A stretch of DNA of 64,000 nucleotides from Nitrospinota bacterium (GCA_016217735.1 JACRGQ010000065.1:1077-65076); one strand, 5' to 3'. Counted from the first letter of the stretch, positions 1 to 64,000 are shown. Notes: generated by a model from the letters alone, not told the origin. Translations and numbers: made by a program.

Positions 1-52
1 CGCCCCGCGGGTAGTGCATCAGTTTGAGATTGCCGCGGCCATCTTCGATGGC

Positions 53-100
53 CTCGCAATGACAAATTGCTGTCATTGCGAGCGTTAGCGAAGCAATCTC
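53..100. repeat. Palindromic intergenic element (CTCGCAATGACA-N6-TGTCATTGCGAG), a variant of the GTCATYCTGAG family
   Basis: Perfect 12-bp inverted repeat at 53-64 / 71-82, followed by an AGCGAAGCAATC tail. The core differs by 2 nt from the TGTCATTCTGAG core at 13334, 31297, 41293 and 46547. Confidence 0.6.
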
Positions 101-157
101 GTGCTCCATTCAAACATTAATTTCAAACTGAACCACTACCGCCCCGCGCACGGGGTA

Positions 158-247
158 CTAGCGGCGTTTCACGTCGAGGCGATCGCGCAGGGCGTCCCCC
201 ACCAGCGTCACCGCCAGCGCCAGCAGCCCATCCAGCGGGTTGAGGGT
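158..247 (-). pseudogene. C-terminal remnant of an OppC/DppC-like ABC permease
   Basis: The minus-strand frame reads TLNPLDGLLALAVTLVGDALRDRLDVKRR-stop. The GDxLRDxLD tail is typical of peptide-permease C-termini. There is no start codon. The frame is closed about 13 codons upstream and overlaps the 3' end of the regulator gene in another frame. Confidence 0.35.
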
Positions 248-885
248 TATTTTTTTAGGTGCTTTAGCGCGAAATTGAGTAACGCGTTATGGCCTTTTAG
301 TTGTAGTTTCCCGCAGATATTGGCGCGATGGGTTTCTACGGTTCTTGGGCTGCAATGGAGGATCGAGGCGATCTCCTGGCTGGTCTTGTTTTCCGCCAGC
401 AGGGCAAGAATCCCCTTTTCCGCCGCGGTTAACGGGGCGATGTTCCGTGTTTTTGCGGCGGTCATATTCTTCAGTATCCGCGCGGAAAGGATCGGGCTGA
501 TATAGGTATTTCCGTCCAGCACATACGCGAGGGCGTCCGCCAGTTCCCGCCCGGTGTTGTCTTTCAGCATATAGCCGCGGATGTCCAGCTTTATCGCGTC
601 GTCGAGGTGTTTCTGGTCGTCGTGGGAGCTTAAAAGAACAACCTTCGTCTTCATTTTCCGCTTGCGCAGTTCGCGCGCCACGCAGATGCCCGTCAGTTCC
701 GGCATGGAGATGTCCAGGAGGGCGATGTCGGGTTGCAGCGCCAGAATTTTTTCCAGCGCCTCCTTGCCGTTGGCGGCGTCGCCGACAATCCTGAACCGTT
801 TTTTATCGATGATGCGGCGCAACCCCTCAAGGAATATGGGGTGATCGTCCGCCATGAAAAGCGTCGCGGTATCCGGGTTGGTCAT
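247..885 (-). CDS. NarL/FixJ (LuxR)-family response regulator
   Basis: REC motifs: FMADDHPIF, ALLDISMPELTG, VVLLSSHDD, IRGYMLK. C-terminal LuxR HTH: LTAAEKGILALLAENKTSQEIASILHCSPRTVETHRANICGKL. Confidence 0.9.
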   Translation of the reverse strand: MTNPDTATLFMADDHPIFLEGLRRIIDKKRFRIVGDAANGKEALEKILALQPDIALLDISMPELTGICVARELRKRKMKTKVVLLSSHDDQKHLDDAIKLDIRGYMLKDNTGRELADALAYVLDGNTYISPILSARILKNMTAAKTRNIAPLTAAEKGILALLAENKTSQEIASILHCSPRTVETHRANICGKLQLKGHNALLNFALKHLKK

Positions 886-1504
886 AGTATCTCCCGCCTG
901 GCGGACAATAAGCGGGTTATGCGCGGCACCAGGCCGTTCGCCGCCTCAGGCTTAAGGGCGGCAAGGAGGGAAATTCCGGCCATGATAGCGGCGGGGAACT
1001 TTCTTCTTTGAAAAAATAAAATTCGAAAACCCATCTTACCCGCTCCCCAAATAATCCAAATCCATTAAAAATGCGTCCGGTCAAAATCCATAAAATTTTA
1101 TTTATGAATACGAATGAAGATAGTGCATAAAGAGCACCCTTGTCTATACCGCTGAAGGGTTAGATGGGGGGCGAGCGTACAGGCAAATGTTGTTACCACA
1201 ATACGTTGTAGGAATAAAAATATTTTCCAGGCGCATTAAATTGAGGAAATTTTCGATGCAAAGTCATCGAAAATGCTCCGCAACTGCCTAGGTAGTATTG
1301 CTTATTAAAGTAAGTATATGTGCGTATTTACAGTTTTTCTCCGTTATTGGATTATGTCTCAAATTAAATGTGCATGGATATCAGTGATGGCGGATAGCGG
1401 AACTAATGTTCGCGGACTTTCTCGACTTGGCGGGTGTGTGTAGTGCGGCTGCCTGAATGTGGCAAGGCGTGCGAAATTTTAACAATTGGGTTGGAGGATA
1501 TCAG

Positions 1505-2059
1505 GTGAAAAGCAGGTTATTGTATGCATTGTTTAGCGCGGTGGTTCTCTGTAGCGGTTACGCATACGCTGCGGAAGATTACGGGATACAGGCAGGCAAC
1601 TCCGAACTTGCCGCTACGATACAATCGATCAGTTCGAAGTCTAGCGCAGCCGGAAGCCAGGAATCGACGATTACCATGGTTTATGCATCTTATGGCTATT
1701 TCTGGTCGAAGAACCTCCAAATAGGGGCCGGCCTTTTTATATCAGGACAAAAAGCGGGCAGTTCAGATTCCCAGAACACACAGATAAGCCCGTTCGCCAA
1801 GTATCACTTCTTTTTCGACAATCCCAAATATGTGCCATATGTCGGCGCATCCTTCCTGTCGGGCAGTGCGAAATCCGCGGGTAGCACGATGACTATTTCG
1901 GGTTATGAACTCCAAGGTGGTGTTGACGTGTTTATCGATCGAAACGTGGCCATTGCCTTCGAGTTGGGGGTTGGCAGCCAGAAGTATTCAACCTCCGGCG
2001 GGGGGAGCACTGACTACAGCTCAACGGCCATACGCATTCCGCTGAAAGTGTATTTTTAA
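1505..2059 (+). CDS. Small outer-membrane beta-barrel protein (putative)
   Basis: GTG start at 1505, 6 nt after GGAGGA (1493-1498). Signal peptide VVLCSGYAYA/AEDYG. Alternating hydrophobic strands with Gly/Ser-rich loops and a C-terminal ...PLKVYF aromatic end. Confidence 0.6.
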   Translation: MKSRLLYALFSAVVLCSGYAYAAEDYGIQAGNSELAATIQSISSKSSAAGSQESTITMVYASYGYFWSKNLQIGAGLFISGQKAGSSDSQNTQISPFAKYHFFFDNPKYVPYVGASFLSGSAKSAGSTMTISGYELQGGVDVFIDRNVAIAFELGVGSQKYSTSGGGSTDYSSTAIRIPLKVYF

Positions 2060-2094
2060 CCAAACAATTTCCTCGAATTAGTTTGGTTGTGAGG

Positions 2095-2135
2095 GGCGGG
2101 GGAGACCAAAAAAGTCTTCCCCGCCTTATCGGTTT
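2095..2135 (+). terminator. Rho-independent terminator after the OMP gene
   Basis: GGCGGGGGAGAC-CAAAAAA-GTCTTCCCCGCC stem-loop followed by TTATCGGTTT. Confidence 0.55.
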
Positions 2136-2181
2136 AATGCGATAAACTAAATGAAATTGTTTTTAGCGTTGGGATTCCATC

Positions 2182-3702
2182 ATGATTAATGAATATTTGC
2201 GCCGTTTCCCGGCCGCGGTGATGGGCGGGAGCAGGGCGGCGCTTCTTATCATAGCGGCGGCCATCATCTCCGTGCTTTTCGTTGCCGTGCCTGCCGGCGC
2301 GGTCAACCTTTCCGAACTGGAAGTATATAAGAGCGGCATCGAACCGAAGGGGCTCGTCTTTTCCCCGGACGGAGAGAGTCTCATCGTTTACGGAGCCAAG
2401 GGGAAGGTTACCGTATGGAATACGAGGACGAAGAAGGAGCGCTATTTCCAGACCAATGAAGGCGACATTAACGGTATCGCTGTAGACCCCGACCAGCGGC
2501 ATTTAGCTGCCGCGTTAAGCTCCGGCAATGTGGTTGTATGGGATTTCGATACCGGCCAACAGGTAAATCTTCTCAAGCACAAAAAAAACGGGGTGTATGC
2601 GGTTGCGTATTCCCCCGTGGGGGATATTTTGGCATCGGGTGATTATGACGGCGTGATCTATCTGTGGAGCATCGGGAACGGCGCTTTGCTGTCCACCATA
2701 GAAGGACATAAGAAAAAGGTTCATACCTTATTGTTCAACCGCGGGGGTAATCAGGTTCTGTCCGGAAGCGAAGATAACACGATACGCATATGGGACGTGA
2801 ACACGCGGAAGGAAAAGCGCGCCATTATGGAAACCGCCTCGCAGTACGGGGAACTCCGCACCATCACGTTTTCCCAGGACTACAGCCTGATTGCCCTTGG
2901 CCTCACGGTGGTGAAGCGCGATACCAGGAATCGAAGAACCGCGGCGGGCGCGCCGAGTTGGAGTTTCGTGGTGAAAGTGCGGGACGGCACCACCGGAGAG
3001 GAATTAGGCGACCTCGACAATCACCTGCAGGAGATAAACGCCATCGCCATCAGCGCCGATAACGGGTTGATGGCCTCTGTGAGCAATGACGAGACTGTTC
3101 GGTTGTGGGACGTGGCGCAAATGCGGCAGATTACCAACCTTCCGCTTGCCGAGAAGGGAAGGGCCGTTGCGTTCAGCCCGGAAACGGACCGCCTTGCCAC
3201 CGCGAACATAAAAGGGGATGTAAAACTTTTCCAGATTAGCGGCCATAAAACGAAGGAAACAGCGGCAGCCGCGCCCGCCCACGGCATGATGGAGACCAAG
3301 ACGGCTAAAAAGGAGCGGGTGGTCATGATGAAGCTGCGCGGCGGCATTGCCACCGAACAACTCACGGCATACAGGGCGGCATTGGTGGAGGGGCTTTCAG
3401 CCAACTATGAAGTATTGAGCGGTGACGATGTTGACAAGAAGACCATGGAAATATTTAAAAGGGAATCCGCTAAAGGCGGGGAGTGCAACACCTGTTACCA
3501 GGAATTGACGCGTGAATTCGGAGCCGGGCTTCTGGCAATCGGGACGCTGACGAAAAAAGATGATCAGACGCTTATCACCTTTCAACTGGTGAATGCCATC
3601 GAGGGCCGGGTGGCCGCTTCGGCATCGGAAACCTGCGAAAGTTGCAACGACTTTCAATTGATGAAGCGGTTGCGCCAAATCGGCCGGAAAGCGGGGCATT
3701 AG
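2182..3702 (+). CDS. WD40-repeat protein with N-terminal signal/anchor and a non-WD C-terminal domain
   Basis: N-terminal hydrophobic stretch AALLIIAAAIISVLFVAVPAGA. WD-like repeat ends: VVVWDFDTG, VIYLWSIGNG, TIRIWDVNT, TVRLWDVAQ. The last ~130 aa are not WD-like. Confidence 0.8.
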   Translation: MINEYLRRFPAAVMGGSRAALLIIAAAIISVLFVAVPAGAVNLSELEVYKSGIEPKGLVFSPDGESLIVYGAKGKVTVWNTRTKKERYFQTNEGDINGIAVDPDQRHLAAALSSGNVVVWDFDTGQQVNLLKHKKNGVYAVAYSPVGDILASGDYDGVIYLWSIGNGALLSTIEGHKKKVHTLLFNRGGNQVLSGSEDNTIRIWDVNTRKEKRAIMETASQYGELRTITFSQDYSLIALGLTVVKRDTRNRRTAAGAPSWSFVVKVRDGTTGEELGDLDNHLQEINAIAISADNGLMASVSNDETVRLWDVAQMRQITNLPLAEKGRAVAFSPETDRLATANIKGDVKLFQISGHKTKETAAAAPAHGMMETKTAKKERVVMMKLRGGIATEQLTAYRAALVEGLSANYEVLSGDDVDKKTMEIFKRESAKGGECNTCYQELTREFGAGLLAIGTLTKKDDQTLITFQLVNAIEGRVAASASETCESCNDFQLMKRLRQIGRKAGH

Positions 3703-3703
3703 C

Positions 3704-4807
3704 ATGAAACGCACTTTATTGACCGTGGGCATGATTTTAGCGGCCATGGGGCTTTTTTCAATGCTGGCCCCAGTTGCCGCCGCCGATAACTACCGGTGCG
3801 ATTATATACCCCCGCGGGATCGTCCCGCATGGGTGGATAAAGGCTTTTACGAGCCGGGTTTGTATGCCGGTGTGGGGCAAGCTGCCCGCAAAGGGAGTAT
3901 AGAGGAGCAGGTTGAGGCGGCAAAGGCAAGCGCCTACCGCGATCTATCACAAAAAATATCGGTGCAAATCAAGAGTACGTTGAAAGACCAGATGAAAAGT
4001 TCGTCCAAGAGTTTCATGGGCAGTTTCGAGCAGAATGTGGAATTAATCACGGAGACCAGCATAAAAGAAACACTGCAGGGACTTCAGGTGCGTGAGAAAT
4101 GGCTTGACCAGCGAAATTGTGTGCTTTGGGTCTTGGCAACGGTGGAGGTAGAATCGGTTGAGCGCGTTAAAAAGGGAGAGCTGAATAAGAGCAAATACGG
4201 ACTTTTGCAGACGTCCTACGAAAAGTTGGTGAAGGATGCGAACCTTCCCTTGCTTTCCTCGCTTGTGCAACTCAACGACCTTAATGTGCTTATGGGGGAG
4301 ATAGATTTCGCCTATATTAGCAGCTCGGCGCAAACGAAGCAGAATTGGCGTGAGAAGCTGCAAAATGAAATCAATGTCCGGACGGCTTTGCGTGAACGGA
4401 ACCGGGATAGTGTCATGTTGTATGTGAAGCTGAATGACGGGGTGACCCACTCGGAAAAGCAGGTCAATTTAGTGGTGTCGCATATCCAGAAAGGTTTAGG
4501 GAAAAGCGTACCCTTCTTCGATGGATGCGATGAAAGTCAGAATTGCCTGGCCCGGGCGAGGGAAAACGGTTTCAGAAAGATGGCCTATCTTGAATGGCAT
4601 CAGCGTATCGGGCGGGATGCGTACGGGACACCGCACGGAACGCTTGCGCTTGATTATGTTTTGTACGATGTGCAGTCCGGCGCCATGGTGGGAAAGCCGC
4701 AACACGCCGAATCGAAGATAGTATCCTGGGAGGCGGAAACCTTGGAGTGGGATGTGGCCGCGAAAAAAATAGTTCAGGATAGGATGCTTGTTGTAGGCAA
4801 TAATTAA
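3704..4807 (+). CDS. Secreted protein with an LPP20/FlgP-like N-terminal domain (putative), paralog a
   Basis: Signal peptide MGLFSMLAPVAAA. RPAWVDKG..GLYAGVGQA...EEQVEAAKASAYRDLSQKISVQIKS matches the P-x-W...G-x-G...A...A..L/I-S..I-x-V pattern shared with 4997 and 5595. Starts 2 nt after the WD40 stop. Confidence 0.45.
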   Translation: MKRTLLTVGMILAAMGLFSMLAPVAAADNYRCDYIPPRDRPAWVDKGFYEPGLYAGVGQAARKGSIEEQVEAAKASAYRDLSQKISVQIKSTLKDQMKSSSKSFMGSFEQNVELITETSIKETLQGLQVREKWLDQRNCVLWVLATVEVESVERVKKGELNKSKYGLLQTSYEKLVKDANLPLLSSLVQLNDLNVLMGEIDFAYISSSAQTKQNWREKLQNEINVRTALRERNRDSVMLYVKLNDGVTHSEKQVNLVVSHIQKGLGKSVPFFDGCDESQNCLARARENGFRKMAYLEWHQRIGRDAYGTPHGTLALDYVLYDVQSGAMVGKPQHAESKIVSWEAETLEWDVAAKKIVQDRMLVVGNN

Positions 4808-4820
4808 CGCGGGAAGTGCG

Positions 4821-4861
4821 CCGCTGATGCCATGCAAAGCATGGCATCAGCGGCTTTTATT
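4821..4861 (+). terminator. Rho-independent terminator
   Basis: Perfect 15-bp stem CCGCTGATGCCATGC-AAA-GCATGGCATCAGCGG followed by CTTTTATT. Confidence 0.85.
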
Positions 4862-4996
4862 CCTTCACGGCTTCTTTGTGTTTTTGTTTTTTTACCGGCC
4901 CGGCGGGGCCACGGGATTTTTTAGGATGCCATGGGCGGGAAAGAAAATGTGTTTGTCAAAACCTATGACCGTTAAACCAGGAACAGGAGAAATGAG

Positions 4997-5569
4997 ATGA
5001 AACAGGTGAAGTTGTTATGTGTGGTGCTCGCCGGCATTCTTTTTAGCGCATGCGCCAGCGCGCCGCCCCCGCCGCCAAAGTCGTATTGTTCGGATGGGCG
5101 CGAATTGCCCCTTTGGATTGCGCAAGGGCCTATGGCGTTCCCCGCCGATCTGGGCAAGGTGTTTTATGGCACCGGAATGGCCAGCAACATTGGCAACCCC
5201 GCGTTGTTGCGCGAGGCGTCGGATAACCGCGCCATCAGCGAATTGGCAAAAACTTTTGAGGTCTATTCTTCTTCTCTCATGAACGATTATATGGCCCACA
5301 CCTCCGCCGCCGAGAAGGCATCGGAAGAGCAGCATGTGGAAACCGTCAAAAAGACGGTGACGAAACAAACCCTGAATGGCGTGATGATAGCCGACCGGTG
5401 TCAGGATAGGCAGTCGGGTGTGTTTTATTCGCTGGCGCGGCTGGACATGGCCAACTTCAAGGATGCCATCGCCAAGAAAGCGGAGTTAACCGGAAAGATG
5501 AAGGAATATGTGCGCGCCAACGCCGAAAAGATGCTTGAAAAGCTGGAGAAGGAAGAGGCCAAGCGTTAA
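4997..5569 (+). CDS. LPP20/FlgP-like lipoprotein (putative), paralog b
   Basis: Lipobox ILFSAC. LPLWIAQG..FYGTGMAS..ALLREASDNRAISELAKTFEVYSSS. Lys/Glu-rich coiled C-terminus. Confidence 0.5.
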   Translation: MKQVKLLCVVLAGILFSACASAPPPPPKSYCSDGRELPLWIAQGPMAFPADLGKVFYGTGMASNIGNPALLREASDNRAISELAKTFEVYSSSLMNDYMAHTSAAEKASEEQHVETVKKTVTKQTLNGVMIADRCQDRQSGVFYSLARLDMANFKDAIAKKAELTGKMKEYVRANAEKMLEKLEKEEAKR

Positions 5570-5594
5570 AAGCGGCTGTGGCGGGGAGAGGGGT

Positions 5595-6104
5595 ATGAGG
5601 TGCGCAATCGCGGCTTTGTTCATGGCGGCCGCCCTGGCCGCCTGTGTTTCGCGGGGGCCGAAACCGGTTTTGGCTCCCGCCCCCAGCCTGGCCCCCGCCG
5701 AGGGGCGCAAACAGGGGGTGGATAAAGCGGGGGTGCCGAAATGGGTGACCGGCATCACCATCCATCCCGATAAAATCTGCGCGGTCGGCGCCTGCGATCC
5801 CTCCTTTTTGGCGAGCGCGGGAAAATCCTGCGCCGCCGACGATGCCCGCGCCGCATTGGCGAAATCGATTTCCGTGAACGTTGCCACCGTTACCGTGGAG
5901 GAAACCCGCAATGGCGTTGAAAGCCGCGATAAGGCGACGGTGGTAAACGGCATGAAAGGCTGGGAGAGCGATGTGGTGATGGACGAGTCGGTGATACAGG
6001 AATACTGGTATGATGTCGACGGGGTGGCCAGCCATATGAAAGGGGTTACCTATGCGTTGGCCTGCATTCCAAAGGAGAAACTGGCCAGGCAAGGCAAGAA
6101 ATAA
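5595..6104 (+). CDS. LPP20/FlgP-like lipoprotein (putative), paralog c
   Basis: The internal ATG at 5595 gives a signal peptide with lipobox ALAAC. VPKWVTGI..ICAVGAC..ADDARAALAKSISVNVATV. The longer 5508 start overlaps the upstream gene and adds an Arg-rich leader. Confidence 0.5.
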   Translation: MRCAIAALFMAAALAACVSRGPKPVLAPAPSLAPAEGRKQGVDKAGVPKWVTGITIHPDKICAVGACDPSFLASAGKSCAADDARAALAKSISVNVATVTVEETRNGVESRDKATVVNGMKGWESDVVMDESVIQEYWYDVDGVASHMKGVTYALACIPKEKLARQGKK

Positions 6105-6130
6105 GTGACGTCGAACATTTAGGGGGTTGC

Positions 6131-7021
6131 ATGCGACGAATGCTGTTGTGCGCGGTTCTGTTATTCGTGTTCCCGGTTTCGGCCTCGTTCGCCATGGAGC
6201 CGGCGGAGATATACAAAAAGGGCGCTCCTTCGGTGGTGCTGATTTTCGCAAAAGTCAAGGAAGGTTCCTTTAACGGCGGAACCGGTTTTTACATCGATAA
6301 CGGCGTGGTGGTGACGAACGCCCATGTGATCGTGGACGGCGACAACCGCCCCCTTTCCGAAATCACCGTTTATCTGAAGCCGGAGCGGGTGACCGGCGAT
6401 ATGCAGGAAGACCTGAAAGAGCAGTGCTCGGCCTCCATCATCAAATATGACCGGCAGCTTGATATCGCCCTGTTGCGCGTTGCGCGTCCGCAAAATCCCG
6501 CCGCGCTGGATTTGGCCGATTCCGAAAAAGTGGATGTCGGCGACAAAGTGGTGGCGATAGGGCATCCCGAACAGGGTGGCTTGTGGACGCTGACCACCGG
6601 CACGGTGAGCACGCGCATCAAGAACCTTTCCAAAGTGGAAGGGAAGAACATGTTCCAAACGGACGCCAGCATCAACCACGGCAATTCCGGCGGGCCGCTG
6701 TTCGACTCGTCGGGGGCGGTGATAGGGATGAACACCAGCGCGGCCCGGACATCGAGCACCGGTTCCGCCATTACCGGCGTGAATTTTGCCATACAGTCGA
6801 ACGTCATCCGGAAGTGGGTTGCGGGGAATTATGCCCCTGTCGCAAAACCGGCGGTAAAGGAAGAAGTGAAAGAAGCTCCGGCCGCGCAGAAGAAGGAAGC
6901 CCCAAAAATCGTTACCGAGAAAAAGCCGTTCAAGTGGGATGAACTGGAAGCGACGATTGCCGAGCTTCAGGATTTGATGGGCGAGATGCACGGCGCGGTA
7001 CAAAAGAAATTCGGAAAATAA
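6131..7021 (+). CDS. Secreted trypsin-like (S1, DegP-like, no PDZ) serine protease
   Basis: Signal peptide. Catalytic triad contexts VVTNAHVI, LDIALLRV, GNSGGPLFDSSGAVIGMNT. Confidence 0.85.
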   Translation: MRRMLLCAVLLFVFPVSASFAMEPAEIYKKGAPSVVLIFAKVKEGSFNGGTGFYIDNGVVVTNAHVIVDGDNRPLSEITVYLKPERVTGDMQEDLKEQCSASIIKYDRQLDIALLRVARPQNPAALDLADSEKVDVGDKVVAIGHPEQGGLWTLTTGTVSTRIKNLSKVEGKNMFQTDASINHGNSGGPLFDSSGAVIGMNTSAARTSSTGSAITGVNFAIQSNVIRKWVAGNYAPVAKPAVKEEVKEAPAAQKKEAPKIVTEKKPFKWDELEATIAELQDLMGEMHGAVQKKFGK

Positions 7022-7029
7022 GGTGCGGA

Positions 7030-8922
7030 ATGCCGCTGATGAAAGGGAGGGGCGGAAAATTTTTACTATCCGCCCCGGGCATCCCCTTTAAGGGGAAAAA
7101 AGCGGTCATTGTCTGTGTGGGGGTGGCGCTCGCATTCGTTGCGGCCCTTACCCCGCTTTCCGCCACTATTGACCGGGCGGCATACGATTTTCTGTTACGC
7201 AACACCCGGCCGACGGATGAAGCGCTCCCCCAGGTTGAGGTGATCGGAATCGATACCGAGACGCTCGACAACCTCAAGGTGCCGTTGGTGCTCTGGTACG
7301 GCTATTTTGCGAAGATCGTGGATGCGCTTGCGGCCGCCGGCGCGAAAGGGGTGGTGTTCGACCTTATCCCCGCGATCACCATAGAGCAGTTCGCCCCCCA
7401 GCCGGAGAAGGAGTTTCTGGTAGCGGTAAAGGCGGCGCGCGGCAAAGGCGTGCCGGTTTTTGTGGGATTCAAGGTGGGGGATGTGGGGGCGCAGATGCCG
7501 CATCCCAAGTTTCTCTTTACCGTTTCCGGCGTGGGGTATGTGAATCTCTTTCCCGATGATGATGGGAAGGTTCGGCGGCAGCGGCTTTACGTGATGGATG
7601 AAAACGGGAGCCATATTCCGAGCCTTGCTTTAGTGGCCTCGCTTGCCGAAGCGGGAAAACTGGAACAGGGGAAGGAATTTACCTGTGGCCGGTTGGGCGG
7701 CTGCGGCGCATCGTCAAACGGGGAGATGCTGATCGATTACCGGGTGGGCCACGGCAAGGCGCGGCTTCATTCGTTCGGCGAGGCTTTAGATGCCGCCGAA
7801 CGGGGGGATGCCGCGTATTTCAAGGAGCGCTTTGCGGGGCGGGTGGCGTTCATCGGGCCGGCATCGGACAAATTCCCGGATAATCATCCCGTGCCGCTTA
7901 ACCCCGCCACCGGCAAGCCGTCGTTCATGGCGGGCGTGTTGATACAGGCGCAGATCGTCCTCTCTTTCATGTCCGACCGCCACATCAAGGAGGTGCCGGC
8001 CACATCCCAAAAACTGTTGCTGGTCATGTTGGCCATCCTCACTGCGGTTATGAGTATAGTCCTGGCTCCGATGCTGACATTGGCGGGATCGGCGGCCCTC
8101 ATGCTTTTGTATATGCTTGCCGCGGTTGCCGGTTTTTCCTCATATCTTGTCATCCCATTATCCCCCATGGTTTTCGGAATCATGGTGCCCGCGGTGGTTT
8201 GCGGCGGCTACCGGTATCTGGATGAGGCGAACCGCTTCAAGCTGTTGCGGCGCTATTTTGGGTCATATGTGAGCCACTCGGTGATGGAAGAGATTTTAAA
8301 AAATCCGGGGAAGATAAATTTTGAAGGGACGGAACTGACGCTCACCATCATGTTCACCGATATTCGCAACTTTACGACGTTGAGCGAAAAGCTGGATTCT
8401 AAAACCACGGTGGCGGGCCTTAACAAATACCTGGGGGCCATGACGGGGGCGATTACCGCATCGGGCGGCTATGTGAACCGCTATCTCGGAGACGGCATCC
8501 TTGCTTTGTATGGAGCGCCGAATGCGTTGCCGAATCAGGGAGCGCTGGAGGCGGTGCGCGGGGCGTTGGCGATGCGGGAGGAACTGGAGCGGCTGAATGC
8601 CGAGGGAAATCTTTTCCCCGGCGTGGAACATCTTAAAATCGGCATCGGATTGCATACGGGGACGGCGGTTGTCGGCAATGTCGGCTGTCATGAAAAAATG
8701 GATTATACGGTTATCGGCGACAGCGCCAATCTTGCTTCCCGCGTGGAAGGGCTTACCAAAAACTATGGGGTGGATATTCTGATAACGGAGAGCGTATTTG
8801 AACGGGTAACAAATGACGTTGAGGCGTCATTTGTTGATACGGTGCGCGTAAAAGGGCGCGAGGAAGAGGTTAAAGTCTATCAGGTGGTTTCATTGAAGAC
8901 TCTAAAGGAGAAAGTATCATGA
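7030..8922 (+). CDS. CHASE2-sensor, membrane-bound class III adenylate/guanylate cyclase
   Basis: An N-terminal TM segment plus a ~300-aa periplasmic region, then 3 TM helices. Cyclase motifs: LTIMFTDIRNFTTL, YLGDGILALYGAP, IGLHTGTAVVGNVG, YTVIGDSANLASRVEG. Confidence 0.85.
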   Translation: MPLMKGRGGKFLLSAPGIPFKGKKAVIVCVGVALAFVAALTPLSATIDRAAYDFLLRNTRPTDEALPQVEVIGIDTETLDNLKVPLVLWYGYFAKIVDALAAAGAKGVVFDLIPAITIEQFAPQPEKEFLVAVKAARGKGVPVFVGFKVGDVGAQMPHPKFLFTVSGVGYVNLFPDDDGKVRRQRLYVMDENGSHIPSLALVASLAEAGKLEQGKEFTCGRLGGCGASSNGEMLIDYRVGHGKARLHSFGEALDAAERGDAAYFKERFAGRVAFIGPASDKFPDNHPVPLNPATGKPSFMAGVLIQAQIVLSFMSDRHIKEVPATSQKLLLVMLAILTAVMSIVLAPMLTLAGSAALMLLYMLAAVAGFSSYLVIPLSPMVFGIMVPAVVCGGYRYLDEANRFKLLRRYFGSYVSHSVMEEILKNPGKINFEGTELTLTIMFTDIRNFTTLSEKLDSKTTVAGLNKYLGAMTGAITASGGYVNRYLGDGILALYGAPNALPNQGALEAVRGALAMREELERLNAEGNLFPGVEHLKIGIGLHTGTAVVGNVGCHEKMDYTVIGDSANLASRVEGLTKNYGVDILITESVFERVTNDVEASFVDTVRVKGREEEVKVYQVVSLKTLKEKVS

Positions 8923-9578
8923 AGCGGTACGTTGTCGGATTTCTTATGATGTGTGCGCTGGCTGGCGCTGGTTATGCGCAGGATTTTGGAATCATCACCG
9001 ATGCAAGCGGCAAGATAGCCGCCCAGCGGGCCGGTAAAAAGACGTTTCTGGAGATGGGCGCGTCCATCGCGCCCAAAGATAAGCTCCAGATTTCCAAGGG
9101 CGGCGCCGTGACCATCGTGGCGTATGCCACCTGCCAGGAATGGCTTGTTGCCGGGGCGGGCGAGGTTGCCGTGGAAAACGAAAAAATGGTGGCGGGCAAA
9201 GGCACATCCCTCAAGATGGGCAAGAAATTGCCGGTATGCTACAAGCCGGGTGAAATAAAAGGAGCCGGAAGCCATAGCATGGGCGGTATCGCTTTGTTCG
9301 CCAATGAATCAAAGGGGCCTGTTCCGCAAATGGCGGGTCCGCAGGAATTCGCATCGACATCCGGCGCCGCGGAAACCGATCCGGCGGTAAAATCGCTGAA
9401 AGACGAATATCGGCGTGGCAAGGCTTCCAACTCGACGGTGATTGCTTTAATGATGTATGAGCTGAATGGCAACCGGGTGGCCGCGGCCAAACCATATTAT
9501 GACGATCTGAAAAAACGCGCGCCCCAATCGGCGGTCGTTAAGGAGATGGCTCCCCGTTTTGAGGGAGGGATGGATTGA
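8919..9578 (+). CDS. Secreted FecR-domain-like protein
   Basis: ATGA overlap with the cyclase stop. Signal peptide MMCALAGAGYA/QD. ITDASGKIAAQRAGKKTFLEMGASIAPKDKLQISKGGAVTIV resembles the FecR sensor fold pattern. Confidence 0.5.
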   Translation: MKRYVVGFLMMCALAGAGYAQDFGIITDASGKIAAQRAGKKTFLEMGASIAPKDKLQISKGGAVTIVAYATCQEWLVAGAGEVAVENEKMVAGKGTSLKMGKKLPVCYKPGEIKGAGSHSMGGIALFANESKGPVPQMAGPQEFASTSGAAETDPAVKSLKDEYRRGKASNSTVIALMMYELNGNRVAAAKPYYDDLKKRAPQSAVVKEMAPRFEGGMD

Positions 9579-9637
9579 AAATCCCCTCCAGCCGGGCGCG
9601 GCAATATGGCAATATGATGACGCACGTGGGAAAAAGT

Positions 9638-9666
9638 TTGACAAAATCGGGGGGAAATGGCAGAAT
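9638..9666 (+). promoter_or_regulatory. Sigma70-type promoter candidate for rho (TTGACA-17-CAGAAT)
   Basis: TTGACA at 9638-9643, a 17-nt spacer and CAGAAT at 9661-9666. Leaves a ~100-nt leader before the rho ATG. Confidence 0.4.
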
Positions 9667-9769
9667 CGCCCAATTACGTTAGCTATTATTTTGTTGGAGA
9701 AACCGTTAGGATCCCCTGCTTCCCCCAAAACCCCCTTTTAAGTGACCCTTATCCGCACTGGAAAAACCT

Positions 9770-11041
9770 ATGGAACTGAATATCGCCGATCTCAAGAAAA
9801 AAACCGTACTGGATCTCAACGCCCTCGCCAAAGAACTGAATATTGAAGGCACCGGCGGCCTGCGCAAGCAGGAGCTGATTTTTAAAATTCTCGAAGGCCA
9901 GACCAAGACCCAGGTGGCCCAGGGTAAAGAGGGGATGATTGTCGGGGAAGGGGTGCTGGAAATTCTGCCGGACGGCTTCGGCTTTTTGCGCGCCCCCACC
10001 AGCAACTATCTCCCCGGCCCGGACGACATGTACGTTTCCCCCTCGCAGATCCGCAAGTTCGATCTGCGCACCGGCGATACCGTTACCGGCGAAATCCGCC
10101 CCCCGAAGGAAGGGGAGCGCTACTTCGCGCTGCTGAAAGTGGAAAGCATCAACGGCGAACCGCCGAACCTGGAAAAGATACGCCCGCTGTTCGATAACCT
10201 CACGCCGCTCTACCCGGAGCGCCGCCTGAGGCTGGAAGCGGACGACGGCAACCTCTCGATGCGGGTGATGGATCTGCTGACGCCCGTCGGCATGGGCCAG
10301 CGCTCCGTCATCGTGGCCCCGCCCCGCACCGGCAAAACCATGCTGATGCAGGCGATGGCCAACTCGATAGCCAAAAACCACCCCGATGTGGCGCTGATCG
10401 TGCTCCTCATCGACGAACGTCCCGAAGAAGTTACCGACATGGAGCGCTCGGTGAAAGGGGAGGTTATCGCCTCCACCTTCGACGAACCGGCCCAGCGCCA
10501 TGTGCAGGTGGCCGAAATGGTCATCGAAAAAGCCAAGCGGCTGGTGGAGCACGGACGCGACGTGGTGATCCTGCTTGATTCGATCACCCGCCTTGCCCGC
10601 GCATACAACACCGTGGTGCCCCCGTCCGGCAAGGTGCTCTCCGGCGGCGTGGACAGCCACGCGCTCCAGCGGCCCAAGCGCTTTTTCGGCGCGGCGCGCA
10701 ATATCGAGGAGGGGGGGAGCCTCACCATCATCGCCACCGCCCTCATCGAAACCGGCAGCCGGATGGATGACGTGATTTTCGAGGAATTCAAGGGAACCGG
10801 CAACATGGAAATACACCTTGACCGGAAATTGGCCGACCGCCGTGTTTTCCCGGCCATCGACATCACCCGCTCCGGCACCCGCAAGGAAGAGCTGCTCTTC
10901 ACGCCGGAGGAATTGGGGCGCGTTTGGCTGTTGCGCAAGGTTCTCCAACCGATGGATCCGGTGGAGGCGATGGAGCTTTTGTTGGATAAAATGCGGCAGA
11001 CCAAGACGAACGCGAAGTTCCTTGCGGCCATGAACGCTTAA
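9770..11041 (+). CDS. rho: Transcription termination factor Rho
   Basis: N-terminal [30 protein letters not shown]-binding GFGFLR, Walker A APPRTGKT, full-length 423 aa. Confidence 0.97.
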
Positions 11042-11050
11042 TAGTACAAT
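11022..11050 (+). promoter_or_regulatory. Sigma70-type promoter candidate for rpmE (TTGCGG-17-TACAAT)
   Basis: The hexamers are spaced 17 nt apart inside and just after the rho 3' end. A GAGGAG SD lies 6 nt before the rpmE ATG. Confidence 0.35.
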
Positions 11051-11077
11051 TACACGCTTTAGAGTGAGGAGAAATAC

Positions 11078-11287
11078 ATGAAACAGGGAATTCACCCGGA
11101 ATACGGCCCGGCCAAGATCATCTGCGGTTGCGGATCCGTGCTGGAAACCAACGCCACGGCGAAGACGATCCACCTGGACATCTGTTCGGTCTGCCACCCG
11201 TTTTACACCGGCACCCAGAAGCTGGTGGATACCGCGGGGCGCGTGGAAAAGTTCCGCCGCCGCGTTGCCAAAGCGGAACAGAAATAA
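11078..11287 (+). CDS. rpmE: 50S ribosomal protein L31
   Basis: MKQGIHPEY...CGCG...CSVCHPFYTG zinc-ribbon signature, 69 aa. Confidence 0.95.
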   Translation: MKQGIHPEYGPAKIICGCGSVLETNATAKTIHLDICSVCHPFYTGTQKLVDTAGRVEKFRRRVAKAEQK

Positions 11288-11303
11288 CGGCGATGGCGAT
11301 CAT

Positions 11304-11335
11304 CCGTCCCGTTTGCCATGCGGCAAACGGGACGG
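11304..11335 (+). promoter_or_regulatory. Perfect 14-bp hairpin between rpmE and prfA (no U-tract)
   Basis: CCGTCCCGTTTGCC-ATGC-GGCAAACGGGACGG. Confidence 0.5.
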
Positions 11336-11376
11336 CGCGCGCCGCCGCCCCCGCCACCCATTAGCCCATTCCCGCC

Positions 11377-12468
11377 ATGTTTGAAAAACTCAAGGAAGTC
11401 GAAAAACGTTTCGAGCAGTTAAGCGGTCTTCTTTGCCAGCCCGCCACCATCGCCAATCAGGAACTGTTCCGCAAGCTGGGCAAGGAGCAGGCCGATCTGG
11501 TGGAGATGGTCGCCGCGTACCGCGAGTACGTGAAGGCGGAAACGTCATTCAAGGAAAACGAGAAACTGGCCGCCGAGGGGGATGCCGAACTGGCGGCGAT
11601 GGCGCGTGACGAAAACCGCCAGATCAAGGAGCGGATGGCGGCCCTGGAAACGCGCCTCAAAGAGCTTATCGTCCCCAAAGACCCCGCCGACCAAAAGAAC
11701 CTCATCATGGAAATACGCGCCGGCACCGGCGGCGACGAGGCGGGCCTCTTCGCCGCGGAGCTTTTCAATATGTATACCCGCTTCGCCCAAAAGCGGGGGT
11801 TCAAGGTGGAAACCATGAGCGTGAGCGCCAACGACGCGGGCGGCGTGAAAGAAGTTATCGCCACCATCGAGGGGAAGGGGGCCTACGGCCTGTTCCGCTA
11901 CGAATCGGGGGTGCATCGCGTGCAGCGCGTGCCGAAAACCGAAACGCAGGGGCGCATCCACACCTCCACCGTCACCGTGGCGGTGCTGCCCGAGGCGGAG
12001 GAAAAAGAGGTGCAGATAAATCCCGCGGAACTCCGCATCGACGTGTTCCGCAGCGGCGGCCCCGGCGGCCAGAGCGTGAACACCACCGACAGCGCGGTGC
12101 GTATCACCCATCTTCCCACCGGCATGGTGGTCTCGATGCAGGATGAAAAATCCCAGATCAAGAACCGCCAGAAGGCCATGCGCGTGCTCCTCTCCCGCCT
12201 GCAGGACTTTTATCAGGAGCAGGACCGCCAAAAGCAGAGCGCCCAGCGCCGCTCGCAAATCGGCAGCGGCGACCGCAGCGAAAAAATACGCACCTACAAT
12301 TTTCCCCAGGGACGCGTGACCGACCACCGCATCAACGAGAACTTTTTCAACATACAGGGAATCATGATGGGGGATATGGACGATATGGCCGACACCTGCC
12401 GCAAAGCTTTTCACGCCGCGTTGCTGTCCAACGCCGCGCCGGGAACCGCCGATGATCCAGCTCATTAA
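11377..12468 (+). CDS. prfA: Peptide chain release factor 1
   Basis: GGQ motif [24 protein letters not shown]. Tripeptide-anticodon region [17 protein letters not shown] is RF1-type, not SPF. Confidence 0.95.
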
Positions 12469-13306
12469 CGAATTCACCACCCTGCTGACGGAGGGAAAAA
12501 GGGCGCTCACCGCCGCCCGTTGCCGCACGCCGGAGCTGGACGCGGGATTGCTGCTGGCCGATTTGCTGGGGATCGAGCGTGCCAGGATGCTGCTTGATCC
12601 GCCCGCCACGCTTCCCACCGGCACCGCCGATATTTTCCGCCGCCGTATCGCCCGCCGCGCCGCCGGCGAGCCGGTCCATTACATCACCGGCAAAAAAGAG
12701 TTTTACAATCATACGTTCAGGGTGGGACCGGCCGTGCTGATTCCCCGCCCCGAAACCGAGGAGATGGTGGAGGCGGTGCTGAGGCTTTTTCCGCGCGGCG
12801 CGGCGCTTGCCGTCGCCGACGTCGGCGCCGGCAGCGGCTGCATCGCCATTTCGCTTGGGTTGGAGCGCCCCGAATGGCGCGTTACGGCCATCGACCTTTC
12901 GGCGGACGCGCTGGACATCGCGCGGGAAAACGCCGCCCGGCTGGAAGCGGCCAATATATCGTTCGTTCAATCGGATATTTTCACGGCCGTTCCCGGCCCG
13001 TTCGACATCATAGTATCCAACCCGCCGTATATCGATTATGGCGTGAAAGAAACATTGCAGGTGGAAGTGCGCAAGTTTGAGCCGCCGCTGGCGCTCTTTG
13101 CCGCCGAGCGGGGGCTTGCGGTCATCCGCGAACTGGTTGCCCAGAGCGCCGGACACCTTAAGCCCGGCGGTTCCTTCTTCTGCGAGATAGGCTACGATCA
13201 GAAGGCGGCGGTGGAAAAATTCTTCGAAGACGGCCCATGGACCGATGTCGTTTTTATCAAGGATATTTCGGGGCACGACCGTATCGTGCGCGCGGAGCGG
13301 CGTTAG
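12452..13306 (+). CDS. prmC: Release-factor glutamine N5-methyltransferase
   Basis: Overlaps prfA by 17 nt. SAM motif [12 protein letters not shown] and catalytic IIVSNPPYI. Confidence 0.92.
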
Positions 13307-13333
13307 CCTGGTGTTGAAAAACCGTATATGCAT

Positions 13334-13403
13334 GTCATTCTGAGGAGCGAAGCGACGAAGAATCTCTTTCCGGAAAGGGATTCTTCGCTATGCTCAGAAT
13401 GAC
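13334..13403. repeat. GTCATYCTGAG-family palindromic intergenic element (single hairpin unit)
   Basis: GTCATTCTGAGGAGCGAAGCGACGAAGAATCTCTTTCCGGAAAGGGATTCTTCGCTATGCTCAGAATGAC. The arms pair end to end. Confidence 0.8.
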
Positions 13404-13439
13404 AAGAGTGGCGGATTAGTAAGCGAAAGAAGGGGAAGA

Positions 13440-14702
13440 ATGGACAAGATTGTTATCGAAGGGGGCCGCCGCCTTGAAGGGGATGTGACCATCGCCGGCG
13501 CGAAGAACGCGTCGTTGCCGGCCTTTGCCGCCACGCTGCTTTGTCCCGGTTCGTTCACCTTCACCAACGTGCCGGATCTCAAGGATATCGATACCATCAT
13601 CGCCTTGCTCATGGATTTAGGGGCCGCCATCACCCGTCCGGAAAAAGGGGTGGTCGTTGTTGATACCGGCGGCCTGAAAAGCTATGAAGCGTCCTACGAC
13701 CTCGTGCGCACCATGCGCGCATCCTGCCTGGTGATGGGGCCGCTGCTGGCCCGGATGGGCAAGGCCCGCGTGAGCCAGCCGGGCGGCTGCGCCATAGGCG
13801 AGCGCCCCATCAACCTCCATCTTAAGGGATTCGGGGCGATGGGGGCGCACACTACGCTGGATGAGGGGTATGTCAACATCAGCGCCCCCGGCGGGTTGCA
13901 TGGGGCGAAAATCTATTTCGATATCGTTACCGTCACCGGCACAGCCAACGTGATGATGGCGGCGCTGGCCGCCGAGGGAACCACCATCCTGGAAAACTGC
14001 GCCAAAGAACCGGAAGTGGTTTTCCTGGCCGATCTGCTCGTCCGCATGGGGGCGGATATCAAGGGGGCCGGCACCGGCCGGATAGCCGTCACCGGCAAGC
14101 GTCCGCTCAAGGCGGTGGAGACCGCCATCATTCCAGACCGGATAGAAACCGGCACGTTCATCGCGGCGGCCGCCATCACCGGCGGCTCGCTCCGCATCAA
14201 CCGGTGCAACCCGCCGGACTTCGAAGCGGTAACGCACAAGTTCGTTGAAATGGGATGCAAAATCACCGAAGGGAACGGCTGGATAGAAGTGACAGGCCCG
14301 AAACGCCCCGCCCCGGTGGACATCGAAACCGCGCCGCACCCCAGCTTTCCCACCGATATGCAGGCACAGGCGATGGCGGTGCTGACCGTCGCGGATGGCA
14401 CCAGCGTGATACACGAATCGGTTTTTGAGAACCGCTACATGCATGTGGCGGAGTTGCGCCGCCTGGGGGCCGACATCCGTCTGAAGGGGGCCAACGCTTT
14501 CGTGCATGGAGTGCCATCGCTCTCCGGCGCCATTGTGATGGCTACCGATCTGCGCGCCAGCGCCTCGCTCATCGTCGCCGGCCTCGCCGCGAATGGGAAG
14601 ACCGCCGTCCGGCGCGTCTACCACCTCGACCGCGGCTACGAGAGGATAGAAGAGAAGCTGAAAAAAGTCGGCGCCCGCATCTCCCGCCAGCCGGATAAAT
14701 AA
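13440..14702 (+). CDS. murA: UDP-N-acetylglucosamine 1-carboxyvinyltransferase
   Basis: MDKIVIEGGRRLEGDVTIAGAKNASLP N-terminus, active-site loop QPGGCAIGERPI, 420 aa. Confidence 0.96.
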   Translation: MDKIVIEGGRRLEGDVTIAGAKNASLPAFAATLLCPGSFTFTNVPDLKDIDTIIALLMDLGAAITRPEKGVVVVDTGGLKSYEASYDLVRTMRASCLVMGPLLARMGKARVSQPGGCAIGERPINLHLKGFGAMGAHTTLDEGYVNISAPGGLHGAKIYFDIVTVTGTANVMMAALAAEGTTILENCAKEPEVVFLADLLVRMGADIKGAGTGRIAVTGKRPLKAVETAIIPDRIETGTFIAAAAITGGSLRINRCNPPDFEAVTHKFVEMGCKITEGNGWIEVTGPKRPAPVDIETAPHPSFPTDMQAQAMAVLTVADGTSVIHESVFENRYMHVAELRRLGADIRLKGANAFVHGVPSLSGAIVMATDLRASASLIVAGLAANGKTAVRRVYHLDRGYERIEEKLKKVGARISRQPDK

Positions 14703-14717
14703 CAGCGATTCTTACGG

Positions 14718-16721
14718 TCAGCGGATCAGGTTCTTGATGGTGATGATGTCATTGATGCCGGATTTAAGCGCTTCGACGCAGTCGGGGGCGAAGTGCTTAT
14801 TAATGCCTTGCTCGATGATCTCCATGGCGTATTCGTGCGACATGTCTTCCTTGTACACGCGCCGCGAAGTCAGCGCGTCGTAGACGTCCGCCACCGCGAC
14901 GATGCGGGCCGAAAGCGGTATCTGTTCCGCCGCCACCCGGTGGGGATAGCCGCTGCCATCCCATTTTTCGTGGTGGAAACCGGCGATCTCGGAGGCCATC
15001 TTCAGGTAATCCGGCCCCTTCAGGATCATTTCCCCCACCGATGAATGCGTTTTCATGATGTCGAACTCTTCGCTGGTCAGCTTGCCCCGCTTGAGGAGGA
15101 TGCTGTCGGCTATCGCCACCTTGCCGATGTCGTGCAGCGGCGCGGCGGCGTAGAGTTCGTTGATGAACCGCTCATCAATGGTCTCCGCGTATCTTCCCGC
15201 TTTGGCGAGTTCCTGCGCGATGATGCGGCAGTACTTTTGCATCCGCAGCAGGTGCTCGCCGGTTTCGGGGTCGCGTTTTTCCGCCAGTTCCGAGAGCTTC
15301 ACCATCATGGTGAGTTGGGTTTGTTTGAGGTCGTTGAGCAGCCGCGCGTTTTCGATGGCGGTGGTGGCCTGGTACGCCAGCGATTTCAGGAGTTCCGTGT
15401 CCTGCTCGGTGAAGGGCTGGCCGTCCGTCTTGTTGAAGACCGCGATGACCGCCACGATGCCGTGCTTGCTTTCGATGGGGTAGGTAATGAGGTTCCGCAC
15501 CGTAAAAGGGGGGGTGAAGCCCAGTTCCGCCGCGGCGGGGTTAAAGCTGTTTTCGATTATCGGTTTGGCGCTTGCGAAGGTTTGGGCCAAAATGCTTTCC
15601 GGCGTTATGATGGTGGCGCCCGGCATGCCGCCGCGCGGGAATCCCGCCATGCCGGCGAACGAGACCCGCTTCGTCCCCCCCATCACCGCCACGATCGATT
15701 GGCCCGCTTCCAGCAGGCTGCGGCTGTAATCGGCGATGGAGCCGAATATCGATTGCATGTCGAGCGTGCTGTTGATGCGCACGCTGATGCGGTTCACCTG
15801 TTCGATCAGCGCCGATTGCCGCTGCAGGTCGGTGAACGTCGCCATCAGCTCGCTGAGCATGGTGTCCATCTCGCGCGTGGCGCGGTGCGTGGTCTCCATC
15901 TGGTCGAAATGTTTCATGGCGATGGAGGCCAGCGACGATATGGTGGAGATCGCGTGCTGGTCGACGGAAGTGAACGACCCTTCCCGCGGGTCGGTGGCGA
16001 AGATGAAGCCGGCCAGTTCCGGCTCGTTGTCCGGTTTGCGGAACAGCAGCGGCACCACCATGAACGCCCCTTTGATGACGAGGTTGGCCCCGCCGTTCCG
16101 CGCGGTGATGGTTTCCGTCACCGTTTGGAACAGCATGGAACTGCGCTGCGCGCGCGCCACCCGCTCGAAGACCGTGCCGCGGATGGCATAGGTGTGTTCC
16201 GCGTCCGGCACATCGTTGCCCTGTTCGCGCAACGCCGCCAGCCGCATCACCCCGTTTTCGGCCGTTACGGAGAACAGGCCGCACCGCCCCGCTTTTACCA
16301 GCAATTCCAGCGCCGACAGCAACAGGCGGTATGACTCTTTCCGGTCATTCGTCTGCAGCACCTGTTCGGCGAGGTTGCGGTAGGCGTTCAACTTGTCGTA
16401 ATTCGCCAACAGCTCATGGGTCAGATTCATAACCTCCACGAAGTCATCCAGCTTTGCGTTTATGAGGCGTTCGGCTTCGGCCATCGCCTTTTGGTCGCCA
16501 TCTTTGTGGTAGATGTTAAGCCTGACGCCGTTTTCCGCTCCCTGGCCGGCCAAGGAGGAAAGGAGCGGGTATTTGTGCGCATCCCCGTCTCCGGTATTGG
16601 AGAAAATCGTGCCTTCCCGGTCGCTTTCGATTTCCACCGATACCCCCAGCATCCTCGACACGTCGTTGAGGTACTCAATGACCAACGGGTCGGATTGCAG
16701 CTTTTTATAGGCGGTAAACAT
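14718..16721 (-). CDS. GAF-domain HD-GYP c-di-GMP phosphodiesterase-type protein
   Basis: C-terminal AAPLHDIGKVAI and GFHHEKWDGSGYP motifs. The long N-terminal region has GAF-like segments. Confidence 0.85.
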   Translation of the reverse strand: MFTAYKKLQSDPLVIEYLNDVSRMLGVSVEIESDREGTIFSNTGDGDAHKYPLLSSLAGQGAENGVRLNIYHKDGDQKAMAEAERLINAKLDDFVEVMNLTHELLANYDKLNAYRNLAEQVLQTNDRKESYRLLLSALELLVKAGRCGLFSVTAENGVMRLAALREQGNDVPDAEHTYAIRGTVFERVARAQRSSMLFQTVTETITARNGGANLVIKGAFMVVPLLFRKPDNEPELAGFIFATDPREGSFTSVDQHAISTISSLASIAMKHFDQMETTHRATREMDTMLSELMATFTDLQRQSALIEQVNRISVRINSTLDMQSIFGSIADYSRSLLEAGQSIVAVMGGTKRVSFAGMAGFPRGGMPGATIITPESILAQTFASAKPIIENSFNPAAAELGFTPPFTVRNLITYPIESKHGIVAVIAVFNKTDGQPFTEQDTELLKSLAYQATTAIENARLLNDLKQTQLTMMVKLSELAEKRDPETGEHLLRMQKYCRIIAQELAKAGRYAETIDERFINELYAAAPLHDIGKVAIADSILLKRGKLTSEEFDIMKTHSSVGEMILKGPDYLKMASEIAGFHHEKWDGSGYPHRVAAEQIPLSARIVAVADVYDALTSRRVYKEDMSHEYAMEIIEQGINKHFAPDCVEALKSGINDIITIKNLIR

Positions 16722-16883
16722 TCGATTATTCTACCCTTTTTGGTGAATACCGTGTGCGGGAACTTTTTCAGCGGGCGGTGAATTGCTTGAATGCGCGGGG
16801 GTTGGCTCCTCCCGCCAGCGGCGCGGCGTTTACTGGTATAATCGGCAAAACAGCTATCAGTCTCCGTTTTCAATGGGAACCAA

Positions 16884-18224
16884 ATGGGCAAAAACCAGAA
16901 TCTGTTCGGCGATGCCGGGGAAGAACCGCCGCCTCCGCCCGCCGTCGTTGCCGGGGCCGTGCCGTTGGCGGAGCGTATGCGCCCCGGCGATTTCGACGGA
17001 TTCATCGGGCAGGCGCATGTGGTGGGGAAGGGGAAGCCGCTGCGGCGGCTCATCGAGGAAGACCGTTTCGGGCCGCTGCTTCTCTGGGGGCCTCCCGGCA
17101 CCGGCAAAACCACGCTCGCGCGCATCGCCAGCAAGGTAAGCGGCAGGCTCTTCGTATCGCTCAGCGCGGTGGAGAGCGGCGTGAAGGAACTCAAGGAGGC
17201 GGTGGCCGCCGCCCGCTACAACGCCGCCAACGGCAAGAAGACAACGCTTTTCATCGACGAGATTCACCGCTACAACAAAACGCAGCAGGATCAACTTCTG
17301 CCGCATGTTGAAAGCGGCCTCATCACCCTCATCGGGGCGACCACCGAGAACCCCGCATTTGGGGTGATACCGTCTTTGCGGTCGCGCTGCACCATCGTGG
17401 AGTTGCGGCCGCTGACGCCGGATGAAGTGGCGCAAATAGTGACGCGGGCGCTGGCGGCCGAAGAGGCGCTGCAAGGGATCGGTGTGGGGGATGACGTGGT
17501 GGCCCAGATAGCGCGGCTGGGGGGCGGCGACGCGCGGCAGGCGTTGAACATCCTGGAGGCGTGCGCCAAGTCCGCCGAGGGGGGAGTGATTACCGCCGCG
17601 CTGGTGGCGGAAGTGAGCCAGCGCGCATTGCTGCGGTACGACAAGATGGGGGACGCACATTTCGACCATGCCAGCGCGTTCCAAAAATCGTTGCGCGGGT
17701 CGGATCCGGACGCCGCCATTTACTGGATGGCCCGGATGATAGAGGCGGGGGAGGATCCCCGCTTCATCGCGCGGCGGCTCATCGTCACCGCCGCCGAGGA
17801 TGTGGGGAACGCCGACCCGACGGCGTTGATATTGGCCGTGGCGGCGGCGGAAGCGGTGGAGAAGATCGGCCTGCCGGAAGGGCGCATCCCGCTTGCGCAG
17901 GCGGCGCTTTATGTTGCCTGCGCGCCGAAATCGAACAGTACCGTTATTGCCATAGACGCCGCATCGGCGCATCTGGCCGCGCACGGCACCGCGCCGCAGG
18001 TGCCGCGGCACCTGCGCGATACGCATTACAGCGACGCGAAGAAGTGGGGCTACGGCAAAGGCTACCAGTATCCGCACGAACACCCGCACCACTGGGTGGC
18101 GCAAAGCTACCTGCCGGAAGGAATGGAAGATGTCCGCTTTTACACTCCCTCGCCGCACGGGCGCGAGGCGGCCTTCGAGGAACGCCTGAAAGAGATCAAG
18201 AAGAAGGAAGGGAAGCCCACATGA
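16884..18224 (+). CDS. rarA: Replication-associated recombination protein A (MgsA/RarA AAA+ ATPase)
   Basis: LLLWGPPGTGKTTLARI, TLFIDEIHRYNK, GDARQALN, C-terminal YQYPH. Confidence 0.93.
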   Translation: MGKNQNLFGDAGEEPPPPPAVVAGAVPLAERMRPGDFDGFIGQAHVVGKGKPLRRLIEEDRFGPLLLWGPPGTGKTTLARIASKVSGRLFVSLSAVESGVKELKEAVAAARYNAANGKKTTLFIDEIHRYNKTQQDQLLPHVESGLITLIGATTENPAFGVIPSLRSRCTIVELRPLTPDEVAQIVTRALAAEEALQGIGVGDDVVAQIARLGGGDARQALNILEACAKSAEGGVITAALVAEVSQRALLRYDKMGDAHFDHASAFQKSLRGSDPDAAIYWMARMIEAGEDPRFIARRLIVTAAEDVGNADPTALILAVAAAEAVEKIGLPEGRIPLAQAALYVACAPKSNSTVIAIDAASAHLAAHGTAPQVPRHLRDTHYSDAKKWGYGKGYQYPHEHPHHWVAQSYLPEGMEDVRFYTPSPHGREAAFEERLKEIKKKEGKPT

Positions 18225-18649
18225 AGGAGATACGCGCCGAGGTTGTCATCGCGTCCACGCCGCAACGGGTGTGGCAGGTTTTTTCCGATTTCGCCGCGTA
18301 CCCCATATGGAATGTTTTTCTGGTGCGCGTGACGGGGGAGGCGAAGCGGGGGGAGGAACTGGAAATTCGCGTGCAACTGCCCGGCACGAAGGCCACGCCG
18401 TACCGCGCTGCCGTTTTGAAGGCCGATGCGGAAAAAGAACTCCGCTGGAAATGGAAAGGTTTTTTAAAGGGGGAACACGTTTTTACGCTTGAGCCGATGG
18501 GGGACAACATGACCCGCTTCACGCAGAAGGTGGAGTTCGGCTTTTTGTCCGGCGCGCTCGCCGATAAAGATCTGACTGCTAAAACGGAAGAGATGTTCGG
18601 CCACATGCACCGCGCCCTAAAGGCCCGCTGCGAAGAATCGGCGGATTAG
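18221..18649 (+). CDS. SRPBCC (polyketide cyclase/START-like) family protein
   Basis: ATGA overlap with the rarA stop. MKEIRAEVVIASTPQRVWQVFSDFAAYPIWNVF is typical of SRPBCC. 142 aa. Confidence 0.7.
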   Translation: MKEIRAEVVIASTPQRVWQVFSDFAAYPIWNVFLVRVTGEAKRGEELEIRVQLPGTKATPYRAAVLKADAEKELRWKWKGFLKGEHVFTLEPMGDNMTRFTQKVEFGFLSGALADKDLTAKTEEMFGHMHRALKARCEESAD

Positions 18650-18812
18650 CCGCGCGGCGTTTCCCGCAACAGCGCTTCGGCCCTGTCTTTGAGGGCTGGG
18701 AGGCTTTCTTTTATCACCTTCCACTCTATTTTGGCCGCGGAGTGTTTTTGTGTGCGACAGGAGTGTCGCACCTACCGGGGAGGGGAAGGGCATCGGAGCC
18801 GTGTGGCGAAGG

Positions 18813-19274
18813 TTACGAGAGATGGCCCCAGATGGTGAGGCCGATGAAGCCGAGCACCGCCGCCACCCCCAGCGCCAGCGCGATCTTCCGTTTGACGTAT
18901 TGGCGGGCCGGATTGGGGTCGATGATCGGTATGGCGAACAGCAAACCGACCGCCACCCCTTGCAGGCCGACGCCGATGACTTTCGGCGCCCACGCCCCGA
19001 TGAACATCAGCTTCTCGGCGATCTTCAGTTCCTGATACGCGGCCAGGAAGTACCATTCCGGCTTGAGGTGCTCCGGCGTGGTGAACGGGTCGGCCATTTC
19101 GTCCAGCGACGGCGGGAAGATTGTGGCGAGCGTGATGAGGATCAGGAACACCGCGATGCAGATGATGGCCTGCTCCACGACGTGGCCGGGAAAAAACCAA
19201 TGCATTTTCCCTTCGGCGACGAGCCGTTTTTTCTCCTCCATCGGGAGGTGTTTGATTTCGACTTCTTTTTTCAT
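18813..19274 (-). CDS. Cytochrome b C-terminal subunit (b6f subunit IV-like)
   Basis: PEWYFLAAY motif and 3 TM helices. Directly follows the cytochrome b6-like gene. Confidence 0.85.
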   Translation of the reverse strand: MKKEVEIKHLPMEEKKRLVAEGKMHWFFPGHVVEQAIICIAVFLILITLATIFPPSLDEMADPFTTPEHLKPEWYFLAAYQELKIAEKLMFIGAWAPKVIGVGLQGVAVGLLFAIPIIDPNPARQYVKRKIALALGVAAVLGFIGLTIWGHLS

Positions 19275-19275
19275 G

Positions 19276-19971
19276 TTACATCGGCCCCGAAATTCCCTGC
19301 CGCCGTATCTGCATGAAGTGGGCGATCAAAAGGGCGAAGGCGGCGGCGGGCAACGCCATCACATGCAGCGTGAAAAACCGGCTGAGCGTGACCTGCGAAA
19401 CGTCCGGCCCGCCCAGCATGAGGCTCTTGGTCAACGGCCCGACCACCGGCATGGCGCCCGGCGCCTCGGTGGCGATGACGGTGGCCCAGTAGGAAAGCTG
19501 CGTCCACGGCAGCAGGTAGCCGGTGAACGAAAAACCCATCGTGAGCAGGAAGAGCGCCACGCCGGTGACCCAGTTCATTTCGCGCGGGGCTTTGTAGATG
19601 CCGCCGAAGTAAATTTTGCCCATGTGGATCATCACGGTCAGCACCATCAGGTTGGATCCCCAGGAGTGGAGGCCCCGCACCGCCCAGCCGAACGGAATGT
19701 CGTTGGTGATGGCGACCACGCTATGGTGGGCGCTTTGGGTATCCGGCACATAATAGACCATCAGCAGCAGGCCGGTCATGATCTGCATCAGGAAGATGAA
19801 GAAGGTGATGCCGCCGAAGCAGGAAAAAATCCCCAGATGCGTCGGGGCCAGCTTGGTGAAGACCTCTTCGTCCAGTATCTCTTTTATTTCAAAGCGCCGT
19901 TCCAGCATTTCAAAGCCCTTAAGCAGCAGCCGGTTGCGCAACGTGATAGGCCCCAGCTTCAACTCGTCCAT
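19276..19971 (-). CDS. Cytochrome b6-like N-terminal cytochrome b subunit
   Basis: Start chosen at MDELKL. Heme-ligand contexts AVRGLHSWGSNLMVLTVMIHM and FFTLHVMALP; also the TGYLLPW motif. Confidence 0.88.
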   Translation of the reverse strand: MDELKLGPITLRNRLLLKGFEMLERRFEIKEILDEEVFTKLAPTHLGIFSCFGGITFFIFLMQIMTGLLLMVYYVPDTQSAHHSVVAITNDIPFGWAVRGLHSWGSNLMVLTVMIHMGKIYFGGIYKAPREMNWVTGVALFLLTMGFSFTGYLLPWTQLSYWATVIATEAPGAMPVVGPLTKSLMLGGPDVSQVTLSRFFTLHVMALPAAAFALLIAHFMQIRRQGISGPM

Positions 19972-19973
19972 TT

Positions 19974-20432
19974 TTAGGCCTCTTCCACGATGATGTTGCC
20001 GGCTTCTATACGCGCGTTGTAGGCGGTGAGCGGCTTGGGGGCCGGGCCGCCCAGCACGCGGCCGCTCTGATCGAATTTCGCGCCGTGACAGGGGCAGAGC
20101 ATTTGTTTGATGTCTTCGTGGTATTTCACGATGCATCCCAGGTGGGTACAGACGGCGCTGAGCGCCACAAGCTCGGTTTCGGTTTTACGGATCAGCAGGG
20201 CCGGCTTGCGCTTGAACGTGAAAAACCGCGCCTCCCCCACATGTATCTCTTTGAGTGCCACGGAATAGGTCTCTTTTTTGCCTCCCCCGTTTTTGGATTC
20301 CGGCAGCAGGTAGCGCGCAAGCGGATAGAAGACGCCCGCCGCCGCGGCAAGGGCCGATCCGATCACCGCCGATCCGACGAACGCCCGGCGCGAAACCGGC
20401 GCTTCCCGCCAGCTTTTATCCGCTTCTTCCAT
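19974..20432 (-). CDS. Rieske [2Fe-2S] subunit with Tat-like leader
   Basis: SRRAFVGSAV leader. Cluster boxes CTHLGC and CPCHGAKF. Confidence 0.92.
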   Translation of the reverse strand: MEEADKSWREAPVSRRAFVGSAVIGSALAAAAGVFYPLARYLLPESKNGGGKKETYSVALKEIHVGEARFFTFKRKPALLIRKTETELVALSAVCTHLGCIVKYHEDIKQMLCPCHGAKFDQSGRVLGGPAPKPLTAYNARIEAGNIIVEEA

Positions 20433-20441
20433 ACGGCGGGC

Positions 20442-21611
20442 CTAGCGCCCGAAGCTCCTCTCCGTGCGCGTCATCTCGACCCGCATTTCAGTGTTTTGCA
20501 GCAGCGCCGGCTGATACACATAGTCAACCCACGCGGTGACGGAAATCTCGCTGGGGGTTGCGCCGTAAAAGACGACCTGTTCTTTTCTTCTTTCGCCGGC
20601 GGCGATCCGGTTATCCTTGGCGATCACCGCCCCCAGCCCCCGCATAATGTCGCTGTCGCGGGTCAGTTCCCGTCCTTTTTTGTCGAAAATGATTTTTTCG
20701 TATACCACGCTCTTCTTCTGCGAGCGGTTGTCGGCCCCCGTAACTTGCACAAAGAGCACCAGCTTGCGGGTGGGGATGCCGGTGGGAAGGGAGTGCCCCG
20801 CCCCCGAATTTTCTATTTCAAGGTCCACCACGGTGCGGTCGTTAAACCGCTCCACATTGCCGATGTTCAACACCACGCCCTTGCGGAGCTGCACGATGGA
20901 GTGCCCCCCCGCCAACGAGTGGCTGAACACGCTTATGCGCTCCCCTTTCTGGTTTGTCGAGTTTTCCAGCGGCATATGGCACTGCTGGCAAACGGTGCCC
21001 TTGGCGGCCTGGGGGCTGTTTTTCCATTCGGACCAAGTGGCCATGATCTTCACGCCGTTGGCCTCGTATTCGTGACAGGCGGCGCAGAGGTCGGCGCTGC
21101 GGTGCAGATCGCTCTTCACGCTGGTGTGATACGCGGTCTTCCCGCTACCGCCGCGCGGCCCGGCCAGCATGGCGCCTACTTTGACGTCAAAGCGTTTCTT
21201 GCCGTTGGGATGCGTGGCGGTGATGCTGTGGCAGAAGTGGCAGGTGATCCCCTCGCGCGTTACCGCCTGTTTGAGACCTGTGTCGCCGTTGATGGCCGTG
21301 ACCGGCGCATGGCATTCCAGGCAGATTTGTTTGGCCCCGCCGTCGCTGTCCAAAAACGCCTGCATATAGGCCGCTTGGAAAACCGGGTCGGTCACCGCCT
21401 GCGCGTGCATCGAATCCTTCCATTTGCCCAGCACTTCTTTGTGGCAGGATCCGCATTCCTCGGCGCCGGACACCACCCCGGCCTTGAGGGGCGGGGGATC
21501 GCCCGCCGCGGCCGACGGCATGACCGGCAACAGCAGCGCGCATAGCGCCGCAAAAATGGCTTTGTAATATTTTGAACTCACTTCATAATTAAAGAACAGC
21601 ATGCACGACAT
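20442..21611 (-). CDS. Pentaheme c-type cytochrome
   Basis: Five CxxCH motifs: CGSCH, CLECH, CHFCH, CAACH, CQQCH. A signal peptide follows the start at 21611 (alternative start 21602). The ~180-aa C-terminus is heme-free. Confidence 0.85.
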
Positions 21612-21644
21612 GTCAAACCTAATAAAAAAACGTTTAATACGGCC

Positions 21645-22541
21645 ATGAAGAAAAAAGACTATTACAAAATCCTCGGGGTGGAAAAAAACGCCCCGGCCAG
21701 CGGGATAAAAGCCGAATACCGCAAATTGGCCAAGCAGTGGCATCCGGACAAAAATCCGGGGGACAAGGCGGCCGAGGAGCGGTTCAAGGAAATCAGCGAG
21801 GCCTACGCCGTGCTGAGCGACCCCGAAAAGCGGAAGCAGTACGACATGGTTGGCAGCGAGAAATTCCACCAACAGTTCTCGCAGGAGGATATTTTCAGGG
21901 GGGGCAATCTCAACGACATTCTGCGTGAAATGGGGCTCGGGGATTTTTCCTCAGCCTTTGGCGGACGCGGCGGAGGTTTCCGCATCAACTTCGGCGAAAC
22001 CGGTTTCGGGGGGTCCGGGGGCGGTTTCGCCCAAAATCTCGACGCCGAGGCGGAGCTCGCCATCACGTTTGAAGAGGCCGCCAAGGGGGTTCAGAAAGAG
22101 CTTACCATCCAGACCGGCCCGAAGCGGGAAACGGTGAAGGTTAAAATTCCCGCCGGTATCCGCGCCGGCGAGCGCCTGCGGCTGACCGGCAAAGGGACAC
22201 AGGCGCGGGGGCGGCGCGGCGACCTCTACATTACCGTCTCCGTTGCCCCGCATCCCCTTTTCCGCCGCGAGGGGGATGACATCATAGTCCGCGCCGAGAT
22301 TGACATCTCCACCGCCCTGCTGGGGGGATCGGCCGAGGTGAACACGCTGGATGGCATCCGGTCCGTCAAAGTGCCGGCCGGCATCCAGTTGGCGCAGAAA
22401 ATCAGGGTGCGCGGCCAAGGTATCCGGCGGGCGGGCGCCGCCGCGGGCGATCTTTACGTGGAGATCGCCCTCCGTGTGCCGGCCCATCTCACCGATGAAC
22501 AGAAACGGCTGGCCGGGGAATTGCGCCACGCCGGCCTATGA
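21645..22541 (+). CDS. cbpA: DnaJ-class co-chaperone without zinc finger (CbpA-like)
   Basis: J domain DYYKILGV...WHPDKN, a G/F-rich linker, two C-terminal beta domains, no CxxCxGxG. Confidence 0.85.
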
Positions 22542-22553
22542 TGGAGAAATGTT

Positions 22554-22973
22554 ATGAAACAGGTATCCGTACTGCTCCTGCTTTTGGGATTCTGCCTCCC
22601 GGTTTTGCCGGCGCGGGCGGAGGTGATTTCCATCGACACCGCCATCACCGCCTTCGAAAAGCAGATTATGCGGGACGAAGGGATTGTCTCCCGGCCCGCC
22701 AATATCACCGCCACCAAGCTGGCCCGCCAGCAGATCAGGGATGGACTGCGCGAACTTGAGTTCGTCATCACCCACTTTGAACGCCACTTCGCCGCCATTG
22801 ATCCCCAGATGATCAAGGACATGAACCGCATTTTCAAGGCGGAGGAGGCGGAGGCCGCGAATGAACGGTTTTCCCATCGCCATCTCGACAGCACCCGCAA
22901 CATGGTGGCGGCGAATCTCCCCGTGAAAAAGGCGATCCTCAAGCGCGCGCGGGATATGGTGTACGGGCGCTAG
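22554..22973 (+). CDS. Hypothetical secreted protein
   Basis: Signal peptide LLLLLGFCLPVLPARA/EV. No recognisable motif. Confidence 0.5.
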   Translation: MKQVSVLLLLLGFCLPVLPARAEVISIDTAITAFEKQIMRDEGIVSRPANITATKLARQQIRDGLRELEFVITHFERHFAAIDPQMIKDMNRIFKAEEAEAANERFSHRHLDSTRNMVAANLPVKKAILKRARDMVYGR

Positions 22974-23020
22974 TCCGCCGGAACGCCGCAATCAGCGGTT
23001 GGTGCGGCGGAATGGCGGCG

Positions 23021-23695
23021 TCACCACCAAACGGCCGGCATTCCGTTGTCCACCCACTCGAACGCCTCCATTTTTTCCGGATCCGCTTCGTTAAGCACAT
23101 CGGCGATCGTTTCGCTGAATTCGGCTTCGCCGTCAATGAGGTCCTCGTTGCGCCACTGATCCCAGTCGCGCACCGCCGAGGGGTTGCCGTCCGTCCGCGC
23201 GTCGGGATAGCCGCTCTGTCCCATCTTCCAGAGGCTGGCGAAGAGGAGCGCTTTGCCGCCGAACATGTCGACCATGTGCCGGAATATTTCGGGGCGCAGA
23301 TGCTCAACCGCCCCTTTCAGGGCTTCGTCGTAGACGGCGTCTTCCTCATCTTTTTCCATTTCCAGTTGGGCGGTGAAGCTGCCGCCGGCGATATGGGTCA
23401 CCAACGTTGGAATCATTCCCACGGCATCGGCCCAATCCGCCAAGGGGGGGTATTCCCCTTCTTTCCATGCGATATAGCAAAACTCTTGGCAAATGACCGC
23501 CAGGGTTATGAGCCGCAGCAGCGTCCGGTGCTTTTCCTCCGGCGTGGCGTAATCGGCCAGCCCGCGCCGTTCCAGCGATTTCCAGACGATGCGCGCCCAG
23601 TTGCGGTCGCTGTGGTCGTCGTAGATGTTGAAGAGCGTATCTCCCGATATCTTTTTGATGTCGTCCCAAGTGAAGGTCTTTTTTTGCGTGGTCAT
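23021..23695 (-). CDS. Hypothetical acidic cytoplasmic protein
   Basis: Start at MTTQKK, 10 nt after the queH stop, with GGAG upstream. Trp/Asp/Glu-rich, ends ...GMPAVWW. No motif recognised. Confidence 0.5.
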   Translation of the reverse strand: MTTQKKTFTWDDIKKISGDTLFNIYDDHSDRNWARIVWKSLERRGLADYATPEEKHRTLLRLITLAVICQEFCYIAWKEGEYPPLADWADAVGMIPTLVTHIAGGSFTAQLEMEKDEEDAVYDEALKGAVEHLRPEIFRHMVDMFGGKALLFASLWKMGQSGYPDARTDGNPSAVRDWDQWRNEDLIDGEAEFSETIADVLNEADPEKMEAFEWVDNGMPAVWW

Positions 23696-23705
23696 GGAGT
23701 CTCCG

Positions 23706-24281
23706 TCAAACGGCGCGGCCGTTCCGGCGGGTTTCCGCGCCGCATTTGCTGAAGATGCAGCCGCAATAATCCTGCCGCCGGAAACCAAGCTGGTTGCTGA
23801 TCCGCACCGATGCCTTGGCGCCTTCCTGTTTTTTCCAGTCCGCCGCGTCGAACAGCAGGTCATTGTGCATGGCGGCGGCTTTGTTGCCAAGCCGGTTGAT
23901 CATCTTCACATCCTTGCGCGACGATGTGGAGAGCACCGCCCCGAAGCGGCCGATGCCAAGCGCGGCGGCCAGCCGGGCCGTGGCGTCAAGCCGCCCGTCA
24001 ATGCAGAATTCGCACCGTCGCCCCTTTTCCGGTTCGTCTTGCCATGGGGCGGCTCCAGCCAGCCACTCCTCCGGGCGGTAATCGTCCACGATGAGCGGCA
24101 GCGCTTCAAGCGCCGCCAGCCGCCGCACTTCGCCCAGGCGGTTTTGGTATTCCCCTTCCGGGTGGATGTTCGGATTGTAAAAGTAGAGCGTCACTTCATA
24201 TTGTTCCCGAAGCGTCCGCAGGGGATGCGGCGAACAGGGGGCGCAACAGACGTGCAGCAGGTATTTTTCTTTGGCATCCAT
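23706..24281 (-). CDS. queH: Epoxyqueuosine reductase QueH (DUF208)
   Basis: LLHVCCAPCS N-terminal cysteine motif, CEFC, and YCGC near the C-terminus. Confidence 0.8.
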   Translation of the reverse strand: MDAKEKYLLHVCCAPCSPHPLRTLREQYEVTLYFYNPNIHPEGEYQNRLGEVRRLAALEALPLIVDDYRPEEWLAGAAPWQDEPEKGRRCEFCIDGRLDATARLAAALGIGRFGAVLSTSSRKDVKMINRLGNKAAAMHNDLLFDAADWKKQEGAKASVRISNQLGFRRQDYCGCIFSKCGAETRRNGRAV

Positions 24282-24353
24282 CCGGGGAATTATAAACGAG
24301 GAGACGGCCCAAGAAAAGGCGGTTTTCCCGCTTTATTCCGTGAATAAAGCGGG

Positions 24354-25220
24354 TTATGCGGCCTGTCCGGCGGAGTCTTTATCCCCGCCGCTTTTCTCAT
24401 TGATCGCGGCGGAGCCATCTTTCTTGTTCGTGAGGGCATCCAAAAACGCCTGCTGATAGTCCAGCATCGTCTTTTGCGCCGAGGCCATCATGCTTTGGAG
24501 ATAGGACGAAAAAGCATCGTCGAACTTTTTCACCGCTTCATCGCGGAACTTCTGGAAATCGATGCCGTCTCCGTTGGGCGGCGGGGGCGGTGGTGTGCCT
24601 GACGCGCCGGGCTGTATCTGTCCCGGCGCGGCGCCCGCGGTATCGGGGCCGCCCGCGATGGCCCCCTGCACCATATGGATGAAATCGCTCACCGAGCTTT
24701 TCAGCATCTGTTTTGCGCCGTCGAACGCCGCGCCGTCCACGCCCGTGGTTTTTGCCAGCTCGTTGAAGAGGTTATCGGCGCTTTGGGTGAAATTTTGCAA
24801 ATCCTTTTCATTGAGCGAGGAGAGTTTGCTGGCGGCCCCCACAAATTGGTTCAGCATGTCGGCCCCCAGCGATCCCATTTTTTGCGCCGTGGCGTCCAAC
24901 TGGGTGATGAATGACATGTCGAAATGGTAATCGGCCTGGAACCGTTTTTCCACGCTGGTCCGCAGTTCCTGATAGCCGTTGGCCGATTGGCGCGACACGG
25001 TGCCGCTGTAGCTTTCGGCCAGCGCGAAGTGCAAGTCCATCTGCAAGCGGCCCGCCAGCAAACCCCCCGCTTGGGATGGGCTGGCCGGCGCGGCCGCGGG
25101 GGCCGGAGTGAATGCGTTTTGCGCATCCCCGGCCCCGTTAGCAGCGGAACTTGAGGTATCGAGAACCGCCGGGGCTGGCTGGCGTTGAGCCGCCAATCCC
25201 GCAATGCCGTCAATTTTCAT
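24354..25220 (-). CDS. Hypothetical Ala/Pro/Gly-rich protein
   Basis: Low-complexity N-terminus, a PPPPPP tract, no signal peptide. Coding potential is supported only by length and codon bias. Confidence 0.4.
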   Translation of the reverse strand: MKIDGIAGLAAQRQPAPAVLDTSSSAANGAGDAQNAFTPAPAAAPASPSQAGGLLAGRLQMDLHFALAESYSGTVSRQSANGYQELRTSVEKRFQADYHFDMSFITQLDATAQKMGSLGADMLNQFVGAASKLSSLNEKDLQNFTQSADNLFNELAKTTGVDGAAFDGAKQMLKSSVSDFIHMVQGAIAGGPDTAGAAPGQIQPGASGTPPPPPPNGDGIDFQKFRDEAVKKFDDAFSSYLQSMMASAQKTMLDYQQAFLDALTNKKDGSAAINEKSGGDKDSAGQAA

Positions 25221-25311
25221 TAAAAACTCTCTCCAGTTGAATGTATCGGAAGGGGAAAATATTTCCTTGAGAGTTTTTATGCCGGGAGGCGGGCCGGGTT
25301 ATAATACGCCG

Positions 25312-26169
25312 ATGATACGCGGCATTTTGACAACGCTTGTGGCAATAACTCTTTCAGTTACATTGGTTTATGCTTCGCCCAAGACCGTTGAGACATTCAC
25401 GTCCACCGGCGAGGGGGATGTTGAGATTGTAAGGTCCGACTATATCGATGCGCGGATCAGCGCGAAAAACATGGCCACCCAGCAAGCCTTGTGGAAGGTT
25501 ATCGGGCAGCTTCTCTCCGCCCAGGAGATGTCGGAGCGCTTCGACCATATCCAGTCCGCCATCGCTGCCAAGTCGGCGGATTTTGTGCAGAAATACAAAT
25601 TCGCCGAAGAAACAATTTCGCCGGACAACAAGACCTACCATGTCGCGCTGGAAGTGGTCTTTTTCGCCGACCAGGTGCGCGGCGCGCTGGAGAACCTCGG
25701 CACCGCCGTGGCGCAGCGCAAGCGGGTGGTGATCGTGATCGACGAGCGGGCGATGGATGGGGCCTCCGACACGAATTTCCTGATGACCGGCAGCATGACG
25801 GAAGACCGTTTGCGGCAGGCGGCGGGGGACGCCGGCTACAAGGGGATGGCCCGCGCCGAAGTGCGCGCGCTGGGGAATGACCCGCAGGCGGTCAAGGCGG
25901 TGGAGGGGGATGCCGATGCCGTGCGCTGGATGGCCACGCAGCTTAAGGCCGATTATGTAATTACCGGAACCGCGCGGGCCACCGCCGGCACCGGCATGTT
26001 GGGCACCATACGGCTGAACGTCTACGCCGCCGACGGCAGCCCGGTCTGGTCCAAGGAGATCACCGAAAGCGCGCCCGGCGGCGGCGGTCCCGAACGGTTC
26101 AGGGTAATCCGCCTTTGCGCCGACAAAGCCGCCGTGATGGTCTCGGAACTCCTCGCCACCCGCAAATAA
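25312..26169 (+). CDS. Hypothetical secreted two-domain protein (distantly LPP20/FlgT-like N-terminus)
   Basis: Signal peptide ILTTLVAITLSVTLVYA/SP. DARISAKNMATQQALWKVIGQLL resembles the lipoprotein paralogs at 3704-6104. The start is uncertain (25279 or 25312). Confidence 0.5.
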   Translation: MIRGILTTLVAITLSVTLVYASPKTVETFTSTGEGDVEIVRSDYIDARISAKNMATQQALWKVIGQLLSAQEMSERFDHIQSAIAAKSADFVQKYKFAEETISPDNKTYHVALEVVFFADQVRGALENLGTAVAQRKRVVIVIDERAMDGASDTNFLMTGSMTEDRLRQAAGDAGYKGMARAEVRALGNDPQAVKAVEGDADAVRWMATQLKADYVITGTARATAGTGMLGTIRLNVYAADGSPVWSKEITESAPGGGGPERFRVIRLCADKAAVMVSELLATRK

Positions 26170-26209
26170 AATGCGCTAAAGCGTATCCCGCCAACGGAGG
26201 GGGGGAGTA

Positions 26210-26923
26210 TCAGTCTTCGTGATTGGAGCGGAGGGCGGCGATTTCGGCGGCGAGGTTTTCCACCCGGAGGCGGAGGAGGAAGAGGGCCGCGAACAGCGCG
26301 CCGAAGGCGAGCAGGCAGACGCGCAGCGTGTTCAGCATTTCGGGCGGCATGCCGGGCTCGGCCATCGACTTGATAACCACGGGGTGCATGATGCTGCCCC
26401 ACATTTTTATGGCGAAGTGGACGACCGGCACGTCGAGGAACCCGACGATGCCGAAGACCGCCGCGTAGCGCGCGCGGGTCATCTGGTTATCTATCGTGCT
26501 CCGCAGGATAAGGTAGCCGGCGTAGATGATGAGCAGTATCAGCGCGGTGGTAAGCCGCGGCTCCCATATCCACCACGCGCCCCAGCGCTGCTTGCCCCAT
26601 ATCATGCCGGTGATGAGCATGAGGCCGCAGAAGAGCACGCCCAGTTCCGCGCCCACCTTCGCCACCCGGTCGAAGAGCATCTCCTTTTTCCAAAGGAAAA
26701 GGAAGCTGCCCGCGAAGGTGACGAAGAAGCCGAGGTAGGCCATGATGGCGGTCGGCACGTGGAAATAGACGATGCGGTAGACGGCGGTCTCCCCCATCGC
26801 TTCCGGCGACCAGACGAGGGCGAGGTACGCCCCCGCGATGATGAGCGCCGCCGCCGCGCCAATGCCGCCATACCGCACCAGGGCGGTATCAGTCAGCTTT
26901 AGCGCTTTTTCTAAGAGCTTCAA
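26210..26923 (-). CDS. ccmC: Heme exporter protein CcmC
   Basis: WWD-type motif WGAWWIWEPRLTT, 6 TM helices, TTG start at 26923. Confidence 0.88.
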   Translation of the reverse strand: MKLLEKALKLTDTALVRYGGIGAAAALIIAGAYLALVWSPEAMGETAVYRIVYFHVPTAIMAYLGFFVTFAGSFLFLWKKEMLFDRVAKVGAELGVLFCGLMLITGMIWGKQRWGAWWIWEPRLTTALILLIIYAGYLILRSTIDNQMTRARYAAVFGIVGFLDVPVVHFAIKMWGSIMHPVVIKSMAEPGMPPEMLNTLRVCLLAFGALFAALFLLRLRVENLAAEIAALRSNHED

Positions 26924-27020
26924 GTTCTTCGCCCAGTCTGGCGGTCTTCCGGTCGATCAGGAAGACATAGCCGAACAGCGCCAGCCAGATGATTCCGTAA
27001 GCGGCAAATAGGTAGTTCAT
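26889..27020 (-). CDS. ccmD: CcmD-family small membrane protein (43 aa, not in the ORF track)
   Basis: Hand translation: MNYLFAAYGIIWLALFGYVFLIDRKTARLGEELEALRKSAKAD. ATGA overlap with the ccmB stop. Single TM with the AY..W motif typical of short CcmD. Confidence 0.55.
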   Translation of the reverse strand: MNYLFAAYGIIWLALFGYVFLIDRKTARLGEELEALRKSAKAD

Positions 27021-27700
27021 AGTTCGTCCATGATATATTCAAAAACCAGCGCCGACACAACAAAAAATATCACGTCATAGGCGGCCAGCAGTTTCAGGCG
27101 GCCCATATAGGTCTCCGGATCGCCGTCCGTCAGCAGCGCGGCGGTGGCGCTGGCGGCGAAAATCAACAGCGGCACCAGCAACGGCAGCAGCAACACCGGC
27201 AGCAGGATTTCCCGCGCTTTCAGGTTCACCGACATGGCGGCGATCAGCGTGCCGAGCGTCATGAAGCCGATGTCCCCCAAAAGGAAGACCGTGGTTTGCA
27301 GCGTGAAGTGCTCCATCACGTTGAGGTTGTACAGCACGATGAAGACCGGGATGGTCATTATCTGGATGACGGCGAGGAAGAAGAGGTTTCCCAAAAATTT
27401 GGCGATGAAGATGGCGGTGCGGTCGACGGGTGAGAGGCCCAGCCCCTGGATGCAGTCGTTCTCCTTTTCGATGAGGAACGAGCGGCCCAGGCCGAGCGTG
27501 CCGGCGAAGAGGAAGGCTATCCAGAGGATGCCGGACGCCAGCTCCGGCGTGTTTTGCGGGTTGATCTTGAAGGCGAAGTTGAAGATGACGATCACCAGCA
27601 GGGCGAACATGAAGGTGTGGCCGAGGAACTCGCGCGAGCGGAATTCCGTTTTCATATCCTTGAGCAGGATGGCGTGGGCGGTGCGCAGTATCTCGTTCAT
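27017..27700 (-). CDS. ccmB: Heme exporter protein CcmB
   Basis: 227 aa with 6 TM helices, located between ccmA and ccmC/D. The FLIEKENDCIQGL region is typical of CcmB. Confidence 0.8.
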   Translation of the reverse strand: MNEILRTAHAILLKDMKTEFRSREFLGHTFMFALLVIVIFNFAFKINPQNTPELASGILWIAFLFAGTLGLGRSFLIEKENDCIQGLGLSPVDRTAIFIAKFLGNLFFLAVIQIMTIPVFIVLYNLNVMEHFTLQTTVFLLGDIGFMTLGTLIAAMSVNLKAREILLPVLLLPLLVPLLIFAASATAALLTDGDPETYMGRLKLLAAYDVIFFVVSALVFEYIMDEL

Positions 27701-28401
27701 GCGCCCACCTTTTCAAGATAGATTTTCAGGAACGTGTCCGCACTCATGCCGTTCACCGGCTCGTCATGAACCTTGCGCCCCCCCTTGAGTATCATGGCGC
27801 GGGTGGCGGCGGCGATGCCCAGTGGGATGTCGTGCGTTATCATCAGCACCGTTTTTTTGCGGCGGTGCAGGCCGGAGAGGAGCTTTTGGAACATCACGGC
27901 GCTGTGGTGATCCAGCCCGGTGAACGGCTCGTCGAGGAAGATGAAGGCGGGGTCGGCCACCAGCGCGCGGGCGATGGAAAGGCGCTGTATCATGCCGCGG
28001 CTGAAATTGCGGACGAGGTCGTTTTTCCGGGTATCCAGTTCCACGCTTTCCAGCAGTTCCGCCGCGCGCGCCTCCCTGTTTTCCATGCCGTACATCTCGG
28101 CGTAAAAAACGAGGTTCTCGAACGCGGTGAGGTTGTCGTAGAGGTAGCTCTTGTGGCTGATGACGCCGATCCGCTTGCGCACTTCGGGGTGGTGCGCGTC
28201 CGACTCGCCCACGGTGGCGCCGCCGGAGGTGGGGCGGGTGATGCCGCAGAGAATTTTCAGCAGCGTGGTTTTCCCCGCGCCGTTGGGGCCGAAAATGGTT
28301 AAAAAGTCCCCTTCGTTGACGGCGAGGTCCACGCCGCGCAGCGCGACGAAGTCGCCATATTTTTTCCCCACCTTCCGGCAGAGTATTTGTTGTTCCGTCA
28401 T
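27697..28401 (-). CDS. ccmA: Heme ABC exporter ATP-binding protein CcmA
   Basis: Walker A GPNGAGKTTLLK, signature FSRGMIQRLSIA, Walker B FIFLDEP. 4-nt overlap with ccmB. Confidence 0.88.
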   Translation of the reverse strand: MTEQQILCRKVGKKYGDFVALRGVDLAVNEGDFLTIFGPNGAGKTTLLKILCGITRPTSGGATVGESDAHHPEVRKRIGVISHKSYLYDNLTAFENLVFYAEMYGMENREARAAELLESVELDTRKNDLVRNFSRGMIQRLSIARALVADPAFIFLDEPFTGLDHHSAVMFQKLLSGLHRRKKTVLMITHDIPLGIAAATRAMILKGGRKVHDEPVNGMSADTFLKIYLEKVGA

Positions 28402-28408
28402 CGGCTTA

Positions 28409-29671
28409 TTATCCCTTATCCTTTTGCCGGATGGAGAGGATTTCGCGCAGGAAAAAAAGGGCTTCGTTGGCGGCCCGTTCCCGTATTGTTTCGCGCGATC
28501 CGGCCAAATTCAGGCGGCGCACCTTCACCCAGCCCTTGGCGGCTATCGCCACATAGACGAGGCCTATCGGTTTTTCTTTCGTGCCGCCGTCCGGCCCGGC
28601 GACGCCGGTGACGGCAAGGACGTAATCGGCCCCCAGCCGGTTGCGTACCCCTTCGGCCATCGCCTCGGCGCATTCGGAACTCACCGCGCCATGTTCTTTG
28701 ATGATTGCGGCGGGAACGCCGAGCATTTTTTCCTTCACCCGATTTGCGTAGCTGATAATCCCGCCAATGAAATAATCGCTGCTGCCGGGAGTGGCGGTGA
28801 TTTTTTTTCCGATGCCGCCGCCGGTGCAGCTCTCCGCCACGGCGAGCGTTTTTTTCCATTTGCGCAGAAGTTTTCCAACGGCGCTTTCGATGGTCTCGCC
28901 GTCCATGCCCCATACGTTGCCCTTGATGGCGGGGTAGATCAGTGCCACGGCCTCTTTCAGCAGGGCTTGCGCGTTGGCGGGGGTATTGCCCCGCGCCAGC
29001 AGGCGGATATCCACCCCGCCGTTGCCCGGCAAAAAGGCGATGTCGGCCACTTTCCGGGCTTCTTTCAATTCTTTCATTTGCGCCATCAGTCCCACTTCCC
29101 CCACGCCCGCCGTATGGAAGGTTTTTTCGGCGATGTGCGCACCGCCGTGGGGGATGAATTTTGCCGCTTCGTGTTCCAGCATGTAAAGCGTTTCGTGCGG
29201 AACGCCCGGCAGGGCCAGCACCCTTTTTTGAAAGAACAGGCCGGGGGCCGCCCCCATCATGTTGCGCACCGCGACGGCGGCGGCGGGGATGTCGGCATAG
29301 TCCCGGTTGATTTTGGGCATCGGCTTTCCCATGCGCGTGAAAAACGATTGCACCTGGCGCAGCACGGCGGGGTTGAATTTCACGCCGCACTTGAAGAGGC
29401 GGCGGAGCGCTTCCTTGGTGAGGTCGTCGTGCGTGGGGCCGAGGCCGCCGGTCACCACCACGATGTCGGCGCGGCGCATGGCGGCGCGGACGGATGCGAT
29501 GATGGCGGGGAGGGCGTCCCCCGCGGATGATTTACCGGCGATGCGGTAGCCGCGCCGGAGGAGGAAGCGGGCGATGGCGGCGGCGTTGGTATCCACCACG
29601 AGGCCGGTCATGAGTTCGTCGCCAACCGTCACGATGGCGGCGGTTTTGATGTTGCGGGGAGCCTGTTTCAT
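28409..29671 (-). CDS. cinA: CinA-family protein (MoCF-binding domain + NMN amidohydrolase PncC domain)
   Basis: AAIVTVGDELMTGLVVDTNA, VVVTGGLGPTHDDLTKEAL, C-terminal AESCTGGGIGKKIT. Confidence 0.88.
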   Translation of the reverse strand: MKQAPRNIKTAAIVTVGDELMTGLVVDTNAAAIARFLLRRGYRIAGKSSAGDALPAIIASVRAAMRRADIVVVTGGLGPTHDDLTKEALRRLFKCGVKFNPAVLRQVQSFFTRMGKPMPKINRDYADIPAAAVAVRNMMGAAPGLFFQKRVLALPGVPHETLYMLEHEAAKFIPHGGAHIAEKTFHTAGVGEVGLMAQMKELKEARKVADIAFLPGNGGVDIRLLARGNTPANAQALLKEAVALIYPAIKGNVWGMDGETIESAVGKLLRKWKKTLAVAESCTGGGIGKKITATPGSSDYFIGGIISYANRVKEKMLGVPAAIIKEHGAVSSECAEAMAEGVRNRLGADYVLAVTGVAGPDGGTKEKPIGLVYVAIAAKGWVKVRRLNLAGSRETIRERAANEALFFLREILSIRQKDKG

Positions 29672-29696
29672 CGGCCGGGAACGCGGGGGCGGGAGC

Positions 29697-30545
29697 TCAG
29701 CGCTCCTGAACGTACGAAATCCGGTCGCCCGCCTTCACTTCCGATTTGGAATTGATGACCACGGCGGTGGCTGTTTCTTCCTTTACCAGGATCACCATCA
29801 CCCGTCCGATGTCTTTCAGGATGCCGTGGGTTTCTTCGGCGTTGTCGGCGCGGGACTCGAGTATCTGGAACAGGTCGGATTCCTTGACCCCCTGCTTGCG
29901 CCCCACGTTGAGGTAGACAACGTCGTTTTCGCTGATGCCCCCCTTGCCGTAACGCACGTGCATGATTTTTCCGTCGATGGTTTTTTCCTCCAGCGGGCGG
30001 TCGGGATCCATCTTGGGGGGCAGCACTTCGTAACGCGGCACCAGCGCGTCGCCGGCGAAAATCATGTTAAACGCCTTGTCCACCCGGGCCAAGGCCGTTC
30101 CTTCCTTCACCTCTTTTATGGAGATGAGGCCGGTCATGACCACGAGGTAGCCGGCGTCATCGCCGGTATCGGGATCCACCACCGTTTCGGAACGGTGATA
30201 GACATAGAACTGATCGCCTTTCTTCACGGCGGCCTTGCTCCCCTTGTTGATGTAAATATTGTCGCCGGGGGAGGCGGTCCGTTTGCCGGTCTGCTGGAAA
30301 TCGATGACCGCGCCGAAGGGATGATCGTAGGCCGTGAGGTAGCCGGAAGTAAGCAGCATATCCGTGGTGACGACGGGGCGTTCTTTTTCATAGAAAAGGC
30401 CGCGCGGTATGTCGCGTTTCTGCACTTCCCCCGCGAGCGGCGGTTGTGTTTTTACGGGTTCGATCTCGGCGCCGGCGGTTTCCGCGCGGGCGGCGCCGGC
30501 CAGTATGGCGGTTAACGCCAGCGAGATTAACAGGTTGTGACGCAT
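29697..30545 (-). CDS. Hypothetical secreted protein
   Basis: Start at MRHNLL gives signal peptide ISLALTAILAGAARA/ET. Repeated beta-rich segments, no catalytic motif. Confidence 0.5.
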   Translation of the reverse strand: MRHNLLISLALTAILAGAARAETAGAEIEPVKTQPPLAGEVQKRDIPRGLFYEKERPVVTTDMLLTSGYLTAYDHPFGAVIDFQQTGKRTASPGDNIYINKGSKAAVKKGDQFYVYHRSETVVDPDTGDDAGYLVVMTGLISIKEVKEGTALARVDKAFNMIFAGDALVPRYEVLPPKMDPDRPLEEKTIDGKIMHVRYGKGGISENDVVYLNVGRKQGVKESDLFQILESRADNAEETHGILKDIGRVMVILVKEETATAVVINSKSEVKAGDRISYVQER

Positions 30546-30623
30546 GGAACAATTATACACCGCATGATGGGGGATTTTGCAAACCGTTTTCCGGCGGCGG
30601 CGGATTGGGGTATAATCGGTTCG

Positions 30624-31280
30624 ATGCGGAAAATCAGGGTATTCGAACTGGCCAAGGCCAAAGACCTTTCCATTAACCAAACCGTGGAACTGCTGGCCCG
30701 GAAAGGGGTCGCCAATGCCACCGCCATTACCTTTGTGGATGCCGACGCGTTGGGCGATCTGCCGGATGCCCCCGCGCGGGAAAGCGCGGCCAGTCCCGCT
30801 CCGCCGGAGGCCGCGGCGGCGGCGGAAGAGGCGCGCAACGCATCGGCGGCGCTGGCCCAGCGCCTGCTGCGGCGGGAGCAGGGACTCGATCCGGCCGCCG
30901 GCCGCCGCGATGGAAGCGGGGGGAACATGACCGCGCTGCTGGCGGTGGTGTTGAGCATCGTCACGCTGACGCTGACCGCGTTTGTTTTTATGAATGAACG
31001 CGACGACCGGGCCGAACTGCGGCAGACCGTGGCCGATGTCGCCGCCATCAAGGCCTCTTCGGCTAAAGTGGAGGAAATCGTCGTTAACAACCGGGCGCAG
31101 ATCATGGAAATGCGCGACCAGATATCCGGCATGGAAAAGCGGATATACGAATTCAAGCGGAGCTCGCTGCTGGCCCAGATCAAAAGCCAGGGGGTGGTGT
31201 TGCGGGCCTTATCGGAGAATCTGAAGGAGCCGCTGAAAGGGAAAGCTTTGTCGCTGTCCACCAACCTTTCCCAATTTTGA
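30624..31280 (+). CDS. Membrane-anchored coiled-coil protein with an IF-2 N-terminal-like helix-turn domain
   Basis: MRKIRVFELAKAKDLSINQTVELLARKGV resembles the IF2_N motif. Also an Ala/Pro linker, one TM (ALLAVVLSIVTLTLTAFVF) and a heptad-rich C-terminus. Confidence 0.5.
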   Translation: MRKIRVFELAKAKDLSINQTVELLARKGVANATAITFVDADALGDLPDAPARESAASPAPPEAAAAAEEARNASAALAQRLLRREQGLDPAAGRRDGSGGNMTALLAVVLSIVTLTLTAFVFMNERDDRAELRQTVADVAAIKASSAKVEEIVVNNRAQIMEMRDQISGMEKRIYEFKRSSLLAQIKSQGVVLRALSENLKEPLKGKALSLSTNLSQF

Positions 31281-31296
31281 TCCCCCGGTGGCGGTT

Positions 31297-31397
31297 GTCA
31301 TCCTGAGCACAGCGAAGGATCTCTTTCCCTTTCTTTCCCCGGAAAGGGGTTCTTCGCCTGCGGCTCAGAATGACAAAACTTCGCTCCTCAGAATGAC
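31297..31397 (+). repeat. GTCATYCTGAG-family composite element (three arms, ~101 nt)
   Basis: GTCATCCTGAGC...GCTCAGAATGAC-AAAACTTCGCTC-CTCAGAATGAC. About 90% identical by eye to the reverse complement of 41293-41394. Confidence 0.8.
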
Positions 31398-31532
31398 AAC
31401 ATGCGCGATCATTTTCAAAAGATCGCCGGTTTCAGATTATGCACGGCACCGCCGTGAACAATCCGGGCAAAAGCTGTTACAATACCGTTTCTTTTAAAAC
31501 GTAGTTTCGAACCGTTCAACTAGAGGATTGTC

Positions 31533-32612
31533 ATGGGATTCAATTGCGGAATTATCGGGCTGCCCAACGTGGGGAAGTCGACCTTGTTTAACGCCATCAC
31601 TTCGGCCGGCGCGGCCGCCAGCAACTTCGCCTTCTGCACCGTCGATCCCAACGTGGGGCGCGTCGACGTGCCCGACGGGCGGATAGAAAAGCTGAGTGAA
31701 TTCGTCAAGCCGGAGCGGGTGGTTTACACGCAGATGGAGTTCGTCGATATCGCCGGCCTCGTGGAGGGAGCCAGCAAGGGGGAAGGGCTGGGGAACCGCT
31801 TCCTGAGCCACATCCGCAACGTGGACGCCATCGCCCATGTGGTGCGCTGTTTCTCATCGGCGGACATCATGCATGTGATCGGCGCGGTGGACCCGATACG
31901 CGACATCGAGGTGATCGAAAGCGAACTGATGCTGGCCGACCTGGAGGGGGTGGAGAAGAAAATCCTCTCCCTGCGCAAGACCGCCAAGGCGGGGAAGAAA
32001 GAAGACGCCGAACTGCTGGCGAAGCTGGAGCCGATAGCCGATGGCCTGCAACGGGGGATCATGGCGTCGGAGACCGGCGGATTCGCGGTGCAAACCGAGA
32101 TGCCGCTGCTCACCGCCAAGCCGCTCATGTTCGTGGCGAATATCGGCGACCCGTCCGAAGAGGACGGCCCGCTGGTGCAAAAGGTGCGCGAATACGCGCA
32201 CAAGCGCGGGGCCGGATTCCTCACCATCTGCGCGCAGGTGGAGGCGGAGATAGCCGAACTTGCCCCGGCCGAGCGCGCCGCCTACCGCGCCGAACTGGGG
32301 CTGAAATCCAGCAGCCTCGATAACATGATCCGCGAAGGGTACAAGCTGCTCAACCTCATCACCTATTTCACCGCCGGGGTGAAAGAGGTGCGCGCCTGGA
32401 CGGTGCATCAGGGGGCGAAGGCCCCGGAGGCCGCCGGGGTGATACACACCGATTTCATCAAGCACTTCATCCGCGCCGAAGTGATCGCGTACGACGATTA
32501 CGTGGCCTGCGGCGGCGAGGCGGGGGCGAAGGAAAAAGGGAAGATGCGCGTGGAAGGAAAAGAATACGTGGTGCATGACGGCGACGTGATCTACTTCCGC
32601 GTCAGCGCCTGA
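31533..32612 (+). CDS. ychF: Redox-regulated ribosome-binding ATPase YchF
   Basis: GIIGLPNVGKSTLFNAIT G1 motif, DIAGLV, C-terminal TGS-like region, 359 aa. Confidence 0.95.
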   Translation: MGFNCGIIGLPNVGKSTLFNAITSAGAAASNFAFCTVDPNVGRVDVPDGRIEKLSEFVKPERVVYTQMEFVDIAGLVEGASKGEGLGNRFLSHIRNVDAIAHVVRCFSSADIMHVIGAVDPIRDIEVIESELMLADLEGVEKKILSLRKTAKAGKKEDAELLAKLEPIADGLQRGIMASETGGFAVQTEMPLLTAKPLMFVANIGDPSEEDGPLVQKVREYAHKRGAGFLTICAQVEAEIAELAPAERAAYRAELGLKSSSLDNMIREGYKLLNLITYFTAGVKEVRAWTVHQGAKAPEAAGVIHTDFIKHFIRAEVIAYDDYVACGGEAGAKEKGKMRVEGKEYVVHDGDVIYFRVSA

Positions 32613-32690
32613 CGCCGAATACCCGCACAATCAGCGGCAGGTGCGAATTCATTCGCACATTGGCGCGGACGCGCCAACCCGCTTGTGCTC

Positions 32691-32756
32691 CGCGCAAGTG
32701 TACAGGCTAAAGTTCGTACCCGCCTGAAGAAACATTTTCAAAGCTCTTTTTATCCC
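32691..32756. repeat. Copy of a mosaic-repeat module (CGCGCAAGTGTACAG..CGTACCC.CCT.AAGAAACATTTTC) also present at ~59527-59585
   Basis: By-eye alignment of 32691-32745 with 59527-59580. Preceded by two short GC hairpins (GTGCGAAT/ATTCGCAC and GGCGCG/CGCGCC). Confidence 0.55.
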
Positions 32757-32836
32757 TGCTTAACGGCGGCAATCGCCGTGCGGGTTTCCGTCTGATATAA
32801 TGGCATCCTGTAATGCGGTAAAATTGGAGGCCGATA

Positions 32837-33127
32837 ATGGGAAGAGACGATATTTTAGCCGTTTTGCGCGATTTTAAAAATAATTTCGCCGGGAAATACG
32901 GCATTGTCGAGCTTGGCGTTTTCGGCTCGGTGGCCCGCGATGAAGCCAGGGATGACAGCGATCTGGACATCTGTATAAAAACAAAAACCCCCGATGCCTA
33001 TGCGATGGTGCATATCAAAGAGGAAATTGAAAAGCGGGTGCATAAACATGTCGATATTGTCCGGGTCAGGGAGAAAATGAACCCCTATCTCAAAGAGCGG
33101 ATAGAAAAAGAAGGGGTTTATGTTTGA
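32837..33127 (+). CDS. MntA-type nucleotidyltransferase (type VII antitoxin-like)
   Basis: GVFGSVARDEARDDSDLDICI (GS...DxD NTase motif). 96 aa. GGAGG SD 7 nt upstream. Confidence 0.85.
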   Translation: MGRDDILAVLRDFKNNFAGKYGIVELGVFGSVARDEARDDSDLDICIKTKTPDAYAMVHIKEEIEKRVHKHVDIVRVREKMNPYLKERIEKEGVYV

Positions 33128-33248
33128 CAGGGGCCTGATCCTGGCCATTCTCATGCAGATAAACGAGGCTCTGGAGAAAATTCAAGCCCGCACCGTTCAT
33201 GTAAATGCCGCAAGCGATTTTACCGAAAAAGCTTTAAAAATAAAATAA
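33120..33248 (+). pseudogene. Truncated HepT/DUF86-like toxin remnant (42 codons)
   Basis: Start overlaps the NTase stop (ATGTTTGA). MFDRGLILAILMQINEALEKIQARTVHVNAASDF resembles a DUF86 N-terminus, but the frame stops before any RxxxxHxY region. Confidence 0.4.
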
Positions 33249-33358
33249 TTGTTTTTGAGGGAAGACGAGAACGGGGCCGGGTCTTGATTTAAAGTATTTG
33301 GCGGCCCCTTCCAAAATATCCCTGAAACAAAGACGTTGGTATCGATAACCGCTTTCAT
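33197..33358 (-). pseudogene. Truncated PIN-domain toxin remnant
   Basis: ATGA overlap with the upstream 67-aa gene. MKAVIDTNVFVSGIFWKGPP is a canonical PIN N-terminus. After ~20 residues the sequence is unrelated and stops at codon 54. Confidence 0.5.
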
Positions 33359-33558
33359 TTCGCGGAGCGGCGTGACTTTCTTATGGCGGCTTTAATGGCT
33401 GATTCTTTCAACCCGGCCTTTTTGGCGCGGGAAGCCGCTTCCTGAATCAGCGCATCGAACCGACCTAAAGAGGGTTGTGTGATGGTTTTATAGTAGCTGC
33501 GCACGACGCCTTGCTTGTCGAACGTGACTTGCAGTATCTTCACTTTCGCGCCCGCCAT
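33355..33558 (-). CDS. Putative antitoxin of the degraded PIN module (67 aa)
   Basis: Small basic-tailed protein translationally coupled to the PIN remnant. Family not recognised. Confidence 0.45.
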   Translation of the reverse strand: MAGAKVKILQVTFDKQGVVRSYYKTITQPSLGRFDALIQEAASRAKKAGLKESAIKAAIRKSRRSAK

Positions 33559-33655
33559 GTCGGGCAGTTTCCCCTAAAAAGGATTAACGCCCCCGGTGGC
33601 CTGTCCGCCAATGCGATGGCAAACTCAAACCGCCGGGGGCATTAATTCCGGCCGG

Positions 33656-34306
33656 CTATTCCGCCAAGGTGAACTGCGCCCTGCGGTTTAATCTCCATGC
33701 TTCGCGGTTATGGCCGGGATCCACCGGACGCTCTTCGCCGTAGCTGATGGTGCCAAGTTGTTTTTCATCAACCCCCAGGGAGACCCAATACTTCTTGACC
33801 GCGTTGGCGCGGCGGTCACCGAGCGCTATGTTGTATTCCACCGATCCACGTTCGTCGCAGTGGCCTTCAATGACGATCCGTGCGCCGCTGCTTTTCAAAA
33901 TTTCGGCCTCCTTGGTAAGCCCATCCCGGTATTCGGGAAGGATGTCGTATTTATCGAAATTGAAGTGGACGATCTCGAACGTTGAAAGGTCGATTCCCTT
34001 ATGCGTCTCGACAGGCAATGGTTCGGGCGTTTTTGCGGCAGGGGCGGCGGGAGCCGGCATGGCTTCCTCGGCGGCACTGGTCTTAGCTGTCTCTTCGGCC
34101 GAAATGACCGGAGCGGGGGGAGGGGCTTTTTCTTCCGGGGCGGCCGCTGGGGGCGGGGGGGCCTCCTTAGGAGCCTCTTGGGATTTTTGCTCCACGCTCT
34201 TGGCCGGTTCCGGGCCTTCAGCGGTTTTCGCTTTGCTGGCACAGGCCGACACCAACGCCACCATGCCAATCGCCAACAAAATTGTAATAAACCGGGATTT
34301 TTTCAT
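33656..34306 (-). CDS. pal: Peptidoglycan-associated lipoprotein (OmpA-domain)
   Basis: Lipobox ALVSAC, Pro/Ala-rich linker, OmpA-C motifs IEGHCDERGSVEYNIALGDRRANAV and NRRAQF. Confidence 0.88.
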   Translation of the reverse strand: MKKSRFITILLAIGMVALVSACASKAKTAEGPEPAKSVEQKSQEAPKEAPPPPAAAPEEKAPPPAPVISAEETAKTSAAEEAMPAPAAPAAKTPEPLPVETHKGIDLSTFEIVHFNFDKYDILPEYRDGLTKEAEILKSSGARIVIEGHCDERGSVEYNIALGDRRANAVKKYWVSLGVDEKQLGTISYGEERPVDPGHNREAWRLNRRAQFTLAE

Positions 34307-34486
34307 GGACGCCTCCTAAAGATGATGTAATACAAATATTATCATATTACTCCCTCTTCCTTATTTTGCGTGCAATATTTTTCGCCGATGGTCAACCTTA
34401 GGTGAGCCTGTACCTATGAACTCCCTAAAAAAGGCACATGGAGATTTCATGCCGATGCTATTAGGCAAGCCCTGCGGTTGCGGGAG

Positions 34487-34527
34487 TTAAAGAAAGCCGC
34501 CGGGATTAAGAAGAACCGCCCGGCGGC
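34487..34527 (-). terminator. Rho-independent terminator after the 23-codon ORF
   Basis: Minus strand: GCCGCCGGG-N14-CCCGGCGGC followed by TTTCTTTAA. Confidence 0.5.
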
Positions 34528-34546
34528 GTCCGGATTTATGTGCCGG

Positions 34547-34618
34547 TTATTTCTTTTTTGTCTTGGAGCTTTTCGGTTTCATCGCGCTCTTGGGTCCGCA
34601 TTTGGATTTGCAGGCCAT
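34547..34618 (-). CDS. Candidate 23-aa Lys/Cys-rich peptide (not in the ORF track)
   Basis: Hand translation: MACKSKCGPKSAMKPKSSKTKKK. Followed by its own terminator hairpin. No strong SD. Confidence 0.25.
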   Translation of the reverse strand: MACKSKCGPKSAMKPKSSKTKKK

Positions 34619-34880
34619 TAGTTAAATCACCGCCTTCCCCTTTTTCGTTTCAGTTTAAACAACAGTGCGCCACACGGGGCAACCTTTGGGTATATTAAAC
34701 CCAATTGCGCCGGATGAAAATGCGGTTTTTACGGATCAAGGCAAAATTGTGGCGGAGTTTTAAATCAGGGAACAAAGAAAGAGATCGATTCGCTTCGCTC
34801 ACGATGACAAGAAGGGGGAAGAGGAAGGTCAAATTCAAGCGCCGGTGTTAGAATCATGAAAATATGAAGGACGAATCAAG

Positions 34881-35960
34881 ATGAAACCTGGCGACTCTCC
34901 GGGCGGCATCGCATCCATCGCCATTTCCCCGGTGATGGCCGCGCTGGGGGCCGCGCTTCTTTTCGGCGGGAGCACCCCTTTCGCCAAGCAGGTGCTGGCC
35001 GATACGCCGCCGGTTCTTATGGCCGGACTGCTCTTCCTTGGCAGCGGCGGCGGCTTGTTGGCGGTAATGCTCATCCGCGACCGGGGGTGGCGCAACTTCC
35101 GCCTGCCGGTGAAACACTGGTTCTGGTATCTCCTCTCCATCGGCTTTGGCGGCGTGCTCGCGCCCGTGCTGCTGATGGAGGGGCTCACGCGCACGGGGGC
35201 CGCGGCGGCTTCGCTGATGCTGAACATCGAGGCGGTGTTCACGGTGCTGCTGGCGTGGTTCGCGTTCAGGGAAAACGCGGGGCGGCGCGTGATGCTGGGC
35301 ATGGCGCTGATTGTGGCGGGAGGGCTTGCCCTCGCGTGGCCATCCGGCGGTATCGGGTGGGAAGGGATGGCCGGAACGCTCGCCATCGCCGCCGCCTGCC
35401 TCTGCTGGGCCATAGACAACAACCTGACCAGAAAAGTTTCCGAAGCCGATGCGCTGTTTGTGGCGTGCGGCAAAGGGTTGGCGGCGGGGACGATTAACAC
35501 CGCGCTGGCCGTGACGGCCGGGGCGGCGATCCCCGGCTTACGCGTGATTGGTTCCGCGATGTTGATCGGCCTTTTCGGCTACGGCATCAGCCTTGCCTTG
35601 TTCGTTGTGGCGTTGCGCGGGCTGGGTACGGCGCGGACGGGAGCGTATTTCGCAACCGCTCCGTTCATCGGCGCGGCCCTGTCGATAGCGGCGTTCGGCG
35701 ATACGGTATCCGGCGGGTTCTGGATCGCGTCGGCGCTCATGGGCGCGGGGGTGTGGCTTCACCTCACCGAGCTGCATGAACACGAGCATTCGCACGCGCC
35801 GCTGGAACACACGCACCGCCACCGGCACGACGGACACCACTCCCATCCGCACGATTTTGCCTGGGACGGCACAGAGCCGCACACGCACCCGCACGCCCAC
35901 GGGGAGATCACCCACGCGCATCCCCATTTCCCGGACATCCATCACCGCCATCCGCATTGA
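34881..35960 (+). CDS. EamA/DMT-family transporter with a ~75-aa histidine-rich C-terminal tail
   Basis: Ten hydrophobic helices in two EamA-like halves. Tail: ELHEHEHSHAPLEHTHRHRHDGHHSHPHDF...HTHPHAHGEITHAHPHFPDIHHRHPH. Confidence 0.8.
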   Translation: MKPGDSPGGIASIAISPVMAALGAALLFGGSTPFAKQVLADTPPVLMAGLLFLGSGGGLLAVMLIRDRGWRNFRLPVKHWFWYLLSIGFGGVLAPVLLMEGLTRTGAAAASLMLNIEAVFTVLLAWFAFRENAGRRVMLGMALIVAGGLALAWPSGGIGWEGMAGTLAIAAACLCWAIDNNLTRKVSEADALFVACGKGLAAGTINTALAVTAGAAIPGLRVIGSAMLIGLFGYGISLALFVVALRGLGTARTGAYFATAPFIGAALSIAAFGDTVSGGFWIASALMGAGVWLHLTELHEHEHSHAPLEHTHRHRHDGHHSHPHDFAWDGTEPHTHPHAHGEITHAHPHFPDIHHRHPH

Positions 35961-35975
35961 AACACCGCCGACGGC

Positions 35976-36004
35976 TTGGATGCGGCGGGAAGCCGCGTTA
36001 TAAT
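35976..36004 (+). promoter_or_regulatory. Sigma70-type promoter (TTGGAT-17-TATAAT) ending 4 nt before the ATG at 36009
   Basis: TTGGAT at 35976-35981, a 17-nt spacer and TATAAT at 35999-36004. No SD before the ATG at 36009/36012, so a leaderless mRNA is possible. Confidence 0.45.
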
Positions 36005-36008
36005 AGAT

Positions 36009-36467
36009 ATGATGAAGTATTTTATTGCCGTTCTCTGCGCCGCGCTGCTCTATGGCGGCGCCGCCGCCGCGCAGGAGGTGCCGGCGGGGACAAATACCAC
36101 GCCCGGCTTCCTGATTTTTCCTTCGTGGTACGAGGTGGTGGAGATCATCAATCAGGGCAAAGCCAAAGAGGCCGCCCCCGCAACCGTTCTCCCGCCCGCC
36201 TCCGCGGCCGCATCCACCCCCGCGCTGCCCCAGGGAAAGCTGCGTCCGTATCTCGGCGTTAACAACATATCGCCGGAGGCCTATCTTATTCCCGGCAACC
36301 TGCTGGATGTAAGCGGCGGGCTTTCCTACTACGTATCCCGCACCGGCAAGGCCGGCAGCGTGGGGATGATTTTCGCCGTGAAAGACCGGGTATCGAACCG
36401 GCTGATGGGCTATTCGTTCGAGCCGGCGAACCTGACGACGTACATCAGTCTCAGCATCAATTATTGA
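36009..36467 (+). CDS. Hypothetical secreted protein
   Basis: MMKYFIAVLCAALLYGGAAAA/QE signal peptide, 152 aa, C-terminal aromatic ...SLSINY. Confidence 0.5.
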   Translation: MMKYFIAVLCAALLYGGAAAAQEVPAGTNTTPGFLIFPSWYEVVEIINQGKAKEAAPATVLPPASAAASTPALPQGKLRPYLGVNNISPEAYLIPGNLLDVSGGLSYYVSRTGKAGSVGMIFAVKDRVSNRLMGYSFEPANLTTYISLSINY

Positions 36468-37488
36468 TGTTGAGCCACGCGGCGAACGCCGCCCCTTCGC
36501 GCACCGCCGCGCGCAGCGTCAGCAGGTGAAACCGCCGCCGCTGTTTTTCCGGCATCCGCGCCGCGTCTTTTTGCGTGGTGAGCAGCAGCCCGCCGGTAAC
36601 GGCCTCCAGTTCGGCATCGGTGAAGCGGTGATGATCGGCGAAGATGTGGTGGCGCGCAACGTCCGCTCCAAAAGCTTTGACGGTTTTTTCAAACTGTTCC
36701 GGCTTGGCTATGCCGCTGACCAGCGTCACCGCCGCGCCGCCGAGGATTATATCCGCCGCCAGCGTTTCGCCGGACGGGGCGACGACGGATTCGGCGGCGA
36801 TGGCGCATTCGAATACCGGCGTATCCGGCCGTAGCAGAGGGGCAAGGCGCAGCCGGATGCCGGCCACCGTATCTTTATCCGCCATGTTGGCGCGGGTTAT
36901 CAGCACGGCGTCCGCGCGCCGCGCCGAGGAAAGCGGCTCGCGCAGACGTCCGGCCGGCAGCAGCTTTTCGCCGCCAAAGGGGTCGAGCGCGTCCACCAGC
37001 AATATGTTTTTGCCGCGCGCCGCCGCAAGGTGCGAAAAGGCGTCGTCGAGGATCGCCGTCTTCGCGCCGAAGAGGCCGCGCGCGGCGCGGATGCCCTCCA
37101 CCCGGCGCGGCGCGCAGATCACCGGCACGGCGGGCAGCGCGGCGGCGCAGACCAGCGCTTCGTCCGCCGCGTCGGGATAGGGGGCGACGTTCCCTTTGCC
37201 GTCGTTTACCACCTGCACCGGCTCGGCGCTGGCGCGGCCATACCCGCGGCTGACGATGGCCGGTTTTTCCAGCATCGACGCCAGCATGATGGCCACCGGC
37301 GTTTTGCCGGTGCCGCCCACGGTGAGGTTGCCGATGCCGACGACGCGCACCCCCTCCACTTTTTCCGAGGTGAGCAGCCCCGCGCCGTACAGCGCAAGGC
37401 GCGCCCGCACCCCCGCGCCGTAGAGCCACGACAGCGGCGTGAAAAGCGCGCCCGCCAGCCCGCGGTCCGTCGGCTCGATGCGGCTCAT
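36457..37488 (-). CDS. lpxK: Tetraacyldisaccharide 4'-kinase
   Basis: VVGIGNLTVGGTGKTPVAIMLA P-loop. Start at MSRIEP with ATGA overlap to the upstream small ORF. Confidence 0.9.
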   Translation of the reverse strand: MSRIEPTDRGLAGALFTPLSWLYGAGVRARLALYGAGLLTSEKVEGVRVVGIGNLTVGGTGKTPVAIMLASMLEKPAIVSRGYGRASAEPVQVVNDGKGNVAPYPDAADEALVCAAALPAVPVICAPRRVEGIRAARGLFGAKTAILDDAFSHLAAARGKNILLVDALDPFGGEKLLPAGRLREPLSSARRADAVLITRANMADKDTVAGIRLRLAPLLRPDTPVFECAIAAESVVAPSGETLAADIILGGAAVTLVSGIAKPEQFEKTVKAFGADVARHHIFADHHRFTDAELEAVTGGLLLTTQKDAARMPEKQRRRFHLLTLRAAVREGAAFAAWLNINN

Positions 37489-37751
37489 TCCTCCTCCATA
37501 CCGAGGTATTGGCGCACGGCGGGGGAGACGTAAATGTTTTCCAAATCCTCGTCTTTCAGCGTGTCGGCCATTATCGCCGCCTGCGTTCGCGGCGAAAGCC
37601 GCTTGTCCAGTATCAGCATGCGCCGCCCCTCCACTTCGCACAGGCCGCTGCGGATGTTGTGCTCGTCGTCCGCGAGATTGCGGAGCTCTATCTCGATGCC
37701 GCAGTGCGCCAGGGTTTCTTCCAGCGCGGCGCGGAGCGTATCGGCGTCCAT
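37485..37751 (-). CDS. Hypothetical 88-aa protein translationally coupled to lpxK
   Basis: Acidic protein. Its stop overlaps the lpxK start (ATGA). No motif recognised. Confidence 0.45.
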   Translation of the reverse strand: MDADTLRAALEETLAHCGIEIELRNLADDEHNIRSGLCEVEGRRMLILDKRLSPRTQAAIMADTLKDEDLENIYVSPAVRQYLGMEEE

Positions 37752-37821
37752 GCCTTACGATTCTACCCCGGATTATTCATAGGTGGCACGGCCAATCCTG
37801 CCGTGCGCGGCGGGGGGCGTT

Positions 37822-37912
37822 GGTACCACAGGTTTTAACCTGTGGCTGCCGCGCAAGCGGCAGAAACGCCACGGCCTGAAAGGCCGCGCAACAGGTTGAA
37901 ACCTGTTGTACC
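37822..37912 (+). repeat. GGTACC-bounded multi-hairpin element, copy 1 (candidate structured RNA or MITE)
   Basis: GGTAC...GTACC closing helix; CCACAGGT-TTTA-ACCTGTGG; CTGCCGC-GCAA-GCGGCAG; CAACAGGT-TGAA-ACCTGTTG. Confidence 0.75.
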
Positions 37913-37931
37913 AATTCCAATGCGGGATGCG

Positions 37932-38504
37932 TTACTTCTTCAATGCGCGGTAGCGGGTGAACACTTCGTCTTTGGTGAAGACCGACTCCACTTTCAGCCC
38001 CTCGGCTTCCAGCCGTTCGCGCCCCCCCTCCTGCCGGTCGACGAGGGCGATGACGGCGAGGATGCTGAGGCCGAATTCGCGCGCGCTCTTGATGGCCTCC
38101 AGCGCGGAACCGCCGGTGGTGATGACGTCTTCAAGGATCAGCACCTGATCCCCTCTTTGCAAATCCCCTTCGATGGGGCTTTTGGTGCCGTGTTCTTTCA
38201 CCTGCTTGCGGACGACGAACGCCTTCATCGGCAGGCCGCGGCGGAAGCTTTCGCCCGCGGTGGCCACGGCTATCGGGTCGGCCCCCAGCGTGAGGCCGCC
38301 CACCGCGTCGGGCGCGTATTTTTCGGCCAGCGCGAAGAAGGCCTTGCCCACGAGGTCTATCCCCTCAGGATCGTAGGTGGTTTTTTTGCAGTTGACGTAA
38401 AAACTGCTCATCTTGCCGCTGGCCAGCTTGAACGTCGGCTCCTGCGAATAGAGGAACGATTTTTCGGTGAGGAGCGTCAGCAGGCGGTCGCGCGGATCGG
38501 TCAT
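37932..38504 (-). CDS. pyrE: Orotate phosphoribosyltransferase
   Basis: PRPP-binding motif VLILEDVITTGGS, 190 aa. Confidence 0.92.
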   Translation of the reverse strand: MTDPRDRLLTLLTEKSFLYSQEPTFKLASGKMSSFYVNCKKTTYDPEGIDLVGKAFFALAEKYAPDAVGGLTLGADPIAVATAGESFRRGLPMKAFVVRKQVKEHGTKSPIEGDLQRGDQVLILEDVITTGGSALEAIKSAREFGLSILAVIALVDRQEGGRERLEAEGLKVESVFTKDEVFTRYRALKK

Positions 38505-38506
38505 GG

Positions 38507-39169
38507 TCAGCCCTTTATCGGATTAGCTTTTAAGGATGCTTCCATCGCGTTCACCAGTTCGGTGATGCGCGCGGTTTTCATTTTCAGCGATGCGCGGTTC
38601 ACCACCAGCCGCGCGGTGACCGGCATGATGGTTTCCACTTCCACCAGGCCGTTGGCCCGCAGCGTGTCGCCGGTGGATACCAGGTCGACGATCCGCTCGG
38701 CCAGGCCGACCAGCGGCGCGATCTCGATGCTGCCGTAGAGCTTTATCATTTCCACGTGGATGCCCTTGTTCTGGAAATGGCGTTGCGCGATGTTCACGAA
38801 TTTCGTCGCCACGCGGATGGTGGTCCAGCGGCTGGGGTCGTCGTTCTCCTTGAGCGATTTCGGCTCGGCCACCACGAGGCGGCAGAAGCCGAAACCGAGG
38901 TCGAGCATTTCGTAAATCGGCTTGTCCTGCTCTTCCAGTTGGTCCTTGCCGCTGACGCCGATGTCGGCCGCGCCGTTTTCCACGTAGACCGGGATGTCTG
39001 TGTCGCGCACGGTGATGGCGCGCGCGTTGGAGTTGGGGTCTTCAAAGATGAGGCGGCGGTCGTCGTTCAGCGCGGCGGTGAAATCGACGCCGACGCGCTT
39101 GAACAGTTCGATGGTCGGCTTCATGTTCCGCCCGCGCGGAATGGCGACGGTGATTTTTTGCTCTGTCAT
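38507..39169 (-). CDS. hisG: ATP phosphoribosyltransferase, short form
   Basis: Start at MTEQKITVAIPRGR. DIGVSGKD and LVSTGDTLRANGL motifs. ~220 aa. Confidence 0.9.
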   Translation of the reverse strand: MTEQKITVAIPRGRNMKPTIELFKRVGVDFTAALNDDRRLIFEDPNSNARAITVRDTDIPVYVENGAADIGVSGKDQLEEQDKPIYEMLDLGFGFCRLVVAEPKSLKENDDPSRWTTIRVATKFVNIAQRHFQNKGIHVEMIKLYGSIEIAPLVGLAERIVDLVSTGDTLRANGLVEVETIMPVTARLVVNRASLKMKTARITELVNAMEASLKANPIKG

Positions 39170-39217
39170 ATAGACGGCACGATACCACTTGCGCCACATA
39201 GAGGGCAAATAGTGGCT

Positions 39218-41242
39218 CTACAAATTCAGCAATCCTAAAAGTTCCTCTTTTCCGATTACCTTGACGTTGTGTTTATGGGCGTCGTCGAGCTTGGAGCCGG
39301 GATCAGAACCGGCGACGAGGTAGTCGGTTTTTTTCGAGACGCTGCCGGATACCTTGCCCCCTGCGCGCTGGATAAGCTCTTTCGCCTCGTTGCGGCTCAT
39401 CCCTTCCAGCGTGCCGGTGATGACGAACGTTTTGCCCGCCAGCGTTTGCGCGGCGGGTGTCCCACGCGAGCCTTCCATGCTGACGCCGTATTTTTTCAGT
39501 TTTTCGATCAGCTTGATATTTTCGTTATCCTTGAAAAACAGGATAAGGCTTTGCGCTATCTCCGGCCCTATCTCGTGGATGGATGTGAGCTTTTCTTCGT
39601 CCGCCGCCATCAGCGTGTCCACATCGGCGAACGCGCGGGCCATCAAAAAGGCGGCGCGTTCCCCCACATGGCGGATGCCGAGGCCGACCAGCAGTTTTTC
39701 CAGTCCGCGCCTCTTCGCCGCCTCTATCGATCTGCGGAGGTTCTCGGCGCTCTTTTCCCCCATCTTTTCTATCTCGGCCACCGCCGCGTAATCGAGGTTG
39801 AAGATGTCGGCGAGGTCTTTCAGCATCCCTTTTTGCACCATCGCCTCGATGCGGCTGGGGCCGAGGCCGTCTATATCCATGCTGTCGCGCCGGGCGAAGT
39901 GGATGATTGCCTCAAGCTGCTGCGCCGGGCAGCGGCGGTTGAGGCAACGCACCGCCGCCTCTCCCTCCGCGCGCGCCACCTCACCGCCGCAGGCGGGACA
40001 CTTCTTCGGCATGGCCCACGGCTTGCTCCCCGCCGGGCGTTTTTCCGGCAGCACCTTCATCACCTGCGGGATGATGTCGCCCGCTTTTTGGATGATGACG
40101 CTGTCCCCCACGCGCACGTCTTTTTGCTTAACGTTGTCCTCGTTGTGCAGCGTGGCGCGGCTGATGGTGCTGCCCGCCAAAAAGACCGGGGTCAGGTCGG
40201 CCACCGGCGTCAGCGTGCCGGTGCGCCCCACCTGCACCACGATGTTTTGCACCACCGTTTCGGCCTGCTCGGCGGCGTACTTGTAGGCGATGGCCCACCG
40301 GGGGAATTTGCTGGTGGCCCCCAGCTCGCGCTGGTTGGGGAAACTGTTCACCTTCACCACCAGCCCGTCGGTATCGAAGGGGAGTTTCTTTCGTTTCTCC
40401 TCCCACGCCGCGATCTCTTCCAGTACGCCATCGATGGATTGCTGTTTTTTATAAGCATCGTTCACTGGGAAGCCGAGAGCTTTAAGTTTTTCCATCATCT
40501 CAAATTGGCTATGCAGAACCTTGTCGCGTATCGCGTTGCCGCTTTTGTCGAAAATGTAGAGCGCGTAGCAGAAGAAGCGGAGCTTGCGGCCTTTGGTGAC
40601 GTTCGCGTCCAGCAGCCGCACGCTTCCGGCGGCGGCGTTGCGCGGGTTGGCGAACGGCTCTTCCCCCGCCCCCTGCCGTTCTTCGTTCAATTTAAGGAAG
40701 TCGGCGCGCCGCAGGTATATCTCGCCGCGCACCTCGCAGCGCACCCACGCGGCGGGGGTTTTGATGGCGTGCGGGATTTCCGCGATGGTCTTGACGTTGG
40801 CCGTTACGTCTTCGCCGGTTTTGCCGTCGCCGCGGGTGACGCCCAGCTTCAGCTTTCCTCCTTCATATATGAGGTTGACCCCAAGGCCGTCTATTTTCAA
40901 CTCGGTCAGGTATTCGGCGTGGTCGCGGGCAAGCCCCTTCTTCACCCGCTTGTCGAATTCGCGCAGATCTTCGGGATTGTAGCTGTTGTCGAGCGAGAGC
41001 ATCGGCGGGTTGTGGCTGTACGCGGCGAAGCCTTCCCGCACGCCGCCGCCCACTTTTTGCGTGGGGCTGTCCGCCGTGCGGAAGAGGGGGTATTCGTCCT
41101 CCAGCCGCCGGAGTTCGGCCATCAGCTTGTCGAACTCTTCGTCGGAGATTTCGGGGCGGTCTTCGAGGTAGTACTTTTCGCTGTGGATGTTGATGAGCTT
41201 TTTCAGCTCGTCGATGCGTTTGCCCGGATCGGTCTTCCCCAT
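39218..41242 (-). CDS. ligA: NAD-dependent DNA ligase
   Basis: Adenylation motif TELKIDGLGV, four-Cys Zn finger CPACGGEV...CLNRRCPAQ, HhH and BRCT region (TFVITGTL). Confidence 0.96.
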   Translation of the reverse strand: MGKTDPGKRIDELKKLINIHSEKYYLEDRPEISDEEFDKLMAELRRLEDEYPLFRTADSPTQKVGGGVREGFAAYSHNPPMLSLDNSYNPEDLREFDKRVKKGLARDHAEYLTELKIDGLGVNLIYEGGKLKLGVTRGDGKTGEDVTANVKTIAEIPHAIKTPAAWVRCEVRGEIYLRRADFLKLNEERQGAGEEPFANPRNAAAGSVRLLDANVTKGRKLRFFCYALYIFDKSGNAIRDKVLHSQFEMMEKLKALGFPVNDAYKKQQSIDGVLEEIAAWEEKRKKLPFDTDGLVVKVNSFPNQRELGATSKFPRWAIAYKYAAEQAETVVQNIVVQVGRTGTLTPVADLTPVFLAGSTISRATLHNEDNVKQKDVRVGDSVIIQKAGDIIPQVMKVLPEKRPAGSKPWAMPKKCPACGGEVARAEGEAAVRCLNRRCPAQQLEAIIHFARRDSMDIDGLGPSRIEAMVQKGMLKDLADIFNLDYAAVAEIEKMGEKSAENLRRSIEAAKRRGLEKLLVGLGIRHVGERAAFLMARAFADVDTLMAADEEKLTSIHEIGPEIAQSLILFFKDNENIKLIEKLKKYGVSMEGSRGTPAAQTLAGKTFVITGTLEGMSRNEAKELIQRAGGKVSGSVSKKTDYLVAGSDPGSKLDDAHKHNVKVIGKEELLGLLNL

Positions 41243-41292
41243 CCGGCTATTTTAGGGAATTGGCGGAAAAAGCACCACGTCTAAACGCACTG

Positions 41293-41394
41293 GTCATTCT
41301 GAGGAGTGAAGTTTTGTCATTCTGAGCCGCAGACGAAGAACCCCTTTCCGGGGAAAGAAGGGAAAGTGATCCTTCGCCTTTGGCTCAGGATGAC
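41293..41394 (-). repeat. GTCATYCTGAG-family composite element, inverted copy of 31297-31397
   Basis: The reverse complement aligns with 31297-31397 with about 8 differences in ~101 nt (by eye). Confidence 0.8.
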
Positions 41395-41402
41395 AACGCG
41401 GG

Positions 41403-41684
41403 CTATTTTTCGAGGCGGATGAGCTTGACGAACGGCAGGATGCGCTTGATGTCCGCCGGCGAAAGCTCCACGCCGCGGTTGTAGAGATCCAGCGTCTGCT
41501 CGTCCAGCACATGGTAGTGGCCGTTCCAGCAGTGATAGGTGAGTATCGGGGTGCCGAGGCTGTCGATCAGCCGGTTGAACCAGACCGGACCGCCGCACAC
41601 ATGGCAGTGGCCGAATATCTTGGCGTAGTCCGGGGCCAAGTCGGTTTTGGGATCGATGCCGTTATTCTTTTTGCCCATATTCAT
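41403..41684 (-). CDS. Hypothetical small Cys/His-containing protein
   Basis: HCHVCGG...HCWNGHYH suggests a zinc-binding knuckle. 93 aa. Confidence 0.4.
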   Translation of the reverse strand: MNMGKKNNGIDPKTDLAPDYAKIFGHCHVCGGPVWFNRLIDSLGTPILTYHCWNGHYHVLDEQTLDLYNRGVELSPADIKRILPFVKLIRLEK

Positions 41685-41813
41685 TTTGTCCTGTTGGAGG
41701 CCATTGTAACACCGGCGGGGCGGTTTTCATCCAAAATATCGTTGGTAAAAAGGCAAAAGGGGGTAAAATTGGCTTGCTGGAAACAGCGCAACCGGAAACG
41801 TGGGAGAACTTTT

Positions 41814-42761
41814 ATGGAAACGTACGATCTCGTCATCGTTGGTGGCGGGCCTGGGGGGCTTTCGGCCGCCGTGTATGCCATGCGCGCCCGGATGAAGACG
41901 CTGCTGCTGGAGCGTGCCGGCCTGGGGGGCCAGATAGCCACCACCGACATCATTGAAAATTACCTCGGCTTCCCCTCGCTGTCGGGGCCGGCGCTGGTGG
42001 CGGAATTTGAAAAGCACGCCAAGGCGGTGGAAACGCCGGTGAAGTATGCGATGGCGCACAAGATAGTGAAAGAGGAAAACCTCTTCATCATCGATCTGGG
42101 TGATGAAAAGATCGCCGCCAAGTCCGTGATTCTGAGCTCCGGCGCCGAGCCGAAGAAGGCGGGGGTTCCCGGCGAGGCGGAGTTTCTGGGGCGCGGCGTT
42201 TCCAACTGCGGCACCTGCGACGGCCCCTTCTACCGCAATCAGGACATCGCCATCGTCGGCGGCGGCGACACCGCCACGAAGGAGGCGATCTACCTCAGCA
42301 AGATCGCCCGGAAAGTTTACCTGGTGCATCGGCGCGGCGAACTGCGCGCCGAAAAGGTGCTGCAGGAACGGGCATTGGCGCGCCCCAATGTGGAGTTCCT
42401 CTGGTTTCACCGTCCGCTGGAGATACTGGGGGACAAGTCGGGGGTCACCGGCCTCGCCGTGGAAAGCATTGAAACGAAAGAAAAGAAGACGCTCGGCCTG
42501 ATGGGGGTTTTCGTGTTCGTCGGCGTGGTTCCCAACACCGGCTTCGTCGATTGCGCGAAGGACGCCTCCGGGTTCATCACGGTGAACGAAAAACTGGAAT
42601 CCAGCATCCCCGGCCTGTTCGCGGTGGGGGATTGCCGCGTGACGCCGCTGCGGCAGGTGGCCGTGGCGGTGGGGGATGGCGCGATAGCCGCCACCATGGC
42701 CGAGGAACACGTTTCGGCAATGGAAGGACGCCTCTACGCCGGCAAAGCGGCGAAGGGGTAG
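41814..42761 (+). CDS. trxB: Thioredoxin-disulfide reductase
   Basis: GGGAGAA SD. VIVGGGPGGLSAA FAD motif, redox CGTCDG, NADPH motif IVGGGDTA, GLFAVGDC. Confidence 0.92.
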   Translation: METYDLVIVGGGPGGLSAAVYAMRARMKTLLLERAGLGGQIATTDIIENYLGFPSLSGPALVAEFEKHAKAVETPVKYAMAHKIVKEENLFIIDLGDEKIAAKSVILSSGAEPKKAGVPGEAEFLGRGVSNCGTCDGPFYRNQDIAIVGGGDTATKEAIYLSKIARKVYLVHRRGELRAEKVLQERALARPNVEFLWFHRPLEILGDKSGVTGLAVESIETKEKKTLGLMGVFVFVGVVPNTGFVDCAKDASGFITVNEKLESSIPGLFAVGDCRVTPLRQVAVAVGDGAIAATMAEEHVSAMEGRLYAGKAAKG

Positions 42762-42767
42762 ACGCCG

Positions 42768-44759
42768 TTGACATCCGCAGGCATGAATGCCCCCATAAAA
42801 CCCGGTACGGCCCAAAAGCTCTTTCTGGAGTATAACCGCCGCCGCCGCCAGATGGCGGTTCAGGCCGCGCCCAAAAACGCGCCGATAGCGCTCAACTATG
42901 TGCCGTTGCTGCTGCACTATAACCACGCCTCCATGCCGTGCCGTCTGGAAGCGCCGGGCGGCGCGGGCGGGATCGACGTTTTCGAGCTGACCGATGACAT
43001 GCGCCAGTCGGCCGCCGTGATGATTTCCGATTGGCGCGCCGTGGAAAAAGACCTCAACTTCTGGAGGCCCAAAAAAATCCTCATCGAATCGCTGATGCTC
43101 ATGGGGAGCGTGGGCACCGCCGCGCAAAACGCCGCCTCGGACTACGACTACTGGGTGGTGGTGGACGAAAAGCGGCTTACCCCCGAGGAGATGGACTGGC
43201 TTCAGCGCAAGCTGGCCGCGGTGGAGACATGGGCGGCGGAAAAGCACGGGCTGGAGCTGCACTTCTTCATCACCGACATCGACCGGGTGCGCGCCAACAA
43301 TTTCGGCAGCGTGGACCATGAAAGCGCCGGCAGCTCGCAGGCGCGCCTCCTCAAGGAAGAGTTTTACCGCACCTGCATCCATGTGGCGGGCAAGTACCCC
43401 GCGTGGTGGCTGACGCCCCCCGGCGCGGACGACGCCGGGTACGTCAAGGCGTTGCAGGGGCTGCAAGGATCGTTCGACGTGGATCCGCGCAAATACGTCG
43501 ACTTGGGGAACGTGTCGGTGATCCCCGGCGGCGAGATGTTCGGCGCGGCGCTCTGGCAGATCAACAAGGCGCTTGCCTCGCCGTTCAAGTCGGTGTTGAA
43601 AATCGCGCTGCTGGAAACGCTCATCGACCCCGAAGGAACCGCCACGCTGCTGTGCGACGAGCTCAAGCGCAATGTGCTGGCCCAAAACGCGGCGGTGGAG
43701 GAACAGGACCCCTACCTGCTCATGATGGACCACCTCCTGATGTTTTACGGGCGGAAAAAACGCCACGAGGTGGTGGATATCCTGCGCAAATGTCTCTACA
43801 ACAAGGTGAAGGTGAAGGTGAACGCCCAGCTCAGGAAGAAACCGAACCTGGCCTTCAAGGAAGAGGCGATGGTCCGGTACGCCGAACGATGGGGATGGGA
43901 CGACGCCCGCACCGGGCTGTTGAACAACTACGAAGAGTGGAACTTCGACCAGATGGTGAAGCTGGGAACCGAACTGCACGGCTTCCTCCTCGAAACCTAC
44001 AAGCGGGTGACCGACGAGCTGAAGGGGCGCGAAGACGTGAAGGCCGGCATCACGGACGAAGACCTGACGGTGCTGGGGCGCAAGATATTTTCGTTTTACA
44101 AGCGCAAGCCGGGAAAGATCGACCCGGTGAAAAAGGCGTCCGACGACGCGTTGCGGCAGGAATCGATCACCTTCATGCCGCAGGTGCAGATGGGTAAAAA
44201 GCCGGCGTGGACGGTCTACCGCGGCAACGTCTCCACCGATGTGGCCCGCCGCGCCAATGTTGAACATACCGCCGTCCGCAAAAGCGCTTCGCTGGCCGAA
44301 CTGGTCTGCTGGCTGGCCATGAACCAGATCATCGACGGCGGCACGTTCCTGCACCTGATCCCGAATCCGCTGCCGGTGCATCTCAAGACGATTCAGGAGC
44401 TGTTGAAGGGGATCATCGAATTCATGCCGCCGCGCGGCGTTCCGCCGCTGGACAACAGCGCGTTGCTGAAATCGGAGCAGATCACGGGAATGATGGTGAT
44501 CGCCAATTTCGTGTCGCAGCCGTGGACGAAGGAGATGGAAGAGACGGTGCTTCTGTACCGCAACAGCCACGGCGAAACCTTTTGCGAGGCGTTGGACGCC
44601 AAAGCGGGGGCGGAGCGCCTGACCGCGCTCGTCCGGAACATGGTTCCCGGCGCGTCCGCCAACATCAGCCACTACTTCCGGGTCTTCACTCCGCGCACCG
44701 AGCATTCCGCCAAGATCGAAAAAGCCCTCCGCCTGATTTTCACATCCCGCGCGGGATAA
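42768..44759 (+). CDS. Class I (CyaA-type) adenylate cyclase catalytic domain protein, lacking the enterobacterial regulatory C-terminus
   Basis: Block-by-block resemblance to E. coli CyaA as I recall it: LLLHYNHASMP, MGSVGTAAQNAASDYDYWVVV (the D-x-D), LELHFFITD, LLKEEFYRTCIHVAGK, FGAALWQINKALASPFKSVLKIALLE, WGWDDAR. TTG start at 42768 (ATG alternative at 42783). 663 aa. Confidence 0.8.
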   Translation: MTSAGMNAPIKPGTAQKLFLEYNRRRRQMAVQAAPKNAPIALNYVPLLLHYNHASMPCRLEAPGGAGGIDVFELTDDMRQSAAVMISDWRAVEKDLNFWRPKKILIESLMLMGSVGTAAQNAASDYDYWVVVDEKRLTPEEMDWLQRKLAAVETWAAEKHGLELHFFITDIDRVRANNFGSVDHESAGSSQARLLKEEFYRTCIHVAGKYPAWWLTPPGADDAGYVKALQGLQGSFDVDPRKYVDLGNVSVIPGGEMFGAALWQINKALASPFKSVLKIALLETLIDPEGTATLLCDELKRNVLAQNAAVEEQDPYLLMMDHLLMFYGRKKRHEVVDILRKCLYNKVKVKVNAQLRKKPNLAFKEEAMVRYAERWGWDDARTGLLNNYEEWNFDQMVKLGTELHGFLLETYKRVTDELKGREDVKAGITDEDLTVLGRKIFSFYKRKPGKIDPVKKASDDALRQESITFMPQVQMGKKPAWTVYRGNVSTDVARRANVEHTAVRKSASLAELVCWLAMNQIIDGGTFLHLIPNPLPVHLKTIQELLKGIIEFMPPRGVPPLDNSALLKSEQITGMMVIANFVSQPWTKEMEETVLLYRNSHGETFCEALDAKAGAERLTALVRNMVPGASANISHYFRVFTPRTEHSAKIEKALRLIFTSRAG

Positions 44760-44770
44760 GGCGGATCCGG

Positions 44771-45448
44771 ATGGATCGGCCCATCTCCGTGATTATCCCG
44801 GCCCGCGGCGAGGGGGAACACCTGGCGCATCTCGCGCGGGCGCTGCAATCGGCTCCGGGGGTGGAGGTGATCGCCGCCGTTCCCAATGGCGACGAGGCGA
44901 CCGCCGCCACCGCCGCGCGCGGCGGGGCGCGGGTGATCCGGGGGGCGGCGGGGCGCGGCGCGCAGCTTATCGCCGGCGCGGCCGGCGCCACGGGGGAGAT
45001 ACTTCTTTTTTGCCATGCCGACACCATGCTTCCCCCCGGCTGGGACGCGGCGGTGCGCGCCGCGCTTGCGGCGCCCGGGGTGGCTGGCGGCGCTTTCCGG
45101 CTGCGAATCGGCGCGCCGGGAGCCGCCTACCGCGTGATCGAAAAAATGGCGAACCTCCGGGCGCGCTGGGTCCGGTTGCCGTACGGCGACCAGGCGCTTT
45201 TCACCACGCGCGCGGCGTATGACGCGGCGGGCGGTTTCGCGCCGCTGCCGCTGATGGAAGACGTCGATTTCATCCGGCGGCTGGGGCGGCGCGGGCGGTT
45301 GGCGTTGCTGGCGGAGGAAGCGGTCACTTCGGCCCGGCGGTGGGAGCGCGAAGGGCCGCTCCGCGCCACCGTGCGGAACTGGACGCTGATGGCGCTCTAC
45401 CTGCTCGGCGTTTCGCCGGTCACTTTGGCGGGTTTTTACCGGCGATAA
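44771..45448 (+). CDS. Family-2 glycosyltransferase (small, TIGR04283-like)
   Basis: ISVIIPARGE, LLFCHADT, PYGDQALF motifs. 225 aa. Confidence 0.7.
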   Translation: MDRPISVIIPARGEGEHLAHLARALQSAPGVEVIAAVPNGDEATAATAARGGARVIRGAAGRGAQLIAGAAGATGEILLFCHADTMLPPGWDAAVRAALAAPGVAGGAFRLRIGAPGAAYRVIEKMANLRARWVRLPYGDQALFTTRAAYDAAGGFAPLPLMEDVDFIRRLGRRGRLALLAEEAVTSARRWEREGPLRATVRNWTLMALYLLGVSPVTLAGFYRR

Positions 45449-46061
45449 AGGTTTTCCGCGCCAGGGATTTCAGGGCGTCGGCGATTTCCGGCCGGTTCCA
45501 ATTGGTCGGCCCCACCAGGTGGTGCAGGATGATGCCGTCCGGACTCACCAAAAAGGTTTCCGGCACGCCGGTGATGTGGAACGGCCCGGCGGCCTGTTGC
45601 TCCACGTCCAGCAGGATCGGGAAGGTCAGCCCCAGCTCTTTTACAAAGGGGGCCACGGCTTTCATGCCGTCCTTGTCGATGCTGATGGCGATCATCTCGA
45701 AGTTTTCCCCCTTCATCTGTTCATAGAGCTTCTGCATGCCCGGCATTTCCTCGCGGCAGGGGGCGCACCATGTGGCCCACAAGTTGATGAAGAGGACTTT
45801 TCCCTTGAAGGAGGCGAGGCTTACTTTTTTTCCATCCATCGCGGTGAAGGTAAGGTTCGGCAGCGGTTTCCCGTCCATCGGGCTTACGGCGGGTTTCTCC
45901 GCCTGTTGCGGCTGGCTGGCGCGCATTTCGGCCAGCGTTTTCAGCGGCGCGCGGTTGAGTTCGTTCACCTTCATCACGATGACGGCCGCGATGCAGACGG
46001 TACACAGCGCGGCGAAGGGGAAGAACGCCGCCGTGCGTTGATCCTTGAAGTCAGTGACCAT
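45420..46061 (-). CDS. TlpA/ResA-like membrane-anchored thiol:disulfide oxidoreductase
   Basis: N-terminal TM segment. Thioredoxin motif LWATWCAPCREEMP. Confidence 0.88.
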   Translation of the reverse strand: MVTDFKDQRTAAFFPFAALCTVCIAAVIVMKVNELNRAPLKTLAEMRASQPQQAEKPAVSPMDGKPLPNLTFTAMDGKKVSLASFKGKVLFINLWATWCAPCREEMPGMQKLYEQMKGENFEMIAISIDKDGMKAVAPFVKELGLTFPILLDVEQQAAGPFHITGVPETFLVSPDGIILHHLVGPTNWNRPEIADALKSLARKTFIAGKNPPK

Positions 46062-46527
46062 CCTGGCCTTGCTCCTTATAATATTTGTCTTGCTCCAGAT
46101 AGTATTTGTCTATCGCCGCCTGAATTTCGGCGGGGGATTTTCCTTCCTTGGTCATTTGGCTTGCCATCTCGGCTTCCTGCATGCAGCTGCCGCAATTGGC
46201 GGCATGGTCGTCCGTATAGCAGGTGAGCAGCGTTTTGTGCAGGAACATCGGGTTCTCCTTGCACTTGCAGTAGCAGTACAGCTGATCGAGCACGCCGGGT
46301 ATCTCGGCGGCGATCCGGTAGGCTTCGGCCGCGCGCCCCTGATACTTGGAGGGGGGCTGCAACGGGCGCGTTTCGATCATGACGTGTTCGCCCGCCGGGG
46401 ATGTTGCCGCCGCGGGTATCGCGGGCGCGGCGGGGGTCTCTTTTTTACCGCCCGAAAAGGCCAAATAGCCGGCCATCGCGAAAAAGGCGGCGACGGCGGT
46501 GATGAATAACAGGCTGTTCTTGTTCAT
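46051..46527 (-). CDS. CYCXC-motif membrane-anchored protein
   Basis: Start at MNKNSLLF. TM anchor. DQLYCYCKCKENPMFLHKTLLTCYTDDHAANCGSCMQEA. 11-nt overlap with the downstream TlpA gene. Confidence 0.65.
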   Translation of the reverse strand: MNKNSLLFITAVAAFFAMAGYLAFSGGKKETPAAPAIPAAATSPAGEHVMIETRPLQPPSKYQGRAAEAYRIAAEIPGVLDQLYCYCKCKENPMFLHKTLLTCYTDDHAANCGSCMQEAEMASQMTKEGKSPAEIQAAIDKYYLEQDKYYKEQGQDGH

Positions 46528-46546
46528 GGCTTGTTCCTTCGCCCCA

Positions 46547-46612
46547 GTCATCCTGAGCCGTGGGCGAAGGATCTCATTCCGGAAAGAGATTCTTCGCTAC
46601 GCTCAGAATGAC
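46547..46612. repeat. GTCATYCTGAG-family palindromic element (single unit)
   Basis: GTCATCCTGAGCCGTGGGCGAAGGATCTCATTCCGGAAAGAGATTCTTCGCTACGCTCAGAATGAC. Confidence 0.8.
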
Positions 46613-46754
46613 ATGCATTATTAGTTGTTCAACGCTTTGTTAAGTTTTCAGTTTAGCAGGAAATGCCCGCAAAAGGGTAGGGCAAAGCTCCGTTTTCGCC
46701 GCCGTGCAAGCCGAAATGGTGGCGTTGACCGCCCGCAGGCATTACAATTGGCGC

Positions 46755-48734
46755 ATGGGAAAAGCAAACATACTGATAGTGGACGACGAGGCGAACATTC
46801 TCGATTCGCTCCGCGGCATCCTGACCGACGAGGGGTATGACGTCAGCACCGCCGAGGACGGCGACGGCGCGCTTAAGATGCTGCAGGAACAGAAGTGCGA
46901 TCTGGGGCTGCTGGACATCTGGCTGCCGGGCCGCCGCGACGGGTTGCAGACGCTGCGCGAGATACGCCGCCGCAACATCGGCGCGGCGGTGGTGATGATC
47001 TCCGGCCACGGCAGCATCGATACCGCGGTGCGCGCCACCAAGCTGGGGGCGTACGATTTCATCGAAAAGCCGCTTTCGCTTTCCGCCCTTCTGGAGAAGA
47101 TAGAAGGGGCGTTGCGCCACGCGCGCGCCCGCGCCGGGGAAGAAACCGGCATGGCCGACACGTTTGAATACATCGCCGGCTGTCCCGCCATGCTGGAGGT
47201 GCGGCGGCAAACCGCCGCCGCGGCCCTCAGCGCCGCCCCGGCGCTCATCGTGGGCGAGACGGGGAGCGGCAAGGAATACACCGCCCGTTATATCCACGCG
47301 CAAAGCGCGCGGCGCGGCGAGCCGTTTGTGAAGGTTTCCTGCCGCCTGCTCACCGCCGCGTCGTTCGACCGGCTTTTCGGCCCGGCCCATGAAGACCCGG
47401 CCGCCCCCGGTTCGCATTTCGCCGGTATCAGCGGCACCGTGTTCCTGGAAAATCCCCACCTGCTCGACGCCGGTTTGCAGGGGCGGCTTGCCGTCCTTGC
47501 GGCCGCGGGGGCCGCGCGGGGCGTCGGCTTCATCGCCGCCATCACCCGCAGGCCGGACGGCGACGCGCCCAAAATGGCCGATGCGCCGCGGGCGCTTTTC
47601 GCCGGCGCGGTTATTTCGTTGCCGCCGCTGCGCCAGCGCGGGGAGGATATCGCGGCGTTCATCGCGCATTTTATGCACGACGCCTCGGAGGACTTCGGCA
47701 AGGCCGGCATCCGCCTTTCCAAAAACGGCATGGCCCGGATGCTGGCGTACCCGTGGCCCGGCAACGTGAAAGAGCTGCGCACCGTGGTGGAAAACATGGT
47801 GATGGCCGCCGCCGGCGATCTGCTGGAGCCGGAAGACATTCCGTTTCCCTCCGACGCCCCCCTCCCCGCCGCGGTGGATGGCGGCAAAGGGCGTCCCACG
47901 CAGAAGACGCTGGGCAAAAGCGTGGCGCTGTGCGGCATGGGGCTGCACTCCGGCATCAAGACCGGCGTCATTATTTCGCCGTTGCCGCCCGGCAGCGGCA
48001 TCATTTTCGGCGACATCTCCACCGGGCGGCAGGTGCGCGCCAACATCGATTTCGTGGAATCGACCGAATACGCCACCACCCTCAAGTTCGGCAACGTGGC
48101 GGTGCGCACCATCGAGCACCTCATGGCCACGCTCCACATATACGGCGTCACCAACGCGCTGCTGAAGGTGGGCGACGAGGTGCCGATAATGGACGGCTCG
48201 GCCACGGAGCTGTGCGACCTCGTGGAAAGCGCCGGCATCGTGGATCAAAAGGAGCCGGTGGAACCGATCATGGTGAAGGAAACGATCCTCATCGGCGAAC
48301 ACGACCCCGATAAAAAATTCATCCTGGTGGAGCCCGCGGACAAGCTGACGGTGGAATACCGCCTCAACTATCCGCTGCCCATCGGACGTCAAACGGCGCG
48401 GTACGACGGCGGCGGCATCGCCAGCTTCAAGGCGGAGATCGCGCCGGCCCGCACCTTCGGCTTTGTGGATGTCATGAAGAAACTGTCCGGCAAGAAGGGT
48501 TTCGCCGAGGGGGGGCGGTTCAACAACTTCATCCTGCTGGATCACGAAAAAGTGATCAACACCACCCTGCGGTTCGAGAACGAGTTCTCGCGCCACAAGG
48601 TGCTCGACCTGCTGGGGGACATCTTTTTGGCGGGACGGCCGATACTGGCGAAGATCACCGCCAATATGACCGGCCACACCGAAAACATAGCGATGGTGCG
48701 GAAACTCCGGGCGTTGGCGGGGCAGGGGGGCTGA
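46755..48734 (+). CDS. lpxC: Fusion protein: response-regulator receiver + degenerate sigma54-type AAA+ module + UDP-3-O-acyl-GlcNAc deacetylase (LpxC) domain
   Basis: REC: ILIVDDE, LLDIWLPG, FIEKPL. AAA+: GETGSGKE, LPPLRQRGEDI, YPWPGNVKEL, but GAFTGA is absent and Walker B reads VFLEN. LpxC from ~47898: LCGMGLHSG, TIEHLMA, PIMDGSA, RHKVLDLLGD, TGHTEN. Single frame with no stop. Confidence 0.8.
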   Translation: MGKANILIVDDEANILDSLRGILTDEGYDVSTAEDGDGALKMLQEQKCDLGLLDIWLPGRRDGLQTLREIRRRNIGAAVVMISGHGSIDTAVRATKLGAYDFIEKPLSLSALLEKIEGALRHARARAGEETGMADTFEYIAGCPAMLEVRRQTAAAALSAAPALIVGETGSGKEYTARYIHAQSARRGEPFVKVSCRLLTAASFDRLFGPAHEDPAAPGSHFAGISGTVFLENPHLLDAGLQGRLAVLAAAGAARGVGFIAAITRRPDGDAPKMADAPRALFAGAVISLPPLRQRGEDIAAFIAHFMHDASEDFGKAGIRLSKNGMARMLAYPWPGNVKELRTVVENMVMAAAGDLLEPEDIPFPSDAPLPAAVDGGKGRPTQKTLGKSVALCGMGLHSGIKTGVIISPLPPGSGIIFGDISTGRQVRANIDFVESTEYATTLKFGNVAVRTIEHLMATLHIYGVTNALLKVGDEVPIMDGSATELCDLVESAGIVDQKEPVEPIMVKETILIGEHDPDKKFILVEPADKLTVEYRLNYPLPIGRQTARYDGGGIASFKAEIAPARTFGFVDVMKKLSGKKGFAEGGRFNNFILLDHEKVINTTLRFENEFSRHKVLDLLGDIFLAGRPILAKITANMTGHTENIAMVRKLRALAGQGG

Positions 48735-48737
48735 CCG

Positions 48738-49361
48738 GTGCTTTCGCATACATACGCCGTCTGGGCGTCGGGCCGGGGGAGCAATTTCAAGGCGATGCTC
48801 GACGCCCGCCGCGACGGGCGCCTGCCGTACAAACCGGCGCTGCTGCTCACCGATAACGCCGCGGCCCCCGCGCTGGATCACGCCCGCGCGGCGGGGGTGG
48901 AAACGCTCTTCATCGATCCCAAGGTTTACAAGGGGCGCAAGCTGTTCGGTGAAAAGGCGATAGCGGAACTTGCCGCGCGCGGCATCGATACCATCGTGCT
49001 GGCCGGTTTCATGCGGATCGTCGACGGCGGGGTGGTGCGCGCTTTTCCCAACCGGATCATCAACATCCATCCGGCGCTGTTGCCGCTCTTTCCGGGACTC
49101 GACGCGCAGCAACAGGCCATCGCGGCGGGCGTGAAGGAATCCGGCTGCACCGTCCACTTCGTCGATGAAGGGGTGGATACCGGCCCCATCATCATGCAGG
49201 CGAAGGTGCCGGTGCTTCCCGCCGACACCGCCGACACGCTCTCGGCCCGGATACTGGTGGAAGAGCACCGCATCTACCCCCTCGCGGTGCGGGCGTTGAT
49301 GGAAGACCGCATCGCGCTGGCGGATGGCCGGGGGATCATTTTGGATTCCCCCCATCCGTAG
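48738..49361 (+). CDS. purN: Phosphoribosylglycinamide formyltransferase
   Basis: ASGRGSNF, VLAGFMRI, IINIHPALLP, TVHFVDEGVDTGPII. GTG start. Confidence 0.9.
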   Translation: MLSHTYAVWASGRGSNFKAMLDARRDGRLPYKPALLLTDNAAAPALDHARAAGVETLFIDPKVYKGRKLFGEKAIAELAARGIDTIVLAGFMRIVDGGVVRAFPNRIINIHPALLPLFPGLDAQQQAIAAGVKESGCTVHFVDEGVDTGPIIMQAKVPVLPADTADTLSARILVEEHRIYPLAVRALMEDRIALADGRGIILDSPHP

Positions 49362-49367
49362 GTTTTT

Positions 49368-49784
49368 ATGAAACTGTACATGGCAAGCGCCTGCTTGGCG
49401 GGTGCCGCCTGCCGCTATAACGGTGAAGCAAAAACCGACGAAACCGTCCGCGCGATGTTCGAGCACGGGGAAGTGGCGCCGTTTTGCCCCGAACTGTTGG
49501 GCGGGATGGAAATCCCCCGCCCGGCGATGGTGTTGAGCGGCGGCGACGGAGGCGCGGTGCTGGACGGCACGGCGCGCGTGCTGACGCGGGATGGCGGCGT
49601 GGACCGCACCGGCGCTATGCTGGAAGGGGCGCGGCGTGGCCTCGCCATCGCCCTTGCGGTGCGCCCCGAAAAAATATTTTTAAAGGCGCGCAGCCCGTCG
49701 TGCGGATGCGGGGCGGGGGACGCGGAAGGAGTGGCCGCCGCCCTGTTGCGGCGCGGGGGATTTATGCTGGAATCGATTGAGTGA
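49368..49784 (+). CDS. DUF523 (YbbK/TudS-like) protein
   Basis: SACLAGAACRYNG and FCPELLGG cysteine motifs, SPSCG near the C-terminus. 138 aa. Confidence 0.7.
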   Translation: MKLYMASACLAGAACRYNGEAKTDETVRAMFEHGEVAPFCPELLGGMEIPRPAMVLSGGDGGAVLDGTARVLTRDGGVDRTGAMLEGARRGLAIALAVRPEKIFLKARSPSCGCGAGDAEGVAAALLRRGGFMLESIE

Positions 49785-49860
49785 TTCCCTTGATTTCAAA
49801 TAATGCCTTATATCCATCCCGGTATGGTTTTCACCCATTGGGCGATTTGGCGTGCGGTTT

Positions 49861-49954
49861 GGTACCGCAGGTTTTAACCTGCGGTTGCCCCGAAGGGGCA
49901 AGCCTTCCGTGCTTGACGCTATCGCGTCAACAACAGGTTGAAACCTGTTGTACC
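49861..49954 (+). repeat. GGTACC-bounded multi-hairpin element, copy 2
   Basis: CCGCAGGT-TTTA-ACCTGCGG (compensatory relative to copy 1); TTGCCCC-GAA-GGGGCAA; TTGACGC-TATC-GCGTCAA; CAACAGGT-TGAA-ACCTGTTG. Confidence 0.75.
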
Positions 49955-49992
49955 GATTTTTCCGGCCACTCCATGTTTTACGGCTGCGCGAT

Positions 49993-50640
49993 ATGATCCC
50001 CCTTTACGACAATAATCCCACCCGCCGCTTTCCCGTCGTCACCGTCCTGCTCATTGCCGCCAATGTGGCGGTTTTCCTCTATATTGCGTTTTCCGCCGCG
50101 CCGTTCCAGCAATTCGTCGTCCGCTATGGCGCGGTGCCGGCGTTCATCGTGCAGTCCGGCGCGCCCGCGCACGGCCCGTTGCCGCCGGGTGCGACGGTCT
50201 TCACCGCGATGTTCATGCACGCCGGATTTTTCCACCTGGCGGGCAACATGCTTTTCCTCTGGATTTTCGGCAACAACGTGGAGGACATCCAGGGGCGCGG
50301 CGTGTTTGTGCTGTTCTACCTCCTGTGCGGCGTGGCGGCGGCGGTCACGCACATCTATTCCGATCCGTTTTCCGCGGTGCCGATGGTGGGGGCCAGCGGC
50401 GCGGTATCGGGGGTGCTGGCCGCCTACCTCCTCGCCTTTCCCCGCGCGCGCGTGTACACTCTTTTCTGGTTTATCATTTTTGTGCGGGTTATTCCGGTGC
50501 CCGCCGTGCTCTTCATCGGCTTTTGGTTTTTGATGCAGATGCTCAACGCGGGAAGCGGCGGATCGGTGGCCTGGGGCGCGCATATCGGCGGCTTTGTGGC
50601 CGGCCTTGTCCTTGCCCCCGTTTTCAGAAGGAGATACTGA
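49993..50640 (+). CDS. Rhomboid-family intramembrane serine protease
   Basis: HAGFFHLAGNMLFLWIFG, catalytic GASGAVSGVLAAY, AHIGGFVAG. Confidence 0.9.
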   Translation: MIPLYDNNPTRRFPVVTVLLIAANVAVFLYIAFSAAPFQQFVVRYGAVPAFIVQSGAPAHGPLPPGATVFTAMFMHAGFFHLAGNMLFLWIFGNNVEDIQGRGVFVLFYLLCGVAAAVTHIYSDPFSAVPMVGASGAVSGVLAAYLLAFPRARVYTLFWFIIFVRVIPVPAVLFIGFWFLMQMLNAGSGGSVAWGAHIGGFVAGLVLAPVFRRRY

Positions 50641-51314
50641 TGCGCCGATTGTTATTGTTGGCGGCGGTGATTGCCGTGGCGCTGTGCGGCGAGGCGCGGG
50701 CGCAGGACGCCGTATCGGCGGCGGACGCGGCGCTCATCGACAAGGTGGAGGCCCGTTTCGCCGAAGTGGCGGCCTTGCGGGCCGGATTCGAGCAGAAGAT
50801 TTTCGACGCCGCCACCGGCCAGACGCTCGCCTCGCGCGGCACGGTGTTGCTGAAAAAACCGCTCCGGATGCTGTGGGAATACAAGGAGCCGGAAGCCCAA
50901 ACCATCATCGCGGACGGCAAGAAACTCTACTTCCACGTACCGGCCGACCGGCAGGTGACCGTCCAGCCGCTGGCAAATGTGCTCAACAGCCGGAGTCCGG
51001 CCCTCTTTTTGGTCGGGGGGGGGCGGCTGCGGGAAATTTTTCGGATAACGGTTGTGCCGCGCCCCAATGATAGTAAAATACCCGGTGCCTCGCTTTTGCT
51101 GGAGCCGAAGGAGAAGTCGCTGACCGTCACCCGGATCACCGTCCGGGTCAGCGCGGAAGACTATACGATAACCTCCTTCACGCTCCACGATTGGACGGGG
51201 AACCGGAGCGAAGTGGCGTTCACCGATATGACGGTGAACGGCCCCGTCGCGGACAAGGCTTTTTCCTTCACGCCCCCGAAAGGGACGGAAGTGATCGAAG
51301 TCCCGAAATACTGA
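50640..51314 (+). CDS. lolA: Outer-membrane lipoprotein carrier protein LolA
   Basis: Signal peptide. FEQKIFDA...GTVLLKKPLRMLWEY..IIADGKKLYFHVP pattern. 1-nt overlap with the rhomboid stop. Confidence 0.8.
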   Translation: MRRLLLLAAVIAVALCGEARAQDAVSAADAALIDKVEARFAEVAALRAGFEQKIFDAATGQTLASRGTVLLKKPLRMLWEYKEPEAQTIIADGKKLYFHVPADRQVTVQPLANVLNSRSPALFLVGGGRLREIFRITVVPRPNDSKIPGASLLLEPKEKSLTVTRITVRVSAEDYTITSFTLHDWTGNRSEVAFTDMTVNGPVADKAFSFTPPKGTEVIEVPKY

Positions 51315-51336
51315 CAGCAATGGAGAAAAGCCGCTA

Positions 51337-52428
51337 ATGGTAATGTCGATGGTGTCTTATGTTTTTTCGGCCCTCGTGGTGCTGGGGGTTCTTATCATCG
51401 TTCACGAGTTGGGCCATTTCCTGATGGCCCGCTGGATGGGGGTGGGGGTGGAGAAGTTCTCCATCGGCTTCGGCCCGGAGATATGGAGCAGGCAATCGGG
51501 CGAGACCCTCTACCGCCTCGCCGCCGCGCCGTTCGGCGGCTATGTGAAGATGACCGGCGACGAGGAAGGCGAGCCGGAGGAGGGCGCGCCGCCCGTCGAC
51601 CCGGCGAAGGCGTTCAACAAAAAGCCGGTCTGGCGGCGGCTGCTGATCGTTTCGGCCGGCCCGGTGTTCAACCTGATATTCGCCGCGCTGATTTTCGCCG
51701 TGGTCTACATGGCCGGCATCAATGTGCCGGATACCGTGATCAAGAGCGTGATGAGCGATTCCGCCGCGCATGCCGCGGGCCTGATGGCGGACGACCGGAT
51801 AGTAAGCATCGACGGGGTCAAGATTGAAAACTGGAGCCAATTGGCCGATACCATCGCCGCCTCGCCCGGCAAGGAGCTGGCCGTCGCCGTCGACCGCCCC
51901 GGCAAGGGGGAGATGGTGATCCACGTCATCCCGGTGCCGGACAAAGCCAAGACCATCTTCGGCGAGGAGGTGTCGGTGGGGCGCGTGGGTATTGTGCCGA
52001 CCGAGATATTCAAGCGCTACAACCCCTTCGAGGCCGTGCGGATGGGAACGATGAAAATGGTGGAGGTCTCGAAGCTCACCCTCATGGTGATCGTGAAGAT
52101 ATTCCAGAAGGTGGTGCCGGCCGATACCATCGGCGGCCCGCTGATGATCTTCAAGATAGCGGGCGATCAGGCGCGGGCCGGCATCATGCCGCTGATAATG
52201 TTCATGGGGGTGCTCTCGGTGAATCTGGGGATACTCAACTTCCTGCCGATACCGGTGCTGGACGGCGGACACATCGTGTTTTTTATCATCGAGGCGATAA
52301 AGGGGAGTCCCGTATCGCTGCGCGGGCGGGAGATTTCCCAGCAGGTGGGCATCTTCCTGCTGATATCGCTGATGGCCTTCGCGTTCTATAACGACATCAG
52401 CCGCTTCATCGCCCACATGGCCAAGTAA
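51337..52428 (+). CDS. rseP: RIP zinc metalloprotease RseP (site-2 protease)
   Basis: HELGHFLMA HExxH, a PDZ segment, NLGILNFLPIPVLDGGH motif. Confidence 0.93.
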   Translation: MVMSMVSYVFSALVVLGVLIIVHELGHFLMARWMGVGVEKFSIGFGPEIWSRQSGETLYRLAAAPFGGYVKMTGDEEGEPEEGAPPVDPAKAFNKKPVWRRLLIVSAGPVFNLIFAALIFAVVYMAGINVPDTVIKSVMSDSAAHAAGLMADDRIVSIDGVKIENWSQLADTIAASPGKELAVAVDRPGKGEMVIHVIPVPDKAKTIFGEEVSVGRVGIVPTEIFKRYNPFEAVRMGTMKMVEVSKLTLMVIVKIFQKVVPADTIGGPLMIFKIAGDQARAGIMPLIMFMGVLSVNLGILNFLPIPVLDGGHIVFFIIEAIKGSPVSLRGREISQQVGIFLLISLMAFAFYNDISRFIAHMAK

Positions 52429-52492
52429 GCCGCTTTCTTTTAAGGGCGGGGTACATGCCCTCCAGCATGTACCTCCTAATTTCCCGCGCCTT

Positions 52493-52720
52493 CTATATTT
52501 TCGTGATCTTTACCTTCCACAGGTCGGGACCCTGCTGTTGATATTCCCAGGCGATCTGCCCCGGTTTTTCGTGCGTAAACTGGTAATACAGCGGCTTCGG
52601 GTCATGGTCGTTCACCAGTATGAAAGACTCCCCTTTTTTCAGGCCGTCGAACGTCTTGAAGATAAGCGGGTGCCGTTCCCTCGGCGCGATTTCCGTCACA
52701 TTCAGCTCGTTCATAATCAC
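52493..52720 (-). CDS. DUF2249-domain protein
   Basis: 75 aa. RHPLIFKTFDGLKKGESFILVNDHDPKPLYYQF is typical of DUF2249. Immediately downstream of nirK. Confidence 0.7.
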   Translation of the reverse strand: MIMNELNVTEIAPRERHPLIFKTFDGLKKGESFILVNDHDPKPLYYQFTHEKPGQIAWEYQQQGPDLWKVKITKI

Positions 52721-52781
52721 GTCTCCTTAACAATGCAATGGGGGGAGGGAACGGGAACCGTTGCGCTCCCCCCATGCCAAT

Positions 52782-53741
52782 TTAGCGCGGAAGGATATTA
52801 TCCCCCTTGCCCATTTTGGGATCCGCTTCGGGCGAATTGGTCATGATGGTTATTGCGCCGTGGTGGGCGGCTTTCATGGTGTGGTCGACGTAGGCATGGT
52901 GCGTGGTGCGGTCGGCCGGGGAATAAATGTCAAAGGTGTCCGCCTCCGACACCGCCACGTTGTAGGTCTGCATCCCGTAGATCACGTTTTTCGGGTTGCC
53001 GTTGGGGTACACGCGCGCCCATATGTTGCCGATCGGGTGGAAGGCCACCGGCTCGTTGACATTGGCGTTGACAAAAAATATGCGGACCAGCTCGCCCGGC
53101 TTCGATTCCAGGGTCTTTGCGGAGCCGACGCCGTGGAGCGGGTCATAATGGAATATTTTGCCGTTGATAAGCGAGTTGGTGCTTCCGATGTTTTCCACGA
53201 TGGCCATGGCGTCGCCGGATTTCGGGAAGTATTGCGACTGAACCAACACGTATTCGCGGTCGGGCTTCGGGTAGTTTTTTGTATACCCCTCTTTGGGATC
53301 CACGATGATTATCCCGAACATGCCCTTGGCGATGTGCTGGGCCATGTTGTCCGCGCCGCAGTGGTACATGAAGACGCCCGGATACTGGGCGACGAACTTG
53401 TAGTCTTTCTTTGAGCCGGGTTTCACCGCCTCGAATTCGCTCAGCACATCGACTATCGCCGCATGGAAGTCCATGGAGTGGCTGTTGCCGTTGCCTTGGT
53501 CGTTAATAAGGGTGAAGTCGACCGTATCCCCTTCGGTCACCCGCACCACCGGGCCGGGCATTGTCCCCCCAAAAGTCCAAGCGGGGAATTTTGTTCCTTT
53601 GTTGTCGATCTCGACGTCATGTTCGATGGCGTGAATATCCACCTTCACGGTTTTCGCCATGGCCGGATTGGCGGCGATAAAAACGGCCGTAATGAGAAGG
53701 AGCAGGATTTTATTCGTGGTTGTCATCACAGTTCTTTGCAT
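52782..53741 (-). CDS. nirK: Copper-containing nitrite reductase (NirK-type two-cupredoxin protein)
   Basis: Signal peptide. Cu ligand contexts HSMDFHAA, FMYHCGADNMAQHIAKGMFG, AFHPIGN, YVDH. AGGAGG SD. Confidence 0.82.
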   Translation of the reverse strand: MQRTVMTTTNKILLLLITAVFIAANPAMAKTVKVDIHAIEHDVEIDNKGTKFPAWTFGGTMPGPVVRVTEGDTVDFTLINDQGNGNSHSMDFHAAIVDVLSEFEAVKPGSKKDYKFVAQYPGVFMYHCGADNMAQHIAKGMFGIIIVDPKEGYTKNYPKPDREYVLVQSQYFPKSGDAMAIVENIGSTNSLINGKIFHYDPLHGVGSAKTLESKPGELVRIFFVNANVNEPVAFHPIGNIWARVYPNGNPKNVIYGMQTYNVAVSEADTFDIYSPADRTTHHAYVDHTMKAAHHGAITIMTNSPEADPKMGKGDNILPR

Positions 53742-53862
53742 GGTACCTCCTAAATTGTTTGTCGATTATGTTTCACGCCGCTTTGTATGGCAGTAGTAAG
53801 GTCAAGAAATATGCCGAAACGGCAATGTGTTGATTTTCCACGCAGACGCGCGGCATGTGCCG

Positions 53863-53936
53863 GTGTTTCGTGCCTGTGTGAAACATCGGCGGTGTTTCAT
53901 GAAACGTTCAGTGAAACCATTTGTTTCGCGGTGAAC
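53863..53936. promoter_or_regulatory. Array of GTTTC(A/G) / (T/G)GAAAC inverted repeats, a candidate enhancer/operator upstream of nirK
   Basis: GTGTTTCG-N7-GTGAAACA (53863-53885), the perfect palindrome GTTTCATGAAAC (53894-53905), GTGAAAC (53911), GTTTCG..GTGAAC (53923-53936), plus GTTTCAC at 53770. Confidence 0.45.
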
Positions 53937-53985
53937 GGGGAAGCGCGGAGTGGGGCGGATATGAAAGGGGTAATCGGGGATGGTG

Positions 53986-55392
53986 TTACCGAATGCCGAG
54001 CGCCTTGAGCTTTCTCCAGAAAGTTGTCCGGCTCATGCCGAGCGATCTGGCGGTCAATGACACCTTGTGCCGGTTTATTTCCAATGCGCTTAGTATGCGT
54101 TCCCGTTCGGTGAGGCCGCCGATGGGGGCGGCGCGTTCCTCTTCCCCGCCGTCCGGGTGCGGCGGATCGAAAATCGTGGCAACGGAGTCAAAATAGCCGC
54201 GGGGAACGCTTTCCATTCCCAGCATTTTCTTTCGGCACATCACCACGCCGGCTTCCATGACATTGTGAAGTTCCCTGATATTGCCGGGCCAGCGGTAATC
54301 CATCATCGCCTTCATGAGTTCGGCGGAGATGGCTTTTATATTCCGCCCGTTCTTGGCGCAGAAATGCCGGAGGAAATGGGAGGCGAGCAACGGTATGTCT
54401 TCCTTGCGTTCCCGCAGGCTCGGCAGGCGGATGACGGTTCCCGCAAGGCGGAAGTACAGGTCTTCCCGGAAACGTTTCTCGCGCACTTCGCGCACCAGGT
54501 CCCTGTTGGTGGCGGCCAATATGCGCACGTCCACCTTGCGGGGCCTGTTCTCGCCTATCCGCTCTATCTCCTTCTCCTGCAGCACGCGCAGCAGCTTCGC
54601 CTGCAGTTGCATGGATACCTCGCCTATCTCGTCCAGCAGGATGGTTCCTCCCGACGCCGCCTCAAAGCGGCCTATCCTGTCGGCGGCCGCGCCGGTGTAC
54701 GCCCCTTTCACATGGCCGAAGAGTTCGCTCTCCACCAGGTGCTCCGGCAGGGCGGCGCAGTTTATTCTCACGAATGGCCCCTTCCTGCGGAGGCTTTGCT
54801 GGCGCATTGCCGCGGCTATCAATTCCTTGCCGGTTCCGGTCTCGCCGCATATCAGCACGGTAATATCCGTCTCGGCGGCGCTGCGGATGAACTCGAACAC
54901 CGTCTTGATGGCCTTGCTTTGGCCGATGATGCCGCAGAAGCTGCTGGATGGGCCGGCCTGCTCCTCCATTTGTTTCATTTCCGTAACGTCCGTGAGCGTC
55001 ACCAGGAAGTAGGGGCGGCCGCCGTACTGAAACGGGAAGGAGTTGATCCGCACCCAGTAGGCGGCGCCGTCCCTGCTTATCGTCTGGGCCTCGTAGTTGG
55101 CGGGGCCGCAATGCCGCTCCGATGCGGCCGCGTGGCACATATCGCAGGTTTCCTCGCACAGGGCGGGGGTAAGGAACGAACGGCAATCCCGCCCTATCGC
55201 CTCGGCGCCGGAAAGGCCCGTTATCCTTGTCATCGCCCTGTTGAACAGCAGGACTTTCCTTGCCTCGTCGTGAATAAGCACGCCGACATCGATGGTGTCG
55301 AACGCCGCGGCGAGGAACCGGCTGTCATGTCCCACGCCGTCCGTCTGGAATTCTTGTGTGTCCGCCCCGGCGGCGGCAAGCGGTTTTATCAT
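53986..55392 (-). CDS. PAS-domain sigma54-dependent transcriptional activator
   Basis: N-terminal PAS-like region. AAA+: GETGTGKE, GAYTGA (GAFTGA variant), LLDEIGE, YRWPGNIREL. C-terminal Fis-type HTH: SLTARSLGMSRTTFWRKLK. Confidence 0.9.
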   Translation of the reverse strand: MIKPLAAAGADTQEFQTDGVGHDSRFLAAAFDTIDVGVLIHDEARKVLLFNRAMTRITGLSGAEAIGRDCRSFLTPALCEETCDMCHAAASERHCGPANYEAQTISRDGAAYWVRINSFPFQYGGRPYFLVTLTDVTEMKQMEEQAGPSSSFCGIIGQSKAIKTVFEFIRSAAETDITVLICGETGTGKELIAAAMRQQSLRRKGPFVRINCAALPEHLVESELFGHVKGAYTGAAADRIGRFEAASGGTILLDEIGEVSMQLQAKLLRVLQEKEIERIGENRPRKVDVRILAATNRDLVREVREKRFREDLYFRLAGTVIRLPSLRERKEDIPLLASHFLRHFCAKNGRNIKAISAELMKAMMDYRWPGNIRELHNVMEAGVVMCRKKMLGMESVPRGYFDSVATIFDPPHPDGGEEERAAPIGGLTERERILSALEINRHKVSLTARSLGMSRTTFWRKLKALGIR

Positions 55393-55463
55393 ATTCAGCG
55401 ATTATGCTAATCCATCGCCTTCCCCGCGCCTGATGATATAAATCATCATCGATTTCTCCTTCC

Positions 55464-56642
55464 CTATTTCAAAGGGAGCTTCTTCGTGTCGGCCCTGGTT
55501 TTTACGGAAGGGAGCAGCGGGGCCAGTTTCCCGACAACCGATTCCCCCGTGGCGCGGTAGGAAGTAAGCTTGCCGCCGATGACGGAAACAAGCTTCGTCT
55601 TATCCAGATCATCGGAATGCAGAAGCGTTTCCCTGGACCGGCTGAACGGGCTTCCGCCGCCCGAAGGCAAAACCCGCAAGCCCGCGAAAGAATCCAAAAC
55701 ATCCCCGGCCCCGGCCGAACGAAGACGGGGGAAATAGCGCCCCGCCGTTTCCAGCAGGTACCGGATTTCGCTTTCCAGCGGAACCGCGGCGGACGGGTCG
55801 CCGTTAAAAACGGTTTCGGTGGTTCCTATCATGGTGCTGCCCTTCCACGGCATCACGAAAACGCCGCGCCGGTCTTTCGGCGACTCGACATAATAAATTC
55901 CCCGCTCGATCTTTCCCGCCAAAACGATGTGGCTTCCCTGGACAAGCTCCACCGGAACCGTTTTTTGCGATGGAGTTATCTTCTCCAGAATCATGTTGGC
56001 CCACGGCCCGCCGGCGTTAACAAGGCATGAAGCCCTCAGCCCGGACATCTTGCCGTCCCGCTCGAACGTCACCGTCCAGCCGCCGTTTTCAAACACCGCG
56101 CCGGCGAATTTCGCGGGCATATACAGCTCCGCGCCCAATGCCATCGCCGAGGTCATCACCGCCTTGGTGAGCAGGCTGTCGTCGGTCTGGGCTTCGTGGT
56201 ACTGGAAAACCGCCTGAATGCCATTGGCATCCATTCCATCGAGATGTTCCCATTCCCTTTTTGGCACCGTGATGAATCCCGAATCCCGGTTAAAGCCGGA
56301 AAGGGCGTAATACATGGAGAGTCCGGCGCGGATAAGCAGCGGGCGTCTGGACGTTTCGCGGTAAACCGGGATGAAAATCTTTTTCAGTTCAACAAGGCCG
56401 GGGGCGTTTTTCAAAAGAAGCGCGCGCTCATGCAGGCACTCTTGCACCAGCGACAGTTGCGCCGTTTCCAGGTAGCGAAGTCCGCCGTGGATAAGCTTGC
56501 TGGATTTTCCCGACGTGCCGCTTGCCAGCCCCTTCATTTCCAGAACCGCCACGGAATACCCCGCCGCGGCCGCCGCCTGCGCCGTGCCGACGCCATGTAT
56601 TCCGCCGCCGATCACCGCGATGTCATAGGTTTTGGAGCTCAT
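55464..56642 (-). CDS. glpD: FAD-dependent glycerol-3-phosphate dehydrogenase/oxidase-like protein (short form)
   Basis: DIAVIGGGIHGVGTA dinucleotide fold and SGKSSKLIHGGLRYLE signature. 392 aa. Confidence 0.75.
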   Translation of the reverse strand: MSSKTYDIAVIGGGIHGVGTAQAAAAAGYSVAVLEMKGLASGTSGKSSKLIHGGLRYLETAQLSLVQECLHERALLLKNAPGLVELKKIFIPVYRETSRRPLLIRAGLSMYYALSGFNRDSGFITVPKREWEHLDGMDANGIQAVFQYHEAQTDDSLLTKAVMTSAMALGAELYMPAKFAGAVFENGGWTVTFERDGKMSGLRASCLVNAGGPWANMILEKITPSQKTVPVELVQGSHIVLAGKIERGIYYVESPKDRRGVFVMPWKGSTMIGTTETVFNGDPSAAVPLESEIRYLLETAGRYFPRLRSAGAGDVLDSFAGLRVLPSGGGSPFSRSRETLLHSDDLDKTKLVSVIGGKLTSYRATGESVVGKLAPLLPSVKTRADTKKLPLK

Positions 56643-57406
56643 GTATTTCCCTTTCCCCGGTGGAAATCCAGCATTTCCCCGATCCGCATTGTTTCGATCA
56701 TGTCGGCCCCCAGCCCAAGCCATTTTGTTGCGAGGGCCGGATCGGTGATTTCATACAGCGCCCACTTCCAGTTCCCTTTCCAAAGCGCGCCCGGCGCTGC
56801 GGAAATTTTTTCATGATTGCAGAACAGATAATCGGGGGATAACGACTCCGCCACTCTTCTGGACGCCTCGTTATACCGCCGCACCACCCAGCCGGTTTTT
56901 TGCCACCCCTGTCTCCGTGCTTCCACCAGCGGGGCGGTTGCAAAGGAAATGGCAATGCACCGTTCCATAACCGGCTTTATCGCTTCGATAACGGCCCTGA
57001 CCATGAGCTCGGTGCCGAAACGCCCGAGGCTTTCCTCCTTAAGCTCCACGAACAGGCTAACGTCCGGGTTGTCCGACAAAAGCTTAACCATGCTTTTCAG
57101 CGGGGTTATTTCCGTCCCTTCAAACGTCCTCCCAAAACGGGAAGGCTCGCCGAAACTCAGGCGGGAAAGCTCTTCAAATGAAAGCTCCATCACCGTTCCC
57201 TTGCACCCCGCGCTTCTGGCAAGATCGGGGTCGTGATGGAGAACCGGGATATGGTCGGATGTCAGTTGGATGTCGCATTCCAGAAAAAGCGCCCCCGCCT
57301 CGACGGCTTTTGCCATGGCGAGAAGGGTGTTTTCGGGATACTTGAACGCATATCCCCTGTGCGCCACAAAACAAGAAGCTTCCGGATTCATAATTATTAC
57401 GGTCAT
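56639..57406 (-). CDS. Glycerophosphodiester phosphodiesterase
   Basis: FVAHRGYAFKYPENTLLAM, LECDIQLTSDHIPVLHHD. Stop overlaps the glpD-like start (ATGA). Start at 57406 or 57391. Confidence 0.85.
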   Translation of the reverse strand: MTVIIMNPEASCFVAHRGYAFKYPENTLLAMAKAVEAGALFLECDIQLTSDHIPVLHHDPDLARSAGCKGTVMELSFEELSRLSFGEPSRFGRTFEGTEITPLKSMVKLLSDNPDVSLFVELKEESLGRFGTELMVRAVIEAIKPVMERCIAISFATAPLVEARRQGWQKTGWVVRRYNEASRRVAESLSPDYLFCNHEKISAAPGALWKGNWKWALYEITDPALATKWLGLGADMIETMRIGEMLDFHRGKGNT

Positions 57407-57537
57407 TATACCCGGATGGGGGTTTAGCTTTGTTCCATGAATCAGGCGGGATAAGATATAGGTGCAAGGAAGGTTTGAAAACCTTCCGTAAAAAGGGTGC
57501 ATATGCTTTTTAAGCCGGTTTCAGGAGCGGGAGTTGT

Positions 57538-58131
57538 ATGACCGAAGGCGACATAAAGGAAAGATTAGCCATGGTTACATGGATGATCGACCGTTACGAT
57601 GTGCTACGCGTCGCCATTTCACGGCGGGCCGCCATAGTCCTCAGCGCGGACGCCATCCTTGTCACCGCCACCATTTTCCTGTTCGGGCAGTATCACAGAA
57701 GCTATCTTGTGGGCCCCGACATCATCACCAACTCCGAGCAGAGAATGTCCATCGCTTTTATAGCGTTCTCCGTTGCCACCATAGCCTGCCTTTGCTTTTC
57801 CATCCTTGCGGCGACTTCAAGCATCGTCAATGTATGGGTTAAAAGCGGCGATATGCCGGGCGGGGCGACGCCCCAGATATATTTCTTCCACGCCCGCGAC
57901 ACCTATGAGGCTTTTAAAAATTTCAAGTCGTTCCAGGAGACCGTACAGAAAACGACCGACAGGGATTTTCTGAACCACGCGGAAGCCGAGCTGTGGCGGG
58001 TGATAGTCGCGACGTATGTGCGCCACAACGATCTGAAAAAAGCGATTGTCTATCTTTACTGGGCCATTTTCCCTTTTTTGACCTCGCTTATAATCTTTTC
58101 GATCATGCTTTTGACCCCGCTTGTTAAGTAG
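57538..58131 (+). CDS. Hypothetical 3-TM membrane protein (2TM N-terminal module + helical domain + C-terminal TM)
   Basis: TM segments AAIVLSADAILVTATIFLF, SIAFIAFSVATIACLCFSILAA and AIFPFLTSLIIFSIMLL. Visibly lower G+C than neighbours. No catalytic motif. Confidence 0.55.
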   Translation: MTEGDIKERLAMVTWMIDRYDVLRVAISRRAAIVLSADAILVTATIFLFGQYHRSYLVGPDIITNSEQRMSIAFIAFSVATIACLCFSILAATSSIVNVWVKSGDMPGGATPQIYFFHARDTYEAFKNFKSFQETVQKTTDRDFLNHAEAELWRVIVATYVRHNDLKKAIVYLYWAIFPFLTSLIIFSIMLLTPLVK

Positions 58132-58137
58132 CGCGGC

Positions 58138-58360
58138 GAAAAGGCAGTGTCTCAGTCTGAAATTGACTTGATACAAAGTAGTCCCCTCCTTTGCAAGGAG
58201 GGGATACAGGGGAGGTTTTTAACCCCTCCCGCACCTCCCCTTGCAATGCAAGGGGAGGAATAAGAGCGGGATAATTCAAACTGTGACACTACCGGCAAAA
58301 AGGCGGTGTCCCGGTTTGAAATTATTTCCTCCCCTTCGCCATGGGCGAAAAGGGGAGGGC
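58138..58360. repeat. Cluster of GC hairpins and a thrice-repeated ~23-nt unit (GGYRGTGTCNCRGTYTGAAATT)
   Basis: Unit at 58143-58164 (direct), ~58273-58295 (inverted) and 58301-58323 (direct). Hairpins: CCCCTCC-TTTGCAA-GGAGGGG, CCTCCCCTTGCA-ATGCAAGGGGAGG, CCTCCCCTTCGCC-ATG-GGCGAAAAGGGGAGG. Confidence 0.65.
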
Positions 58361-58422
58361 GCGCCGTGGACATGCACGGCGCGGGTGGGGTTTAACCATG
58401 CGCTGTTTGGTATAGTTAAACA

Positions 58423-59232
58423 ATGTGGATACTGGCGGCTGCATTGGGAGTGGCGCTTCTTCTTGCCGCGGGGCGTCGGCACGAGGCGGCCTCGATGTTT
58501 CAGCCCGCGCGGGGGGATGTCCGCGTCCCTGATGATTATCAGCCCAAGCCGCGCGACGTGTTCATCGATACCGGCAACGGGGTTATCCACGGCTGGTTTT
58601 TCGCGGCGGATCAAAACGCCCCCACGCTTCTGTACATCCACGGCAACGCCGATACCATCGTTCAGCGGCTGCCGGTCATCAAGGGGTATATCGGCCTCGG
58701 CCTCAACGTGTTCATCTACGATCCGCACGGGTACGGCAAGAGCGAGGGGGCGGCCGACAAATCCAATTTCGTGTCGGACGCGTTCGCCGCCTACCATTAT
58801 CTTACGGAGCAATTGCGGATTCCTCCCGGCGGCATCATTGTGCTGGGGCAATCGCTGGGGGGCGTGCCGGCGCTGCGGATGGCCAACAGCAAGCCGGTGG
58901 CGGGACTGATTCTTGAAGGAACGTTCACGAGCGTCCGCCAGATGGCGCGCGACCTGTATCCCACGCTCCCGGTATGGCTGCTGGCCTCCGGCGATTTCGA
59001 TAACGGGCGCGAGATACGGCGGCTGAAAATTCCGGTGCTGATTATCAACGGCACGGCGGATGCCACGATTGCGCCGTACCATTCGCAACGGCTGTTCGAT
59101 CTCGCGCCGGAACCGCGCGAATACCTCCGGGTCGAGGGGGCGGGGCATACCACCATGTTCGAAACCGCGCCGGAGGCGTATTACGGCGCCATCGCCCGCT
59201 TTGTTAAAAGAACGGCGGCGCCGGTTCTTTAA
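58423..59232 (+). CDS. Alpha/beta-fold hydrolase
   Basis: N-terminal anchor. HGNAD, nucleophile elbow GQSLGG, late D and H (GTADATI, GAGHT). Confidence 0.85.
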   Translation: MWILAAALGVALLLAAGRRHEAASMFQPARGDVRVPDDYQPKPRDVFIDTGNGVIHGWFFAADQNAPTLLYIHGNADTIVQRLPVIKGYIGLGLNVFIYDPHGYGKSEGAADKSNFVSDAFAAYHYLTEQLRIPPGGIIVLGQSLGGVPALRMANSKPVAGLILEGTFTSVRQMARDLYPTLPVWLLASGDFDNGREIRRLKIPVLIINGTADATIAPYHSQRLFDLAPEPREYLRVEGAGHTTMFETAPEAYYGAIARFVKRTAAPVL

Positions 59233-59242
59233 CCCGCTTCTT

Positions 59243-59669
59243 GTCATCCCCGCGAAGGCGGGGACCCAGAAATATTTTCAAAGCTTTCTTTGTCGGCCCA
59301 TCGGGCCGATATGCTTCGGCAGGGTAGACAATCAGGGAGCGGCGGAATAAACATGCGGCGGCGGAGCATCGCGGAAGGAGGAGCGGAATATGTTCTCCCC
59401 CGCTCCGGAAATCCTCGAAAGAGGGCGCCAGACGCAAACAAACCGCCGCGGAAATGGCCTGTAGGCGATTGTCTGCCGTTGCCCTCCGGCGCCAAGCATC
59501 GCGGCATTCCTTCCGGGGGATGGCTTGCGCTTCGCGCAAGTGTACAGAAGTCCGTACCCACCTAAAGAAACATTTTCCCCGGTGGGTACATGCTCTCGGC
59601 ATGTACATCGGCCCATCGGGCTGACCTTTGCGGGAGCGGGTCTTGCGCGGAGGGGCCGGGTGATGCACG
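59243..59669. repeat. Mosaic intergenic repeat block upstream of the carbonic anhydrase gene
   Basis: Modules: GTCATCCCCGCGAAGGCGGGGACCCAGAAA (59243-59272), TGTCGGCCCATCGGGCCGAT (59291-59310), CGCGCAAGTGTACAG..AAGAAACATTTTC (~59527-59585), GGTGGGTACA, TGTACATCGGCCCATCGGGCTGAC (59602-59625). All recur at 60312-60612 and/or 32691-32756. Confidence 0.65.
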
Positions 59670-60311
59670 ATGGGGGGCATGATAGAAAACTTTCTTCGAG
59701 GCAACCGGAAGTTCCGCGGCGAATATGCGGCCGACGAGCGCGATTTCCTTGAGCGTCTCGCCAGCGAAGGGCAGAGTCCCGACGCGCTCTACATCGGCTG
59801 TTCCGATTCGCGCGTCGTTCCCGAACTTCTAACGAGATCATCGCCGGGGGAACTCTTTGTCCTGCGTAACGTCGCCAACCTCGTGCCGGTCTTCAACGAT
59901 CCCGATTCAAGCGTTGGGGCCGCCATCGAGTATGCCGTCGGCCATCTCCACGTGCCGCACATTATCGTCTGCGGCCACTACGGCTGCGGCGGCGTGAAGG
60001 CGGCGCTGGACGGCCTCGACAAGGAGCGCGGGTTTCCATCGCTCTTTGAATGGCTCAGCGAGGTGCGCGCCGCCGCCGAGAATGTGGACCCGGCTTTGGC
60101 TCCCGACGTGCGCTGGCGGCGGGCGGTCGAGGAGAGCGTGGTGTTTCAGCTTGGAAACCTTCCGACGTATCCGGCGGTGGCATCCGCGCTTGCCGCCAAG
60201 AAACTCCGCATACACGGCTGGGTGTATGATCTGCACACCTGCTCGTTGTCGGTATACGACGTGAACAAACATGCGTTTGTTCCGGCCAGCTCTTTCATCC
60301 CCGGCGCGTAG
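59670..60311 (+). CDS. Beta-class carbonic anhydrase
   Basis: YIGCSDSRVVPE (C-x-D-x-R) and CGHYGCGGV (H-x-x-C) zinc motifs. Alternative ATG at 59679. Confidence 0.9.
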   Translation: MGGMIENFLRGNRKFRGEYAADERDFLERLASEGQSPDALYIGCSDSRVVPELLTRSSPGELFVLRNVANLVPVFNDPDSSVGAAIEYAVGHLHVPHIIVCGHYGCGGVKAALDGLDKERGFPSLFEWLSEVRAAAENVDPALAPDVRWRRAVEESVVFQLGNLPTYPAVASALAAKKLRIHGWVYDLHTCSLSVYDVNKHAFVPASSFIPGA

Positions 60312-60612
60312 TGTATCTTTCTTTCTCTAGGTGGGTACACAATTCATTGTGTACATCGGCCCATCGGGCCGACCCTCTTCGTCCCTTCCGGCTCCTCCCT
60401 TTAACAAAGGGCGGAGCCGGAAGGGATTTTAAAATAATTCCCCCTCCCATGTCATGCCGGGCTTGACCCGGCACCCAGAAAGAGTATCAAAGCTCTCTTA
60501 CCTTCTTCGGTGGGTACACAATGCGGGAGGCGCGGAATCATTTTACAATCCGCGCCGGATGTGGCCTAAAGACCATATTGTGTACATCGGCCTCACGGGC
60601 CGACCTCTTCTT
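60312..60612. repeat. Mosaic intergenic repeat block downstream of the carbonic anhydrase gene
   Basis: GGTGGGTACAC (60331, 60511), TGTGTACATCGGCCCATCGGGCCGAC (60348-60373), GTCATGCCGGGCTTGACCCGGCACCCAGAAA (60451-60481), TGTGTACATCGGCCTCACGGGCCGAC (60579-60604). Same orientation as the upstream block. Confidence 0.65.
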
Positions 60613-60703
60613 GGTGCCACAGGTTTCAACCTGTGGCTGTTTCCGGAGGAAACAAAAGCCCTTGGCTCTGACGGCCCAACAACAGGATAAATCCTGTTGT
60701 ACC
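60613..60703 (+). repeat. GGTACC-bounded multi-hairpin element, copy 3
   Basis: GGTGC...GTACC (needs G-U); CCACAGGT-TTCA-ACCTGTGG; TGTTTCC-GGA-GGAAACA; CAACAGGA-TAAA-TCCTGTTG (compensatory relative to copies 1 and 2). Confidence 0.75.
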
Positions 60704-60746
60704 AAGGCAGGATGCAGAGGTGCCTCGCCGTCTGATTCCCCGTTAC

Positions 60747-63227
60747 TTATCCACCGGGCTGAGGCTCTTGAGCGCTGGGCGAAGTCTTGCTGTTTCTTAG
60801 TTTGTCGTATGCTTCGATGAAAGCTTTTATCACTTCGTCCGTGAGCCATTCTATGCGGCGGTTAACCGCTTTGTAAACCTCATCAAGCTCAAAAGATTTG
60901 TCGAACTCTTCGATTCTGTTTCCAAAGGTGGTGTCCGTAATGTCTTTAAGCAATAACTTGGCGTCATCAAGTTGGGTTAGATTCCTGACAACATGCTCAG
61001 TTACCTCCTTTCTGTGTTTTCCTTCACTTGTCCAGCATTCGTGCGCCCAGAAATATAGCAGGGAAGGTGCGTTTTGTTTGTATGTGAACAAGTTGGGTTC
61101 TTTCTTAAGGCGTTCTATTACAGCTTCGACCATTGTATTGAAATTGTATTTAGCTACTTTGCTGTACCCTTGTTCTCGGTAGTACTTAATTGTTCGGACA
61201 AGGAAGAAAGCCTGCAATAAGCCCTCCTGTTGAATTAATCCCATAATTTTTTTCTCTCTAGTTTTCGTGTCATCAGTATTTAAAAATTGCAGATATATAG
61301 GCATGATCCCGGATTCATATTTTGAATCCCGAATAGGTTCATTTTTGCCGCAAAATAGGTCATCCTGATTTTTAAGGAATACACCGATCATTGCCTCTAG
61401 CATTGAGTCGTCAAAGGAATCCCTATGGATGCTAATATTGCGGAGAAGATCATCCAGTTTGCCCTCGTTGTTAGCCTTAACGCATGCTGCTTGGAAATAA
61501 TTCCCCTTGTCTGTGCTGTTCACTAATCCCCGAATAAATAATTGGAAATCCTTATCGCTTAAGGTCTTTGGTGGTATTACGTAGGTGAAATATTTATCGA
61601 AACAATCCGGATGGTGGATTCTTCGCTCTCTCCTGGCTTCTTCTGCGTTATAGGGGCTTGGAACCTTTATTCTGGCAGAGTTCGGAAAGAGATGGTCTAT
61701 GAGTGCTAATAAATCCTTTGATTTGGCTGGGTCGGCGATTTTCCCGATAATCATATCAGTCACTTCGGCGGCGCGCTTTTCTTGATTTTTCTTTTTCTCA
61801 TCTTCCTGAGAAAAGATTAGGAGTAGCCGTTCGCCAAGTGATCGCTGGTTGAGAAACACCTCCTTATTGTCAAAGATTATTCTGATTGTTTCCGGGGAAA
61901 TGCTTGCTATGTATTCCAAGTAAAGATAGTCGTCATGGTTTACTTCGGTTTTGATTAAAGCAAATTTCGAGAAAAGTGCATTGCAGAATCTTTTCACATG
62001 GCGGATATTTCTAAAAAATGCGGAGAGGTCGTTAGCCGCAACAATTGCACTTTCGTCAACCTCATGTTTCCTTAGGAATGAAATTATTCTCGCTTTGGCA
62101 TATTTGGAAATTGCATGCTCAGGAATGACAGGCAGAGGCAATTGGAGATTTACAAATTTCTCAAAGTATTCATTGTCTTTGGAAAGTACTTGTTTGACGG
62201 CAACATCATCAAAAGCCAACAGGAAAATAACATTGCGCAGGTCGGCATTATTGCGCACTAGCTTAAGAACCATCATGATTTCTTTGGCGTCAAGTCTGTC
62301 GATATCATCGATAATGACAATTATTCTGTGATCCATCCTTGCTAAGAGATTAGGAAGTTCCTGTCTTACCTGTTCGGCGGTGTTGGCCACGCTGGCCCAT
62401 TCGCCAATAAATTGCTTCAAGTCCATTAGTGATAGTTTTGAGGAAAGCAAAAACCGGTAAATTTTCAGATCGGAGATTAACGTGGGGAAATAGAGCTTCT
62501 GGCCAATCCCTTTTATTAGCGAATCAAAAAAGGCGCGATGTAGGGCATCCTCATCCTTATATAGCCAAGGACTATAATCGACAACAATTGTCCTTTTTGT
62601 ACATTCAAGTTTTTTCCTCACCAGGTTAACAACTGATGTTTTGCCGTCACCCCATTCGCCTGATATGCCAAAGACAAACGAACCCTTGGTGTCAACGGAG
62701 GTAATGCTGTCACAAAGCGATTTTACAAAGACACCTCGTTCCAGTTCATCTTCTCCCTCCTCTGTTATTGCATTGTCGGGCATAAGTGCCGCGGTATCCA
62801 AGTTGGATTGACTGGCGATGAGGCGTTGCACCTGTGAAGCATAAACGGTAAAGCAAATAATGATGATGTAGTTAATTGCGGGTGTGCCAATAAGATTTAG
62901 CCGGTCAAAGATAACAAAAAATGCAATCAGGACAAGATGGTCGATTAGTAAAAGGGGTGGGAGTCTAATAAGCGAGGTCTCCCAATACTTTTTTGCCGAA
63001 ATCCATAGGTGTGCGGCAAAAAAAATAAATATTGATGACACGATAATCTTAATTGAGGGGAGATGTGGAAAGGGAGGTTGGTCCACAAAATCGACGATGG
63101 CCCAATATAGGGCAAAGTCCCACTTACGGTCCAGGACGATAAGCGCAAGGATAAATGCGGGCAGGTATCTTCTTATATGAAGATAAAAGTCTTCAGCAAG
63201 CGCAGATAACCACTTCGGACATTTCAA
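60747..63227 (-). CDS. KAP-family P-loop NTPase with an N-terminal ~4-TM membrane module
   Basis: Walker A GISGEWGDGKTSVVN and Walker B IIVIIDDIDRLD are typical of the KAP family. N-terminal hydrophobic helices (AFILALIVL, IIVSSIFIFFAAHLWI, LVLIAFFVIF, INYIIIICFTVYA). Hand-counted 60-nt lines give 33-38% G+C, against 72% for one counted line in rho. Confidence 0.8.
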   Translation of the reverse strand: MKCPKWLSALAEDFYLHIRRYLPAFILALIVLDRKWDFALYWAIVDFVDQPPFPHLPSIKIIVSSIFIFFAAHLWISAKKYWETSLIRLPPLLLIDHLVLIAFFVIFDRLNLIGTPAINYIIIICFTVYASQVQRLIASQSNLDTAALMPDNAITEEGEDELERGVFVKSLCDSITSVDTKGSFVFGISGEWGDGKTSVVNLVRKKLECTKRTIVVDYSPWLYKDEDALHRAFFDSLIKGIGQKLYFPTLISDLKIYRFLLSSKLSLMDLKQFIGEWASVANTAEQVRQELPNLLARMDHRIIVIIDDIDRLDAKEIMMVLKLVRNNADLRNVIFLLAFDDVAVKQVLSKDNEYFEKFVNLQLPLPVIPEHAISKYAKARIISFLRKHEVDESAIVAANDLSAFFRNIRHVKRFCNALFSKFALIKTEVNHDDYLYLEYIASISPETIRIIFDNKEVFLNQRSLGERLLLIFSQEDEKKKNQEKRAAEVTDMIIGKIADPAKSKDLLALIDHLFPNSARIKVPSPYNAEEARRERRIHHPDCFDKYFTYVIPPKTLSDKDFQLFIRGLVNSTDKGNYFQAACVKANNEGKLDDLLRNISIHRDSFDDSMLEAMIGVFLKNQDDLFCGKNEPIRDSKYESGIMPIYLQFLNTDDTKTREKKIMGLIQQEGLLQAFFLVRTIKYYREQGYSKVAKYNFNTMVEAVIERLKKEPNLFTYKQNAPSLLYFWAHECWTSEGKHRKEVTEHVVRNLTQLDDAKLLLKDITDTTFGNRIEEFDKSFELDEVYKAVNRRIEWLTDEVIKAFIEAYDKLRNSKTSPSAQEPQPGG

Positions 63228-63403
63228 CTTCTGCCCCGTTCCCGTCTTTTCTCAAATAATATTGTGTTTTCTGTCCCCATATAAAAAAGTCTATACCTTG
63301 CGGCAAAAGTGGTCAAACTCATTTCTTTTTGCCTTTCCACCTGAATGGCGGAAAGTGCTGGAGCATTCCGCCTCCGCTTCTGAATTGCGCTATACTAAAT
63401 AAA

Positions 63404-63748
63404 ATGAAACTGGCTGTTGGGCAAGGGGAAATAGCCGCGTTTTGCAAGGCGCGCCACATCAGGAAGCTTGCGCTGTTCGGTTCCGTATTGTGCGGTGATT
63501 TCCGCCCGGACAGCGACATCGACGTGCTGGTTGAATTTGAGCCAGGGCATTCCCCCGGCCTTTTGAAGATGGCGGGTTTTGAAATCGAGTTGTCGGAATT
63601 GTTCGGCAGGAAAGTCGACCTGCGCACACCCGCCGAACTAAGCAAGTATTTCCGCGACGAAGTGCTCCGGCATTACGAAGTGCGCTATGCGGCAAACGGA
63701 AGATATTCCGCCATTGGCGGAGCGTCTCGAGAAAATCCTGAAAGATAA
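63404..63748 (+). CDS. MntA-type nucleotidyltransferase without an intact HepT partner
   Basis: LFGSVLCGDFRPDSDIDVLVEF NTase motif. TATACT at 63391-63396 lies 7 nt before the ATG, with no SD. There is an unusual 15-aa C-terminal extension after ...EVRYAA. Confidence 0.8.
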   Translation: MKLAVGQGEIAAFCKARHIRKLALFGSVLCGDFRPDSDIDVLVEFEPGHSPGLLKMAGFEIELSELFGRKVDLRTPAELSKYFRDEVLRHYEVRYAANGRYSAIGGASRENPER

Positions 63749-63839
63749 TTCCGCCGCTCCCTGATCCTTTGGGGGTTCGGCCAAATGCCGCAATCACCCC
63801 CGGCCTCCGTGCCGGAGTCAAGCACGGTTGGGCAATGTG

Positions 63840-64000
63840 ATGGAAATGGCGCATTTGGCGCATCTGAAGCTCTTGGCGCGGGCCAATCCGGAAGATTTGG
63901 AGCTTTTGGAGCCTCTGGGAGGATTTGAAAGAATTGAAAGGGAAATTTGCGCCAAACCGGCTCATTGCCCCTGTTGCGGCAAATCCTCTCCAAAAATTTT
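63840..64000 (+). mobile_element. Possible 5' end of a transposase gene (ISL3-like zinc-ribbon N-terminus), truncated by the window edge
   Basis: Open frame MEMAHLAHLKLLARANPEDLELLEPLGGFERIEREICAKPAHCPCCGKSSPKI... The LL..P.....L...E...CP.CG pattern resembles zf-ISL3. Only 53 codons are visible. Confidence 0.25.

What the first reader, a model, noticed from the sequence alone, without database searches (positions are those of the whole stretch)
37822..37912. About 92-nt GGTACC-bounded multi-hairpin element, three same-strand copies with compensatory base changes
Copies lie at 37822-37912, 49861-49954 and 60613-60703, all intergenic and in the same orientation. They share a 5-bp closing helix (GGTAC/GTACC), a 5' hairpin, one or two variable central hairpins and a 3' hairpin.
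- 5' hairpin: CCACAGGT/ACCTGTGG in copies 1 and 3 becomes CCGCAGGT/ACCTGCGG in copy 2 (A>G paired with T>C).
- 3' hairpin: CAACAGGT/ACCTGTTG becomes CAACAGGA/TCCTGTTG in copy 3 (T>A paired with A>T).
- Central stem: the sequence is completely different in each copy yet always forms a 7-bp hairpin (CTGCCGC/GCGGCAG, TTGCCCC/GGGGCAA, TGTTTCC/GGAAACA).
- Closing helix: copy 3 has GGTGC/GTACC, which is tolerable only as a G-U pair in a plus-strand RNA.
This pattern argues for selection on structure (an sRNA, an RNA-protein site or a cruciform target) rather than a passively decaying MITE. The ends are also ~20/24 inverted repeats of each other, so a MITE origin remains possible.
Basis: seen in the sequence. 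Interest (0 to 1): 0.65.

Follow-up and report, generated by a model that had tools for sequence, protein, structure and literature searches.

The report
REP-like palindromic repeat dimers, Nitrospinales
The three 91-94-base elements are real copies of a lineage-specific family of intergenic palindromic DNA repeats: two inverted hairpin units with GGTAC ends, most like the REP/BIME/REPIN repeats of other bacteria. They are a new family of a known kind, not a new RNA gene.

Summary
Three same-strand copies lie at the stated coordinates, with every stem and compensatory change as described. There is also a weak, degenerate fourth candidate at 32635-32722.

About 30 more copies occur in three related uncultured groundwater 'Nitrospinales' MAGs and one metagenome contig. 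With these, each element resolves into a head-to-head dimer of two ~45-nt units. Each unit is 5'-TTGGTAC, then a conserved 8-bp hairpin, then a variable hairpin with a GNA/GNNA loop.

- **Local hairpins are what is conserved.** H1/H4 are 333/336 Watson-Crick locally, against 243/336 for end-to-end pairing. Covariation beats all 500 shuffles.
- **Nothing favours one RNA strand.** H1 and H4 show no G-U intermediates, loop polarity follows each unit's own strand, and both strands fold about equally. There is no shared promoter or terminator and no Rfam match.
- **Family behaviour fits REP/BIME/REPIN repeats.** I saw C-C dimers, a tandem array, truncated units, orientation flips between strains, no target-site duplication, and location after stop codons.
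- **No mobilising enzyme was found.** About 310 kb of sampled sequence contains no RAYT-like transposase, and the tag is GTAC rather than GTAG.
- **Orientation is biased.** The A-type unit faces the upstream stop codon in 13 of 15 sites, which is unexplained.

Verdict: a new family of a known kind, of moderate interest.

The parts
37820..37914 (+). Copy 1, full element. Closing TTGGTA 37820-37825 and TACCAA 37909-37914. H1 37826-37845 (C-type unit hairpin A). H2 37846-37863 (CTGCCGC-GCAA-GCGGCAG). Spacer 37864-37869. H3 37870-37888 (CACGGCC-TGAAA-GGCCGCG). H4 37889-37908 (A-type unit hairpin A). Lies 20 nt after the stop of the phosphoribosyltransferase (pyrE-like) gene on the - strand.
49859..49956 (+). 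Copy 2, full element. Closing 49859-49864 and 49951-49956. H1 49865-49884 (CCGCAGGT variant). H2 49885-49901. Spacer 49902-49912. H3 49913-49930. H4 49931-49950. Lies between a 2-thiouracil desulfurase-family gene (stop 49784) and a rhomboid gene (start 49993), both on the + strand.
60611..60705 (+). Copy 3, full element. Closing TTGGTG 60611-60616 (one G-T pair) and 60700-60705. H1 60617-60636. H2 60637-60655. Spacer 60656-60661. H3 60662-60679. H4 60680-60699 (CAGGAT/ATCCTG variant). Lies between convergent genes: carbonic anhydrase (+) and a KAP-family NTPase (-).
49821..49858 (+). Upstream extension module next to the C-type end of copy 2 (TTTTCACCCATTGGGCGATTTGGCGTGCGGTT). Shared with a subset of family members (L012, L010, L006, L031a, L036). 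Function unknown.
32635..32722 (.). Weak, degenerate four-hairpin candidate relative without GGTAC ends, after the ychF-like gene. The orthologous spacer in MAG nzgw267 (L012 6203-6300) holds different sequence.

Best explanation
**What it is.** The elements belong to a lineage-specific family of REP-type (repetitive extragenic palindrome) DNA repeats in uncultured groundwater Nitrospinales.

- The basic unit is about 45 nt: a 5' tag (TT)GGTAC, a conserved 8-bp hairpin with a TTYA loop, and a second 7-8-bp hairpin. The second hairpin's stem varies between subfamilies, and its loop is usually GNA or GNNA.
- Two units in inverted orientation, tags outside, make the 91-94-nt element. One unit is C-type (GGTACC[A/G]CAGG) and one is A-type (GGTACAACAGG). 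In REP nomenclature this is a head-to-head heterodimer with a structured spacer, that is, a REPIN- or BIME-like element.

**Shown here.** The architecture, the local-hairpin covariation, the subfamily mosaic, arrays, truncations and orientation flips, the intergenic location after stop codons, the absence of TSDs, and the restriction to one lineage.

**Inferred mechanism.**
- The units fold as hairpins in single-stranded DNA, each on its own strand.
- A hairpin-plus-tag-recognising enzyme supplied in trans copies or rearranges them. By analogy this would be a RAYT-like HUH/Y1 transposase.
- Exchange between copies spreads already-symmetric stem variants. This would explain why stems change on both sides at once.
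- When read through from the upstream gene, the four stable hairpins probably also act as a 3' barrier that stabilises or attenuates the mRNA. That could account for the orientation bias relative to genes.
For: **Family and distribution**
- A genome-wide pattern scan finds the family only in MAGs 'Nitrospinales bacterium' nzgw267 and nzgw266 and 'bacterium' WY2.bin26, plus one JGI metagenome contig.
- The window is 80-92% identical to nzgw267 contigs.

**Unit and dimer anatomy**
- A parse of 27 elements shows the unit-dimer layout.
- The hairpin module CTGCCGC-GCAA-GCGGCAG sits beside a C-type hairpin on the left of copy 1. It appears, inverted, on the right of L014, which is a C-C dimer. The unit is therefore the module.
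- L019 is also a C-C dimer. L017 has a tandem array. L022, L023 and L025 are truncated or solo units. L002 carries an insertion in its H1 loop.

**Local rather than long-range pairing**
- H1/H4 are 333/336 Watson-Crick locally, against 243/336 for H1:H4 pairing. H2/H3 are 259/294 locally, against 157/294.
- Covariation: 0/500 shuffles reach the observed score, and slid controls collapse.

**DNA-level signs**
- H1 and H4 have no one-sided intermediates.
- G..A loops occur in 15/21 H2 hairpins on one strand. In H3 they occur in 10/21 on the opposite strand, but in only 1/21 on the same strand as H2.
- There is no TSD.

**Genomic context typical of REPs**
- 15 elements lie between co-directional genes, 3 between convergent and 3 between divergent genes.
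- Most elements lie 2-70 nt after a stop codon.

**Turnover at fixed sites**
- L018 and L031b are 98% identical while their flanks are 86% identical.
- L021 and L028 occupy the same site and differ by four compensated double changes.
- L019 is full-length where L022 is truncated.
- A related strain carries an oppositely oriented element at the copy-2 site.
- The copy-1 site is replaced by 136 or 211 nt in related strains.

**Literature**
- REP HH/TT dimers, heterodimers, spacers with stem-loops, clusters, and REP classes without a transposase are described in PMC3733652.
- Compensatory changes and tandem clusters in REPINs are described in PMC3116915.
Against: - **No transposase found.** There is no RAYT or Y1 (HUH) transposase in the window plus all fetched family loci, about 310 kb. 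This rests on phmmer with E. coli RayT and an HUH/Tyr motif scan. No recurrent transposase-like gene lies near the elements. The MAGs are incomplete, so this is inconclusive, but the mobilising enzyme is pure inference.
- **Different tag.** The tag is GTAC, not the GTAG (or CGTC) that defines the described REP superfamilies.
- **No clean mobility evidence.** I found no empty-site/filled-site pair, and no identical copies at unrelated sites. The best non-duplicate identity is about 92% and the median is 75%. Recent transposition is therefore not shown.
- **Unexplained orientation bias.** The A-unit faces the upstream stop codon in 13 of 15 sites, about p 0.007 by my own two-sided binomial. A purely DNA-level selfish repeat does not predict this.
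- **Different conserved fold.** The conserved fold is a four-hairpin cloverleaf, not the single long hairpin of a canonical REPIN.
Confidence: 0.6

Rival explanations
1. **Structured RNA element.** The four-hairpin fold is selected at the RNA level. It would act either as a cis-acting 3'-UTR module (a barrier to 3' exonucleases, an RNase or protein-binding site, or an attenuator) or as a small RNA. The DNA symmetry would then be a by-product.
For: - Strong covariation in all five helices.
- Most elements lie 2-70 nt after stop codons of co-directional genes.
- Orientation relative to the upstream gene is biased 13:2, while orientation shows no link to local GC skew (11:9).
- One orthologous copy is 98% conserved against 86% flanks.
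- The outer closing pairs show U-G rather than C-A.
Against: - Two of the three window copies differ in sense relative to their genes.
- There are no G-U intermediates in H1 or H4 and no G-T/A-C asymmetry within the hairpins.
- The GNA/GNNA loops of the two inner hairpins lie on opposite strands.
- There is no shared promoter or terminator and no Rfam family.
- A related strain has the element flipped at the same site.
- Divergent-gene contexts, arrays and half-elements exist.
- No RNA data could be found.
Confidence: 0.15
2. **Classical MITE.** The element is a deletion derivative of a DDE-type insertion sequence with ~24-bp terminal inverted repeats, moved by that IS's transposase.
For: - The ends are 22/24 inverted repeats.
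- The family is multi-copy, intergenic and lineage-restricted.
- GTACC at both ends could formally be read as a duplicated palindromic target.
Against: - There is no TSD outside the ends.
- No IS or transposase with these ends occurs in about 310 kb.
- The 'TIRs' are themselves perfect hairpins. They vary independently of each other while keeping their own pairing.
- The centre differs between copies, where MITE copies normally share it.
- Half-units, C-C dimers and alternating arrays are REP/BIME behaviour, not MITE behaviour.
Confidence: 0.05
3. **Host protein-binding DNA sites.** The elements would be dyad-symmetric double-stranded or cruciform sites for a host protein, such as gyrase, a nucleoid protein or a recombinase. 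Integron attC-like or Xer-like recombination sites are included here.
For: - Each hairpin is a perfect dyad.
- E. coli BIMEs bind gyrase and IHF (cited in PMC3733652).
- Conserved ends with a variable, structure-conserving centre and a position at gene 3' ends superficially recall attC sites.
Against: - A dimer-binding site that tolerates either base would not need the two half-sites to change together, yet they always do.
- The flanking genes are housekeeping genes (pyrE-like, rhomboid, carbonic anhydrase, ychF), not cassettes.
- I saw no RYYYAAC/GTTRRRY core sites by eye.
- No integrase was noticed near the elements, but I did not search for one specifically.
Confidence: 0.08

Closest known systems
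REP dimers / BIMEs (GTAG- and CGTC-tagged REP superfamilies; Di Nocera et al. 2013, PMC3733652)
   Same: - Short palindromic units with a conserved tag at one end.
- Multi-copy and extragenic, mostly between co-directional or convergent genes and after coding regions.
- Mostly head-to-head dimers with tags outside; heterodimers are preferred.
- Spacers of 20-100 bp that can carry their own small stem-loops (A. tumefaciens CGTC-3).
- Clusters and arrays occur, families are lineage-specific, and one REP class has no known transposase.
   Different: - The tag is (G)GTAC, not GTAG or CGTC.
- Every unit carries a second, variable hairpin with a GNA/GNNA loop, so the dimer is a regular four-hairpin cloverleaf.
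- The host is an uncultured Nitrospinales lineage.
- Orientation relative to the upstream gene is biased 13:2.
REPINs and their RAYT transposases (Bertels and Rainey 2011, PMC3116915)
   Same: - An inverted REP doublet acts as the unit.
- The spacer is less conserved than the ends.
- Compensatory changes keep the pairing.
- Tandem clusters occur, there is no TSD, and remnants exist as singlets.
   Different: - A canonical REPIN is conserved as one long hairpin in which the two REPs pair with each other. Here the local hairpins are conserved and end-to-end pairing is degraded (243/336 against 333/336).
- No RAYT was found in the sampled sequence.
- No dominant master sequence or identical copies were seen.
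IS200/IS605-family ends and other HUH-processed hairpins
   Same: - A hairpin plus a short adjacent tag, read on one DNA strand.
- No TSD.
- Strand and orientation effects are known for this family.
   Different: No tnpA or tnpB gene is present, and the elements are far shorter than an IS. This is an analogy of mechanism only.

Membership tests
REP / BIME (repetitive extragenic palindromes) | A short (20-40 nt) palindromic unit able to form a stem-loop | tested here: met
   Hairpin A has an 8-bp stem and a 4-nt loop. It is 97-99% paired across 27 copies.
REP / BIME (repetitive extragenic palindromes) | Many copies per genome, almost all extragenic, mostly between co-directional or convergent genes | tested here: met
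   The window has 3 copies plus 1 weak candidate in 64 kb. The incomplete MAG nzgw267 has at least 20. All are intergenic: 15 co-directional, 3 convergent and 3 divergent.
REP / BIME (repetitive extragenic palindromes) | A conserved GTAG (or CGTC) tetranucleotide tag at one end of the unit | tested here: not met
   An invariant tag exists, but it is GGTAC (GTAC). GG, T and C are invariant in 27 copies, and the A is G in one copy. The elements therefore belong to neither described superfamily.
REP / BIME (repetitive extragenic palindromes) | Units associate as inverted dimers (HH or TT), heterodimers and clusters | tested here: met
   There are 28 head-to-head dimers, mostly C-A heterodimers, 2 C-C dimers, and an alternating array in L017.
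REPIN-RAYT system | A single-copy RAYT (Y1/HUH transposase, Pfam PF01797) gene flanked by the same REP units | tested here: inconclusive
   None was found in the window plus every locus holding an exact unit match in three MAGs, about 310 kb. The rest of these incomplete genomes could not be searched.
REPIN-RAYT system | The doublet is conserved as one long hairpin, with the two REPs pairing with each other | tested here: not met
   Long-range H1:H4 pairing is 243/336 against 333/336 local. H2:H3 pairing is 157/294 against 259/294 local.
REPIN-RAYT system | Evidence of excision or insertion (population polymorphism, empty sites) | tested here: inconclusive
   Related strains differ at the copy-1 and copy-2 sites: the segment is replaced, or the element is in the opposite orientation. 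Only assembled contigs were available and no clean empty site was seen.
MITE of a DDE transposon | Target-site duplication flanking terminal inverted repeats | tested here: not met
   The flanks of 28 copies show no direct repeats.
MITE of a DDE transposon | An autonomous partner with the same ends | tested here: inconclusive
   None was found in the sampled loci. Whole genomes were not searchable.
Rfam RNA families | A match at or above a family's gathering score | tested here: not met
   There are 0 matches in the window. Only chance-level hits to miRNA hairpins appear at E up to 10.
Independent sRNA gene | Own promoter and terminator, and a transcript with defined ends from one strand | tested here: inconclusive
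   The three copies share no promoter-like or terminator-like sites. No RNA run holds the region.

The most novel reading that the evidence does not exclude
These may not be RAYT-driven REPs at all. They could be a new class of tagged, four-hairpin modules with a GTAC tag and a GNA/GNNA mini-hairpin in every unit.

Under this reading they would be handled by an unknown hairpin-recognising enzyme, or kept by the host as oriented 3'-end RNA or DNA signals. That would explain the 13:2 orientation bias relative to the upstream gene.

A second ~55-nt mini-insertion that lands exactly in palindrome centres would point to an uncharacterised hairpin-targeting mobility system in Nitrospinales. It is seen in the H1 loop of the L002 element and in the loop of a neighbouring repeat at window 60524-60578.
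Probability: 0.15. Interest if true: 0.6.

Novelty: new member of a known kind. Interest (0 to 1): 0.35.

Why it matters
- **Annotation.** A recurrent, strongly folding 'structured RNA candidate' in these groundwater genomes is explained as a REP/BIME-type DNA repeat. This prevents a false sRNA or riboswitch annotation.
- **Interpretation of covariation.** Covariation in a palindromic DNA repeat does not by itself show selection on an RNA.
- **Range of REP families.** Tagged palindromic repeat families now extend to an uncultured Nitrospinales lineage with a different tag (GTAC) and a regular two-hairpin unit. If a cognate HUH transposase is found, tag-enzyme co-variation can be studied. If none exists, this joins the CGTC class as REPs without a known mobiliser.
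- **Testable follow-ups.** The orientation bias and the palindrome-centre mini-insertion can both be tested experimentally.

Tried and rejected
- **Rfam.** The gathering-threshold scan found nothing. A permissive scan gave only chance miRNA-like hits.
- **RAYT/Y1 transposase.** phmmer with E. coli RayT (fetched) against all six-frame ORFs of the window and loci gave nothing below E 0.75. An HUH plus catalytic-Tyr motif scan found nothing.
- **Recurrent neighbouring genes.** All-against-all clustering of called genes gave only response regulators, orthologues and one duplicated TPR/esterase-like gene family, with no transposase.
- **Insertions behind the truncated copies L023 and L025.** Ordinary genes lie there, with no IS.
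- **Target-site duplications.** None.
- **Empty-site comparisons.** Window against L009, and L018 against L031. The intergenic regions are too diverged, or differ by larger composite segments, so no clean boundaries emerged.
- **Strand assignment by G-T against A-C mismatches.** The first count on 27 copies suggested asymmetry. It disappeared in the 21-copy non-redundant set, so I rejected it as evidence.
- **Replication-direction bias.** All three window copies lie on the G-rich strand. Across loci, however, orientation against local GC skew is 11:9, so I rejected this.
- **RNA evidence.** No RNA run holds the region.
- **Metagenome scan.** It added only one true member, L036. The other hits (L001, L011, L016, L024, L029, L035) are chance matches in unrelated sequence, most of them apparently coding.
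- **Integron attC reading.** Rejected, because the neighbouring genes are housekeeping genes and I saw no attC core motifs by eye.
- **tRNA-like reading.** The stems are too long for a tRNA, so ARAGORN was not run.

Full report
**1. The observation**

Reading the three stretches confirms every sequence detail in the finding. The two end patterns match only these three elements in 64 kb, against 0.00 expected from shuffles. The two ends of copies 1 and 2 are 22/24 inverted repeats of each other. Each copy folds far better than shuffled sequence on both strands (z -5.1 to -8.6).

The minimum-energy fold alternates between two forms. One is a four-hairpin cloverleaf. The other is a single long hairpin in which the two ends pair with each other. 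Choosing between them needed more copies.

All three copies are intergenic:
- Copy 1 lies 20 nt after the stop of a phosphoribosyltransferase (pyrE-like) gene on the minus strand.
- Copy 2 lies between a 2-thiouracil-desulfurase-family gene and a rhomboid gene on the plus strand.
- Copy 3 lies between convergent carbonic anhydrase and KAP-NTPase genes.

**2. The family**

A degenerate end pattern was scanned over 185,579 species genomes. It hit 33 stretches, 28 of them in three MAGs: 'Nitrospinales bacterium' nzgw267 and nzgw266, and 'bacterium' WY2.bin26. The remaining five were single matches in unrelated taxa, apparently in coding sequence, and count as chance.

A JGI metagenome scan added one true member, L036. 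The window itself is 80-92% identical to nzgw267 contigs, so it comes from a related species. It is held by groundwater metagenome runs. The family is therefore real, multi-copy and lineage-restricted.

**3. Anatomy**

Twenty-eight dimers were extracted and parsed. Every element reads, in order:
- TTGGTA
- H1 (20 nt)
- H2 (17-20 nt)
- a 3-16-nt spacer
- H3 (18-19 nt)
- H4 (20 nt)
- TACCAA

H1 and the reverse complement of H4 are the same hairpin. They differ at one stem pair: C-G in the 'C-type' and A-T in the 'A-type'. H2 and H3 are both of the form TTG-stem-loop-stem-CAA or CGC...GCG. The element is therefore an inverted dimer of a ~45-nt unit made of a GGTAC tag, hairpin A and hairpin B.

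The unit, not the 91-nt element, is the module:
- The block 'C-type hairpin + CTGCCGC-GCAA-GCGGCAG' forms the left half of window copy 1. The same block, inverted, forms the right half of L014, which is a C-C dimer. L019 is also a C-C dimer.
- L017 carries an alternating array.
- L022, L023 and L025 are truncated to one unit or cut inside H4. L002 has a 55-nt insertion exactly in its H1 loop.

**4. Which structure is conserved**

On 21 non-redundant elements:

| Pairing | Local | Long-range |
|---|---|---|
| H1 and H4 | 333/336 Watson-Crick | 243/336 (H1:H4) |
| H2 and H3 | 259/294 | 157/294 (H2:H3) |

H1 and H4 take the variants CAGGTT, CAGGAT, CAGAAT and CAGATT independently of each other. 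Each always has the matching 3' half. The local hairpins are therefore the conserved structure, and the REPIN-style long hairpin is not.

Formal counts agree:
- 10 MAFFT-aligned sequences: 96.5% of cells paired, 15 pairs with changes on both sides, 0/500 shuffles as high, and slid controls at 32-49%.
- 27 sequences, outer helices only: 97.1% paired, 0/500.

**5. RNA or DNA?**

Six observations weigh against one selected RNA strand.
- H1 and H4 show no one-sided (G-U) change. Every change in these two hairpins is a double one, including U-A to A-U swaps that have no wobble intermediate.
- G-T and A-C mismatches inside the hairpins show no strand asymmetry once duplicates and orthologues are removed. 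The apparent bias did not survive.
- Hairpin-B loops are G..A (GNA or GNNA) in 15/21 H2 hairpins on the C-first strand. In H3 they are G..A in 10/21 on the opposite strand, but in only 1/21 on the C-first strand. Each unit keeps its polarity on its own strand, so no single transcript carries both.
- Both strands fold about equally well.
- The copies share no promoter-like or terminator-like sites, and there is no Rfam match.
- Published REPINs also show common compensatory changes (PMC3116915). Covariation therefore does not separate 'RNA' from 'mobile palindromic DNA'.

No RNA-seq run holds the region, so transcription could not be checked.

**6. Context and dynamics**

Of the 21 elements with both neighbours called, 15 lie between co-directional genes, 3 between convergent and 3 between divergent genes. 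This is the REP pattern described in PMC3733652. No target-site duplication flanks any copy.

Orthologous sites show turnover:
- L018 and L031b are 98% identical inside flanks that are 86% identical.
- L021 and L028 sit at the same site but differ by four compensated double changes.
- L019 is full-length where L022 keeps one unit.
- In related strains of the same groundwater, the copy-1 segment is replaced by 136 or 211 other letters.
- In one of those strains, the copy-2 site begins with GGTACAAC, that is, an element in the opposite orientation.

Non-duplicate copies within a genome are at most about 92% identical, with a median of 75%. The family is therefore diversified, with no sign of a recent burst.

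**7. An unexpected bias**

At sites where an upstream gene can be assigned, the A-type unit faces its stop codon in 13 cases and the C-type unit in 2. My own two-sided binomial gives about 0.007. Dropping the two cases with a distant gene gives 11:2, about 0.02.

Orientation does not follow local GC skew (11:9), although all three window copies lie on the G-rich strand. The bias is therefore tied to transcription direction, not visibly to replication.

This is the best argument for some RNA-level or transcription-coupled effect, and I keep it as such.

**8. The missing enzyme**

The window and all family loci together cover about 310 kb, including every exact unit match in three MAGs. They contain no RAYT or Y1 transposase:
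- phmmer with E. coli RayT gave a best E of 0.75.
- No HUH motif was found.
- No recurrent transposase-like gene was found.

The mobilising step in my explanation is an inference by analogy.

**9. Comparison with known families**

The closest description is the REP dimer of Di Nocera et al. (PMC3733652). Shared features are:
- tagged palindromic units;
- head-to-head heterodimers and clusters;
- spacers that may carry their own stem-loops;
- a position after coding regions;
- lineage-specific families, with one superfamily (CGTC) lacking a transposase.

This family fails the tag criterion (GTAC, not GTAG or CGTC). It also fails the REPIN long-hairpin criterion, and the RAYT criterion is untested. 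I therefore file it as a new family of the REP/BIME kind. It is not a member of a described superfamily, and it is not a proven REPIN-RAYT system.

**10. Verdict**

- The elements are best explained as REP-type inverted dimers (confidence about 0.6).
- Novelty: a new member of a known kind.
- Interest is moderate (0.35). It rests on the different tag, the regular two-hairpin unit, the orientation bias, the absence so far of a transposase, and a separate mini-insertion that targets palindrome centres.

Noticed in passing
window 60330-60381 and 60508-60603; also L002 2466-2493, L015 122-216, L026 7889-7983: A second structured repeat, 'family B': GGTGGGTACACAAT-loop-ATTGTGTAC, then a GGCC hairpin, then GACCTCTTC. 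It also carries GTAC motifs. One copy sits directly upstream of copy 3.
   Followed up: partly
window 60524-60578; L002 2288-2342; partial copies at L006 4039-4082, L020 3762-3795, L030 1010-1029: A ~55-nt sequence with an internal CGCGGAAT...ATCCGCG hairpin is inserted exactly at the centre of a palindrome in two unrelated hosts. One is the loop of the second family-B copy in the window; the other is the H1 loop of the L002 element. It looks like a mini-insertion that targets hairpin loops.
   Followed up: partly
window 1-142; L002 205-308 and 2173-2271; L007 1-62; L008 709-826; L025 7849-7981; L026 7407-7541: A ~130-nt repeat containing palindromes around GTCATTGCGAG, shared at 81-94% identity between the window and several MAG loci.
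   Followed up: no
window 13335-13412, 41334-41396, 46564-46612; L006 1192-1249; L014 589-642; L022 774-834: Palindromic repeats of the type GTCATTCTGAG...GAATC...GATTC...CTCAGAATGAC. This is another small repeat family.
   Followed up: no
window 59238-59294 and 60450-60482; L025 6058-6112; L030 1743-1799; L020 3730-3762: Short repeats of the form TGTCAT, a GC-rich hairpin, then CCAGAAA.
   Followed up: no
window 37786-37808; L012 6253-6275: The hairpin GGCACGGC-AATCCT-GCCGTGC sits just left of copy 1. It recurs in another intergenic region of MAG nzgw267.
   Followed up: no
window 60747-63227 (-): An 826-aa KAP-family P-loop NTPase gene lies in a stretch of low GC (0.47, against about 0.6 elsewhere) with atypical codon usage. 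It is likely a horizontally acquired island next to copy 3.
   Followed up: partly
window 49785-49990, seen through run X3 contigs: A related strain has different sequence in the copy-2 intergenic region. It begins ...TTCCGGTACAACGGGT right after the gene stop, that is, an element in the opposite orientation. A CACCCATTTGGCG-like motif lies before the rhomboid gene.
   Followed up: partly
L009 2242-3045: Tandem ~165-nt repeats (78-82% identical) lie inside a long ORF next to the L009 element.
   Followed up: no
L020 5432-5811 and 6954-7333: A 380-nt segmental duplication (92% identical) covers the 5' part of a TPR-protein gene. The truncated copy ends about 80 nt before the L020 element, so the element lies at a duplication boundary.
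   Followed up: partly
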